A DNA stretch of 55,143 nt from Myxococcota bacterium (GCA_020630615.1 JAHDBA010000015.1:36-55178), one strand, 5' to 3'. Positions 1 through 55,143 are shown, numbered from the stretch's first letter. Notes: generated by a model from the letters alone, not told the origin. Numbers and translations: made by a program.

Positions 1-134
1 AGTAAGGCCGTCGGGGGGAACAAAGCAAAGGCGCCGTCGAGTTAATAGATAGGTAATAGGTGGGTAAAAGGGGGGAAATGTGACATGAGGGGTATGTCAA
101 ATCCCCACACAACCCCTAGCCCAAGGGAACCCCG

Positions 135-1157
135 CTAAAAATCTGCATCAAACGCAACATCACCATCAACTGCCACCTGGTATGCTGACACCCGACGTTC
201 AAAGAAGTTTGTGACTTCTTGAACATCTTGAAGCTCCATAAATGGAAAGGGGTTTTTCGCCCCGTAACGAGAAGGCATTCCCAACATCGCAAGCCGTTGG
301 TCTGCGATATATTCAAGATATTGACGCATGTCTTTTTGCGACAGCCCCATAACCCCCTGGCTCAGCAAGTCAGCGGCAAATTGATGCTCGCATTCAACCG
401 CTTCATCCAGCATTTTTGCAACGCGTTGTTGTAGATCGACATCCCAAAGATCTGGTTCCTCTGCCCGAACAGTGCGTACAACTTCCAGTGCAAAGTTCAT
501 GTGGCAACTCTCGTCTCGAAAAACCCAGTTCGTCCCTGCTGCAAGTCCATTAAGAAGTCCTCGCGAGCGCATGAAGTACACATATGCAAATGCGGCAAAG
601 AAAAAGAGTCCTTCGATACACGTCGCAAAACAAATCAGATTGATTAAGAAGTTTTTGCGGTCTTCCTTCGACTCTAGAGAATCTAAAGAGTTAATCGACT
701 CCATCCACTTCAAGCAGAAATCAGCTTTTGTCTTGATCGAAGGGATATTATCGACTGCTGCAAAAGCTTTCGCGCGCTCGAGCGGATCAGGCAGATAAGT
801 ATCCAAAAGCGTCAAGTAAAATTGAACGTGCAAAGCCTCTTCATAGAGCTGACGTGACAAGTACATCCGTGCTTCAGGAGCATTAATGTGCTTGTACAAG
901 TTCAGTACAAGATTGTTTGCTACAATCGAGTCGCCCGTTGCAAAGAAGGCAACCAAACGATTGATCATATGTCGGTCAGCCTCCGTCAATCGACTACGCA
1001 AGTCGACCACATCCGTCGAAAAGTCCACTTCTTCAACAGTCCATGTGTTTTTAATTGCATCCCGATACATATCGTAAAACTGAGGATAGCGCATAGGACG
1101 CAGTGTCAAGTCCAAGCCTGGGTCTAAAAGTTTTGCGTGTCCGACTTCAGCACTCAT
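135..1157 (-). CDS. nrdB: Ribonucleotide reductase class Ia small subunit (R2)
   Basis: Diiron ligands FFATGD, EEALH, IEGLFF and RDESCH; radical Tyr in EALHVQFY; C-terminal NFFERRVSAY. ATG at 1157 overlaps the nrdA stop (ATGA). Confidence 0.95.
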   Translation of the reverse strand: MSAEVGHAKLLDPGLDLTLRPMRYPQFYDMYRDAIKNTWTVEEVDFSTDVVDLRSRLTEADRHMINRLVAFFATGDSIVANNLVLNLYKHINAPEARMYLSRQLYEEALHVQFYLTLLDTYLPDPLERAKAFAAVDNIPSIKTKADFCLKWMESINSLDSLESKEDRKNFLINLICFATCIEGLFFFAAFAYVYFMRSRGLLNGLAAGTNWVFRDESCHMNFALEVVRTVRAEEPDLWDVDLQQRVAKMLDEAVECEHQFAADLLSQGVMGLSQKDMRQYLEYIADQRLAMLGMPSRYGAKNPFPFMELQDVQEVTNFFERRVSAYQVAVDGDVAFDADF

Positions 1158-3592
1158 TGGCATGCCTCACATACTTCAGGGTTTTCTAAAGAACAGGCAA
1201 CAGCTTCTTCATCACGATAAGTCTTTGTGCCCACGGTAGTTTTGTTAATGGATGTAGCGGGTCGAGAACGCAGATAGTAGGTTGTCTTTACTCCGCTCTT
1301 CCACGCGTGCATATACATCGAAGACAATGTTCCAATCTTCGGTGACTCAATAAAGAGATTTAAGGACTGCGACTGGTCAATATAGGGGCCGCGCGCCGCT
1401 GCCATGTCAATCAATGCACGCTGACTTATTTCCCATGATGTTTTATAGAGGTCCTTCATCTCTTGAGGAATACCATCAATATGCTGGATTGATCCTTCCG
1501 ATAGCTTCAGCTTTGTCCGCATATCCTCAGTCCACAGACCGCGCTCCCGCAAATCATTCACAAGATATCGGTTCATTTGGATGAAATCCCCAGACAAGGT
1601 TTCGCGCTTGAAGAGGTTCGATATTTGAGGTTCAATACACTCATAACATCCAGAGATAGACGCTATTGTAGCCGTCGGTGCAATCGCAATCATCAACGAG
1701 TTCCGAAGGCCGTGCTTCTTGATTCTTCCTTTAAGTTCGTTCCAACGATCGATATTCGTAGGCGTTACTCCCCACAAGTCAAACTGCAGGTCTCCCTTCG
1801 CAGCTCGCGTTTCACGGAAACCGCCATGCGCTCCTTTCTTTTCTGACAACTCACATGAAGCATTCAGGGCCCCAAAGTATACTTCTTCTTGGATCTTAGT
1901 CGAAAGTGCCTTCGCTTCTTCCGACTCAAAGGGGATGCGCAACTTAAAAAACACATCTTGAAGGCCCATTACGCCAAGCCCAACAGGACGCCATTTCATA
2001 TTGGAGTCCTCTGCACTTTCGATAGCGTAATAATTCCGGTCAATCACCCGATCAAGCTGACGCATTGCCGCAGCAACTGTCTCTTGAAGCATTGTAAAAT
2101 CAAATTCTCCACGAATAACGTGCGCACCCAGATTCACAGATCCCAGGTTGCATACCGCACTTTCTTTCGAGGATGTGACCTCCAGAATCTCCGTACACAG
2201 ATTTGAAAGGTGAATTGTGTTCCCGGGTTCACCTGTCTGATTCGATTTGTTATTCGCATGATCCTTAAAGGTGATCCATCCGTTACCGGTTTGGGCAAGT
2301 GTCCGCATCATTCGTGCATACAAGTCTCGCGCCTTCACACGTCGCTCATAAATTCCTTGCGATTCTGCTTCAAGATACGCTGCTCTAAAATCTTCACCAA
2401 ACAAGTCTGGAAAATGTGGCACTTTCGAAGGGTCAAAGAGTGACCACATTTCATCTGCGCTAACACGCTCCATAAAAAGATCCGGAACCCAGTTTGCAAT
2501 ATTGAGGTTGTGCGTACGTCGTGCTTCGTCACCAGTGTTGTCCCGAAGTTCCAAGAAGTCTTCGACATCTGCGTGCCAACTCTCGAGATATACGCAGCAC
2601 GCGCCTTTGCGTTTGCCGCCTTGATTCACCGCAGCAACGGATGCATCAAGGGTATTCAGCCAGGGTATAATTCCATTGGATTTTCCATTTGTCGATTGGA
2701 TATGTGAGCCATGACTTCGAATACGGTGAAAGGCTAGACCGATACCACCCGAGAACTTTGAGAGCAACGCAATGTCTTTATACCGCTCGTAGATTTTTGA
2801 GAGGTCATCTTCGGGCGAGTCCAACAAGAAGCAACTTGAAAGTTGTTCATGGCAAGTCCCCGAATTGAAAAGCGTAGGCGTCGAGGGCATGTACTGCAGT
2901 GATGACATTAGCGAGTATAGACGACGTGTATCGATCATATTGTCTGATAAGGCGCTCGCAACTCTCAAAAAGAAAAACTGAGGAGTCTCGATAACCTCGC
3001 GTGTCTCCGGGTGCTTAAGCAAGTAACGATCGTACACCGTACGCAAACCAAAGAACTCAAAACGATCATCAGCATCATGTTGCACAAGGTCGTTCAACTT
3101 GCGTTTGTTGTTTTTGACTGTTTCCAAAAGCTTATCGTTGATCAACCCAAGTTCGTGACCACGCTCAATGCATTGTGAGAAACTATGAATGTTTTGATTG
3201 GCAACCTCTTTTTGAATCACAGTCGAAAGCAGACGAGCTGATAATTTTGAGTACTCTGGCTCTTCGCCAATCAATGCTGCGGCAATTCGAATTGACAACA
3301 GATCCAACTCACGTGTGGTCGCCTTGTCATAGAGGCCACTAATCGTACGGGTCGCAATACGGAGCACGTCAACATTTTCAAGGCCAGCTGCACTTCGTGA
3401 AACTGCTTCAACAATTTTATTGAGGTCAACAGGCTCAAGGCGTCCATTGCGTTTGGTGACATGCATGGTTACAGGCGGTACGGTTTTATTTCCAGAAGTG
3501 TGCTGACTCACATACTCGCTGCCCATGGCCTGTGACTTCGCGACATCTTTCATTTCTTTCGAGATGCTCAACTGATTTCCTGTATTGCTCAT
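1154..3592 (-). CDS. nrdA: Ribonucleotide reductase class I large subunit (R1) with N-terminal ATP cone
   Basis: VTKRNG ATP cone, PSTPTLFNSG, LSSCFL, LSNLCTE active site, IAPTAT, KTTYYLR and C-terminal CEAC. GGAGG RBS before ATG 3592. No intein. Confidence 0.96.
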   Translation of the reverse strand: MSNTGNQLSISKEMKDVAKSQAMGSEYVSQHTSGNKTVPPVTMHVTKRNGRLEPVDLNKIVEAVSRSAAGLENVDVLRIATRTISGLYDKATTRELDLLSIRIAAALIGEEPEYSKLSARLLSTVIQKEVANQNIHSFSQCIERGHELGLINDKLLETVKNNKRKLNDLVQHDADDRFEFFGLRTVYDRYLLKHPETREVIETPQFFFLRVASALSDNMIDTRRLYSLMSSLQYMPSTPTLFNSGTCHEQLSSCFLLDSPEDDLSKIYERYKDIALLSKFSGGIGLAFHRIRSHGSHIQSTNGKSNGIIPWLNTLDASVAAVNQGGKRKGACCVYLESWHADVEDFLELRDNTGDEARRTHNLNIANWVPDLFMERVSADEMWSLFDPSKVPHFPDLFGEDFRAAYLEAESQGIYERRVKARDLYARMMRTLAQTGNGWITFKDHANNKSNQTGEPGNTIHLSNLCTEILEVTSSKESAVCNLGSVNLGAHVIRGEFDFTMLQETVAAAMRQLDRVIDRNYYAIESAEDSNMKWRPVGLGVMGLQDVFFKLRIPFESEEAKALSTKIQEEVYFGALNASCELSEKKGAHGGFRETRAAKGDLQFDLWGVTPTNIDRWNELKGRIKKHGLRNSLMIAIAPTATIASISGCYECIEPQISNLFKRETLSGDFIQMNRYLVNDLRERGLWTEDMRTKLKLSEGSIQHIDGIPQEMKDLYKTSWEISQRALIDMAAARGPYIDQSQSLNLFIESPKIGTLSSMYMHAWKSGVKTTYYLRSRPATSINKTTVGTKTYRDEEAVACSLENPEVCEACQ

Positions 3593-3692
3593 GTGTCCTC
3601 CACGCTGAATGCTCTTTCGCACCCCGCACGACGTTAGCGTTCAAAGGCGACTCAAAGTGATGCACAATGCGATCAGCTTGGCAGCCCGTCAA

Positions 3693-3740
3693 TACGAAGA
3701 TATTGTGGGTCCATTTCACGGTCAACGCTAGATTTAGTAT
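3693..3740. promoter_or_regulatory. Tandem NrdR boxes upstream of nrdA
   Basis: TACGAAGATATTGTGG (3693-3708) and ACGCTAGATTTAGTAT (3725-3740) resemble the acaCwAtATaTwGtgt consensus. Their starts are 32 bp apart, the usual spacing for NrdR pairs. Confidence 0.75.
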
Positions 3741-3990
3741 TTCTTTGTGCCAGCACATCACTTTTCAACAATTAAAATTTGACATTAATGCGACTCGAGA
3801 AAAATCGGCGTCTCCCACGTCAAGCCAATTCAAAACCTCATGTAAAATCGAATTTATTTTTCCGTTCACATGACCTGTGCCATCAGTACATACGTTTTGG
3901 GGTGCAAGACCGCGTGGAAAAAGTGATCGGAACCAAAGCTTGCTTGACCCAGAGAGTGCTTTCCCTTCGGGGGGGAATACTCGCTTCCCC

Positions 3991-4740
3991 TTACTCGTCA
4001 AAGTTCAGTTCGACATTAAAGCTGGTGACATCATCGCGTGCGGCGAAACGCACTTCTTTAAGCACCTCAAAGATACATTGGCTTGCTTGGGCAGCATTTC
4101 CACTACCATCGGATTGCAATCGGTCGACATAGCCCGACGGGAAAAGGAAAACATCCAAAGTGACTCGCCCGAGCTGCGTGCCAGGACCGCGCTTTCCACC
4201 AAGGCAACGTGTTCGAATTGTTTCTTTTGCAGCACGCACGCTTGCAAGATCTTGCCCAGTTGCCGCGATATATGCGACAGGGAAATTGTGGAAGTGTGAT
4301 GTCTTCAACTCTTCAAGCTCTATCGTCAAACCGTGAACAATCTCTCGGGTGCATTGAGCAAGCATCCTATCGTTAAGGGGTGCCTGGAGCACCTTGGCAC
4401 TAACGATACCTTCTTTCGATATTTCAACATCCAATAAGACCTGTCCCGTTGTATACCGCCCACCTTCGATACTGCGCCGTTGACAATCAAGGAACGCATC
4501 TTCTTTTGCGTCGAGGGCTTCTGTCAATATACACAGGGGCCTTCCCATCGCTCCTTCACCCGGTTGGCACTCCCCCAATGCACCGATTTCGAGTGTTTCT
4601 TCACTTCTTTCATAGCCGACATTTGCAAGCGCTTCACTAACGATTGCGGTAGGCTCTGGCTTACTTGGCTTTGATGCGCAGGAAACAAGAGTGGTGGAAC
4701 TGAGAAAAGCAGTAAATATAAAAGTATGGAGCTTCTTCAT
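3991..4740 (-). CDS. Lipoprotein with two tandem TonB-C/AgmX-PglI-C-like domains
   Basis: Lipobox LVSC. Two similar units: 'C...GQVLLDVEISKEGIV...C' and 'C...GRVTLDVFLFPSGYV...CIFEVLKEVRF'. Confidence 0.65.
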   Translation of the reverse strand: MKKLHTFIFTAFLSSTTLVSCASKPSKPEPTAIVSEALANVGYERSEETLEIGALGECQPGEGAMGRPLCILTEALDAKEDAFLDCQRRSIEGGRYTTGQVLLDVEISKEGIVSAKVLQAPLNDRMLAQCTREIVHGLTIELEELKTSHFHNFPVAYIAATGQDLASVRAAKETIRTRCLGGKRGPGTQLGRVTLDVFLFPSGYVDRLQSDGSGNAAQASQCIFEVLKEVRFAARDDVTSFNVELNFDE

Positions 4741-4798
4741 GCTTCAATCTTGCGCCCTCTCATTCGGGAGTCAATATGTTCGGCGAGGTGCCCTAATT

Positions 4799-5128
4799 TT
4801 ATGTATTTCGGCTGGCACCGGAACGGGTTCTCCGTCTGGGGATATCGCCCTTGGACGCATTTTTGTTGCAGGGACCCGATTCTCTAGAAACCGAATCACT
4901 CGTCTGCGCAAGAACCACCCAGGGCTTAGCCGCACATAACGAAGCAGCTTTGTAAATAGCGCTCTGAATATGAAAAAGCTCGACAGCATCGTGTTCTTGG
5001 GGGCGCCAAGATGCGCAAACCTGTTGAACTTCTTCGACGGCATGCTCAAGCACTTCTCTTTCGAAGTCGATTTTTTTCCACATACGTACGCCTTGCTCGA
5101 AGCCTAATTTACGAAGTCTTGTTACCAA
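4799..5128 (-). CDS. Possible small hypothetical protein
   Basis: 109-aa ORF co-directional with the downstream gene; no recognisable motif. Confidence 0.25.
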   Translation of the reverse strand: MVTRLRKLGFEQGVRMWKKIDFEREVLEHAVEEVQQVCASWRPQEHDAVELFHIQSAIYKAASLCAAKPWVVLAQTSDSVSRESGPCNKNASKGDIPRRRTRSGASRNT

Positions 5129-5292
5129 AATACACGTGTCGGGTTTAATGGAAACCCCATAAGTAACTCCAATATCACACTTTCCAACCTGCGCTTGGCA
5201 AAAGTATGTGCTACAATGTTGACTGGGTTGCCCACTCGGTATTCGCGTAAATATTTACACGCCAAAATCGAACCCTCCTGACTATCAAAGTT

Positions 5293-6282
5293 ATGACTTT
5301 ACGACTCGCACTTGATTTTGCAACTTCAGACAACCTTGCCAGCTACCGTGGGGAAGCAGGTCCGCAAGAAAAAGCGAAAGCGGAAATGGATTTTAAGCAT
5401 GCAAAACGCGATGGGATGCATACGGTTGCGCTTGGTGACATTGAATATGGTGGTGACTCAGAAGCAAGCGAGCGTGAGAAACTTAATGCCCTAGCAACAT
5501 ACGACACAGTTCTATGGAAGCCAATCGATAGTATAACAGAGTTTGACGCGGCACTTGCGGCGGTCGGTAGGCCCATCGACTTTTTATCGATTAATGGCCA
5601 CGGCAACATTGCCTATATGTTGGTCGGCGAAGGGAACCTACGTGTTTCAAAATCAACGTGTGAAGAACTCGCAAAAATCATCGACAAATATCTCACCAAA
5701 GACGGGGTTGTCGAGCTTGAGGGCTGCCTCGGTGCTTATGCTCACAAAGGTCTTGAGATGGTCGAGGCCTTCGGGAAGGCACTCGGAAAAAGACGCGTTG
5801 TTCGGGCAAATGTCGGTTTAGGGCTTGGGGATCACGCTGGAAGTTGTTTTGAAGATCAGGGACTCGAACTCGATTATCACGTCTTACAAGACGAGTTTCG
5901 TTACATGGGAGGCGATGTCATCATGTGGGGAGATGACGACCCGCATGAGGCGATGGAAGACACCTACGATAAAGTTAAAGGCAAAATGAAACAACCAATT
6001 TATGCGAAACCCAAGTTCGCATACGAAATTCTCTTCGCCGTGATGACGAATATTGAGATGTGCGATGCGATTAAGAGCTTCTCGAACGATCTTGCCAGTC
6101 TCTATGATGCGCTCGAAGACGACTCTGAAACCCTTAGTGCACAAGAATTGCTCAAAAATATTATCGGACTCAACGACGAAGATTTCGCTTCGCCACAAAT
6201 TTTTAGAAACGCACTCCCTGAATGGTCTGGCTTCTTAAAGCACCCGGGCTTTGAAGAGTTTGCGGCACATGTGTGTACCTAA
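5293..6282 (+). CDS. Hypothetical protein with DUF4347/caspase-like (clan CD) His-Cys motifs
   Basis: 329-aa ORF. 'FLSINGHG' is followed about 40 aa later by 'VVELEGC'. Confidence 0.6.
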   Translation: MTLRLALDFATSDNLASYRGEAGPQEKAKAEMDFKHAKRDGMHTVALGDIEYGGDSEASEREKLNALATYDTVLWKPIDSITEFDAALAAVGRPIDFLSINGHGNIAYMLVGEGNLRVSKSTCEELAKIIDKYLTKDGVVELEGCLGAYAHKGLEMVEAFGKALGKRRVVRANVGLGLGDHAGSCFEDQGLELDYHVLQDEFRYMGGDVIMWGDDDPHEAMEDTYDKVKGKMKQPIYAKPKFAYEILFAVMTNIEMCDAIKSFSNDLASLYDALEDDSETLSAQELLKNIIGLNDEDFASPQIFRNALPEWSGFLKHPGFEEFAAHVCT

Positions 6283-6286
6283 AAAT

Positions 6287-6955
6287 TCAGTCGACACTCA
6301 TCGCAAGAATGCGGCTCAATGACGCCAGCCCCCAGCCACTTTCTTCCGCCCAAATATTGAAGGCCTCCTGAGTCGCATTCAAATCACGCTTTGAAGTGGG
6401 TTGCTTTGTAACGACACCTTCAGCAACCAAACGTCGCGATACGTCTCGCGTTAGAATAAAACCGTCAACACCCTCGCGTCGAAGCGCATAGGCTCCAGTA
6501 TTGCCACCAAGCCTTGAGCCCAATTTCTTGAGCAAGATTAACAAGTCGACATAGCGCTCGCTCGGCCATGCTGAAACCATCTGCCCAAAGCTTCCGTACT
6601 CTTTGCTACAATCCAAGACAAAAGAGGCGTTATCACGCACCGACATGATTTTGGTTCGGTGGCGGATGATCCGTGCGTCCAGTGTAAGCTCCTCAAATTC
6701 GTCCGGCGACATCATCGCAACTCGGGATGGAACAAAACCCCAGAAAGCTTTTTCAAAGCCTTCCCATTTTTTTTCAACCACCTTCCATGAGAACCCGGCG
6801 CAGAAAACCTGACGTGCAAAAGTTGCCAGCCATAAGGCATTGTCACTCTCTGCAAGCTCCCTTCTTGTGCGAAGCATCGGCAGAGAGGCCTGAACAACGC
6901 CTTCACCTCCGTGGCGTGCACAGGCCATGGCGTAGATTTCAGAAAAAGGTCTCAT
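6287..6955 (-). CDS. DNA-3-methyladenine glycosylase I family protein
   Basis: VFCAGFSWKVVEKKWEGFEKAF, RIIRHRTKI and SRLGGNTG motifs of the Tag/Adenine_glyco family. Start taken at ATG 6955 (alternative TTG 6991). Confidence 0.85.
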   Translation of the reverse strand: MRPFSEIYAMACARHGGEGVVQASLPMLRTRRELAESDNALWLATFARQVFCAGFSWKVVEKKWEGFEKAFWGFVPSRVAMMSPDEFEELTLDARIIRHRTKIMSVRDNASFVLDCSKEYGSFGQMVSAWPSERYVDLLILLKKLGSRLGGNTGAYALRREGVDGFILTRDVSRRLVAEGVVTKQPTSKRDLNATQEAFNIWAEESGWGLASLSRILAMSVD

Positions 6956-7149
6956 AGGGATCCTCGAAGGTACTGGAGCAATCCAGCCCAAAACACGTTG
7001 ACTTAAGAGTGATGATGCTTACAAAGGGATAACGTTTCAAATGGAACATAAAATTAGGATTCAAAGAGTCTGAAACAGAAGATAGGATACAGAAAACAAC
7101 AAAACATCGGGCATGTCTCTCGACACTCCCAATGCAGAACAGTCAGTCT

Positions 7150-7547
7150 AGGATCGATAAGCCGGGTTTTGTTCCACCTTTGGTTACCCGCAGGCTTCAA
7201 TGAACATTCGTCTACGTTTGCCATTGCTGACAGACTCTAGCGATTGAGAACACATGAAGACGAGCAATCTCCCCCGAGGGGCGTGTTCAATATACCTTGC
7301 TTCAAGTGGGGTTTACCCTGCCATCGCGGTCTCCCGCAACGCGGTGCGCTCTTACCGCACCTTTTCACCTTATCCGGTGCGCGAACTTGCCCTCGGGCTC
7401 GATAACGCATGACTCCGGTTGTTTGTTTTCTGTGGCACTTTCCTTCAGCTCTCACTGACCGGCCGTTAGCCGGCACCCTGCTCTACGAAGCCCGGACTTT
7501 CCTCCCGCTCAAGGCCAACGACCCTTCGCCGGCGTTCATTTAATCCT
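7150..7547 (-). ncRNA. rnpB: RNase P RNA, bacterial type A
   Basis: Minus strand has GAGGAAAGTCCGGGCT, AGTGCCACAGAAAA, GGTAAGAGCGCACC, GGTAAACCCC and a 3' ACAAAACCCGGCTTAT. The termini AGGAT...ATCCT can pair as P1. Confidence 0.96.
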
Positions 7548-7784
7548 CTCTAACTTGCTTGTTCTTAACGGATTTCTCACCTTACACAATGGCAAAGCGT
7601 ATTTACCCCATTTTACTATCGCCCCCTTTCACATCAACTCTCACAATTCCTTTCGAAAAAGCAAAAAGATCGCGATCTTGCCGAGTTTCCGCCAACAGCT
7701 CAAGCGAGCATATTTGCCCTGTATAAACGTGCCAAAATCTCCCCTTTTGCTCTATGAAGGACACACACACTTTCGGGGTTTATA

Positions 7785-8621
7785 ATGAATCAGTTCCGCT
7801 ATCCAGCGAAACGACACGAGTCAAGAGAGATTCGCTGCGCCACAATTTTGGTGCAGTTGGATAAAAGCCTGCGACGTGCAGCGCACGCTCAAGGGCCAAC
7901 AGATTTCTGTGCAGCAATGGATCTTGTGGCCATTCGAATGTGTGCAGCTCTTTATGAAATCTGCGATGCTCATCATGCAAATCAGCAACTGCAGAAAGAC
8001 TTAAACCTTCTAGTGCCGAAGAAAGAAGCACTTTCGTCACACAATGCAAACGAAAGAATCGACTCCTTTCTCCACGAAGCCAGTGATATTTCACCAGCGG
8101 GTCTGAGTTTGCTTGCAGAGCTCCTTGCGAACCCTGAACTGCGACGCGAAACCATTCCAAAGACGCGTCTCCCTGCCAATACCCATACACTCTTCGACCT
8201 CATTCAACGCTTTGGAGCATCACTCAATCAAAACATCGATATCGTGGAAGCATTGAACTGGAACGTTGGCCCTCATCTTGTGGTCGCCTTGTGTCAGACA
8301 CTTTTTTCAATGGTCACACCCGATATTAACAACCCAAGACTTTCGGAATGGCTCCACTCTCGAAGTGCTGTTGATTCTGCCATTGCGATTAACAACCGAT
8401 GCCCCACTCTTTCACGCCTACGTTTGACACAGCCTGAAGAGATTTCGAGTCGCACGCTCATGGAGGCATGGGCAATCGCACGCATCTCAAGCGGGCGCAG
8501 GGTGCAAGAGCACGAGACAGTCAAATGGGCATCTCTCTTTAGCGCTTTTGGACTCGAAGCAGCAGAGATCTGGGACTTGGCCTCGTTTTTTAGTGAACGT
8601 CAGGCTGCGCTTTCATCGTAG
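7785..8621 (+). CDS. Hypothetical helical protein
   Basis: 278-aa ORF filling the gap between rnpB and the E1 gene; no confident motif. Confidence 0.6.
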   Translation: MNQFRYPAKRHESREIRCATILVQLDKSLRRAAHAQGPTDFCAAMDLVAIRMCAALYEICDAHHANQQLQKDLNLLVPKKEALSSHNANERIDSFLHEASDISPAGLSLLAELLANPELRRETIPKTRLPANTHTLFDLIQRFGASLNQNIDIVEALNWNVGPHLVVALCQTLFSMVTPDINNPRLSEWLHSRSAVDSAIAINNRCPTLSRLRLTQPEEISSRTLMEAWAIARISSGRRVQEHETVKWASLFSAFGLEAAEIWDLASFFSERQAALSS

Positions 8622-8740
8622 CCCAATAGCCTCGACTCTGAGCAGCTGCGTAAAATTTACCCTTTTAGAATGTGAGAAAGGGATTGCCGGACAAACTCCA
8701 CACGTTAAGTTCGGGGTAAGCCAGTATCTGGAGCTGTATC

Positions 8741-10804
8741 ATGAGCGAAGCGCAAACCAATCTACGCCCCCTCGACGATTTTGGACTTCAAGTCCCTACG
8801 GAACTCATCCTCGATTGGTACCGAAAAGGTTACACGACTCAAGCGATCGACAATCGGGCAAGCATCTATATTCGACGTGGCATGGGATGGAACTACCACG
8901 CACGTTGCACAGGCCATGAAGCAATTCAGATTTGTGCCGGTATGGCTTTTAGGCGCAATAAGGACTTCCTCTTCCCCTATTACCGCGACACAGGCACCGT
9001 GATTGGCGCTGGAATGCAGCCCCTTGACCTCTTTCTGAATGGACTGATTCGTGCCGACGACCCCTGCGCTGGTGGTCGTCATATGTCGAACCATTTTGGA
9101 GACCCGAAGGTCGGCATTCAGAATGTTTCATCGTGTACGGGCAACCATACACTTCACGGTGTCGGTGTAGCGCGAGCAATTAAAACCTACGGCTCTGATG
9201 CGATTTCGTTTACCTCTCAAGGGGACTCTTCGACCTCTGAAGGGTACTGTTACGAAGCATTTAACGGTGCGAGTCGTGAGAAGCTCCCTGTTATTTTCAT
9301 CATCCAAAACAATGGTTATGGGATTTCTGTACCGACGTCCGAGCAAACTGCAAACGAACGAATTGGAGAAAACTACATTGGGCTTAAGAACCTCGAAGTC
9401 ATCTTCTGCGATGGCACAAACTTTTTTGACTCCCATCGTGCAATGAACGATGCGCTTGCCTATGTTCAGAGCGGGCAAGGGCCAGCAATGATTTCAGCGA
9501 AGTGCGTGCGAATGGGTGCACACTCAAACTCTGATGCGCATGGACTCTATCGGACAGACGACGAAATCGACCTTGCGGCGGAGTTTGACCCTGTTGGTCG
9601 CTTGCGAAAGTACATTCTCGAGAAAGGTCTTGCGAATGAAGCAAGGCTCACTTCACTTGAAAAGAGCGTCGATGCTGAACTCGATGCGGCAGCAGCGAAA
9701 GCAGAAGCAGCCCCCCTTCCAACTCCAGAAAGTGTCTATGACTTTGTTGAACCTGTCCCCTACTCGCCGGAGCACGAAGGGCTCAACCCGCCTACGCCTT
9801 CTGGAGAATCAAAGGAAAAACTGCGCGAAGCGGTAACGCGTACCATGCGTGAGGAGTTCCGACGGAACCCACATACTTTCATCTGGGGCCAAGATGTCGC
9901 ATCGAAAGAAAAAGGTGGGGTTTTCAATCTAACCAAAGGCATGCTTGAAGAGTTTGGCTCAAAGCGTGTGTTTAATGGCCCCATCGCAGAAGATTATATT
10001 GTTGGAACTGCGAACGGCATGTGTCGTTTTGACCCCAATATTCACGTTGTAATCGAGGCAGCTCAGTTTGCGGACTATGTTTGGCCGGCGATGGAGCAGA
10101 TCGTTGAGCTTGGCCACGAATATTGGCGCACCAATGGTCAGTTTACCCCCAATATCGTGTGTCGACTTGCATCGGGTGGATACATCACCGGCGGTCTTTA
10201 CCACTCACAAAACGTTGAGGCTTTGATGAGTCATTTGCCGGGGATCCGAGTTATGGCACCCGCCTTTGCGGACGATGCCTCTGGGATGCTCCGCACTGCA
10301 ATGCGCTCGAAGGGCATCACCTTCTTCCTTGAACCCAAGTTTCTCTACAACCGTCCAGGTGCCAAAGGTCCAGTAACAGACGAGAACTTCTGTATCCCCT
10401 TTGGCGAAGGCCGAGTGCGTCGCCCTGGCGAAGACCTGTCGATTATTACATACGGCAATACGGTTCACCATTCTCTTGAGGTCGCGGATTCACTTGCAAC
10501 AGAAGGTTGGGACGTCGAAGTGTTCGATTTGCGGTCGATTAAACCGATCGACTCTGCCGGCATCATCGCAACTGTGAAGAAGACCGGCAAAGTCCTCATT
10601 GTCCACGAAGACCACCTTTTCAACGGTATTGGCTCAGAGGTCGCTGCTATTGTTTCTGAACATTGCTTCCAAGACTTGGACGGCCCGATTCGACGCGTCG
10701 CGGCACTCGACATCCCGATTGGTTTCTCGCCTGTTCTTGAGAAGGCAACACTCCCGAATGTTGATTCCATCAAAGAAGCTGCGAGTGATTTGCTTAACTA
10801 CTAG
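8741..10804 (+). CDS. 2-oxoacid dehydrogenase E1 alpha/beta fusion (branched-chain/2-oxoisovalerate type)
   Basis: GHEAIQ, YYRD, ThDP motif GDSSTSEG...QNNGYGIS and HSNSD. Beta part: GQDV...GGVF, PIAE, HSQ, FLEPK, DLRSIKP. Confidence 0.92.
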   Translation: MSEAQTNLRPLDDFGLQVPTELILDWYRKGYTTQAIDNRASIYIRRGMGWNYHARCTGHEAIQICAGMAFRRNKDFLFPYYRDTGTVIGAGMQPLDLFLNGLIRADDPCAGGRHMSNHFGDPKVGIQNVSSCTGNHTLHGVGVARAIKTYGSDAISFTSQGDSSTSEGYCYEAFNGASREKLPVIFIIQNNGYGISVPTSEQTANERIGENYIGLKNLEVIFCDGTNFFDSHRAMNDALAYVQSGQGPAMISAKCVRMGAHSNSDAHGLYRTDDEIDLAAEFDPVGRLRKYILEKGLANEARLTSLEKSVDAELDAAAAKAEAAPLPTPESVYDFVEPVPYSPEHEGLNPPTPSGESKEKLREAVTRTMREEFRRNPHTFIWGQDVASKEKGGVFNLTKGMLEEFGSKRVFNGPIAEDYIVGTANGMCRFDPNIHVVIEAAQFADYVWPAMEQIVELGHEYWRTNGQFTPNIVCRLASGGYITGGLYHSQNVEALMSHLPGIRVMAPAFADDASGMLRTAMRSKGITFFLEPKFLYNRPGAKGPVTDENFCIPFGEGRVRRPGEDLSIITYGNTVHHSLEVADSLATEGWDVEVFDLRSIKPIDSAGIIATVKKTGKVLIVHEDHLFNGIGSEVAAIVSEHCFQDLDGPIRRVAALDIPIGFSPVLEKATLPNVDSIKEAASDLLNY

Positions 10805-10836
10805 GGTTTCTTTGAAGCCCCGTCTTGGAGTCAACA

Positions 10837-11106
10837 ATGCGCGAAGTTCAATGCTCACTCAAGAAAGAAGTGCTGCCAGGTCTCATCGATGCGCCATTTC
10901 ACGGCCCATCGTCCGACTTGGTTTTCGAAAATGTCTCCCAAGCAGCATGGGATGAATGGCTTGAAATGCAAATCAAAATTATCAACGAGTACAAGCTCGA
11001 TCTGGGTGAGCGTGGTCATCGTGACCGTTTACGCTCACAGATGTTGTCGTTTCTTGGTTTGAGTGATGAAGAGAGCACTCTCGAGGTAGGCACCCCAACG
11101 ACTTAA
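10837..11106 (+). CDS. yggX: Fe(II)-trafficking / oxidative damage protection protein, YggX family
   Basis: VQC...K...GL...PF, ENVSQAAWDEW, KIINEYKL; GGAG RBS before ATG 10837. Confidence 0.85.
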   Translation: MREVQCSLKKEVLPGLIDAPFHGPSSDLVFENVSQAAWDEWLEMQIKIINEYKLDLGERGHRDRLRSQMLSFLGLSDEESTLEVGTPTT

Positions 11107-11157
11107 GTGCTCCCCCCCTTTTTACGAGTAAGTGAAGTGAAAGGATTCAAGTTCATT

Positions 11158-12042
11158 TTAGCGGGCTTCAATCTTCCCTTCTCGCACAATGGGTCGCGCC
11201 TTCAGTGGGTGCATGACTTCATAGAATCTGGCATTCGCCAAATTCACAACGCCAAACTTTGGAGTTTTTGCGTCAAAAACAAAGACCTCAACCCAAGAGT
11301 TTAACGCCCTTCGCATGACAGAAAAGTTAGCAGACTCCCCTGCGTGAGGGCCTTTCTCAAATAACAAGTGTGCCTTTGCATCAGCCAACTTTAATGCAAA
11401 AGATTCACCTGTTGTCCATGTGCTTTTGTCGTACGTGAGTGCCATGTTTGCGAGCGTTGTTTGTGGAAGCAGTTCCAGCTGAGCGACTGCCGCAGTCGCC
11501 CCGCTAACTTCACCCTCGTCACTTTTTTCCGGGCTGGGCTCATCACACGTCTTCATCTCCATCGAGAACCACGATGGCCAATCCCCTTGCACAATGGGAA
11601 AGCGCACCGCACCCGACTCAAGTAGAGGTTGTTTGCTCACTGGGCTATCTTCGCGATGCACATATCGCGCATAGCGCCCTGACTCACCGTCGAGGACAAG
11701 GCTCACATAAGTTGGTCCTGCCTCTATCCACGTCAGCAGATGTGTACTTCCACATAGGAAGCGATGTTCATACATAACCCTAAGCTTTTTCGTATTTCCT
11801 TCGGTGCCGACACGAGTCACCCGAATATTTGAATCATCCATCACTTCTACAGTCTCGCGTTGCGGCTTGTTCTGCTCACCGACTCCATCATCAGGCGTCT
11901 CAAGATGAAAGACGAAACCTTCCGGGTCATCGTTCTTTTCACTCTTGGCCCTTAATGAAGTGTGTCCACACCCCCACACAGAGAAAACCAATCCGAACAT
12001 TACAAAAAAGAATAAAGCACTCTTACGAGCCCGAATAATCAT
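11158..12042 (-). CDS. Hypothetical lipoprotein
   Basis: Basic N-terminus, hydrophobic segment and VWGC lipobox; 294 aa. Confidence 0.7.
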   Translation of the reverse strand: MIIRARKSALFFFVMFGLVFSVWGCGHTSLRAKSEKNDDPEGFVFHLETPDDGVGEQNKPQRETVEVMDDSNIRVTRVGTEGNTKKLRVMYEHRFLCGSTHLLTWIEAGPTYVSLVLDGESGRYARYVHREDSPVSKQPLLESGAVRFPIVQGDWPSWFSMEMKTCDEPSPEKSDEGEVSGATAAVAQLELLPQTTLANMALTYDKSTWTTGESFALKLADAKAHLLFEKGPHAGESANFSVMRRALNSWVEVFVFDAKTPKFGVVNLANARFYEVMHPLKARPIVREGKIEAR

Positions 12043-12162
12043 GGCTTGTCCTTATCGCCTAAATCCACATAAGACATTAATCGTTTGCCTTTGACTGTAG
12101 CAAATTAAGGGTTTGTCTTAATTGCAATGCTCAAAAAGTTTGTATTAATAATGTTTGACGTC

Positions 12163-12699
12163 TTACGCGACGGTCTCATTGCTTGCATTGTGACTTTTGA
12201 ACTCGGCGTGAACTTCGGGCAGCCTAAAGAAATAAATCGTGACTAAAGATATCCCTATGCTGAAGAGAGATGGCAGTGTGAGGAAATATGTATCCCCTTG
12301 GTAGAGGTCGGTAATTGTACCGGACAGCCACATTACAATAGACACGAGCACCGACATAAGATTAAGAATAATTGCTCCCCGTCTACCCTTCTCATTTCGC
12401 TTGATGAGCTGGCGACCAACCCAGAGCTGCGCAACTTGCAATAGACAGGCAAAGAAACTTCCAAAAAGCACTGGCAGCACATCAACGAACTTCCTCGACA
12501 CGACGCTCTGTTCTGCTCCCCGGATTAATGAACTTATAAGGTCATACGAAAACCCCGCCACACCACGGAAAGCGCCGAGGAAATATAGAGCGGCCGAAAG
12601 GCACATCCACCAACCGACAACAGTGACGCCAAGTGCAACCCATTCTTCGCGTGTTCGCGTGCGATTCTCACCTTCAAGCAAGTCTTTTAACCATTTCAT
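12163..12699 (-). CDS. Hypothetical membrane protein (about 4 TM)
   Basis: Four hydrophobic segments in a 178-aa ORF. Confidence 0.7.
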   Translation of the reverse strand: MKWLKDLLEGENRTRTREEWVALGVTVVGWWMCLSAALYFLGAFRGVAGFSYDLISSLIRGAEQSVVSRKFVDVLPVLFGSFFACLLQVAQLWVGRQLIKRNEKGRRGAIILNLMSVLVSIVMWLSGTITDLYQGDTYFLTLPSLFSIGISLVTIYFFRLPEVHAEFKSHNASNETVA

Positions 12700-12897
12700 A
12701 AGGCGAGCCTATCTCAAAATTCCTCGGCAGTTCAAAGCTTATGCTTCATTTTTCTTTATTATTGTAGGTTTCCCTTAAACACAACTACCGCAACCATTAC
12801 TAGCGCCCCAAAAGAAGGAGTAAGCGAAGCGAAAGCGAAAGGGCGTCTTATCGCAGAAGTCATTGCCAAAAGCGGCTCAAATCATCATGACGATAGG

Positions 12898-13896
12898 GTG
12901 AACATCGATACTATCAAGCCCCGTAAACATTTCCTTATAAGTTTGGCACTGGCGCTGAGTCTTTGCTCAACATCGCTTCAAGCCGTTACCGTATTTGAGA
13001 AGGACACCACGAAAGTTGACCTACTCGGATGGTTTCAAGGTGGCATCGAGGCGCATAACCTCGAAGATGGAGTCTCGATTCAGCCAACGATCGGAATGGC
13101 GCGTCTTGCTTCGAGAATCACCATTGAGCAGACACGTGGTTTTGTCCAATTTGAAGGAAGCTCAGGGACTTTGCGCTTGCTCGACGCGTTTGCAGAGGTC
13201 CCGCTGACCAAAACACTCTTGGTGACCCTGGGTCAATTTCGCGTCCCGCAGACATTGGACGTCATGATTCGCCTTCCCGACATGCACTTTGCAAAGCGCC
13301 CCCACCTTGTGCGTCGCAATATGGTGTTAGGGCGAAACCAAGGTTTAATGGTCAGTTTTGAAGCGCTCAAAGACCTCCGACTCGAAACAGGCTTAACAAG
13401 ACAACTCGCGACGAATCTCTTCGATGCAACTCAAGCGGCAGGTTTTTTGCGTGCTCGCTACGATCTCAAACATTTGCGCTTTCATGGTGCTTACTCAATC
13501 TTACAAGAAGCAAACGCAACGATTCTTGCACCTGCAACGATGCGTTCAGGTCACCATTTTAATTTGGGTCTTCAGTACAAAGACGCGTTGTGGTGGGGAC
13601 TCGCCGAAGTGCATCTGGACCAAACCCGAAATGATGACTGGCTGAACCTTAACGGCGCCTACTTCTCGTTACTAAAAAACCTGACATTTCCCACCGGCAG
13701 AAAGCCCTATTTTGAAGCCGGCGCGCGCTACGAAATACTGAATTTGCGGAATGCATTTGAACACTCGCTGACTGCGGCACTGAACTACCACGTCTTGGGC
13801 GACAACCTTAATATTGGGGCGAACTATCAGATCTTGAATGCTCCCTCCGGATGGTCGCACGCAGTCTTTTTGCGTTTACAGGTCGGGACCTACTAA
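12898..13896 (+). CDS. Outer-membrane porin, OprO/OprP-like
   Basis: Signal peptide, LLDAFAEV and LGQFRVP motifs, alternating beta strands and aromatic C-terminus (RLQVGTY). Confidence 0.75.
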   Translation: MNIDTIKPRKHFLISLALALSLCSTSLQAVTVFEKDTTKVDLLGWFQGGIEAHNLEDGVSIQPTIGMARLASRITIEQTRGFVQFEGSSGTLRLLDAFAEVPLTKTLLVTLGQFRVPQTLDVMIRLPDMHFAKRPHLVRRNMVLGRNQGLMVSFEALKDLRLETGLTRQLATNLFDATQAAGFLRARYDLKHLRFHGAYSILQEANATILAPATMRSGHHFNLGLQYKDALWWGLAEVHLDQTRNDDWLNLNGAYFSLLKNLTFPTGRKPYFEAGARYEILNLRNAFEHSLTAALNYHVLGDNLNIGANYQILNAPSGWSHAVFLRLQVGTY

Positions 13897-14018
13897 AGCG
13901 CAATAAAGAGGTTCTGTTCAAGAACACGCTGCCTCGTCACATCCTAGAATGCCATAGACTCTATTTAGAACTCCAAAGAGACCCTTTACAAATCTAGGAC
14001 TCAAAGGCAACGTCGCCT

Positions 14019-16409
14019 ATGGCGCGAACATCAAAAACGAGAAGTGAGCAATGGGCAGATTCGCTTGCCATCCTGGTGATGGGCCGACCACTCGCCACAT
14101 TGCTTACTACACTATCAGTTTTAGGGCTCTTAATTGCTGGCCTTTCACGCGCACACGTCAACAATGACGGGCGTCAGTTCTTTGTGAGCGATGATCCGAT
14201 GGTTGACGCACAGGTTGCGTTTGAAGAAGCGTTCGGGTCAGACCAGCGAATGATTATTGTGCTAGAAAACGCGACCGGCCCTTTCGATGAGCAACTGGTC
14301 AAAGGTGCATTCCAGCTTCAACACGAGTTGGCTGCAATTCTTTACGAGGGCAAACCAGCGCTCAAAGATATTTTCAGCCCGTTCTCGATCCCCTTTGTTT
14401 CCGAGCTTGATGGGAGCGTGGATTTCAGCCCACTCGCAGACGCGACCGGCCACTTGCGCTTCGATGCCAAATCGAGCTTTCAAAAAGTTCGTGAGCACCC
14501 CATCTACGGCAAATCTCTTACCAACAACGATGGGCGCATCGCGGTGCTGACCTGTACTTACGCTCAAGACCCCTCGCGACACCATTACACGCGTACAGTG
14601 AATCGCGCGGTGCAAGAGCTTGTTCAGGCACCGCAGTACGCGAGCCTGAACGCCCAGGTTGTTGGAAGCGCAGTCTTTGGAGCCGCTCTCGATAAAGTCA
14701 CATCGGAAGAAACCGTCATTTTTGGGTTGTCGTCTCTTGGCGTCTGCGTCCTAGCCTTAGCCCTACTCTTTCGCCGCTTTGCATACGTTTTAGGGCCAAT
14801 ACTGAGCTTGATTCTAAGTACTTTAATGACCGTCGGCATCATGGGCTGGCTTGGCAACACACTCAATGTGCTTCATGCACTTTTACCCACGTCGATTATC
14901 ATCACCGGCCTCGGTCATAGTGTCCATATTATCAATGCCTACCTCGGCGCCCCAGAAGGAATGACACCGAAAGACGCACTCTACTATGGCTGGAAGACAA
15001 CCCTCTTACCCTCTTTTATTACAGCCCTGACAACGGCTGCCGGCTTCTTATCAATGATGCTTGCGCCCATTGTTCCGATGCGTTCGCTTGGGCTTTTTGT
15101 AGCATTTGGCGTTTTTTCCTGTTTCGCACTTTCGTATATTCTGGTCCCAACACTGATTCTGCTACTGAAGCCCTCCTATGTCCCCAGGCGAGAAAGTCGT
15201 GAATCCAATGAAAGCTCGTTTTTCAGCCGCCTTTCTTTACTTATCACGTCGAGAGCGGCCGTCGTGTCCATAAGTCTCTTCGCGCTGGCTCTCACGATGA
15301 TGGCCGGGCTTCCAATGTTGACACGTGACGCAAGCTTTTTGCATGCGCTACGCAAGTCGCATCCCTTTCGGCAAAGTGTCGAGTTTGTTGATAATACGCT
15401 TGGTGGCTCGTCTGCTTTTGAAGTTGTTGTGCGCGCACCCAAAGGCCGATCGTTTCGTGAACCCGAATTGCTCCGCAACTTGTATCGCGTGGGGACGCGT
15501 CTCGTACAAAGGCACGAGGGGGTTCACAGCGCGATTTCGCCTGCCGATATTTTTATTGAACTCGGCCGCGCTTTTGCAAAGCCATCAAGCCTCGATCAAT
15601 TCGGCCTTCCCAAAAGCATCGATGCGAGCGAAGGGCTTCTCTTAATGCTTGAGTCCGCAGACTCTGATGTGATGAATTCCTTCATGGTTGAAGAAGACCA
15701 GCTTGCGCGCCTCTCGTTTCGAACGTCTTACCTTAGTGGTGATGAGGTTGAGGCGCTCATCGATTCGATCCGCACTGCGCTTGTGAAACACTTTGACCAC
15801 ATACAATCGGACATTGCATGGACAGCGTCACCTCCTCAACCGGGTACAAATACCCCACAAAAGGCCTTTGGGGTGCCCTTTGCGTACACCGGCAATACTG
15901 CACTCGCGAGTCGTGTTAACAAGGCGATTATCTCCGCACAGGTTGATTCGTTTATCCTTGCCGTGATTGTGGTCACCATGCTCCTCATGATTGTCTTACA
16001 AAGTTTCCGACTCGGCCTATTGGTGATGGTCCCGAACCTCTTTCCCATCTTTGCGACCTATGGGCTCATGGGATGGTTTGGACTCCCCGTAGACTTTATG
16101 ACCTCGACAGTGGCTGTTGGCGCCATTGGTGTCGCTGTCGACGGTACAATCCATATCGGCACGAAGTTCCGACGCCTTGGCGCAAAAGGACACAGTCCCC
16201 AAGAGGCAGCAGTCCGCGTGATGACCTCGGTGGGTAAAGCGATATTTGTAACAAGCATTGTTCTGGCTGCAGGCTTCGCCACGGCATTTCCTTCCATGAT
16301 GATAAGCGTGGCAATGTTTGGGGTCATCATGGCACTCTCGTTATTGCTTGCGATGGTTTACGACATCATTATGACGCCCGCGATGCTCGCATGGCTCGGC
16401 AAGACTTGA
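14019..16409 (+). CDS. MMPL/RND-family transporter
   Basis: Duplicated architecture of one TM, periplasmic loop and five TM; motifs TALTTAAGFLS, PNLFP, IGVAVDGTIH. Confidence 0.9.
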   Translation: MARTSKTRSEQWADSLAILVMGRPLATLLTTLSVLGLLIAGLSRAHVNNDGRQFFVSDDPMVDAQVAFEEAFGSDQRMIIVLENATGPFDEQLVKGAFQLQHELAAILYEGKPALKDIFSPFSIPFVSELDGSVDFSPLADATGHLRFDAKSSFQKVREHPIYGKSLTNNDGRIAVLTCTYAQDPSRHHYTRTVNRAVQELVQAPQYASLNAQVVGSAVFGAALDKVTSEETVIFGLSSLGVCVLALALLFRRFAYVLGPILSLILSTLMTVGIMGWLGNTLNVLHALLPTSIIITGLGHSVHIINAYLGAPEGMTPKDALYYGWKTTLLPSFITALTTAAGFLSMMLAPIVPMRSLGLFVAFGVFSCFALSYILVPTLILLLKPSYVPRRESRESNESSFFSRLSLLITSRAAVVSISLFALALTMMAGLPMLTRDASFLHALRKSHPFRQSVEFVDNTLGGSSAFEVVVRAPKGRSFREPELLRNLYRVGTRLVQRHEGVHSAISPADIFIELGRAFAKPSSLDQFGLPKSIDASEGLLLMLESADSDVMNSFMVEEDQLARLSFRTSYLSGDEVEALIDSIRTALVKHFDHIQSDIAWTASPPQPGTNTPQKAFGVPFAYTGNTALASRVNKAIISAQVDSFILAVIVVTMLLMIVLQSFRLGLLVMVPNLFPIFATYGLMGWFGLPVDFMTSTVAVGAIGVAVDGTIHIGTKFRRLGAKGHSPQEAAVRVMTSVGKAIFVTSIVLAAGFATAFPSMMISVAMFGVIMALSLLLAMVYDIIMTPAMLAWLGKT

Positions 16410-16420
16410 TAGCGTGAAGT

Positions 16421-17974
16421 GTGACCGATCACTTGCAAACCTTTGAACTTGATGCACTTGAAAAGCTCGACATCGAGACCGAGTTCCCGGCCGATGTGTT
16501 GGATGAAGCGGAGTCCCTAGCACTTGCCGAAGATCCCTTCGCTGCATTCCGCACAAAGGGGCCCGGCCCATTCATTACGATTGATTACCCGAACTCGCAA
16601 GACCTCGATCAAGCGATAACGATTGAGAGACTCGAAAGCGGCTGGCGAGTTTATTATGCCATTGCCGATGTGGCGTCGTACGTCCCGCGTGAGACATTGG
16701 TCTTTCGACACGCAATGAAACGTGTCACGAGTTATTACTTACCAGGGTTTTGCATCCCGATGCTACCACGAGTTCTGTCCGAGGGTGCTGCATCACTCTT
16801 ACCGGGTGCTCCGCGGCGCGCAGCCCTTTGGTGTCACACAATTGAAGCCAACGGAACATGTTCCGACACACACTTCTCACTTGCAACGATCGAAAATGTA
16901 GCGAAACTCAACTACGCGCAAGTTCAATCCTGGCTCGACAAAGGTGAAATGGACACAGCCCTCGAGCATCACGCTGAGATTTGGGGCATCCTGAACGCGC
17001 TGGTGGAAGTTGGCCAAGCGCGTCTTTCACGGCCTCGCAAACATATCCCCACACGTTACCTTCGACGAGGGCACGAGGTCAAGCGTGCCGATACGCAACT
17101 TGGTTTCCGTTTGCTGAAAGATCGTGAGCTCGACATCGAAACCTACAATGCGCAGATTTCAATCATGACAAATACCGAAGCTGCGAAATGGATGGAGGAG
17201 CAGCAAAAAGGGTACCCAAGTCAGCATGGACTGGACCCTATCTATAAGGTTCACCCCTCACCTGCAGATGCACGCGTAGAAGACTTCCGTGATTGGACGC
17301 ATGAACTTGCGACTGCTCACGACAACACGAATTTGATCTTCAAGCCTGAAGAAAACGCTTCAAGCTACCTTGCGCGTTTGGGGGAGAGCAAGCTCAGTAT
17401 GCCTCTGGAGCATTCAATTCATCGACGCGCTGTCCTTGTCAATCAACGGGCCGAGTTCGCCCCTTCTTCTGCGCCGCATCACGGTGTGGGTGTCGATGCC
17501 TATGCGCGCGTGACTGCCCCCCTGCGAGAAGGTGTTGGTTTGTTTACCTATCATGAACTTATTGACATGCTTGGATACAAGGCCCGCGTAAAAGGCTACG
17601 ATGACGCATCAATGCGAAACACGCTTTGCGAACGCGCAAACGTCTCGCTCAGGCGGCAAAAGAAGCTGGACAAAGCCATCAACAAAGCTGCGATTCAAAA
17701 CTATTTTGAAGCCGATCTAACTTTGCCTCTTCGCGAGAGGCCGAAGCATCTCGCTTTTGTAGTTGGGGTTAAAGGCAACAAACTCTTCTGCATGCTTGAA
17801 GAAAACCATGTTGAAGTGTTCGTACGGAACGACTCTTTCGAGGCGCGCTCGAGGGCTACAGTATTCTGCACTCAACTTCGTCAACGCATTCGTGTTGGGG
17901 ATGCTATCGCCCTCACCTCTATCGGTTGGGGCCAAGACAACACACAACTGGATTTCGAAATCAGCACATTCTGA
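16421..17974 (+). CDS. RNB-domain ribonuclease (RNase II/R family, short form)
   Basis: FITID...[44 protein letters not shown]. Confidence 0.85.
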
Positions 17975-17994
17975 ACCCAAAAAAGGAAGAGACC

Positions 17995-18789
17995 ATGCAA
18001 TCCTATCTCAAACTTGCACAGCATGTATTGGACAACGGCATCGACCGAGAAGACAGAACTGGAACAGGCACAAGGAGCGTCTTCGGTTATCAATGCCGAT
18101 ATGATTTGAAAGATAGCTTCCCTTTGGTGACAACCAAAAAGGTGCATCTGAAGTCGATTGTTCACGAGCTACTTTGGTTTCTCAAGGGTGAAACGAATAT
18201 CGCCTATCTGAAAAAAAATAAGGTGCGAATTTGGGATGAATGGGCTGATGAAGATGGGAACCTCGGCCCCGTCTACGGAAAACAATGGCGCTCCTGGGCC
18301 AAAGGCGACGGTACGAGTATTGATCAGATTAAGAACCTGATTGACGGTTTAAAAACCAACCCCGAGAGCAGACGTCATATTGTCAGTGCATGGAATCCGG
18401 CAGAGATTGAATCGATGGCGCTCCCGCCTTGCCACTGTTTCTTTCAATTCTATGTCGCGAATGGCGAGCTAAGCTGCCAGCTCTATCAGCGCTCTGCGGA
18501 CATTTTTCTCGGGGTACCCTTCAATATTGCGTCTTACAGTTTGCTGACAATGATGATTGCGCAAGAGTGTGGACTTCAAGCCAAAGAGTTTGTCCACACC
18601 TTGGGTGATGCCCACATTTACCATAATCACTTTGAGCAGATGCGTCTTCAATTGACACGTGCCCCGAAAAGCAGACCGGTCATGCATCTCAACCCTGCTC
18701 GAAAGTCTGTTTTTGATTTTGAATACGAGGATTTCATACTGAGCGGCTATGAAAGTCACCCAGCAATCCGGGGCAAGGTCGCGGTGTGA
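17995..18789 (+). CDS. thyA: Thymidylate synthase
   Basis: [38 protein letters not shown]; 264 aa from ATG 17995. Confidence 0.98.
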
Positions 18790-19328
18790 CCCTCACTGAA
18801 AACAACGACCCTGGCTCTGGGCCACGTGTCTCAATCCTTGTCGCTCGTGACCACAACTACGCTATAGGTAAGAACAACGATTTACCCTGGCGTCTATCAT
18901 CAGACCTCAGGCGCTTCAAGCGCCTAACATGGGGGCAGCCTATTGTGATGGGCCGAAAAACCCATGAGAGTATTGGGAAGACACTCCCTGGGCGTGTGAA
19001 CATTGTCGTCAGTCGCAACGCTAACTACACAGTGGCTAGGGGTGCAAAGTTGGCGTTCAGCTACGAAAATGCACTAGAGCTTGCTCGCGACGCATGCGAG
19101 TGCGGAGATATTTTTATCATCGGCGGTACAAGTCTTTATGAAGCAGCACTGATGACAGCTGATCGAATCTATGAGACACTTGTCGATACGAAGATTCAAA
19201 ACGCAGATGCCTTCCTTCCGCGCTACAATGCTGATGACTTTATTGAACTCGTTCGCGAGACTGGCTTTAAAAATAAAGGCGATGAATATCATTCGCTTTA
19301 TCGGGTCCTAAAAAGAGTGTGTTTGTGA
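18786..19328 (+). CDS. folA: Dihydrofolate reductase
   Basis: [31 protein letters not shown]. Start overlaps the thyA stop (GTGA). Confidence 0.95.
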
Positions 19329-19476
19329 TTACCTATGCTATCATCTTCATTGCCCACGTATATAGGGACCAATCAACCTTATTATTTCATAGAATGTTTT
19401 TCCTTCCCAATTAAAGGAAGTTCATGGCGCATTGTGCGCTCTAACCTATATGTCTGGGACACGGCAGCACCAACGT

Positions 19477-21237
19477 TTAAGGAATGCTCACCGCATATAT
19501 CTTCACCGTGTCATGATAAGAGCTTCTATCGCGGTGTATGATATAATCCTGGGTTACAAGTGCGTGTGCACCAAACATCCGCCCTCCAGCACCGTGCCAT
19601 CGGAATGATTCCGGGTCTAAAAGCTCTGTCAGAACACCAAAAGTATTCTCTTCTATGCTCGCTAAACTCATGTCTGGTGTGACTACACCTCGCGACATTA
19701 TGATTATTCTGCCTGCATCCATGCAGGTGCTTGGACCGGACTCAAATACTGGCGTTGCACATCCATCGTAAAAAGGTTCGGCCGCAACAATGGAATTGTT
19801 GACAACTGTTATCTGCTCCAGTGTCGTTAAGTTAGAGTTAAAGAAGCTCTTTTCTAAATTGATTTGACTTTGCAGCTGCCAGGTACTGTCGATGTGCTGA
19901 AATATAAATAGGGTGCGGTCTCGAGGAATGCCGTTGTTACCAAGTGTCGCAACATTAACCCACAACTCGAGGGTATGTCCTCCCTCGGACATTGGCTCCA
20001 CAAACTGGAGGCGTGTCCTTGACGATGCAAAATGTGGTTCATGAACACCATCATGATCAACCTCGAGACGAAAATATCCATTGCGAGACCATCCGGATTC
20101 TGTTTCATGCTCATAGAGAGTTAACGATGCCCCTGAACACCTTTCATCATATCTTTCGCAGTCACCACGATCACCTCCACTAAATGCAACCAGATGTCTC
20201 CCGCTAGTATCGATTGCGAATGGCTGGCCAAACTCATACCCGACAACACTATTGTCCGGACTATCGACATAGGGGAAAAAGCTTGTCTTTTGACCAAATG
20301 AAGCTCCAGACAGGTCAAAACTATCAACATAACCGACACCGTTGCAAAAGTCAGCATCGAGCCCATTTAGGCAGTTGCTTTCTATCCCGAGCTCTTGAGC
20401 CGTGAAATATGCATCATAAGATACTAAAAGTGAATTTTGGGTAAGTTCGATCTGCTTAAAATATATTGAATGTTCTTCCTCCAACCAATCAAAGAGTACC
20501 CATTCACCGTCTCGGTAGTTGAAGACGTAGACGCGTTTTTCCCCCGCAGCAAATACAGCCAAGGTGTCACCGTACAGGGCAATTTTATCGCCAAAATTAC
20601 TCCCACTATCAGAAAAAGGACTCTTAATATAAGCAGTGCGTCTCCAATGTTCTCCTTCTCTTTCGAAAATAAAAACTGCACCTGCCCCCGGACAGTTTTT
20701 ATTATTGACATCACCATTGATGACAGAAGAGCAGGAATCGTCGTTTGGGGCAGCAACCGCTAGCCGGTTTCCATCAATACGGTTTTCAGCACCGAACTCT
20801 GGTGATGGACTACTGTAATCTAGGCCGTCAGCGGATAATTCCCACACATTAGACATCAATAAACATTGGCCGTTAAGACAAATTTCTTCATCAGACTCGC
20901 AATATACGGACAAGTCACACCGGTAACCGATGCAAGCATCACAAGAACCGCCGCAGTCAACCTGTTCTTCATCACCGTTTAAAATCCCATCCTGACAGCG
21001 ATTTTGTGTCGCTCTATTCAAATCGGAAGAATCGCGCCCCACATCATTATTAGATACAACTACATCACTGGACTCAACCACATCATTAGATTCAACGACA
21101 CTATCAGAGCTGATTTGGTCCAAATTTGACGATTCAACATTTTCTTCCGAACAATCGTTACCAAGTACCGCCAGTGTCGCCATGGCAAGCATACTCGTTT
21201 TAACGTAGTTTAAGAAAGCGGTAGTTTTTGTGTACAT
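19477..21237 (-). CDS. Secreted or lipid-anchored Cys-rich protein with FG-GAP-like propeller repeats
   Basis: Signal ending LGNDC, Ser/Val/Asp linker, CQDGILNGDEEQVDCGGSC module, and FG...LAVAAP...GAGAVFIF repeats. Confidence 0.75.
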   Translation of the reverse strand: MYTKTTAFLNYVKTSMLAMATLAVLGNDCSEENVESSNLDQISSDSVVESNDVVESSDVVVSNNDVGRDSSDLNRATQNRCQDGILNGDEEQVDCGGSCDACIGYRCDLSVYCESDEEICLNGQCLLMSNVWELSADGLDYSSPSPEFGAENRIDGNRLAVAAPNDDSCSSVINGDVNNKNCPGAGAVFIFEREGEHWRRTAYIKSPFSDSGSNFGDKIALYGDTLAVFAAGEKRVYVFNYRDGEWVLFDWLEEEHSIYFKQIELTQNSLLVSYDAYFTAQELGIESNCLNGLDADFCNGVGYVDSFDLSGASFGQKTSFFPYVDSPDNSVVGYEFGQPFAIDTSGRHLVAFSGGDRGDCERYDERCSGASLTLYEHETESGWSRNGYFRLEVDHDGVHEPHFASSRTRLQFVEPMSEGGHTLELWVNVATLGNNGIPRDRTLFIFQHIDSTWQLQSQINLEKSFFNSNLTTLEQITVVNNSIVAAEPFYDGCATPVFESGPSTCMDAGRIIIMSRGVVTPDMSLASIEENTFGVLTELLDPESFRWHGAGGRMFGAHALVTQDYIIHRDRSSYHDTVKIYAVSIP

Positions 21238-21384
21238 GCTTTTTCTTCCTCGTGATCAGGGAAACATTTAAATTTATGCATAGTACAAAACCGAGAACTA
21301 CGCCAGGTGGCCAATTTACCTATTTATTGTTTCTAAACCTTAAGCGTTGCTTTTAAATGGGGAGTTCAAGATGACTTTCCCCAA

Positions 21385-22359
21385 TCACCACCCCAAAACA
21401 TAAGCAAAGACCAAGGGCGCAACGATCGTTGCATCCGATTCGATGATAAACTTTGGCGTCTCGGGAAGAAGCTTACCCCACGTAATCTTTTCGTTCGGGA
21501 CAGCGCCCGAGTACGAACCATAACTCGTGGTGCTGTCGCTAATCTGACAGAAGTAGGCCCACATCGGGATCCCTTCAAGTTCAAGATCTTGATGCAACAT
21601 GGGCACCACACAAATGGGGAAGTCCCCAGCGATACCACCACCAACCTGAAAGAAGCCAACACCATGCTCCTGGGTGTTGGTTCGATACCAATCGGCTAGC
21701 ATCATCATGTACTCAATACCGGAACGCATCGTCTGTGCTTTCATGTCACCTTGAATACAATAGGATGCAAAGAAGTTTCCGCAGGTTGAATCTTCCCACC
21801 CTGGAACAAGAACAGGAATATCCTTCTGTGCCGCCGCGAGAAGCCAACTGTCTTTGGGGTCAATCTGATACTTGGCTTCAAGCTCCCCACTCAAAAGGAT
21901 CTGGTAAAAATATTCATGAGGTAGATAGCGCTCCCCTGCTGCATCTGCTCGCTTCCACGCACGGCAAAGATGCTCTTCAATGGCGCGCATTGCTTCGGCT
22001 TCCGGAATACACGTATCGGTCACACGGTTGTAATGGGCCTCGAGCAGGTTCTTCTCATCTGCCGGCGACAAATCGCGATATTCCGGTATCCTCTTGTAGT
22101 GCTCGTGCGCAACAAGATTAAAGACGTCCTCTTCAAGGTTCGCTCCTGTACACGTAATACAATGCACCTTGTCTTGGCGAATCATCTCTGCGAGAGACTT
22201 GCCAAGCTCTGCCGTGCTCATCGCCCCCGCCAACGTGACCATCATCACATTGCCGGCTCTTAGGCATTCCTCATAGCCTTTTGCCGCATCGACTAGACTT
22301 GCAGCATTAAAGTGCTTGAAGTGCTCAAGCATGAAGGACGAAATTGAACCTCTTTCCAT
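21385..22359 (-). CDS. Deoxyhypusine synthase-like protein (probable homospermidine synthase)
   Basis: TLAGAMST, CTGANLEED, GGGIAGDF, SYSGA.PNEKITWGK (catalytic Lys kept), SDATIVAPL. Confidence 0.9.
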   Translation of the reverse strand: MERGSISSFMLEHFKHFNAASLVDAAKGYEECLRAGNVMMVTLAGAMSTAELGKSLAEMIRQDKVHCITCTGANLEEDVFNLVAHEHYKRIPEYRDLSPADEKNLLEAHYNRVTDTCIPEAEAMRAIEEHLCRAWKRADAAGERYLPHEYFYQILLSGELEAKYQIDPKDSWLLAAAQKDIPVLVPGWEDSTCGNFFASYCIQGDMKAQTMRSGIEYMMMLADWYRTNTQEHGVGFFQVGGGIAGDFPICVVPMLHQDLELEGIPMWAYFCQISDSTTSYGSYSGAVPNEKITWGKLLPETPKFIIESDATIVAPLVFAYVLGW

Positions 22360-23202
22360 TTATTCAAACCTGTATGAAAGCATTTTATAATAGAGTTTTG
22401 CCGCGAGAAACTGAGGGGCACGCAAGCCCTCAATGGGTGCAAGCTCAACAATATCAAAGCCTACGACATTCTTGTTCTGAAACACCTTACGTAGACACGT
22501 CACCACTTCGTGCCAAAAGAGTCCATTGGGCTCGGGCGTCCCCGTTGCAGGCATAATCGAAGGGTCAAAAGCATCGAGGTCAATCGTGATATAGACATCA
22601 TCACCAAGTAAATCGAGCACTTCGTTCTTCCATGGCATGCCGCTTCGAATATCATGCGCGAAAAAGACCTTCTCCCGATTCATATAAGCTTTCTCGGAAA
22701 GGTCCATGCTCCGAGTCCCGACTTGTACAAGATTGGTTGCCTGACTTGCGTCATGAAGCGCACATGCATGATTGTAGGGGGTCCCACCAAATTCTGCACG
22801 CAAATCTGCGTGGGCATCAAAGTGCAGTACGGATAAATTGGTGTACTTTTCGTAAAAGGCTTTCAACACACCAATGCTCACAGAATGCTCACCGCCGAAA
22901 AAGGTCGGAAACTTTGAAGTGCGCAGAATGTCTTTCGTGCCCTCATAACACTGACGAACCATGTCCTCTGGGCTTTTAAAATTCTTCCATGCGGGTGGCA
23001 TGAAAATTCCACGGCGGAAAACTTCTGTGTCCGTCTCGATGTCGTAAAGCTCCATGTTTTCGGATGCATCAATGAATGCATCGAATCCTTGGTCTGCACC
23101 TTTACCCCATGTGCTTGTCCCGTCATAGGGAATTGACTGCAGCACGATTTCGGCCTGAGAGGCGGATGCCAACGCAGCGTCAATCCCTCCAAATGTTTTC
23201 AT
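22360..23202 (-). CDS. speB: Agmatinase
   Basis: Ureohydrolase Mn ligands GGEHS, FDAHADL and IDLDAFDP, plus TGTPEPNG and DIVELAP. Start ATG 23202. Confidence 0.93.
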   Translation of the reverse strand: MKTFGGIDAALASASQAEIVLQSIPYDGTSTWGKGADQGFDAFIDASENMELYDIETDTEVFRRGIFMPPAWKNFKSPEDMVRQCYEGTKDILRTSKFPTFFGGEHSVSIGVLKAFYEKYTNLSVLHFDAHADLRAEFGGTPYNHACALHDASQATNLVQVGTRSMDLSEKAYMNREKVFFAHDIRSGMPWKNEVLDLLGDDVYITIDLDAFDPSIMPATGTPEPNGLFWHEVVTCLRKVFQNKNVVGFDIVELAPIEGLRAPQFLAAKLYYKMLSYRFE

Positions 23203-23238
23203 GCCCTCTCCTATCGCAACGCAACACACTTTCGGTTA

Positions 23239-24642
23239 TTAATAGCCCAAGATCGACAACATTTCATCAACGCTTTGCTCTTCCCGATACAGGGAGTCGA
23301 TGATATTTCCGTTTTCATCCCGATCCAGGACAATTAGCTTCGGTGCAGGAATCAAACAGTGTTTAATCCCACCATAACCGCTAATCGAATCTTGATATGC
23401 GCCCGTGTGAAAAAAGCCGATGTAAAGTGGGTCGTCGATAGCGTCTTCGAAGGTTGGCAAGAAGAGTTGCTGATTAAAGTCTTCCGAGTTGTAGTAATCG
23501 GAGTGGTCACAACTGATGCCACCAATATTCACTTTCTGGTATTCGCTTTCCCATTTGTTGAGGGGCAAAAGTATGAACTTCTCAAAAATGGACCAGGCAT
23601 CCGGTATCGTATTCATCAAACTGTTGTTCACCATATACCACGCCTCGCGATCGTTCTGCACCTTCTCCTCGAGAACCTGAAAGATAATTGCGCCCGATTC
23701 TCCAACCGTATACTTCCCAAACTCGGTGAAGATGTCTGGCTCTGCGACATTGGCCTCAACACATGCGACTTTAATCTTCGAGACGATTTGCGAGACGATG
23801 TAATCGTAGTCGTACCGAAAACCAAGTCCATTTCGAATTGGGAAACCACCGCCAATATTCAAAGCCCGAATTGATGGGCATTCCTGCTTCATCTGAACGA
23901 AGAGGTTCAATGCTTTTTGAAACTCGCCCCAGTAATAGGGGCTGTCTTTAATACCCGAATCAATAAAGAAGTGAACCATACTCAAGTTCAGCTTTTCATC
24001 ACCTACAATCTTTTCACGAATAAAATCTAGGATTTCCCCAGGCCGAATACCGAGTCGCGAGGTATAATATGCGCTTTGCGGTTCTTCATCCATTGCGATG
24101 CGAATGCCGATATTCAACGTGCCATTGAGTCGTGGTTCTAACGCCTTTACACGCTCCAGTTCAGATTTTGAGTCGAGCACAAGAACCGAGTTTTTGAAGC
24201 CCGCCCTGTTGAGCGCTATAACCTTCTCGAGATAGTCGTCCGTTTTGTAGCCGTTGTGAACCAGAATTGTTTCCTTGGTGAGGTCCCCAGACTCCAGCAG
24301 TCGAAAAATAAGATCGACATCAAAGGACGACGATGTTTCCAGGTGGACATCGGCTCTGAGCGCAGCCTTTATAACATGCGAAAAGTGGCAACATTTTGTG
24401 CAGTATGCGTACTGGTAACGTCCTTTGTAATCGTGTTCTTGAATTGCTGCGCCGAACAAGTTTCGAGCTTTTACAATCTTTTCAACAATGCTTGGTAGAT
24501 ATACCAACTTAAACGGGGCGCCATACTTTTCGATAAGCTTTCTCAGCGAGACACCGTGAAAAGTGAGGAAGCCTTCCTCGCGTGAAAACCCTTCTTGTGG
24601 AAATTCGTAACTCTGACTTATCAGTTCCAGATAGGTGTTCAA
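23239..24642 (-). CDS. speA: Arginine decarboxylase (short alanine-racemase-fold form)
   Basis: YCTK (PLP Lys), YTSRLGI, NIGGG, TEFG, CDHSDYY, HTGAYQ. Located next to speB. TTG start at 24642 with an AGGGGG RBS. Confidence 0.88.
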   Translation of the reverse strand: MNTYLELISQSYEFPQEGFSREEGFLTFHGVSLRKLIEKYGAPFKLVYLPSIVEKIVKARNLFGAAIQEHDYKGRYQYAYCTKCCHFSHVIKAALRADVHLETSSSFDVDLIFRLLESGDLTKETILVHNGYKTDDYLEKVIALNRAGFKNSVLVLDSKSELERVKALEPRLNGTLNIGIRIAMDEEPQSAYYTSRLGIRPGEILDFIREKIVGDEKLNLSMVHFFIDSGIKDSPYYWGEFQKALNLFVQMKQECPSIRALNIGGGFPIRNGLGFRYDYDYIVSQIVSKIKVACVEANVAEPDIFTEFGKYTVGESGAIIFQVLEEKVQNDREAWYMVNNSLMNTIPDAWSIFEKFILLPLNKWESEYQKVNIGGISCDHSDYYNSEDFNQQLFLPTFEDAIDDPLYIGFFHTGAYQDSISGYGGIKHCLIPAPKLIVLDRDENGNIIDSLYREEQSVDEMLSILGY

Positions 24643-24775
24643 AACGCACCCCCTAAGCAAACAAATTTGCAACGGATAGATGCCACAACCAAATCATTCT
24701 GCAAGAAATTTACATAAGTCCAAATATTCGCTCTAGGATATGCGCCTCGGCACTGTGACTTTACTCGAAGAGGAT

Positions 24776-25285
24776 CTATTTTTCAGCCTGCTGAACCCGC
24801 AGCAAGTTGTCGTGATAGGCGATAAGTCGAGCGTTCGCATTGCTATCAACAAAGATAATCACCACAAGCATTGCGATGGCACTCACACAACTTGCTCTCA
24901 AAAGAGGTGATTGAAAGAAGACGATAAGAAGCGCTGCAAGTGCAATCAGAAAGGGAATCACCTTAAAGACGATATTTTTAAACTCACCCATCGACTTCTC
25001 TGTTCTCACGATCTCAGACTCGACAAAAGCTTGAGGGTCCTGGTCGTAAGCGTGCGCAAAACTTGAGACTCTCGACTTGTTCACACCAAAGATTCCTATA
25101 CCTACAACGAGCAAGAGGAGCGCGCAAACCAACGTTGGCACCACAAAGGACTTCGCCACAGCTGTTTGCCCCAGTCTCGAAAAGCCAAAACTTGTCATCG
25201 CGAAAAGCGCCCCTGCCACAACAAAAAATTGCGAAGAAAAAGCTTCGGCCTTGGCCCACTCTGTTGCCGCTTTAAGAATATCCAT
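24776..25285 (-). CDS. Hypothetical membrane protein (4 TM)
   Basis: 169-aa hydrophobic ORF with an AGGAGAGG RBS, directly downstream of an SDR. Confidence 0.75.
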   Translation of the reverse strand: MDILKAATEWAKAEAFSSQFFVVAGALFAMTSFGFSRLGQTAVAKSFVVPTLVCALLLLVVGIGIFGVNKSRVSSFAHAYDQDPQAFVESEIVRTEKSMGEFKNIVFKVIPFLIALAALLIVFFQSPLLRASCVSAIAMLVVIIFVDSNANARLIAYHDNLLRVQQAEK

Positions 25286-25320
25286 TTCCTCTCCTCTTCA
25301 GAGCCTGGGTCCACATTGCG

Positions 25321-26277
25321 TCAAACACTTTCGACAGAGAACGCTTGCCCCGTTTGCTTTTCCGAAAGCGTCCAAAGTCTCGCAGCAACCGCGCGGTCCT
25401 GCGCATAGGGTTTTGGAGTACGCCTTTTCACAGGCCCACTAAAATTTTGAAAACCTGTTGGCCCAAAATACTCTTTTTCATCGAGATTGCTTTCCGTTGC
25501 GCATAAGACTTCAGGGTATGCACCTTTTTCTGCAGACTGAAACATTGGAGTACCCTCCAGAAGGTTCACAAGAAAACGCGTCATGCCTGAACTTTTCTCA
25601 TCAATTAGCGAGGTCTTCGATGCGCCTGGATGGCAGACATACGCTCGCGATTTCTTTCCTGCTCTTTTGGCACGATGGTTGAACTCGTAGGCCACCAACA
25701 TTTGCGCCAATTTGCTATGACAATAGGTGTTGTTGGGATGGTAGTTTTTCACGAAATCCATATCCTCAAACTGCATCGTACGGAGGCCCATTTTATAACC
25801 CTCGCTCGAGCAGACAACGAAACGTCCTGCGCTCTCCTCAATCTTTGGTGCAAGCAGATTCATCAATAAAAAATGACCGTAATGATTGATGCCCAGATGG
25901 CTTTCAAACCCATCTTCCGTTACACTGCGTCTAGCAATCTGCGCGACCGCAGCATTGCATATCAGAGCGTCGATGCGTTCCACTTGGGCCAATGCTTTTT
26001 CGGCTGCAGCACGCACAGAGGCCAATGACGCCAAGTCCATGTTGAGTGAAGAAACGGGGACATCCGCCCCAAAGTCTTTGTGGAACTCCTGAACCACCTG
26101 CTCGGCACCTTCAGCACTTCGGTTCAGCATGACGACCGATGCTCCTTTTGCCAAAAGAATACGGCTTGTCTCCCGTCCGATACCTGTTGTCGTCCCGGTG
26201 ACGATATACGTTTTACCTTCCAGGTTTCCCAAACGCGCTGGGGTCCATCCGTCTTTTCCAAAGTCCAAGGCAGTCAT
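25321..26277 (-). CDS. Short-chain dehydrogenase/reductase (retinol-dehydrogenase/WWOX-like)
   Basis: TGTTTGIG, NAA, NHYGHF, YCHSK (YxxxK), HPG. Confidence 0.9.
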   Translation of the reverse strand: MTALDFGKDGWTPARLGNLEGKTYIVTGTTTGIGRETSRILLAKGASVVMLNRSAEGAEQVVQEFHKDFGADVPVSSLNMDLASLASVRAAAEKALAQVERIDALICNAAVAQIARRSVTEDGFESHLGINHYGHFLLMNLLAPKIEESAGRFVVCSSEGYKMGLRTMQFEDMDFVKNYHPNNTYCHSKLAQMLVAYEFNHRAKRAGKKSRAYVCHPGASKTSLIDEKSSGMTRFLVNLLEGTPMFQSAEKGAYPEVLCATESNLDEKEYFGPTGFQNFSGPVKRRTPKPYAQDRAVAARLWTLSEKQTGQAFSVESV

Positions 26278-26444
26278 GGCCTCAGGCTAACTCTCGCTCA
26301 AAAATCTTTCAATCGCTTTTAGCGAAAGGTGATACATACTTACCTAGACACGTTGCGGTCCAACTTGAGGGCCCTCATCCAGGTCCTGACGCTTGCAGCA
26401 ACCAGGCGATATGTTACCTAAATTGAACACTCTTGGAGCAAACA

Positions 26445-27428
26445 ATGGCCAAAACAAAACTCTTTTATAATTTCAAGAAAACGCTTCCGCGCGTTGATGG
26501 TAAAGTCTTTGTTGTTACCGGCACTACAAGTGGAACCGGCTGGGTCGCGGCACGAACTGTGGCAGAACTTGGTGGTGAAGCCGTCTTACTCAATCGAAAG
26601 TCAAAACGTGTTGATGCAATGCTTGAGTCACTTCAAGCAGAAGTCCCGAATGGGAAGTTCGTGTCTATCGAATGTGACTTGCAAAACTTTGAGAGTGTCC
26701 GCAAGGCTGCACAGACACTACGTGAAACCTATGACTCAATATATTGTCTTTCAAACAATGCAGGGATCATGGCGACTCCCGATGAAGCAACTCTTGATGG
26801 CTATGATACTCAAATGCAAACCAACCACCTCAGTCACTTTCTACTGACAGCAGAGCTTTTGCCCCTCCTTGAAAAAGAAGCAGAGCAACACGGCGATGCG
26901 CGCATTGTAAACCATAGCAGTCTAGGCAGACTCCACACCCCCAACAATAAACTTGAAGAACAATACTTCGGCCAAAATGGTGGAAACCTCGGTGGGAATG
27001 GAGTCAAACTGATGGGTGGAGCCTGCTTTCACAGATATTTTCAGACCAAGCTCGCCAATTCAGTTTTCACCTATGGACTTGCTGACAAACTGAGTTCAAA
27101 AAACTCAAAGGTTCGAGCGGTCTGTGCCCACCCAGGCGGTTCAGATACGAATCTTGCAGACCATATGGACCTAGGCTTTTTCTGGAATGGGCTTATGAAG
27201 GTACTTGGCCCCGCCATGATGCAAACAGCAGAAGACGGTGCAATGGGCCTCCTCAAGGGAATGATGCATCCCGATGCGGAGTCCGGCGTTCTTTATGGTC
27301 CCAAAAACTCTGGCATGCGCGGGGCAGCAGTACCCAACCCACCGAAAGCCTTTGAAAATGACGATGACAGTATTGCGATGCTATGGCGCACAAGTGAAGA
27401 AGCGACCAATGTTTCGCTCTTAGCCTAA
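26445..27428 (+). CDS. Short-chain dehydrogenase/reductase (retinol-dehydrogenase/WWOX-like)
   Basis: TGTTSGTG, NNAG, NHLSHF, YFQTK (YxxxK), HPG; GGAG RBS before ATG 26445. Confidence 0.9.
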   Translation: MAKTKLFYNFKKTLPRVDGKVFVVTGTTSGTGWVAARTVAELGGEAVLLNRKSKRVDAMLESLQAEVPNGKFVSIECDLQNFESVRKAAQTLRETYDSIYCLSNNAGIMATPDEATLDGYDTQMQTNHLSHFLLTAELLPLLEKEAEQHGDARIVNHSSLGRLHTPNNKLEEQYFGQNGGNLGGNGVKLMGGACFHRYFQTKLANSVFTYGLADKLSSKNSKVRAVCAHPGGSDTNLADHMDLGFFWNGLMKVLGPAMMQTAEDGAMGLLKGMMHPDAESGVLYGPKNSGMRGAAVPNPPKAFENDDDSIAMLWRTSEEATNVSLLA

Positions 27429-27611
27429 ACGCACATTGTCAACAGAGCCAACGTATTCAAGCGCAGCATCAACTGCGCTTTTACTCTCTTACGCAACACG
27501 TCGGCGTTCGAACGAGCCCGTCAAAGCCCACTGATTGAATCGTATCGAGGAAGCTCGACTTCCCCAACAGCTCAGCCAACAAAGACAATAGTATGCTAGG
27601 ATGAGAACATT

Positions 27612-28400
27612 ATGATCATCTTACTCTCACCAGCGAAAAGCCTTGACGAAAGCGCGCTCCAACTTCGAAAGAAGAGCACTATCCCTTTTAAAAAAGACAG
27701 CGCTATCGTTGCAGCTGAGATGAAAAAGCTCACGCCCGAAGAACTCCAAAGCCTAATGGGAATAAGCCAAAAATTGAGCTTCCAAAATTTTGCACGTTAC
27801 CAGCGCTTTGCCCCGGACAACTATACATTCAAAAACTCCAAACAAGCGCTATTTCTGTTCAAAGGGGCTGCCTATGTTAGCCTTGATGCCAAAAGCCTGA
27901 GTGAAAACGAATTGGACTTTGCACAAACACACCTTCGGATGCTCTCAGGACTTTATGGCTTACTCAAACCTTTTGACCTTATTCAGCCCTACCGGCTTGA
28001 AATGGGTACGAAGCATCCGGTGGGTGACGCTAAAAACCTATATGATTTTTGGGGCGACAAGATTACCGGGCGTATCAATCAAGACCTGCTTGAGGACTCT
28101 GCGTCGAAAGAGAATCTTATTATCAACCTGGCGTCCAACGAATATTTCAAAGCGGTCAAAAGAGACCAACTAAAGGGTGAACTCCTCAACATTCACTTTA
28201 AAGAATTCCGCGGTGGCAACTATAAAGTTGTTGCCTTCAATGCGAAGAAAGCCCGAGGGCTGATGACACGCTACATCGTACAAAATCGAATCACACAAAA
28301 AGACAAGTTGAAAGCCTTTGGCGAAATGGACTATCGCTTTAACGCCACTCTTTCAACGGAAAGGGATTGGGTCTTCGCCGCACCAAAGCCGTCAGCGTAG
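27612..28400 (+). CDS. yaaA: Peroxide stress protein YaaA
   Basis: LSPAK, LSGLYGLL.P.D.IQPYRLEMG, NLASNEY, AKKARGLM. Confidence 0.92.
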   Translation: MIILLSPAKSLDESALQLRKKSTIPFKKDSAIVAAEMKKLTPEELQSLMGISQKLSFQNFARYQRFAPDNYTFKNSKQALFLFKGAAYVSLDAKSLSENELDFAQTHLRMLSGLYGLLKPFDLIQPYRLEMGTKHPVGDAKNLYDFWGDKITGRINQDLLEDSASKENLIINLASNEYFKAVKRDQLKGELLNIHFKEFRGGNYKVVAFNAKKARGLMTRYIVQNRITQKDKLKAFGEMDYRFNATLSTERDWVFAAPKPSA

Positions 28401-28519
28401 TTGATTTGAAACTCCATAATTCAGCACGAGCATTCAACGAGTCGGCAGTTCTGTGGGCATGTCACGAAAAGACCGCCATGATCGACGTCACCCTTCCTTC
28501 TATTCCAACAGACGAAGTG

Positions 28520-29722
28520 ATGACACGACTTTCCAGTTACAATACTTTCCGGCTTTCTTGGGGCGGGTAAAACGACTCTACTCAACCAGATTCTTAACAA
28601 CCGTGAAGGGTTGTGGGTGGCGGTCATTGTCAACGACATAAGCGAAGAGAACATTGACGCAGCTCTAGTCGAGCGTGGTGGAGCAGAACTTTCTCGAACA
28701 GAAGAGAAGCTTGTAGAGATGTCCAATGAGTGGATCTGCTGCACATTACGTGATGACCTTTTGGCGGAAGTCTCTCGCCTCGCAGCAGAGAGACGTTTCG
28801 ACTACCACTTGATTGAGTCGACCGGCATCTCTGAACCCATACCTGTGGCACAAACCTTTACCTTTGAAGATGAAAATGGCGTGAGTCTCGGCCATGTGTC
28901 TCGTCTTGACACAATGGTAACGGTCGTGGATTCAGCAAGCTTCTTAAAAGATTAGCTCGCAGCAGATGACTTGAAAGATCGCGGCGAATCTCCGGGTGAA
29001 GACGATCAGCGAACGGTGACGGACCTTTTGATCGAACAAGTTGAGTTTGCGAACGTCATTCTGCTCAACAAAAGCGACTTGGTCAGTGATGAAGAAATGC
29101 ACCAACTCAAAGGGATCATAAAGGCGCTCAACCCGGGTGCCGAACTTATCCCAACGACTCGAAGTATTGTCCCGCTGAATCGGGTTTTGAACACCGGTCT
29201 TTTTGATTATGACGAGGCCGCAAGCTCAGCCGGATGGATTCGCGAACTGCAGGGTGAGCACACACCCTAGAGTGAGGAATATGGCATTTCGAGCTTCACC
29301 TACCGAACAAATCAGCCATGCAATGCCCAAAAGCTTTGGGCCTTTCTACACGAGAGTCAAAACTGGGAAAGTGTCCTACGTTCGAAAGGGTTCTTCTGGG
29401 TATCGGAAGACCATCATCTTGCGAATGAATGGGCGCAGGCAGGCGGCGTTAGCAGTATTGTGCCCACAGGAATGTGGTGGGCTGCAGTCCCACAAGAGCG
29501 ATGGGGACACCCGGAAGGTATGCGCCCAGATGAACAAGCGTCTTGGAGCAAAGATTATGGGACCGTACTCAACAACTCGTGTTTATCGGGCAAAACATGG
29601 ACGAAGCCGTAATCCGCGAAAGACTCAACGACTGTCTCGCGATTGACATTGATGTTGATGTGGCTCCTAAAGCATGGGGAGTTAAGGATCACCCCTTTCC
29701 AAAGCTACAGCTGGCACAGTAG
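28520..29722 (+). pseudogene. COG0523/CobW-family zinc metallochaperone GTPase (YciC/ZigA-like) pseudogene
   Basis: Motifs [34 protein letters not shown] and RSKGFFW. Lesions: +1 frameshift near 28532, in-frame TAG at 28953 and 29268, and a 1-nt deletion near 29560 before RTQQLVFIG. Confidence 0.88.
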
Positions 29723-29830
29723 AAAGACCTCTCCCAAAACGCGCGGAACAACCTGGCCATCATGCGGTTAAGGCACGAAACGTATCGCCCAAAACTATAC
29801 CTATTGGGGAAATATTTTTAACGTTGACTC

Positions 29831-30097
29831 ATGTCGGATGATTTGATTTTCCAATTTGAAGACGGGTTTGATAGGCCTTTGAAGGCTGGTGAAATTCTTA
29901 TTGGATATATACGCATTCATCGCCCTGAAATCGAGAAGATCAAAGGGATGACGTTGCGTTGGCTCCTCAAGGCAAGTGGGCACGGAACCCCCTTCGAGCA
30001 TTGTCTCGAGAAAGAAAAACTTTCAAAGCAAGAATTGCTTCAACGCCTTGGGCCGAAGGGTGTGCTCACCCGCGTTAATAATCAAGCTCGTAGATGA
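29831..30097 (+). CDS. Short hypothetical ORF, possibly a truncated arrestin/Spo0M-like N-terminus
   Basis: 88 aa; overlaps the 3' end of the convergent gene by 23 bp. Confidence 0.35.
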   Translation: MSDDLIFQFEDGFDRPLKAGEILIGYIRIHRPEIEKIKGMTLRWLLKASGHGTPFEHCLEKEKLSKQELLQRLGPKGVLTRVNNQARR

Positions 30098-30926
30098 GCC
30101 CGCCTTCGTCATCGCTCACCCACACATCTCCACGATGGTCGAAGGTTATCCCTTCGAACTTCACCTTCCCACCTTCGGCGTCATACTGCTCGACAATATC
30201 TTCGAGAGAGACGCTCCGATCAAGCTCAAGGGTGGGCTCGCCATATTCGTTCCGCCCCATTTTGAGTTCTACAATCATGGAAGGCTTATTGGTAAGGAGC
30301 ACAAGGTTTCCATTGTCAGGGTTCACATCGAGCTCCCGAAACCGTATGCCATTAATATCGGAGAGCCCATCTATGAGTATTGGGTCTGTCTGCCCACCCC
30401 AGTCCGAGTCGAAGAACACGATCGCCGCAGGATCTTTCTGATGGCATAATGCTAAGTCGTACCCACCAACGAAGGGAACTTCCGCGATGCCCTCAAAGCC
30501 GTTTTTCTTGCTACTCGAAATCGGCTGTACTGAAAGTTGAGTGCACGCCTCGACGCCACACGTTGGGCTCCTTCCCTTGACATTATCAAGTCGATTAATC
30601 GTAGCTCCACCATCTTCGCCTTTCTCATCTAAGATCCAGAGACGGTCTCGTTCACGGTTGTAATGGAGTCCCTCAAGGTCACGGAAAAGTTTCGCGAGCC
30701 CTGGGTCCATTGCATACTTTGCATCTCCTTTGAAACCTTTACCAAGCAACTTGAGGCGCTGCCTTACCAAGCCGATATCATCATCAACGAGTAAAACACT
30801 GCGTCGCTTTATGAACGCGATATCGGATCCGTTCGCGTCAGCCTGGACAACGCGCTTCACGTCAGCAGTCTCCGCATTACGGTACGCTTGAGTCGTAGGA
30901 AGATTCGAAGAGTTTATTTTCGTCAT
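30075..30926 (-). CDS. Beta-propeller protein, SdiA-regulated/YjiK-like
   Basis: Repeated blades LEGLHYN...LWILDE, FEGIAEV and FEGITFD..GDVWVSDDEG. Confidence 0.65.
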   Translation of the reverse strand: MTKINSSNLPTTQAYRNAETADVKRVVQADANGSDIAFIKRRSVLLVDDDIGLVRQRLKLLGKGFKGDAKYAMDPGLAKLFRDLEGLHYNRERDRLWILDEKGEDGGATINRLDNVKGRSPTCGVEACTQLSVQPISSSKKNGFEGIAEVPFVGGYDLALCHQKDPAAIVFFDSDWGGQTDPILIDGLSDINGIRFRELDVNPDNGNLVLLTNKPSMIVELKMGRNEYGEPTLELDRSVSLEDIVEQYDAEGGKVKFEGITFDHRGDVWVSDDEGGLIYELDY

Positions 30927-31079
30927 ACGCTAAGTGTAAGTCATATCGTGTATCGAACCAAAGCTCTCTATAAAGTGACTCACTATAAAACACTCACTGA
31001 CAACTCATAATTTCTTGAACATCAGCTTGTGCTTGTTCCGGGTACGCCGTTAGTCTGTAGCGAACCCTATGGAGGCCTT

Positions 31080-31778
31080 ATGAACACGATTCGACTCTTC
31101 ATGCTCGAAGACCAGCCTAAGATTTTAAAAAACCAACTCAAACTCCTTCAAACTTTTGAAAACTTGGACATCGTGGGTACCGCTCAAAGCGGGGAAGAAG
31201 CTTTAGAGCAGATTTCAGCCTTAGAGCCGAAACCCGACGTACTTCTATGCGACCTTGGCCTCCCTGGCATCAGCGGTATCGAAGTGACACGTGAGGTTAA
31301 GACCAAGTTCCCTTCTGTCGAAGTTTTGTGCTTCACAGTGTTCGATGAAGAAGATAAGGTCATCGACGCAGTTCGCGCGGGTGCTTCGGGATATCTATTG
31401 AAGGGCGCAGAAGCCCAAAAGATTGTTGATGCAATTGTTGATGTGTCCCAAGGTGGAAGCGTTATTCAGCCAAGCCTGGCGAAGGCACTATTACGACATT
31501 TCTCGATGCCGGAGAAAGGCCCTGCGCCCGAGGGCAGCGTCTTACCCGTGCGAGAGCCTGTGGCCCCCACTGCGCAACAACGAAAACTTACCGTACGAGA
31601 ACTTGAGTGCCTTCAAATCATAGCCAAAGGGCTTAGCAACGCTGAAACTGCGGAAGTGCTTGGGCTCTCGAAGGCCACGATACGGACGCACCTTGAGCAT
31701 ATTTATCAAAAACTTGACGTGTCGAACCGGGTCGAAGCGGTCACTGAAGGGATTCGCCAGGGGATTATCGATCTCTGA
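31080..31778 (+). CDS. NarL/LuxR-family response regulator
   Basis: ED, CDLGLPG, GYLLK receiver motifs; LTVRELECL...GLSN.E.A..L...T.RTH...IYQKL HTH; GGAGG RBS. Confidence 0.93.
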   Translation: MNTIRLFMLEDQPKILKNQLKLLQTFENLDIVGTAQSGEEALEQISALEPKPDVLLCDLGLPGISGIEVTREVKTKFPSVEVLCFTVFDEEDKVIDAVRAGASGYLLKGAEAQKIVDAIVDVSQGGSVIQPSLAKALLRHFSMPEKGPAPEGSVLPVREPVAPTAQQRKLTVRELECLQIIAKGLSNAETAEVLGLSKATIRTHLEHIYQKLDVSNRVEAVTEGIRQGIIDL

Positions 31779-31815
31779 ACACCATCGCACACGACTGAGT
31801 AAGAATATAGCCTTG

Positions 31816-33585
31816 ATGATATTTCGGGTCTTCATCATAACCGGTATTCTATTCGGGGCATTACAAATACAGGCCTCGGATACCACTGTCGGGCATCGTC
31901 TAGCCTTGATTGCAGAGCGCTTGAAAATCCTGCGCTCTATTCAGGATATCAAGTTGAATGACGCTGAGGCCTCACTTACAGAGGCACTGCTTAAACCTTT
32001 CCCAGCAGCAAAGTCACAAATACAGGTTGTTGTGCAAGACTGGTATTCAGTTCAAAATCCAAATAACCATGACCATGTCGATAGCGTCATCCATTCTACA
32101 CTCGCTGACATCCAGAAAGTTGAGAAACTAGACAGGCTTGGTCTGAGCTCTCGTATTCTGCCGCTTCTGAGAAGATTAAGTCGGTCGAGCAAAACCAAGA
32201 ACTCGCCCAGGCAGACAAAGATAGTAATGAAAGCTCTGCACCACGCAAATGCTCTTCAAGACCTCGAAAGTCTGGCGTTGTCGATATCGCAGTCACAAGA
32301 TCCTGAGGCCCTTATGAATGCTGCTTGGGCCTACGGGAAGTTGAACAAGAGAGCATTAATGCAATCGCTCTATCATAAGGTTGCCGATCTCAATACCGGG
32401 AAGAGCGGAGAAGCGGCATTTTGGCTTGCCTTTTCATATTATGAAAAGGGTGATTACTCAAAAGCGCATCAATGGTTTCTGCAAGCACAGATGTCACAAA
32501 GCACGGACATCCCCAAAAGCACGCATTGGTATTTATGGTGGTCCAAAGTACTTCAGGATTACCAAAAAGACGGAGAGGAGATGGAGTTTGCTGGAGCTCC
32601 CGTGCGTTTATCACTCAAGAAGCCGGCGGGTCCACTTTCGAAGGACCCGCGTACAGAATATTTTTATGAGCGCTTTGTCTCTCCCCCCCGTGCATCAACC
32701 ACGCACATCAGAGGCACGAAGCGAGCAAGTGGGGTTCTTGATTACTACACATTGATGAGAGACGCGCGTGTAGGGATAACTCACAGCGATGCGATTCGAA
32801 CACATGCAATCAATAACAAAAGCGAAGATAAGAATCAGAACTACCCAGTTTTTTCACCACGCAACCGACACGAGCGCATCCTTGTTGACCGTTGGCTTAA
32901 GGCGCTTTTGAGCCCGAAAGAGTTATGTCAAGGCAAGGGATCTCACATGCGGACAAGCGTGGCTCTTCGAGCTTGTCTCGCCATAAGACGTTACAAGTCG
33001 AGCAGTCCACACATGTGGCCACAACCCTATATTGATCTCGTGGATCAATACGCAAAAGAATACAACGTCCCCATCAATTTGGTTTATGCAATCATGCGGC
33101 AAGAGTCCTTTTACGATGAAAATGCCCACAGCCATGTCGGTGCTAGAGGTCTTATTCAGCTTATGCCTTACACTGCTACTGGAATCGCACGGGAACTCAA
33201 CATACATCTTAGTTCACCCGATGATCTATATGACCCGAAGATCAACCTGAGGCTGGGCATTGCTTTTATCGGCAAACTCTTACGCATGTTTGATGAGCAG
33301 CCCGATATGGCGATAGCAGCTTACAACGGTGGCCCTGAACAAGTTAGCAAGTGGGCCAACAACTACCCCGTAGACATATTTGTCGAGATGATTCCCTTTA
33401 AAGAGACACGTGAGTATGTCAAAAAAGTAACACGCAACTGGGCACACTACGATGGACTGATGCAAGGTTACGACCATGCTGTGCTTCCCTACCCCTTTAG
33501 GAGCTTCCATGGCGACTTTGCAGGCGAGCTTTATGAGCCCTACGATTGGTCGGAAGATACATATAAACCGCTACCAATGCGCTAA
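31816..33585 (+). CDS. Slt70-like lytic transglycosylase with TPR region
   Basis: AIMRQES, GARGLIQLMP, AAYNGG, IPFKETREYVKKV. Signal-like segment from ATG 31816. Confidence 0.88.
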   Translation: MIFRVFIITGILFGALQIQASDTTVGHRLALIAERLKILRSIQDIKLNDAEASLTEALLKPFPAAKSQIQVVVQDWYSVQNPNNHDHVDSVIHSTLADIQKVEKLDRLGLSSRILPLLRRLSRSSKTKNSPRQTKIVMKALHHANALQDLESLALSISQSQDPEALMNAAWAYGKLNKRALMQSLYHKVADLNTGKSGEAAFWLAFSYYEKGDYSKAHQWFLQAQMSQSTDIPKSTHWYLWWSKVLQDYQKDGEEMEFAGAPVRLSLKKPAGPLSKDPRTEYFYERFVSPPRASTTHIRGTKRASGVLDYYTLMRDARVGITHSDAIRTHAINNKSEDKNQNYPVFSPRNRHERILVDRWLKALLSPKELCQGKGSHMRTSVALRACLAIRRYKSSSPHMWPQPYIDLVDQYAKEYNVPINLVYAIMRQESFYDENAHSHVGARGLIQLMPYTATGIARELNIHLSSPDDLYDPKINLRLGIAFIGKLLRMFDEQPDMAIAAYNGGPEQVSKWANNYPVDIFVEMIPFKETREYVKKVTRNWAHYDGLMQGYDHAVLPYPFRSFHGDFAGELYEPYDWSEDTYKPLPMR

Positions 33586-33673
33586 GGCTAAGGACTCAAG
33601 CAAGAAATAGAATCTCAATTAAGAATGCACCAATGCGGGTGCACTATCTCATTTCAAATGGAAGAGATCAGGC

Positions 33674-34303
33674 TCAGGCCACAATCTTTTCAACCTGGTT
33701 AAAGGCAAGCTCTACAGGGGTCGAACGTCCGAAAATCGACACTGCAACCTTGAGGCGCTCCTTGTCGGTATTCACTTCTTCAACGACACCATTGAAATTG
33801 GCAAAAGGACCGTCAACAACTCGTACTTGCTCATCAACTTCAAAGTCAATGATTTGCTTCGGTTTTTTCACGCCATCTTCAATTTGCTCTGTTAAGCGAG
33901 CCACTTCTCGACGACTAATCGGAGTTGGTTTTGTCGCATTCCCGACAAAGCCAGTAATCTTGTCCGTGTTGTTGACAACGTGCCACGTTTCGTCGGTCAT
34001 CTCCATCTGGACAATAATGTAACCGGGAAAAAACTTCCGGGTCGAGGTTCGCCGTTGACCGTTCCGAACCTCTTGTACAGTTTCGACCGGGACAAGTATC
34101 TCGCCAAACTTGTCTTCCAGGTCTCTCTGTCTTGCTCGTTCCAAGAGGGACAATTTAGCCTTGTTCTCAAAGTTCGAAAAGGTGTGAACCACATACCATT
34201 TCATATTGGGGTTCACCGGTTTCGCTGGAGCCGCTTCGACCTCGGCCGTCACACTGGCTTCGGATTCTTCAACATGTTCATGCTCTGCTGAAACTTCAAT
34301 CAT
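33674..34303 (-). CDS. nusG: Transcription termination/antitermination factor NusG
   Basis: [15 protein letters not shown] motif [23 protein letters not shown]. Confidence 0.97.
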
Positions 34304-34387
34304 CTCACTACCTCAAGAAGGATATACAAATACTAATAAAGAAGCTCTCAGTACCAAAACAGAGAGTGCCTCACCGGCAACAAACAA

Positions 34388-34774
34388 CTAATACAGAAAG
34401 TAGTTATTGTTTGTAAGGTATCCAAAGACTGCGTCGAAGAAGAATAAGATTCCCGCAACAATACAGTTAAAGACAATCGTGACGACTGTTCCCCACCGTG
34501 TCTCGGCAGCAGTAGGCCAAGCTACTTTGTCGACTTCATCGATCACTTCCCCTGTGAATCGTCCACTGCCGCCAACACGCAAGAGAATAAAACTTAAAAC
34601 AGCGGCAACCAGAAAACCTAGAAACGTAGCCAATGTAATCGAGTCACCAACCACAGACTGATTGGGTACGCGAAAGTAAGTAAAGATTGAGGTAAAGATC
34701 TGGTCGAAGAGCCAGCTTCCCATCACAACACTGAGAACACCGACAACAATAAGAGTTCTTGTTTTTGAACGCAT
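34388..34774 (-). CDS. secE: Preprotein translocase subunit SecE (3-TM form)
   Basis: EVDKVAWPT..ET motif followed by a TM helix; lies between tRNA-Trp and nusG. Confidence 0.9.
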   Translation of the reverse strand: MRSKTRTLIVVGVLSVVMGSWLFDQIFTSIFTYFRVPNQSVVGDSITLATFLGFLVAAVLSFILLRVGGSGRFTGEVIDEVDKVAWPTAAETRWGTVVTIVFNCIVAGILFFFDAVFGYLTNNNYFLY

Positions 34775-34795
34775 AACGACACCTTTCGATTAAAA

Positions 34796-34871
34796 TGGCA
34801 GGCCAGGCAGGACTTGAACCCGCAACCTTTGGATTTGGAATCCAAAGCTCTACCAATTGAGCTACTGACCT
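34796..34871 (-). tRNA. tRNA-Trp (CCA)
   Basis: AGGTCAGTAGCTCAATTGGTAGAGC...TTGGA-TTCCAAA-TCCAA...GGTTCAAGTCC...CTGGCCTGCCA; 76 nt with encoded CCA. Confidence 0.97.
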
Positions 34872-34915
34872 ACAAAATGGGCCCCATACACGAGGCCCAA
34901 TACAAGCATCAATGC

Positions 34916-36109
34916 TTAATCAACGATTGCTGTTACTTTACCAGCACCAACGGTACGGCCACCCTCGCGAATCGCGAACTCAAGGCCTGCATCCATAGCG
35001 ATTGGAGTGATGAGCTCAACCTCAATAGAAACGTTGTCACCAGGCATAACCATTTCTTTTCCGTCAAGAAGGTTAATCGCCCCCGTTACGTCAGTCGTAC
35101 GGAAGTAAAACTGAGGTCGGTAGTTATTGAAGAAAGGCTTATGACGTCCACCCTCATCTTTCGACAGGCAGTAAATCTCAGCTTTAAACTTCTTATGTGG
35201 ATTGATTGTTCCTGGTTTTGCAAGAACTTGGCCACGCTCAACTTCATCTTTCTTGGTACCACGAAGCAAACAACCACAGTTGTCTCCAGCTTGACCCTGG
35301 TCAAGAAGCTTACGAAACATCTCAACACCCGTAACCGTGGTTTTGCTGGTCTCACGAATACCGACGATATCAACTTCTTCACCAACCTTAACGATACCTG
35401 TCTCAACACGACCTGTTACAACCGTACCGCGTCCTGAAATCGAGAACACGTCCTCAATCGGCATCAAGAAATCTTTATCCACTGGACGCTCTGGTTCAGG
35501 AATTGTTGCGTCAACTTGCTTCATCAACTCCACTACTGCTGGAACACCAATATCGCTGCTGTCGCCTTCAAGTGCTTTCAGCGCAGAACCACGAATAATC
35601 GGAATATTGTCGCCGTCAAACTTGTACTGACTTAGAAGTTCACGAACCTCAAGCTCAACAAGGTCAAGAAGCTCTTCATCGTCAACCATGTCACACTTGT
35701 TCATGAATACAACAATGTGCGGAACGCCGACCTGACGCGCCAAAAGGATGTGCTCGCGTGTTTGTGGCATTGGGCCATCAGACGCACTCACAACAAGGAT
35801 AGCTCCGTCCATTTGAGCCGCACCCGTAATCATGTTTTTCACATAATCGGCATGGCCAGGACAGTCAACGTGAGCGTAGTGACGTGTTTCTGTTTCATAC
35901 TCAAGATGAGCAGTCGAGATAGTAATACCACGCTCTCGCTCTTCAGGGGCTTTATCAATCTCGTCATATGCCATAACAACGCCGCCACCATGTGCTTCGT
36001 TCATGCATTTTGTAATCGCAGCTGACAAAGTTGTCTTGCCGTGATCAACGTGACCGATGGTTCCAATATTTACGTGCGGTTTACCGCGCTCGAACTTTTC
36101 CTTTGCCAT
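34916..36109 (-). CDS. tuf: Elongation factor Tu
   Basis: [29 protein letters not shown]; AGGAG RBS before ATG 36109. Confidence 0.99.
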
Positions 36110-36243
36110 TTTCAACTCCTAAAAGCCGCACTCGATTGAGTACAGCAGAGACAATCTATACACATACTCATCCGACGACAAGCATCAAAAACACATTCCT
36201 AGAACTGTCGGAGCAAAAATACAACACCAACCGAACCAGAAAA

Positions 36244-36319
<76 letters not shown>

Positions 36320-36524
36320 ACGCGTACCGGTTAAAAGATCTGCCTACTTTTGTCTATCCGTAATCTTTCATTTATTTATAAAAGATAGCTCCTCACCCTA
36401 CTTCCGAGGCTTGTCTCATTATTCTTCAGAAGATCACGCCAAAATGGAGGCGAGCGGCATACGACTCACGAGTCTTCTTCGGGCGACTTATTAGACCATT
36501 TGTAATTTGGATAGGAGCCAAAAC

Positions 36525-37643
36525 ATGAATTTCGTAAAAACAACACTATTTTCCACCGTGGCACTTGGGCTTGTTGCTTGCGGCGGCACAAATGCCCCTG
36601 AAGGACGCGATGGATCTTCCTTAATTGCAGATCAATCTGAGGCACACGATGAGGAGCGAGAAACGCTTTCTCCAGAGCCCACAAGGCCCGAAATTAACTG
36701 TGGAACTGGCACTGTCTTGGTTCATGACGAATGTGTTGTCGACCCACGTAGTGTTGAAGAATCAGAGCCAGCCCTCCAGCCTGAACCCGAAGTCGTTTGC
36801 GGTGCAGGGACAACACTTCGCAATGGAGTTTGTATTGCAGATGCTCCAAGTCAACCTACAGAAACAGTCGTCTCAGAGCCAACCTCAACAACAGTTGAAG
36901 AGTTGCGTGCAGATCATTTTATCCAATACTGTCAGGGCTTGTTGGATTGTGGATACATGCAAAATAAATCGGTAGCGGAGTGTACGAACGCATTATGGGA
37001 TGAAGCGGCCCTTCTCTCGCAGGACACCGGATGTTCATCAGCTCTCTACCAGTTTGGGGAATATACAAAGTGTGTAGGCCAAGATACCTGTGCCAATATC
37101 GCAATCTTCAATGAAACGGGTGAAGTACCTCTCAACTGCCTTGAAGAAGAGGCATTGGTCGAGCAAGGTTTCGACATTTGTCTCCCGGAGGGAGTCGAAA
37201 ACCGATTTACCCGGTGGGGAATCGGCGCGGGTGGCGACATTAACCTTGGCGTTGGTGGCAGCGTTGGTGTTGGCGTAGGCTGGGACAGTGAGGAAGGACT
37301 TCAAATCTCGATGACACCAAGTTACGGCGTATCCACCGAAGCGTCTAAGGCCATCCTTGATTATTGTTATGTTCACAGCTTTTGCGCAGCAATTGGAGAA
37401 AATGATAATCCGAATGTCCAAAGACCTGGCAGATGTGTGATGGAAAAATCAGCAGTTGCACGGGCTTTTGAAGAAACGGAGTGCCAAGCGTACACTGAGG
37501 CTCAAATTGCATACGACAACTGTCGGAGCGTTGCAGGCTGCAACTCAATCAATCAAGCATTCGCAGACGAAATCTGTATGGCAGAGCGACAGGAGCGACA
37601 AGAACAAGAAATACTCTGTACGGTTCAATCCATATTCAACTAG
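36525..37643 (+). CDS. Cys-rich lipoprotein of unknown function
   Basis: LVAC lipobox, two CGxGT...C repeats, two Cys-rich helical blocks and a Gly-rich segment; AGGAG RBS. Confidence 0.8.
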   Translation: MNFVKTTLFSTVALGLVACGGTNAPEGRDGSSLIADQSEAHDEERETLSPEPTRPEINCGTGTVLVHDECVVDPRSVEESEPALQPEPEVVCGAGTTLRNGVCIADAPSQPTETVVSEPTSTTVEELRADHFIQYCQGLLDCGYMQNKSVAECTNALWDEAALLSQDTGCSSALYQFGEYTKCVGQDTCANIAIFNETGEVPLNCLEEEALVEQGFDICLPEGVENRFTRWGIGAGGDINLGVGGSVGVGVGWDSEEGLQISMTPSYGVSTEASKAILDYCYVHSFCAAIGENDNPNVQRPGRCVMEKSAVARAFEETECQAYTEAQIAYDNCRSVAGCNSINQAFADEICMAERQERQEQEILCTVQSIFN

Positions 37644-37675
37644 TGAACCCGATTTTTTGACCTATAATATGTACG

Positions 37676-37703
37676 AAGCCCACACGAGAGTGAGGGCTTT
37701 TTT
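37676..37703 (+). terminator. Probable intrinsic terminator after the lipoprotein gene
   Basis: AAGCCC...GGGCTT stem followed by a T run. Confidence 0.65.
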
Positions 37704-37798
37704 GCTGGCATACTTGTTTGGCTTATCTTGCCAAACCAAAACGTCACTACAAAAAAATCAAGGAGTTTCAATCGTTACAATGTTTTTTGTTGAGAAAA

Positions 37799-37884
37799 TG
37801 GTGGATGCGGTTGGATTCGAACCAACGTAGACCAACGTCAACGGGTTTACAGCCCGTCCCCTTTAACCACTCGGGCACGCATCC
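37799..37884 (-). tRNA. tRNA-Tyr (GTA)
   Basis: GGATGCGTGCCCGAGTGGTTAAAGGG...ACGGG-CTGTAAA-CCCGT, long variable arm, GGTTCGAATCC...CATCCACCA; 86 nt. Confidence 0.97.
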
Positions 37885-37892
37885 GGGAGGCT

Positions 37893-37920
37893 AGTATACG
37901 ATCTTCCATCAGTTTTACAA
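37893..37920 (-). promoter_or_regulatory. Sigma70-type promoter of tRNA-Tyr
   Basis: TTGTAA-16 bp-TATACT on the minus strand, 8 nt upstream of the tRNA 5' end. Confidence 0.65.
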
Positions 37921-37948
37921 GTCACAAAGACTATTAAAGTTTCGGAAG

Positions 37949-38602
37949 TTACACATTTGTACCGATGCGGATCCTTTCATCGCTTTTGAGGGCGAAGCTG
38001 TCTGGCGCGTGCGTGGCAATTAAGGTCCAATGCTGATTTTGAGATTTAATATCGTCCGCAAAAACGCTCGTAAAATGATCATCAAGACCGCTTAGCGGTT
38101 CATCCAATAGGACAAGGTGCGGATCCTTTGATGCTGCCAGTTGAATAAAGATCAACGCTAGTGAAACACGTTGGAACTCACCACCCGAAAGATAAAAGCA
38201 CTGCTTCTCTTCCAACTCATCGATCGCATAACGCTTTAAGACAGTACGTACACGAGTACTCGCAGGACTCATCTTGCACCAACGAGCAATCGCGCCGAGC
38301 ACCTCACAAACACGCAGCCGCGGTCTATTCATATGTTGAGGAAGATAGGCAACGGGCGGAAAGTCGCGCTTCTTTTCCTTCTCGAGGGGTAAGTCCCAAT
38401 GATGCCCCAAGGCATTTACAGAAGCGGTCAAATCACCGTTATCGGCAGTCGCAAGCCCATTTAAGAAAGTAGACTTCCCTGCTCCGTTGCGGCCACACAC
38501 GAGCTTGACCTCCCCTAAACCCATCCGAAACTCAAGATTCTGGGCCAGACGATGTCCTGCGGGCGACCACAGTTCTCCTTCAAACAATTCAAGTGTGCTC
38601 AT
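37949..38602 (-). CDS. ABC transporter ATP-binding protein (iron/heme/B12 type)
   Basis: GRNGAGKST, LPQ, LSGGE, LLDEP, TH; overlaps the permease stop. Confidence 0.88.
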   Translation of the reverse strand: MSTLELFEGELWSPAGHRLAQNLEFRMGLGEVKLVCGRNGAGKSTFLNGLATADNGDLTASVNALGHHWDLPLEKEKKRDFPPVAYLPQHMNRPRLRVCEVLGAIARWCKMSPASTRVRTVLKRYAIDELEEKQCFYLSGGEFQRVSLALIFIQLAASKDPHLVLLDEPLSGLDDHFTSVFADDIKSQNQHWTLIATHAPDSFALKSDERIRIGTNV

Positions 38603-39603
38603 ACGAGTTCCTCGCGCTTTCCAACAAGGATACTCAGCAATACTATCGCGCCTACAATCGTTGTTAGAGTTCCAGCGGGAATCTCAACACTATTGCTTAC
38701 CGCTCTCCCCGCTGAATCAGCACTAAGACAGAGCACTGCGCTCACCAAAGCTGACGCAAGCAACCACCTTCTGGACGAAAAACCAACAATGGCACCACCA
38801 ACATGCGGACCAATCAAGCTCACAAAAGCGATCGGACCACATATTGCAGTGCAACAAGCAACTCCAAGCGCAATGGCCAAAGCGATCTGGCCCCGTAACA
38901 TTGTAACGGGCACTCCCAGAGTCTTCGCCTTTAGTTCTCCAAGCGCCAAGAGATCAAGACGCGTTGATTTGGAGACGAAAAAAACAATGAGGGTGATCGA
39001 GACAACACTTAACAACAATGGTTCGAAGACCGTTAACGATTCGAATGAACCAAATGTCCAAAAAGTCATGCGTTGTAACTGGTCTCTGCGAGCAACAAGA
39101 AACAAGAGCGCAATAAGAGCAGTGCATAAGCCAGAAATGCAAAGACCCACCAGTATAATGCGGTACGAGTTACCATTGCCACGCCGCCCCGCCCTGCGAG
39201 GCGCACCACGCACTACACTTTTTCGGGGCCGGTTAAGTAAAAAATCAACAGATAAGACGAACGCAAAAACAACGAGCGCTCCGACAAATGACGCCAATGC
39301 CAAACCGAAACTGTTGTTCACCTCAAGCGCCGGTAAAAGCACCACATAAACCGCTGCGCCCAATACCGAACCCGAACTCACACCCGTGAGAGTTGGGTCC
39401 GCTAGATCGTTTTGAAAAAGAATTTGGGAGCCCACCCCGCACGCGCCCAAAAGACTTCCAGCGGCAAAACAGTTAGTTGTACGCTGGATACGCAGCATGC
39501 CTATGGGGCCGAAGGGATCATCAACGAAGACCGCGATACTGGGCATTAGAAGGCTAGCCAACACCGCGACAACCACCACAATGCTGCCCAAGAACCATTT
39601 CAT
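38599..39603 (-). CDS. FecCD/BtuC-family ABC permease
   Basis: Q.LFQN.LADP...GVSSG, WTFGS, LGE..AKTLGV, G.IAFV.LI.PH, EIPAG.LT. Confidence 0.88.
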   Translation of the reverse strand: MKWFLGSIVVVVAVLASLLMPSIAVFVDDPFGPIGMLRIQRTTNCFAAGSLLGACGVGSQILFQNDLADPTLTGVSSGSVLGAAVYVVLLPALEVNNSFGLALASFVGALVVFAFVLSVDFLLNRPRKSVVRGAPRRAGRRGNGNSYRIILVGLCISGLCTALIALLFLVARRDQLQRMTFWTFGSFESLTVFEPLLLSVVSITLIVFFVSKSTRLDLLALGELKAKTLGVPVTMLRGQIALAIALGVACCTAICGPIAFVSLIGPHVGGAIVGFSSRRWLLASALVSAVLCLSADSAGRAVSNSVEIPAGTLTTIVGAIVLLSILVGKREELV

Positions 39604-39640
39604 CTTGTCGATCTCATTTCACGCACAACCAAACGCCCAG

Positions 39641-39670
39641 AAAGACAAAAGCTCTCGCTTGAGAGCTTTG
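39641..39670 (-). terminator. Intrinsic terminator after nqrF
   Basis: Minus strand reads AAAGCTCTC-AAGC-GAGAGCTTT then TGTCTTT. Confidence 0.7.
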
Positions 39671-39681
39671 CCATACCTTTC

Positions 39682-40899
39682 TTAACCAAAGTCGTCGAAG
39701 GCAATCATGTCGTCTTCAACGCCCAAATCATGCAGCATGTTTGTCACTGCATTCAGCATCATTGGCGGCCCGCAGAGATAATACTCAATTTCTGTCGGAT
39801 CCTCATGTTCTTTTAAGTACTCGTCCAGAGCAACCTGATGCACAAAACCCGTTGGGCCAGTCCAGTTATCTTCCGGTTGTGGGTCTGAGAGCGCCAAAGT
39901 GTATCTGAAATTCGGGAACTCTTTCTCGATCTCGCGGAAGTCTTCTTCATAGAAGTTTTCAAGCGAAGAACGTGCGCCGTAGAAGAAATGCACTTTTCGC
40001 CCAGTCTTCAGGGTATGGAAGAGATGAAAAAGATGGGATCGCATCGGAGCCATGCCAGCCCCACCACCAATGTAGACCATCTCACGATCGGTATCTTTGA
40101 TAAAGAACTCACCATAAGGCCCAGAGAATGTAACTTTGTCACCAGGCTTCAACGAGAAAATATAGCTCGAGCACAGTCCTGGGGGAACATCCATCCCTCG
40201 AGGAGGCGGAGCATAACGAATCGTTGTCATAACCTTATTGCCCTCAGCTGGGTGGTTGGCCATCGAGTATGCACGGACCACTTCTGTGTCGACCACGGTT
40301 TCGTAATCCCACATTTTAAAGTTATCCCAAGCTGGACGGTACTCTTCACCGATATCGAAATCTTTGGAGTAATATGTTCCCTTAGGGACTTCAAACTGAA
40401 TGTAGCCACCTGCTTGAAAGTTGAGCTGGTCACCATTGTCAATCGTAAGGTTGGTCGCCTTGATGAAGGACGCCACATTATCATTGGATTCAACAGTACC
40501 CGTGAACTTCTTGATTGAGAAGATTTCATCGGGGACCTTAATGTCCATGTTCTCCCGAATTTTGACCTGACACGCCAGTCGAGTGCCTTCCTTTGCCTCA
40601 CGGCGATTAATATGGGTCTTTTCTGTGGGTAAAATTTCGCCGCCACCTTCCAACACTTTGCACTTGCACATTGCACAAGTTCCACCACCACCACATGCAG
40701 AGGGGACAAAGATTTTTTCATTGGACAATGCGGTGAGCAGTGTTCCGCCAGGAGCAACAGAGATTTCTTTCTCACCATTAATCTTAACCGTCACGTTGCC
40801 TTGTGCCACGAGATAACGGTTCGCAACAATTAGCCCTAAAGCTAAGAGGACGATAATTGATGTAAAAACCACAACACTGGCAATAATGCTAGAAATCAT
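39682..40899 (-). CDS. nqrF: Na+-NQR subunit F
   Basis: [12 protein letters not shown] [2Fe-2S] motif, [26 protein letters not shown], terminal DDFG. Confidence 0.97.
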
Positions 40900-41621
40900 T
40901 TTTCACCTCCAACAACACGTGCATGCAGATTGATCTTCTCAGTTTCACCGACTTGCTCCAATACCACTTGCTCTTGTCTTTCAGGGGCCTTCTCTTTTTT
41001 TAGATTGATACCCGCAAAACACATAAAACCCATCGCCATGAGGCCTGTGGTAATCATGGTAATTCCCAAGCCCTCAAGCCCTTTGGGCATATCGGAATAC
41101 GTGAGTTTCTCGCGAATGGCTGCCATCGCGATAATCGCAAGCCACCAACCGACACCTGAACTCGCTGAATACACCACAGTTTCTGTGAAGTTGTATTCTC
41201 GCTCAACCATAAAAAGACTCACGCCCAAAATCGCACAGTTCACGGCAATCAAAGGTAAGAAAATACCAAGCGCAGTGTACAAAGCGGGACTAAATTTCTC
41301 GAGAGCCATCTCTACAAACTGTACCATCGCAGCAATCGTTGCGATGAAACAGATGAAGCGTAAAAAACTCAAGTCAACACTCGCGAGTTCTGGCGAAACC
41401 CAGGCCAGTGCACCGGGCTCAAGTAAAAACTGGTTGACAATCCAGTTTGCAGGCCCAGTGATCACGAGCACAAAGATAACTGCAATGCCAAGTCCCATGG
41501 CTGTGTCCACACGCTTGGAAACCGCAAGAAATGAACACATCCCCAAGAAACTCGCGAGAAGAATATTTTCAATAAAAATCGAGGTGGTCGCAAGACCCAA
41601 AAGTTCGTTCAATACATCCAT
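40896..41621 (-). CDS. nqrE: Na+-NQR subunit E
   Basis: [22 protein letters not shown]; operon position. Confidence 0.95.
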
Positions 41622-41623
41622 GA

Positions 41624-42238
41624 TTATTCTCCTGAAGCTCCACCGAGTTCTTTTGACACCCAGATGATTAAACCAAGAATAATAAATGCCGCTGGCGCAA
41701 GCACCATAAGACCATTATTCACGTAGCCTGCGCGGTATGCAAACTCTGGAATGACAGTGAAACCAAAAACTGTTCCGCTTCCAAAGAGCTCACGCACAAA
41801 ACCGATGACGACCAAAACCCATCCGTAACCAAGGGCATTGCCGATGGCATCCCAAAGCGATGCGAGTGGACCGTTCGCCATGGCGAAGGCCTCTGCGCGC
41901 CCAAGAATAATGCAGTTGGTAATAATCAGACCAATAAAGACCGAGAGCCCTTTCGCCTGTTGGTACATAAAGGCGCTTAAGATCTGATCCACAAGAATCA
42001 CCAAGGTTGAAACGATCGCCAGCTGCACGATAATGCGAATCCGGTGAGGGATCAGATTGCGCAAAAGCGAGATCGTCATGTTCGAACCGCTTAACACAAC
42101 CAGAACTGCACCACTCATGATCAGCGCGTTCTTGATATCAACCGTCACCGCAAGTGCAGAACAAATCCCCAACACTTGGTATGCAATTGGGTTGGACTGC
42201 CAACTTGCTTCTTTTATTTGCTTTGAGATAGAGCCCAT
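41624..42238 (-). CDS. nqrD: Na+-NQR subunit D
   Basis: [25 protein letters not shown]. Confidence 0.95.
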
Positions 42239-42981
42239 TACGCCCCTCCCTTTTGTGCTTTGAAAAACTTCTCGTAGCGCTGTGGTGCGACCTTCGTCAT
42301 CTTGGTCACTCCATTGCCGGTAATCGTGGCACCACTCATTCCATCGACCATGTAGTAATCTTTAAGCTCCGCGGCAGCCGTTTTGTCTGCAACCTTACCT
42401 TTCACAACTTCAACACCTTGCAACATACCGTCCTTGTGAAGTCGCTTCCCAATGAAGTTGTTGGTGAACCACTCTGCCTCAATATTGGCACCCAGCCCCG
42501 GTGTTTCTTTGTGTTTATAAAACGAAATGCCTACAATCTCGTCGCCGTCGGGCTTGACGGCAAGAAAACCATAAAGCGAACCCCAGAGGCCCTTTCCAAC
42601 GACAGGGTAAGCATACGCTTGCGTTTCTCCCTTCGCGTTGACCTTTTTATAGAGCGGCAGCCCGACATTCAGGTCAAGCTTTTCACCCTTGAGAACTCCC
42701 GCTGACATCGAGGACATTCCTTTTGAGCTATCAATCATGCCAGAGCGGTCAACAACAAGCTCTTCAATATTTGATTGGTAGAGACTCGCAACTTTAGCGT
42801 CATCTGCGGTGCTCACTTCTTCAGCGAACCCCACCGCTTTCAGAATATTGCGTTGGCGGTCCAAAACCTTGTTTTGGTCCTGACGCTCACGCAAAGCTTC
42901 CGCTGCACCCGAAAGCAAGAGCGAGCAAATCACACATGTCACAACCGCAAAACCAATGATATAACCATTACTTTGTTTCAT
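42238..42981 (-). CDS. nqrC: Na+-NQR subunit C
   Basis: N-terminal TM, GKGLWG, ETPGLG, covalent FMN site SGAT. Confidence 0.95.
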   Translation of the reverse strand: MKQSNGYIIGFAVVTCVICSLLLSGAAEALRERQDQNKVLDRQRNILKAVGFAEEVSTADDAKVASLYQSNIEELVVDRSGMIDSSKGMSSMSAGVLKGEKLDLNVGLPLYKKVNAKGETQAYAYPVVGKGLWGSLYGFLAVKPDGDEIVGISFYKHKETPGLGANIEAEWFTNNFIGKRLHKDGMLQGVEVVKGKVADKTAAAELKDYYMVDGMSGATITGNGVTKMTKVAPQRYEKFFKAQKGGA

Positions 42982-44234
42982 CGTTTAGCCCTCCTCTTGA
43001 TCCACGACTGAACAACATAGTGGTCAATCAATGGAGAGAACACATTCATAAAGAGAATCGCAAGCATCATGCCTTCGGGATAAGCCGGGTTAATCGTCCG
43101 TATGATGATACAGAGCGCACCGATCAAGAACCCGTAGATCAAGCGTGAGGTTTTGTGAAAAGGAGAAGACACTGGGTCCGTCGCCATAAAGACCGCACCA
43201 AATGCAAAACTACCCATGACCAAATGCTCATACCAGGGCAGACGGAAGAAGTCGTTCACTTCTGAGCTACCACCAAAGCCGTTGAGCAAGAGCCCCATGG
43301 CCGCGCCGCCAGCAAAGACACCTACCATTGTGCGCCATGAACCGACTCCTGTCAGAATCAGAAAGAATGCACCAAAGGCAACGCAGGCAATCGAAGTCTC
43401 ACCGATAGACCCAGGGATGAAGCCCCAAACCATGTCTGAAACACTATACGTTGCGTGCAGATCTTGAATCGCATCAACACCCGGAACATTCTGTGCCGCC
43501 TTCGCCAACGCAGTTGCACCGCTGTATCCGTCTACTGCTGCTGCTTTACCATTGATAAATGCCTGGATTTTCTCAACAGCGATCGTTGTCCACGCAGCGG
43601 GCTCGAGACCGTTGGCCCCATTTATAAATGGTTTCGCGACCCAAACATCGCCAGAAAGCTGAGCCGGGTATGCGAAGAAAAGAAAGGCCCGGCCCGTGAG
43701 TGCAGGATTCAAGATATTCATCCCGACTCCACCAAAGACCTCTTTACCAATTACAACACCAAAACTGACACCCAAGACCAACTGCCACCAGGGAAGAGTC
43801 GGTGGTAAGATTAAGGGCATCAGCGCGCCCGTAACCAAGAAGCCTTCTGAAATCTCATGGCCGCGGACTTGTGCGAAGATTCCTTCCCACATACCACCGA
43901 TAAGATAGGTCAAAACCACCAAAGGCAATACATGTAAGAGACCCTCAAGGGTGCACTGCATCAAGGTGGCGTCCGTGACACCGATACTCAAATACGCATT
44001 TCTCCCGACATTGTACGTACCAAAAATGTAACACGGTAAAAGCGCCACCACGACCATAAAAATAAAGCGCTTGAGGTCCGTCGCATCGCGCATATGGGGT
44101 GCGTTGGCCGTTACGATAGCAGGTTTACGAAAGAAGGTGTCCGTCGCATTGATGAGGGCCTTGTTCGGAACCTTTCCAAAAAGAGCGCCTTCTTTGTTGG
44201 CTGCATCAACGATTTTTTCCCAGAATTTCCACAT
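42978..44234 (-). CDS. nqrB: Na+-NQR subunit B
   Basis: PH.RD..DLKR, KEVFGG.G.N.LNPAL, SGAT FMN site, GSIGETS, FMATDPVS, PEG.MLAIL. Confidence 0.96.
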   Translation of the reverse strand: MWKFWEKIVDAANKEGALFGKVPNKALINATDTFFRKPAIVTANAPHMRDATDLKRFIFMVVVALLPCYIFGTYNVGRNAYLSIGVTDATLMQCTLEGLLHVLPLVVLTYLIGGMWEGIFAQVRGHEISEGFLVTGALMPLILPPTLPWWQLVLGVSFGVVIGKEVFGGVGMNILNPALTGRAFLFFAYPAQLSGDVWVAKPFINGANGLEPAAWTTIAVEKIQAFINGKAAAVDGYSGATALAKAAQNVPGVDAIQDLHATYSVSDMVWGFIPGSIGETSIACVAFGAFFLILTGVGSWRTMVGVFAGGAAMGLLLNGFGGSSEVNDFFRLPWYEHLVMGSFAFGAVFMATDPVSSPFHKTSRLIYGFLIGALCIIIRTINPAYPEGMMLAILFMNVFSPLIDHYVVQSWIKRRAKR

Positions 44235-44237
44235 GGA

Positions 44238-45644
44238 TTAGCCCTCCTTCACGATGAGCTCTTTGCCCGATTCTACGATTTCACCAAGCTCAATCTTCGA
44301 CGGACACACAAAGGTGCACAGCCCACAGTCTGTACAGTCGCGAATCCCAAGCTGCTCCATCTTTTCGATGTCTTTCGCCAATGCTGCTTTGAAAACCAGG
44401 TTTGGCATCAGCTCAACCGGGCAAACCTTAATGCACTGCCCACACTGTACGCATCCACGATGCTCTCCATTGTTTGAAGTGGTGGCTACTTGCTCTTTGC
44501 CTTTCATTAAAGCAGAGGTCCACAACTTAAAAGTTGTCAGGCGGTTACCCCCCGGCCTAAAGAAGACAAAAGGAGTTCGCTCACGATCTTCTGGCAAGAT
44601 ATTTAGAGTGGTCTCTGTAAGCCCCATATAGTGCTTCGCATCGATTTTCTTGCCTCGCAACAAGCCCCCAGCGACCAAGCGTGTGTCGGTACTCGAAGTC
44701 GCCTCACCACTGGGTACGCCGGATGCACTCTGCAACGTGGCTACCGGCAAGCCCACCGGCCCTCGCGCATGCCCGCGTTTGGAAGCGCCTTCACCCGCTA
44801 CGGCGTACGTCCGCTCGTCGCGCAACTCTCCGGTGCGAACCACATGACCAATGTCAATCAACGTTTCAAGGTCAACGCAAGCCACACACTCGCCCGCACC
44901 AAGGGGTTGTGTAAAGTAACTTTGGACTTCAGCACTACCTGCAGGAAAGAGCGTCTCGTCAACTTCTTTGTAGGCGACCCCAGATACCGATTTCAACTTT
45001 GAATCCGTATTTGACGACACACCCGCGACAACATCAAATCCAGTGCGCTTTAGAACTTCTAAACCGAGAAGTGCGTTCTCGATGTTCCCTTCCAGGGTTG
45101 CTCCAGTGGGCACAAGATGAGGCTCACTCTCAACGAAGCTCACATGGAAACGAATCAGGGAAGGTACCGGCAAGTCATGCCCATGAATATCTTTTGGCGC
45201 TGGCTCACCGGGCACCGGCACGATGCGCTTGAAAGGATGGCTCAAGAAACGCGACCACAGCCCCGTCTTCACGAGATGAGCGATGGTTGCTTCTGCACCC
45301 AGGCTCTGTACTTGCTCGGGTGAGAACGATCCAAAGGAAGTCTTCGCCTCCCCGCTGCGCTCAATAACAACGGCTTCAAGCACTCTTCGCGGCCCGTATT
45401 CAATCGCCTTGACACGACCACTGCACGATGAAAGATAGCGATGATTTTCGTTCTTCTTATTAAAAAAGAGCAAATCGCCAGCGGCGACATCGTCGCCAAC
45501 CTTCACGACAACTTTTGCCTTAAAATCTTTCGTGCCTGAGGGATGAAAACCCACGGTCTCACTCGAGAGAACCCCGAGATCATTTTCGCCAACGCCATGA
45601 GCGATTCGAAATCGCTGGCCACCTTTGATGCGGACTTTTTCCAT
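44238..45644 (-). CDS. nqrA: Na+-NQR subunit A with intact C-terminal 2x[4Fe-4S] motifs
   Basis: First gene of the nqr operon. VKVGD.V.AG..LF, G.RRVL, TGLW.....PF and PAG motifs; C-terminal CVQCGQCIKVCP and CTDCGLCTFVCP. Confidence 0.9.
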   Translation of the reverse strand: MEKVRIKGGQRFRIAHGVGENDLGVLSSETVGFHPSGTKDFKAKVVVKVGDDVAAGDLLFFNKKNENHRYLSSCSGRVKAIEYGPRRVLEAVVIERSGEAKTSFGSFSPEQVQSLGAEATIAHLVKTGLWSRFLSHPFKRIVPVPGEPAPKDIHGHDLPVPSLIRFHVSFVESEPHLVPTGATLEGNIENALLGLEVLKRTGFDVVAGVSSNTDSKLKSVSGVAYKEVDETLFPAGSAEVQSYFTQPLGAGECVACVDLETLIDIGHVVRTGELRDERTYAVAGEGASKRGHARGPVGLPVATLQSASGVPSGEATSSTDTRLVAGGLLRGKKIDAKHYMGLTETTLNILPEDRERTPFVFFRPGGNRLTTFKLWTSALMKGKEQVATTSNNGEHRGCVQCGQCIKVCPVELMPNLVFKAALAKDIEKMEQLGIRDCTDCGLCTFVCPSKIELGEIVESGKELIVKEG

Positions 45645-45849
45645 TCAAAGCTCCAAATGAAACAATCATCTGCGTCTATATAATGAAAGTGCAAAAAGTT
45701 GAAGACATTCGCGACACTTCGCGGCTAAAAAGGTGTTTTCCGTTCATTGATGCACCTAAAAATACGAAGACTTACACACTTTATCCCGTTGTTGGTGTAA
45801 GCCTAGGCCCTCCCTTTGTATCGAGTCTAAAATCTGGCATCAGAGGCTT

Positions 45850-47562
45850 ATGCCCTTATTCGTACTCGTGTCATGCCTTGGAGCCTTGCTTATCGGATAT
45901 CGCTTCTACGCGCCCTTGCTCGAGAAGTCCTTCGGGATTCGTAAAGACGAGAACGTACCCTCACACACTCAAGCCGATGGAATCGACTTTGTCCCCACCG
46001 AAAAACATATCCTCTTTGGCCATCACTTTGCTTCGATTGCCGGCGCAGCCCCTATTCTAGGGCCCGCCATTGCTATTGTTTGGGGCTGGCTCCCCGCATT
46101 GATATGGATTGTCTTCGGGGTGATTTTTATGGGAGCCGCTCATGATTTTGGTGCTCTCGTATTGGGTTTGCGCCATGAGGGGCGGTCCGTTACCTCCGTC
46201 TCATCAACACTCATTTCACCGCGTTTTGAAAAGTTCTTTATGCTGAGCGTTCTCTTTCTTCTATGGATGGTGGGCGCAGTCTTCACAGTTGCCATTGCAT
46301 CACTCTTTGCAAAGAACCCTGAATCGGTACTTCCAGTCAATATTGAAATTGTTATCGCCCTTTTGATCGGCATTTGGGCGTTTCGCTACAAAGGTAGTAT
46401 CACCCTTCCATCTCTTGCCGCGCTCTTGCTCGTGTACGCCTTGATTGTTGTGAATGTACAAAGTGGGGTCTTTGTCCCCGCTGCTGGATCTCTGCTCAGA
46501 AACGCGCACTTTTGGATGTTTGCCCTTCTCGCATATGCTTGGATCGCATCGTGCCTGCCTGTTTGGCTTTTGATCCAGCCCCGAGATTTGATCAACTCGC
46601 ATCAACTCCTCTTGGGCCTGGTACTGCTTTACATCGGGCTTTTCTTGACGCCTTTAGAATTCCATGCGCCTGCAATCGGAAGCCTTTCGGACTTACCCTC
46701 GCTCTTCCCAGTTTTGATGAGTACGATCGCTTGTGGCGCAATCTCAGGCTTTCACGGCCTCGTGAGTTCAACGACCACAAGCAAGCAGTTGAATGCGAGT
46801 GAAGATGCCCGGCCAATCGCCTATGGAAGCATGCTGCTTGAAGCCACACTTGCAATACTTGCAACTTTCGCAGTTGCCTGTGGGGTGATGAATGACGGTC
46901 ACACCCATGTTTTCAGTCTTTATTATGATGCGCACGCCACCCTTCACGCTCAAGCGTCAGAACTGCCCACGGTTGCAAAAGCATTGTCAGCATTTATCAA
47001 TGGTTCGGCATCCCTTTTGACCTCAATCGGATTCTCTTTTGAATTGGGGAAAACCTTTGTCACCGTTTTGGTTGTTTCGTTCGCTGCGACAAGCTTAGAC
47101 ACGGCTGTTCGCATTCAGCGTCTCATCGTCGGCCCCTTGATGCGCGAAGCGCGCATTCCTGGTTCTGACAATCGGTGGTGGGTCGGTTTTCTATGCGTGG
47201 CCTCCATCGGAGCTCTCGTCTATTTTGATCTGGAGCAAGGTGCAAAAACATTGTGGCCTGTCTTTGGGGCAACCAACCAACTTCTTGCAGCATGCACCCT
47301 TGGCATGTGTGCAATCTATTTGAAGACGAAGGGTCGGCGCCACCTTCGTTATTCCCTCCCAGCAATTTTAATGTGCTTCGTTACCATCTCTGCACTCGTT
47401 GTTCAGATCGTCCGTGACCTTCAACTTGGCGCGTTACACACTGCGTTTTGCGCATGCCTGATTCTCTGTGCCAGCTTTCCGATGCTTTTCCTCTTTCGTA
47501 AACGTTGGACCCATGAATCGCATGAGAACCTTGAGAACGAAGAGGAAAAAGACTTAAGCTAA
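45850..47562 (+). CDS. cstA: Carbon starvation protein A family transporter
   Basis: LFGHHFASIAGAAPILGP, HDF, PVWLL.QPRD, IACGAISGFH, TSLDT, LWPVFG.TNQLLA. Confidence 0.93.
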   Translation: MPLFVLVSCLGALLIGYRFYAPLLEKSFGIRKDENVPSHTQADGIDFVPTEKHILFGHHFASIAGAAPILGPAIAIVWGWLPALIWIVFGVIFMGAAHDFGALVLGLRHEGRSVTSVSSTLISPRFEKFFMLSVLFLLWMVGAVFTVAIASLFAKNPESVLPVNIEIVIALLIGIWAFRYKGSITLPSLAALLLVYALIVVNVQSGVFVPAAGSLLRNAHFWMFALLAYAWIASCLPVWLLIQPRDLINSHQLLLGLVLLYIGLFLTPLEFHAPAIGSLSDLPSLFPVLMSTIACGAISGFHGLVSSTTTSKQLNASEDARPIAYGSMLLEATLAILATFAVACGVMNDGHTHVFSLYYDAHATLHAQASELPTVAKALSAFINGSASLLTSIGFSFELGKTFVTVLVVSFAATSLDTAVRIQRLIVGPLMREARIPGSDNRWWVGFLCVASIGALVYFDLEQGAKTLWPVFGATNQLLAACTLGMCAIYLKTKGRRHLRYSLPAILMCFVTISALVVQIVRDLQLGALHTAFCACLILCASFPMLFLFRKRWTHESHENLENEEEKDLS

Positions 47563-47578
47563 AGCAAGGACGCTGCTG

Positions 47579-48517
47579 ATGCGTGAGACACCAAAAGACA
47601 AAGACCAGGCAGGAGAGAACAACCCCGCCCAAAAGCGTAAATCCAGTGTCGCGGGCACTGAGGCACGACAGCAAGACACCAAATATTCTCAGGTGCAATC
47701 GTTAGCGCATTTAAAAAGAACTGGCATTTTAAACACGCTAAGCCCCCAAGAAGCGTATCTCTGGTCACGCTTAGAACATCAACAAACCCTCACAACACTG
47801 GTGTCGACGACTCCTTTTGACGCGCATGAATTAGAAACAATGCTCGAAAGACTTTTGCGCTTGAATGTTGTTCAAGACAATAGAGCAGACCTCGGCGGCC
47901 CTCAGCACGAAGAGGGCATTGTCGATGAAGTGCCCTGGCGCAATTTATCGCCCGGCGAGCGTATTCGACGCGCGCGTAGCGCAGACGCCAAAGCGTTACT
48001 CATGATGTGCCGCGATCAAAACCGCGAAGTGGTTAACGCAATTTTAAACAACGAATGCTTTGGCCTCAATCACGCACGCACACTTGCGCGTCATCATAAG
48101 GGAGTTGCTGGGCTTCAGGCACTTCTCAACAAAGCAGGCGTTGCTCGCAACACTTCGGTGCGACACAACCTGCTCTTAAACTCGGGAGCGGACGAGCGCA
48201 TCTACGATCAACTTGCAAAAACGCTATCTTTAAAAGACCTTTATTTACTGACAACAAATCGGAGCTACCCAGGCAAAACTCGAGTTTGGGCTACCAAAGC
48301 ATTCAATCAGGCATTCAAAGTCTCACCTGCTGCGCAACAAGCAAAGTTTATTCTTCGCAACGATGGCCGGTGCTTCTCTCAAATGAAAGGCCTTCGCGCT
48401 ACGCCACAACTCGTAAGCGCAATCGCAAAGCACAAACCTTTCTCAAAAACGCTCAGAGCAAATCTGAGGCGTTGGTCTGGGATCTCAAGTGCAGCAAAAG
48501 ATCGATTGCTGGGGTGA
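47579..48517 (+). CDS. Hypothetical protein (winged-helix-like N-terminal part plus helical repeats)
   Basis: LSPQEAYLWSRL...LERLLRLNVV segment followed by a basic helical region; 312 aa. Confidence 0.7.
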   Translation: MRETPKDKDQAGENNPAQKRKSSVAGTEARQQDTKYSQVQSLAHLKRTGILNTLSPQEAYLWSRLEHQQTLTTLVSTTPFDAHELETMLERLLRLNVVQDNRADLGGPQHEEGIVDEVPWRNLSPGERIRRARSADAKALLMMCRDQNREVVNAILNNECFGLNHARTLARHHKGVAGLQALLNKAGVARNTSVRHNLLLNSGADERIYDQLAKTLSLKDLYLLTTNRSYPGKTRVWATKAFNQAFKVSPAAQQAKFILRNDGRCFSQMKGLRATPQLVSAIAKHKPFSKTLRANLRRWSGISSAAKDRLLG

Positions 48518-48639
48518 AAGTCTATTAACTCTTATACGTCTCGCGCTGGGTGTGCTGACATCATCCAGTGATATTGAAAGCGCCAAAGAATATACTCAAG
48601 ACACAGAAGTTGGCCTGCCGCCAAGTAAGCCTGAGCGTA

Positions 48640-49505
48640 TCAAAGCATCGGGTTTACCACTTAACCGATGAGCAAAATAGTATTGCTGGATCGCTCTCGA
48701 ATAAAAAACATAAAGGGCTTGTTAAAGTCGACCACGAGAGCAGATTCCTTCAAGCCCTCTCCTATCCCCTTACGAGTTATCGCCACTGCGCTTGCCGCAC
48801 CCGCCTCTGTACCCTTTTCATTCACACCGACAGAGGTTTTATGTACAACAGCATCGATGTACAAATTCTCTTCACACTTTTGTCTCTTATGAATTTTGGT
48901 GAAGTCGGCTTTGCAATTCGAATCAAAGGCATCTTGCATGCCCAATTCTCTCAATGTTGATTTAAAATCGTCGACAACATCAAAACGAAACTTCGGAAGA
49001 AAGACATCAACCTGCTTTCGCGTCATATTCTTGATTAGGGCCTGGACTTCTTCTGGATCGAGCCGCATATCGGATGATGCTCCCAAAGGAGCATTCGACT
49101 TCACGAGAGTCATCACGAGACTGCTGTCCGCGTACGCCAGGTCAAGAGCAGTATATTTTTTGTCGACATTTACGAAAGCCCGTCTCGCCTCCGAACTCAT
49201 TGTGGGGACCTTAACCTGCTTGTCTTTAGACACGTAAGAAGGACGTTCATAAGTTGAACTCGCGCAAAGGGCTGTGCCCATTCCGCTTGAAGATAAAGTG
49301 CATTCACCAAGAGAAGACGTGTATTCGTGTTGACGTGTAGCGGCTTAAGAAGATTTGTAATTTTGTTCTGTGTTATTGAAGCGACCCAGTTCTTGATTGC
49401 CAATCGGTGTTGATTGGGGTCAGCCTTAAAATCAATGGCCCTTAAGCCAGCACCATAATCACGACCCATTTGGTCTACGAAAGTTTTTTCAAACCTGAGT
49501 CTCTT
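48640..49505 (-). pseudogene. Serpin pseudogene, 5'-truncated
   Basis: Motifs DF, LVNALY, VKVPTM, LPKF, V.EKGTEA.A hinge and FNKPFMFFI. Frameshift near 49263, premature TAA at 48661 before VVNP, and no N-terminal part. Confidence 0.85.
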
Positions 49506-49680
49506 CGCTTTTCGTATCGCTATGCTCTACGCGCTGGACTGGGACTTTATCGGTGTATGCCGCCAACACTCAAGTTGTCATGTGTTGGCTCTGGCAGAGA
49601 GTCGTCTGTGGCACATGTCATGATTTGCACAGTCTGAATACGATTGATAGGCTCTCACGCTCTCGAGTTTGGGGAAGAAA

Positions 49681-49957
49681 GTGCGAACGATTGAAATCAA
49701 CGGAAACAACTTTTCAAATATGGAAGGTTTTTATCAAGAGATTGAGAGAAAAATGACATCGGGTTTAGGCTGGGAAATCGGGCGCAATCTCAATGCACTG
49801 AATGATGGCTCAACGGAGGTCTTGGGGTTCATGGCGACGAAGAACTCTGTGTTCACGTGTGGCACCAAAGCGATAAAAGCAGACTTGAGTTGAAAGACTT
49901 TGACGTCATCGTCGAAATTGTTCGCGACATCAACACATTGAACTGAGACAAATATAG
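49681..49957 (+). pseudogene. Barstar-family ribonuclease inhibitor pseudogene
   Basis: IEINGNNFSNMEGFYQEI...GRNLNALND, frameshift near 49808, then LNGGLGVHG...W..S.KS...FDVIVEIVR, second frameshift near 49927, then HQHIEL. Confidence 0.75.
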
Positions 49958-50084
49958 TTTCTCCTTTCTACGTCAAACGCCTGATTTATGAACACTCCCG
50001 GATCCGATTCAACCGAAAGAGATGTGTGTTGACTATGGCTTCTCGTCAACAATGAATCTCGGGAAGCCGCTCAAGGAGCCAGCA

Positions 50085-51206
50085 ATGATTAATAGAGCTC
50101 GACTTTGCAAAACGCTCATTTTGAAGTGGTGTAATATTCATTTGCCTTCTGGTGTGTGCGTCGCATTGTGCCTCAGCCTCGTCATGCTTGGGTGCGACCC
50201 AGATTCCAGCAAGACACAGAACAACACACTCGAAGAGAGTGAGGTGTCACCGCCTCAGAACCACAACAACAATGAAAGCACTAAGCATTGCGTGATGGAT
50301 GGCGTTAACAATGCTGATGAGAATCAGGACTGCGCTGAAAAGGAAGACCTGCAAGGTACATGCTTTGACGGTATTCAAAACCAGAATGAAGAGGCAATTG
50401 ATTGCGGTGGCGAGTGCGAAAGATGCCCTGCACCCGATGAGTTCTTTGCAGACTTGAGCTCTGGGTTTCAACACAATTGTGCGGTGCAGTCAGACGCGCA
50501 CCTTCGCTGTTGGGGCAAAAATGAATTCGGTGAGAGCGATGTACCAGAGGGCTCGTACACCCAGGTTAGTGCCGGCTTTAACCACACATGTGCCCTGGGC
50601 GAAGATCGGAGCATTTATTGCTGGGGAGACAACTCCTATGGGCAGCGCGACTACCCTGCAGGACACTATCAAGCAATCGGCGCGGGTGGTTATCATAGCT
50701 GTGCCTTGGACGAGTACGGAACGATTGAATGTTGGGGGAAAAACTCTGACAACCAACTTGGAAAACCGAGTGGCTCCTTTGTTGAAATCAGTGCAGGCTT
50801 TAATCACACGTGTGCTCTTGATATCGATGGTCATGTACGGTGTTGGGGAGGTGCCGACTCACTACAAAATACTGAGGCGAATACGTACACGAGTATCAGC
50901 TCAGGAAGCTACCATGCTTGTGCGATTCGTGACGACCAAGGAATTGATTGCTGGGGACAGTACTCCAAAAGAAGTACTCCGCGAGGGACCTTTCAAAGCG
51001 TGAGTGCAGGCCATCACTATACCTGTGCGCTGACGACGGACGCATCAATTCACTGTTGGGGAGACACGCCTTTCGCACGCAACACAGAGTTTGAAGGCAA
51101 ATACGTGAGCGTGAGTGCGGGTGCGTACCACGCATGCGGTGTCAAAATCAATGGCACCCTTCAATGTCTAGGCGAGAACCCTTTTGGGCAACTCTCTTTC
51201 CCTTAA
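50085..51206 (+). CDS. RCC1/BLIP-II repeat lipoprotein with Cys-rich module
   Basis: MLGC lipobox, CFDGIQNQNEEAIDCGGEC, and seven S(A/S)GxxHxCA...CWG-type repeats of about 37 aa; AAGGAG RBS before ATG 50085. Confidence 0.88.
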   Translation: MINRARLCKTLILKWCNIHLPSGVCVALCLSLVMLGCDPDSSKTQNNTLEESEVSPPQNHNNNESTKHCVMDGVNNADENQDCAEKEDLQGTCFDGIQNQNEEAIDCGGECERCPAPDEFFADLSSGFQHNCAVQSDAHLRCWGKNEFGESDVPEGSYTQVSAGFNHTCALGEDRSIYCWGDNSYGQRDYPAGHYQAIGAGGYHSCALDEYGTIECWGKNSDNQLGKPSGSFVEISAGFNHTCALDIDGHVRCWGGADSLQNTEANTYTSISSGSYHACAIRDDQGIDCWGQYSKRSTPRGTFQSVSAGHHYTCALTTDASIHCWGDTPFARNTEFEGKYVSVSAGAYHACGVKINGTLQCLGENPFGQLSFP

Positions 51207-51250
51207 CACCTGTCTTTGCCCGCTTAAACTTTTGACGAATGTTCATCCAC

Positions 51251-52666
51251 TTAGGCGCACTCGCTAAAAATCTTCCCCGGGTTCAGAATATTGTCAGGGT
51301 CAAAAGCGCTTTTAATCTTTCGATGGAGCTCAAGAGTCACACTATCAATTTCAAGGCCAATGCTTTCACGCTTTGCCAGGCCAATACCATGTTCGCCTGA
51401 AATAGAGCCGCCCATGCGCAGAGCCTCTTTAAAAATCTCCACATGAAAGTCGAGTACGCGTTCGCGTAAAGCGTCATCGTCAAAGCATACTTGAACATGC
51501 AGGTTGCCGTCGCCCGCGTGACCGAATGCAAATGCGTCCAAACCAGCGCCCTGCCCTCGTTCGCGAATCGTTTGCACCATTTCAATAATACGTGAACGTG
51601 GAACGACGATGTCTTCCGAAATTTTATAGTTCGAGCGTTTTCGAGTCGCCTCGCTCAACGCACGTCTGGAATCCCAAATGCGTTGGCGGGCGCGTTCATC
51701 GAGTGCGATTTCATGCATGGTCGAGCCGCAAGCCTCAGCAAGTTTTAACGCGAGCTCGAGCTCCTGGTATAATGCATCGTCATGAAAGCCGTCGACCTCG
51801 AAGAGTATTGCCGCTTCTGCATCCTCTGCAAACCGATAGGGCACGCCCAACTTGCGCGCAGAGTCGATGGATTCTCGGTCAAGGTATTCTGCGCAACGTG
51901 GCACATAAGAAAGCGAAGACATCTGCGAGATAAAGCTCGCCGCATCCTTTCTCGTTTTAAAAACAAAAACCGCGCTACCAACATGGCGTGGTTTCGGGAG
52001 CAGACGCAATGTCATTTGAGTGAGGAGACCCAAAGTACCTTCACTACCGACAAGGCAATCTTTAATGTTGTAGCCCACAACACTTTTAGCACAGGGCCTT
52101 CCGACACGATGTTTCTGACTCCGACCATCCACAAATTCAAGAGCGTTAACATAGTCGCGCGTCACACCGTATTTGACCGCACGCGCGCCCCCCGCGTTGG
52201 TTGCGACATTTCCGCCCAGGGTACACCAAGACAACGATGCTGGGTCCGGTGGGTAAAAGAGCCCCTCGGCTTCCACCGCGTCTTGCAGGTCTTTTAAAAC
52301 AACCCCGGGTTCGACAAAAACAAGTTGGTTCTCGCGATCGATGCGAAGAATGCGATTCATCGTACGAAAATCACAAATCACACCTTTCGTACCTGTTTCG
52401 ATGATGGCCCCACCGGCTTTACCGCTACCGGCGCCGCGAGCAATGAGCGGGACTTTCGTTTTCATACATATCTGTACGAGTTTTTCGACATCGTGAGCAC
52501 TTTGTACCGAAACGACCTCAAGCGGTATTTCTCCATAAAGACCTGGCGTCTCATCACGCCGGAAGTTTTCTTTGGCGCTCTGGTCTTGAACGCGCTTGAG
52601 ATTCTCCGCATCGATTAAATCGTTGAGCGGCGACTCAAGTGTGGTTGTTTGAAGCGCTCTCGACAT
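51251..52666 (-). CDS. FAD-linked oxidase, GlcD/D-lactate dehydrogenase family
   Basis: RGAGS..AGG, YPPDPAS, TLGGNVATNAGG, GSEGTLG, GHAGDGNLH, SGEHGIG, FDP.NILNPGK. Confidence 0.92.
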   Translation of the reverse strand: MSRALQTTTLESPLNDLIDAENLKRVQDQSAKENFRRDETPGLYGEIPLEVVSVQSAHDVEKLVQICMKTKVPLIARGAGSGKAGGAIIETGTKGVICDFRTMNRILRIDRENQLVFVEPGVVLKDLQDAVEAEGLFYPPDPASLSWCTLGGNVATNAGGARAVKYGVTRDYVNALEFVDGRSQKHRVGRPCAKSVVGYNIKDCLVGSEGTLGLLTQMTLRLLPKPRHVGSAVFVFKTRKDAASFISQMSSLSYVPRCAEYLDRESIDSARKLGVPYRFAEDAEAAILFEVDGFHDDALYQELELALKLAEACGSTMHEIALDERARQRIWDSRRALSEATRKRSNYKISEDIVVPRSRIIEMVQTIRERGQGAGLDAFAFGHAGDGNLHVQVCFDDDALRERVLDFHVEIFKEALRMGGSISGEHGIGLAKRESIGLEIDSVTLELHRKIKSAFDPDNILNPGKIFSECA

Positions 52667-52734
52667 CGTCTTCCGACTGCTCCGGCATTTGTGGTCGAAC
52701 CCTTTGACCTGGGCCCATCAATGGGGTTGATATT

Positions 52735-53835
52735 TTAGTGCACCCGTTGGGACAGACGAATTTCATCTTCAAGCAGAGGCGTTGAGAGTTTAGCACCGTC
52801 CCAAAAGGAAGCAATTCTCTTTTCCACCATTTCAAAACCTTTCATTTTGGCTCGATGCCGCAGAACTTCACCCTTACCAAGCTGAACACTTGCAAGAGAC
52901 GCAATTAAGGGAAGAATCACATCAACATCGCATCCTCGACGAGGCAGACGCGCAAGCGATTGGCTCAAATCTTTCGCCCTGGCTTCAAGCGCCAGCAATC
53001 CGATGCCTGCGACCATCAGCGGGACCGTGCGCATATCCATATCGGCAGGGGCGATTAAAGAAGTCATTGATTCTGCGCTCGCAATCTGAGCTCCATGAAT
53101 CGCCAACATCCCTTCGAGCCTTGTGAGTGTTCCACTTTGCCCTACAAGGGCACGTCGGCACCATGCCTTCGCACAACGCTCAGCACCATCGAGAACACTT
53201 TGACGAAAATGCTCTGCTGCGTCCGCGCCCTGCGTAACACGAGAGAGCCCACCCAGGAGATAAGCGGCGCTCAATGCTTCTACATGCTCTAATGCTAAAA
53301 CATCAACCAAGACGTCCACAAGACGGAGACGATCCTCGGCCGTGCGACATGCAAAGGAAAGAGGAGCAATCGAAGCAAGGAACTCTGCACTCACGCTCGC
53401 TTCTTCGTCTTTCTGAGAATCCATGTTTTTCGGTCTGCCATACAAACGTCGAAGTCGCCCTGCGAGACCCAGATTGCTCCCACGAATGGCGACACCCTCA
53501 AGGCCCGTTGCAAAGAGACTCAACTTCAGACGAGTGCGAGCCCGAAGATCGCTGAGGCCACCTTCACTTAGCGACTCCATGAATATGAGTGTTAGCGTCG
53601 TGGATGCACTATGATGGGCCACTTGCAGACGCCGCACGTTTTGATGGGTATCCAAGAGGGAGTCTTTCGACATCGGCCCTAAACTTGATGCTCCAGCCCA
53701 AGGAGCACTGAAAGCGTCGCCAACCGCAAGTCCTAAAACTTGAGCTTCAAAACGCTTGCGAAGCGTCAACCCAGTTGGCTCAATGCTCATTTGAGGTTGA
53801 ACATTCACATTTGAACTAATATCGAAGGCGCTCAT
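52735..53835 (-). CDS. ADP-ribosylglycohydrolase-fold protein, degenerate
   Basis: LGLAVGDAFSAP and C-terminal GCDVDV..LIASL match the ARH/DraG pattern, but the TDD motif is missing. Confidence 0.6.
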   Translation of the reverse strand: MSAFDISSNVNVQPQMSIEPTGLTLRKRFEAQVLGLAVGDAFSAPWAGASSLGPMSKDSLLDTHQNVRRLQVAHHSASTTLTLIFMESLSEGGLSDLRARTRLKLSLFATGLEGVAIRGSNLGLAGRLRRLYGRPKNMDSQKDEEASVSAEFLASIAPLSFACRTAEDRLRLVDVLVDVLALEHVEALSAAYLLGGLSRVTQGADAAEHFRQSVLDGAERCAKAWCRRALVGQSGTLTRLEGMLAIHGAQIASAESMTSLIAPADMDMRTVPLMVAGIGLLALEARAKDLSQSLARLPRRGCDVDVILPLIASLASVQLGKGEVLRHRAKMKGFEMVEKRIASFWDGAKLSTPLLEDEIRLSQRVH

Positions 53836-53994
53836 GTGTATCTCCCCAGCATTCAGAGTTTTGCGAGTCAGAGAACCTTGCTCTCAAAGCTATCGAGTCG
53901 CACTCAAAAGGCATCAACAGAGAGGAGTTAACGCGATCACATGCTCATGCGCAAGGCAAAAGGAAGCATAGTTTCAAGAGCGACATGATTTTCT

Positions 53995-55143
53995 CTATAC
54001 CACATTCGTATTTAGCATCTTTGATATCGCCTGTGGGATCCCACCGAACGCACCGTTCGACATCAAAACCACCACCAGCTCTCGCCCTTTCTCTGGTGCG
54101 CTTACGCTCTGATCATCACTGCCAACGTGTTTGACGGCGCCAGCATTCACAACAGCGGCGACACATTCTTGAACCTTGGCGAGGTTATTGGGCAGATGAC
54201 ACAACGTTTCGTGAGCCCCCAAGAGTTTAGCAACCACCTCGCGGCGTAATGTGTCCTCCCCAAGGTCTCGCCCAGGAGGCGCCAATATAACTTCATCCGC
54301 GAGCGAAAGCGCCGAAGCGTAATCGTGCTCAAAGATTCTACGGCAACTTGAAGCGGAACGAGGCTCAAACACACCAAAGATACGGGCCTTCGGGAAGGCA
54401 TGCCGAACTCCCTCGAGTGTCGTTCGTACTGCGCTCGGGTGATGTGCAAAATCATTAAACACGCGAACGTGGCCCACGTTCTCAACTTTAGCATCAAACA
54501 ATGGTTCCATTCGCCGGGCAACGCCAGGGAAACTCTTAAAGCCTGACTCGATTTCTTCAAAACTTAGCCCATACTTTTTAAGTAGGACGAATGCTCCCAA
54601 AGCATTTAAGATGTTATGGCGACCAAGCATTGGAATGTGTAAACTCCCAAGAGCTGTACCGCGCCAGACAATCGTGAATTCTTGGCCGCCTGGGACGTCT
54701 CGAACGTCTTTTGCCACGACGTCTATATCATCACTCATACTCTTTGAGGAGGATGCGAAACCATAGGTCAATATCGAATCTTTCGGCAGACCCTTCAACG
54801 CTACCTCACGGATCCGCCCGAGGGCCCCTGCAGAGCCTTGTTCATCCTTGCCGGTCGGAGCAGCAATCGCCAAAGTGGCATCCGCATCAAGGCCCTCAAC
54901 CAACTCAATAAAGCGGCCCTCTATCGCCTCGAGGTTTGGATAAATGTCTGCATGGTCAAACTCAACACTTGTAATTTGCAGGAATTTGGGAAGGTAATGA
55001 AGAAATTTCGGCCCTTTGTCGAAATAGGCAGTGTCGTACTCATCGCCCTCAAGAACGAATGGACCGCCCGCATGACCAAGAAGAGCGCTGTGCTTAAAGC
55101 CATGGGGTGCACCACCGATGAGGTAACCCGGGTCTTTTTTTGC
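53995..55143 (-). CDS. mpl: Murein peptide ligase Mpl (MurC-like); 5' end lies outside the window
   Basis: The frame stays open to the window end. EGDEYDTAYFDKGPKFLHY, EFDHADIY, G.HN..NA, F.GV.RR, DFAHHP, FEPRS, MSNG.FGG. Confidence 0.92.
   Translation of the reverse strand, partial: AKKDPGYLIGGAPHGFKHSALLGHAGGPFVLEGDEYDTAYFDKGPKFLHYLPKFLQITSVEFDHADIYPNLEAIEGRFIELVEGLDADATLAIAAPTGKDEQGSAGALGRIREVALKGLPKDSILTYGFASSSKSMSDDIDVVAKDVRDVPGGQEFTIVWRGTALGSLHIPMLGRHNILNALGAFVLLKKYGLSFEEIESGFKSFPGVARRMEPLFDAKVENVGHVRVFNDFAHHPSAVRTTLEGVRHAFPKARIFGVFEPRSASSCRRIFEHDYASALSLADEVILAPPGRDLGEDTLRREVVAKLLGAHETLCHLPNNLAKVQECVAAVVNAGAVKHVGSDDQSVSAPEKGRELVVVLMSNGAFGGIPQAISKMLNTNVV

Follow-up and report, generated by a model that had tools for sequence, protein, structure and literature searches.

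A complete nqrABCDEF operon of a Myxococcota bacterium encodes an NqrA subunit that ends in two complete CxxCxxCxxxCP motifs of the kind found in RnfC. This two-motif NqrA is a real, well-conserved feature, and the large branch of proteins that carries it is without description in the literature searched. The reading that we favour, and hold to be probable, is that the protein is the NqrA of a complete, probably functional NQR pump in which the 2x[4Fe-4S] domain of RnfC has been kept and the FMN/NAD site lost, the clusters forming a side branch off the riboflavin. The gene and its features are listed below, with positions counted in the window, by which we mean the whole stretch of 55,143 nucleotides that was analysed.

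44238..45644, minus strand: nqrA (P0001), ATG start, 468 aa, with an NqrA-type body and a C-terminal RnfC-type ferredoxin domain
45231..45266, minus strand: NqrA-type segment TGLWSRFLSHPF, aa 127-138, occupying the position of the RnfC glycine-rich FMN/NADH loop
44241..44492, minus strand: C-terminal ferredoxin-like domain of nqrA, ~aa 385-468, with matches to TIGR01945 rnfC, 7zc6_C and Pfam Fer4_7, Fer4_8 and Fer4_9
44418..44453, minus strand: first CxxCxxCxxxCP motif, CVQCGQCIKVCP, aa 398-409 of NqrA
44301..44336, minus strand: second CxxCxxCxxxCP motif, CTDCGLCTFVCP, aa 437-448 of NqrA

Translation of the ORF gave a protein that includes HRGCVQCGQCIKVCPVELMPN, followed by IRDCTDCGLCTFVCPSKIEL. 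The two complete C-terminal motifs had been reported from a sequence-only reading of the window, and both were confirmed, the coordinates given there being off by only 1-2 nt. A six-frame search of the 55-kb window for the pattern C..C..C...CP yielded two matches only, both of them in NqrA. When the NqrA protein was shuffled, at least one CxxCxxCxxxC appeared in only 14 of 200,000 shuffles, which rules out a chance origin of the motifs. Pfam models of 4Fe-4S dicluster domains scored over their gathering scores across aa 396-451 (Fer4_7, 34.6 against 27; Fer4_9, 32.6 against 27; Fer4_8, 33.1 against 27), and Fer4_10 scored 28.9 in NqrA against a gathering score of 25.5. From its sequence, we infer that the window NqrA would bind two [4Fe-4S] clusters.

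Body, fold and operon show that the window protein is NqrA and not RnfC, only its last ~80 residues being RnfC-like. Pfam returned NQRA_N at 52.7 bits and NQRA_2nd at 43.2 bits (cut-off 25), and the same search reported no match to NQRA_SLBB (PF11973) or Complex1_51K (PF01512) in the window NqrA. With phmmer, V. cholerae NqrA (7xk3_A) was matched at E 2.5e-46 over aa 44-468; RnfC chains of solved structures matched over aa 393-466 only (7zc6_C, E 3.7e-15), and TIGR01945 rnfC reached 90.7 bits against a cut-off of 245.95, over aa 391-464 only. An AlphaFold2 model, computed from a 37-sequence alignment and without cofactors (pLDDT 87, pTM 0.89, with pLDDT down to 53-85 across the ferredoxin domain), had 7xk3_A as its best fold match (Foldseek E 2.7e-36, TM 0.87/0.92, rmsd 2.7 Å), and RnfC chains superposed on it with TM 0.66-0.74 and rmsd 5.0-5.9 Å. 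In the loop alignment, RnfC rows read GIVG[ML]GGA.FPT and NqrA rows G.W......P, the window having TGLWSRFLSHPF; the stretch that had been described as 'TGLW...PF' corresponds to aa 127-138 and does align with the RnfC G-[LM]-GGA-x-FP loop. G128, W130 and P137 of this former flavin loop occur in two-motif and Cys-free NqrA alike. Pfam, phmmer, the fold and the loop replacement together support the earlier assignment of an NqrA-type protein with a retained RnfC-type 2x[4Fe-4S] domain. The subunit is divergent, because every NCBIfam NqrA equivalog cut-off was missed (NF003761, 289.4/450; TIGR01936, 205.6/321.05; NF003759, 198.7/505). The accompanying remark that Vibrio NqrA holds only a remnant of the motifs also proved right: in a HMMER alignment, V. 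cholerae NqrA (7xk3_A) shows DRSMVPIGNYEKVMP and DEEDLALCTFVCPGK, where the final two of the eight Cys are all that is left.

The gene is the first of six adjoining minus-strand genes, nqrABCDEF, which run from 45644 down to 39682 with nqrF last. The five partner genes are:

42978..44234, minus strand: nqrB, 418 aa, SGAT flavin-attachment motif; NF003756 469.1/414, TIGR01937 438.8/349.9
42238..42981, minus strand: nqrC, 247 aa, FMN-binding domain (Pfam FMN_bind) and SGAT motif; TIGR01938 189.4/144
41624..42238, minus strand: nqrD, 204 aa; NF006777 275/235, TIGR01939 267/244.85
40896..41621, minus strand: nqrE, 241 aa; TIGR01940 302.2/247.55
39682..40899, minus strand: nqrF, 405 aa; TIGR01941 591.5/295, Pfam Fer2, FAD_binding_6 and NAD_binding_1 (2Fe-2S ferredoxin, FAD- and NAD-binding)

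Each of NqrB, C, D, E and F scores over at least one NCBIfam NQR equivalog cut-off, and the normal nqrF that had been read from the sequence is indeed present. NqrE continues at its C-terminus for ~35 aa past the end of the 200-position profile. NqrD has Cys in 'GICSAL' and 'TNCIIL', NqrE has Cys in 'GMCSFL' and 'VNCAIL', and NqrF has the 2Fe-2S Cys; the SGAT motifs of B and C, the Cys pairs of D and E and the 2Fe-2S Cys of F are what we take to be the Na+-NQR cofactor sites. Aligned with V. cholerae NqrB, the window NqrB keeps G140/G141, F159, T162, F342 and D346, and has S in place of N156; these residues are named as quinone- and riboflavin-binding in the NqrB passages of PMC10643135. Judged from these sequences, the operon probably encodes a complete and functional NQR-type NADH:quinone ion pump.

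Profile searches of the genome found no rnfB or rnfC over cut-off, the best rnfB match reaching 34.1 bits against 68.7. A mis-called RNF complex is ruled out by the presence of nqrF, by subunits B-F scoring over NQR cut-offs and by this lack of rnfB and rnfC matches over cut-off. The proposal that the complex as a whole is an RNF-to-NQR intermediate did not stand either: NqrB-F pass NQR equivalogs, the quinone-site glycines of NqrB are kept, and no RnfB scores over cut-off. The older state is confined to subunit A, and the remaining NQR subunits are standard.

The assembly (2.83 Mb in 48 contigs, 93.5% complete) encodes an ApbE flavin transferase (238 bits, contig C42) and a haem-copper oxidase subunit I (COX1), and the complex I 49-kDa subunit, NuoD, was not found in this 93.5% complete genome. 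The combination of ApbE and COX1 without NuoD suggests that the organism respires oxygen and uses the NQR as its coupling NADH dehydrogenase. Class I ribonucleotide reductase genes also lie in the window. Relatives from the same family and the same order bear the NCBI labels Myxococcota or Myxococcales.

To judge from the proteins retrieved, two-motif NqrA is not rare; it accounts for a large part of the family that branches deeply and spans several phyla, many uncultured and sulfate-reducing bacteria being among the carriers, and within this branch the window NqrA is an ordinary representative. A word-index search returned 72 proteins, 50 with two motifs (11 of these RnfC-like or intermediate), 5 with one and 17 with none. 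An exhaustive HMMER search of 1.84 billion 50%-identity representatives gave 145 matches at E<=1e-30, a sample biased towards the query; the best 150 matches contained 143 new proteins, with two motifs in 69, one in 7 and none in 67. A scan of one genome per species found at least 540 confirmed relatives among at least 599 pattern matches, a biased sample, since the patterns were taken from the motif region. At the best 80 of these at least 540 loci, two motifs were found in 63 cases, one in 10 and none in 7. The genes nqrA-F stood in order at 53 of the best 80 loci (39 two-motif, 8 one-motif and 6 no-motif); of the other 27, 21 end at most 333 nt past the final nqr gene, and in 6 the DNA continues for at least 1.4 kb without the missing genes. 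By record title, the carriers comprise Myxococcota, Desulfobacterales, Elusimicrobiota, Marinamargulisbacteria, Cloacimonadota, Gemmatimonadota and others. Three relatives are named by NCBI merely '4Fe-4S dicluster domain-containing protein'.

Matches in the window's phylum came from 38 of 201 sampled genomes, a tally that takes in the unpublished genome G195. Within the window's order, both motifs were present in 8 genomes, 2 were cut by contig ends, and the NqrA of G109 was Cys-free; a 0.6-Mb genome of the same order retained both motifs together with nqrF. Outside this order but in the same phylum, all 20 fetched matches, as well as L095, had no motif.

Cysteines were compared at the eight ligand positions over 272 full-length sequences, a pool of the P and L sets with some redundancy and with ~13 RnfC-like rows included. 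The patterns were distributed as follows:

162/272: all C
52/272: ------CC
13/272: ---CCCCC
6/272: CCCC---C
39/272: other, more degenerate

The 162 relatives, which share 28-47% identity with the window NqrA, have all eight Cys and the two Pro. Conservation of the eight Cys, on which the sequence-only reading had made its proposal depend, thus holds in close and distant homologues; the 100% Cys conservation seen inside motif-defined groups is circular. Under the usual ferredoxin rule, each cluster draws three Cys ligands from one motif and, from the other motif, its fourth Cys. By this rule, each of the 19 relatives with exactly five Cys (13 with ---CCCCC and 6 with CCCC---C) retains one full four-ligand set; two rows fall outside this pattern, P0192 (CCCCCC--) and L012 (CCCCC---, cut by a contig end). 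Retention of one complete ligand set in the 13 and the 6 forms is hard to explain without real cluster binding.

These patterns bear on whether the motifs might be relics without a cluster, holding free thiols, zinc or disulfides and in the course of being lost. Such a relic would be in keeping with the Cys-free forms, which show that the domain folds and docks without clusters, with an organism that respires oxygen (COX1), and with the lower pLDDT of the ferredoxin domain. We nevertheless regard it as extremely unlikely, given the eight Cys and two Pro kept over such sequence distances, the complete four-ligand set for one cluster that survives in 19 forms among the 21 that are partly decayed but have at least five Cys, the Pfam dicluster scores, and the position of the ferredoxin domain as the most conserved part of the protein. 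Conservation peaked in this C-terminal domain in two-motif forms (0.59) and in Cys-free forms (0.56). Outside it, only two positions, G327 and F361, were specific to the two-motif forms, which by themselves suggest no new pocket.

Trees of these proteins show the two putative [4Fe-4S] sites of NqrA to be a retained ancestral state and the Cys-free textbook NqrA to be derived. They were built without the ferredoxin-domain columns, so that the cysteine trait could not shape the topology, and are to be read with a distant outgroup, a sample that favours query-like proteins and many rows of unusual composition in mind. In a FastTree analysis of 144 rows, all 65 Cys-free representatives fell into one 70-tip clade (support 99), which also holds four one-motif rows and one two-motif row, and two motifs were found in every deeper NqrA branch. 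An IQ-TREE analysis (LG+G4, 61 rows) gave the order RnfC, P0062, P0187, (P0209 + P0063-65) and then NqrA proper (100/100), the latter dividing into 13 two-motif rows, including the window, and 37 others (90/79); its 16 Cys-free rows were nested within a clade of 22 (96/97). None of the 200 IQ-TREE bootstrap trees recovered the two-motif forms as a monophyletic group, and a quick tree gave the same picture. Ancestral retention is argued for by the nesting of Cys-free NqrAs inside iron-sulfur forms; moreover, since the cysteines are homologous with those of RnfC, retention is the sole sensible reading, whatever the topology. The suggestion of an ancestral-state NQR was therefore borne out for subunit A, the RnfC outgroups and all deep NqrA branches having eight Cys and the Cys-free forms being nested.

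A better 'intermediate' than the window is the P0065 type, a deeper two-motif branch, because its operon ends in an nqrF start and its B subunit (362 aa) scores over the RnfD subfamily cut-off and below the NqrB cut-offs. In a search for a P0065 counterpart, five genomes from Desulfobacterales and other groups gave only their own NqrA as best match, and one locus, L124, came from a metagenome scan.

Because NqrB retains its quinone site and NqrA has lost the flavin/NAD site, the complex is most simply read as a canonical pump with a side branch of two clusters. The main path would be canonical: electrons would pass from NADH to FAD and 2Fe-2S in NqrF, to the 2Fe-2S of NqrD/E and to the FMN of NqrC, and from there through the FMN and the riboflavin of NqrB to quinone at the rim of NqrB, with export of cations coupled to this transfer. 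In RNF, the RnfD riboflavin lies 11.7 Å from the nearer RnfC cluster, according to the structural passages of PMC9588780, and NQR cryo-EM places quinone 11.6 Å from riboflavin, at the NqrB rim, as described in the quinone-site text of PMC10643135. If the geometry is borrowed from the RNF papers, one NqrA cluster may be close enough to the NqrB riboflavin to exchange electrons with it. The NqrA clusters would then be a side branch off this riboflavin, with no wire to a further substrate; their main task would be to keep the docking domain intact, and they may also hold an electron in reserve while quinone is reduced in two one-electron steps. A structural or buffering role is favoured because the C-terminal domain is the best conserved in both types, only two positions are specific, and no partner recurs across phyla. 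The strict conservation of eight Cys across phyla, in aerobes and anaerobes, exceeds what would be expected of a scaffold and fits an unnamed redox role.

We consider it very unlikely that the clusters lie on the main path, which would then differ from that of Vibrio in leading from riboflavin through the NqrA clusters to a quinone bound by NqrA or by NqrA and NqrB together. Older work proposed that NqrA binds quinone, and many carriers use menaquinone, as stated in passages of PMC6349859 and PMC2702500. However, the window NqrB keeps F159 and the two glycines of the quinone site, the cryo-EM text of PMC10643135 has quinone on NqrB, 11.6 Å from riboflavin, and the NqrA of Bacteroidota is Cys-free (0 motifs in L044, L048, L066, L069, L071 and L080). 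Since these Bacteroidota proteins are Cys-free and the Prevotella NQR uses menaquinone (as given in a passage of PMC10739449), quinone type does not track the clusters.

The neighbourhood of the operons was examined by clustering 1470 flanking ORFs at 80 loci (the best 80 of at least 540). Only apbE recurs across phyla beside the operons at these loci, the rest being lineage-bound synteny in Desulfobacterales; apbE aside, no conserved partner gene was found beside operons across phyla among the 1470 flanking ORFs. A gene resembling the ferredoxin:thioredoxin reductase beta subunit lies just downstream at 12 Desulfobacterales loci, all from one related lineage. Desulfobacterales genomes with two-motif NqrA also have a second RnfC-sized ORF (448 and 431 aa) that matches the ferredoxin domain and is probably a separate RnfC.

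The last of these observations bear on a second electron port, as raised in the sequence-only reading, in which the clusters would wire the NqrB riboflavin to the cytoplasmic surface of NqrA, so that a soluble carrier such as ferredoxin or flavodoxin could feed quinone without membrane crossing, or could draw electrons from the pump. In RNF, electrons do pass by way of the same two clusters between riboflavin and a site in the cytoplasm, according to passages of PMC9588780 and PMC11889175, and the retention of eight Cys over deep divergence and the reductase-like gene downstream at the 12 loci would both suit such a port. Yet that neighbour is limited to its one lineage, no partner gene recurs across phyla, and, apart from the ferredoxin domain, G327 and F361 alone are specific to the two-motif forms. 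Forms with a single cluster occur in both kinds (13 and 6), so at least one kind has no two-step wire, and Desulfobacterales, with a probable separate RnfC, do not evidently lack a port for ferredoxin. On balance a port seems unlikely, though a good deal less so than clusters on the main path. If it were true, NQR complexes of this older type would have two entries on the cytoplasmic side, NADH coming in through NqrF and a soluble carrier of low potential through the NqrA wire; the NADH and ferredoxin/flavodoxin pools would both be linked to quinone by a single membrane complex, and subunit A would gain a redox function.

The favoured reading, a canonical pump with a cluster-bearing subunit A, departs from how NqrA has been described. 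Passages in PMC4014512, PMC12174285, PMC9588780 and PMC11889175 present NqrA without cofactors or with lost cysteines, and those parts of a 2014 evolution study, of structure papers from 2022-2025 and of a 2025 review that deal with the subunit give it no cofactor or assignable function. The nqr operon is mentioned in passages of PMC4046663, PMC2702500, PMC6349859 and PMC10052568 that make no remark on subunit A. No description of an iron-sulfur NqrA was found in the main texts of the openly accessible papers searched. The sequences of the two-motif relatives are already public.

The distribution of the motifs would set the order of the RNF-to-NQR transition, with gain of NqrF and loss of the flavin/NAD site coming first and the clusters being lost later, stepwise. 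Natural two-, one- and no-cluster variants are thereby available for asking what subunit A does. There is also an annotation gap, in that the NCBI NqrA models miss two-motif NqrA proteins such as the window NqrA and the three relatives under a generic dicluster name.

In complex I, N7 and N1a are off-pathway clusters beside the main electron path, for which structural or buffer roles have been proposed. The NqrA clusters resemble them by analogy only, the subunit context being unrelated. RnfC (C. tetanomorphum 7ZC6, A. woodii 9ERI, A. vinelandii 8AHX) shares with the window protein a homologous ferredoxin domain with two CxxCxxCxxxCP motifs, and its clusters connect riboflavin with the cytoplasm in RNF, according to the cofactor description in PMC9588780. 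Unlike the window NqrA, RnfC has a GGAGFP loop and Complex1_51K; the window protein is without both, and its operon ends in nqrF. The RnfC of the Desulfobacula toluolica Tol2 type is described in a passage of PMC5109826 as being, like the window NqrA, without NADH-binding domains and paired with an NAD-binding input subunit, but in the Tol2 complex that subunit is reportedly an enlarged RnfB and not NqrF. V. cholerae NqrA (7XK3, 8A1U, 4U9O) is likewise encoded by the first gene of nqrABCDEF, with the same partner subunits, and has the same four-domain fold (TM 0.87/0.92) at 26% identity, with the NqrA-type replacement of the flavin loop; it keeps two of the eight Cys and is described as cofactor-free, whereas the window NqrA has all eight and scores below the NCBIfam NqrA cut-offs.

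Two insertions are found in the window NqrA:

45166-45204, minus strand, insertion 1 (aa 147-159)
44704-44721, minus strand, insertion 2 (aa 308-313)

Both are missing in at least 86% of the NqrA relatives carrying both CxxCxxCxxxCP motifs, and in at least 98% of those carrying neither. The second insertion lies in a low-confidence loop of the NqrA structural model, with pLDDT below 50 at aa 315-318. NqrE of the same operon (40896-41621, 241 aa) bears a charged C-terminal tail of about 35 aa past the 200-position nqrE profile; its length is close to that of the 250-position model NF002200, against which it scores 298.3 bits, under the cut-off of 351.

Elsewhere in the window, three sizeable ORFs were assigned no family by Pfam at E<=1e-5, and an RCC1-type repeat protein was recognized:

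19477-21237, ORF of 586 aa without a Pfam family
36507-37643, ORF of 378 aa without a Pfam family
45850-47562, CstA gene
47579-48517, ORF of 312 aa without a Pfam family, directly downstream of the CstA gene
50022-51206, RCC1-type repeat protein of 394 aa (RCC1_2, 184 bits, five stretches)

Within the window's order, loci L007, L008 and L009 belong to three small genomes of 1.4-2.2 Mb (G135, G079 and G133, respectively; further loci L128, L129 and L131). In these genomes nqrABC has no nqrDEF behind it and nqrF is carried on a separate contig, which suggests that the nqr operon is split; their NqrA is longer, at 492-527 aa. The whole NQR, with an 8-Cys NqrA, is retained in G094, a genome of about 0.6 Mb from this order (2 contigs, 87% complete; loci L088 and L130), and the order includes further genomes, of 0.3-0.5 Mb, in which no match was seen.

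In Desulfobacterales, locus L039 contains a gene resembling the catalytic beta chain of ferredoxin:thioredoxin reductase (14082-14834; PF02943, 70.7 bits). In 12 loci (L039 and 11 others), the position directly downstream of nqrF is taken by such a gene, encoded on the opposite strand; 24 loci have citrate synthase on the upstream side. Both neighbours may reflect plain synteny among kin.

Three NqrA relatives (P0029, P0030 and P0032) are named '4Fe-4S dicluster domain-containing protein' by NCBI, an annotation gap arising from the equivalog cut-offs of its NqrA models; JGI labels similar proteins NqrA.

At L124, the locus of the deep-branching P0065-type operon, a SufS-like cysteine desulfurase gene lies immediately upstream. 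The B subunit (2448-3536, 362 aa) falls below the NqrB cut-offs and exceeds that of the RnfD subfamily (245.3 versus 207.05). Despite this RnfD-subfamily B subunit, the operon ends with the start of nqrF.
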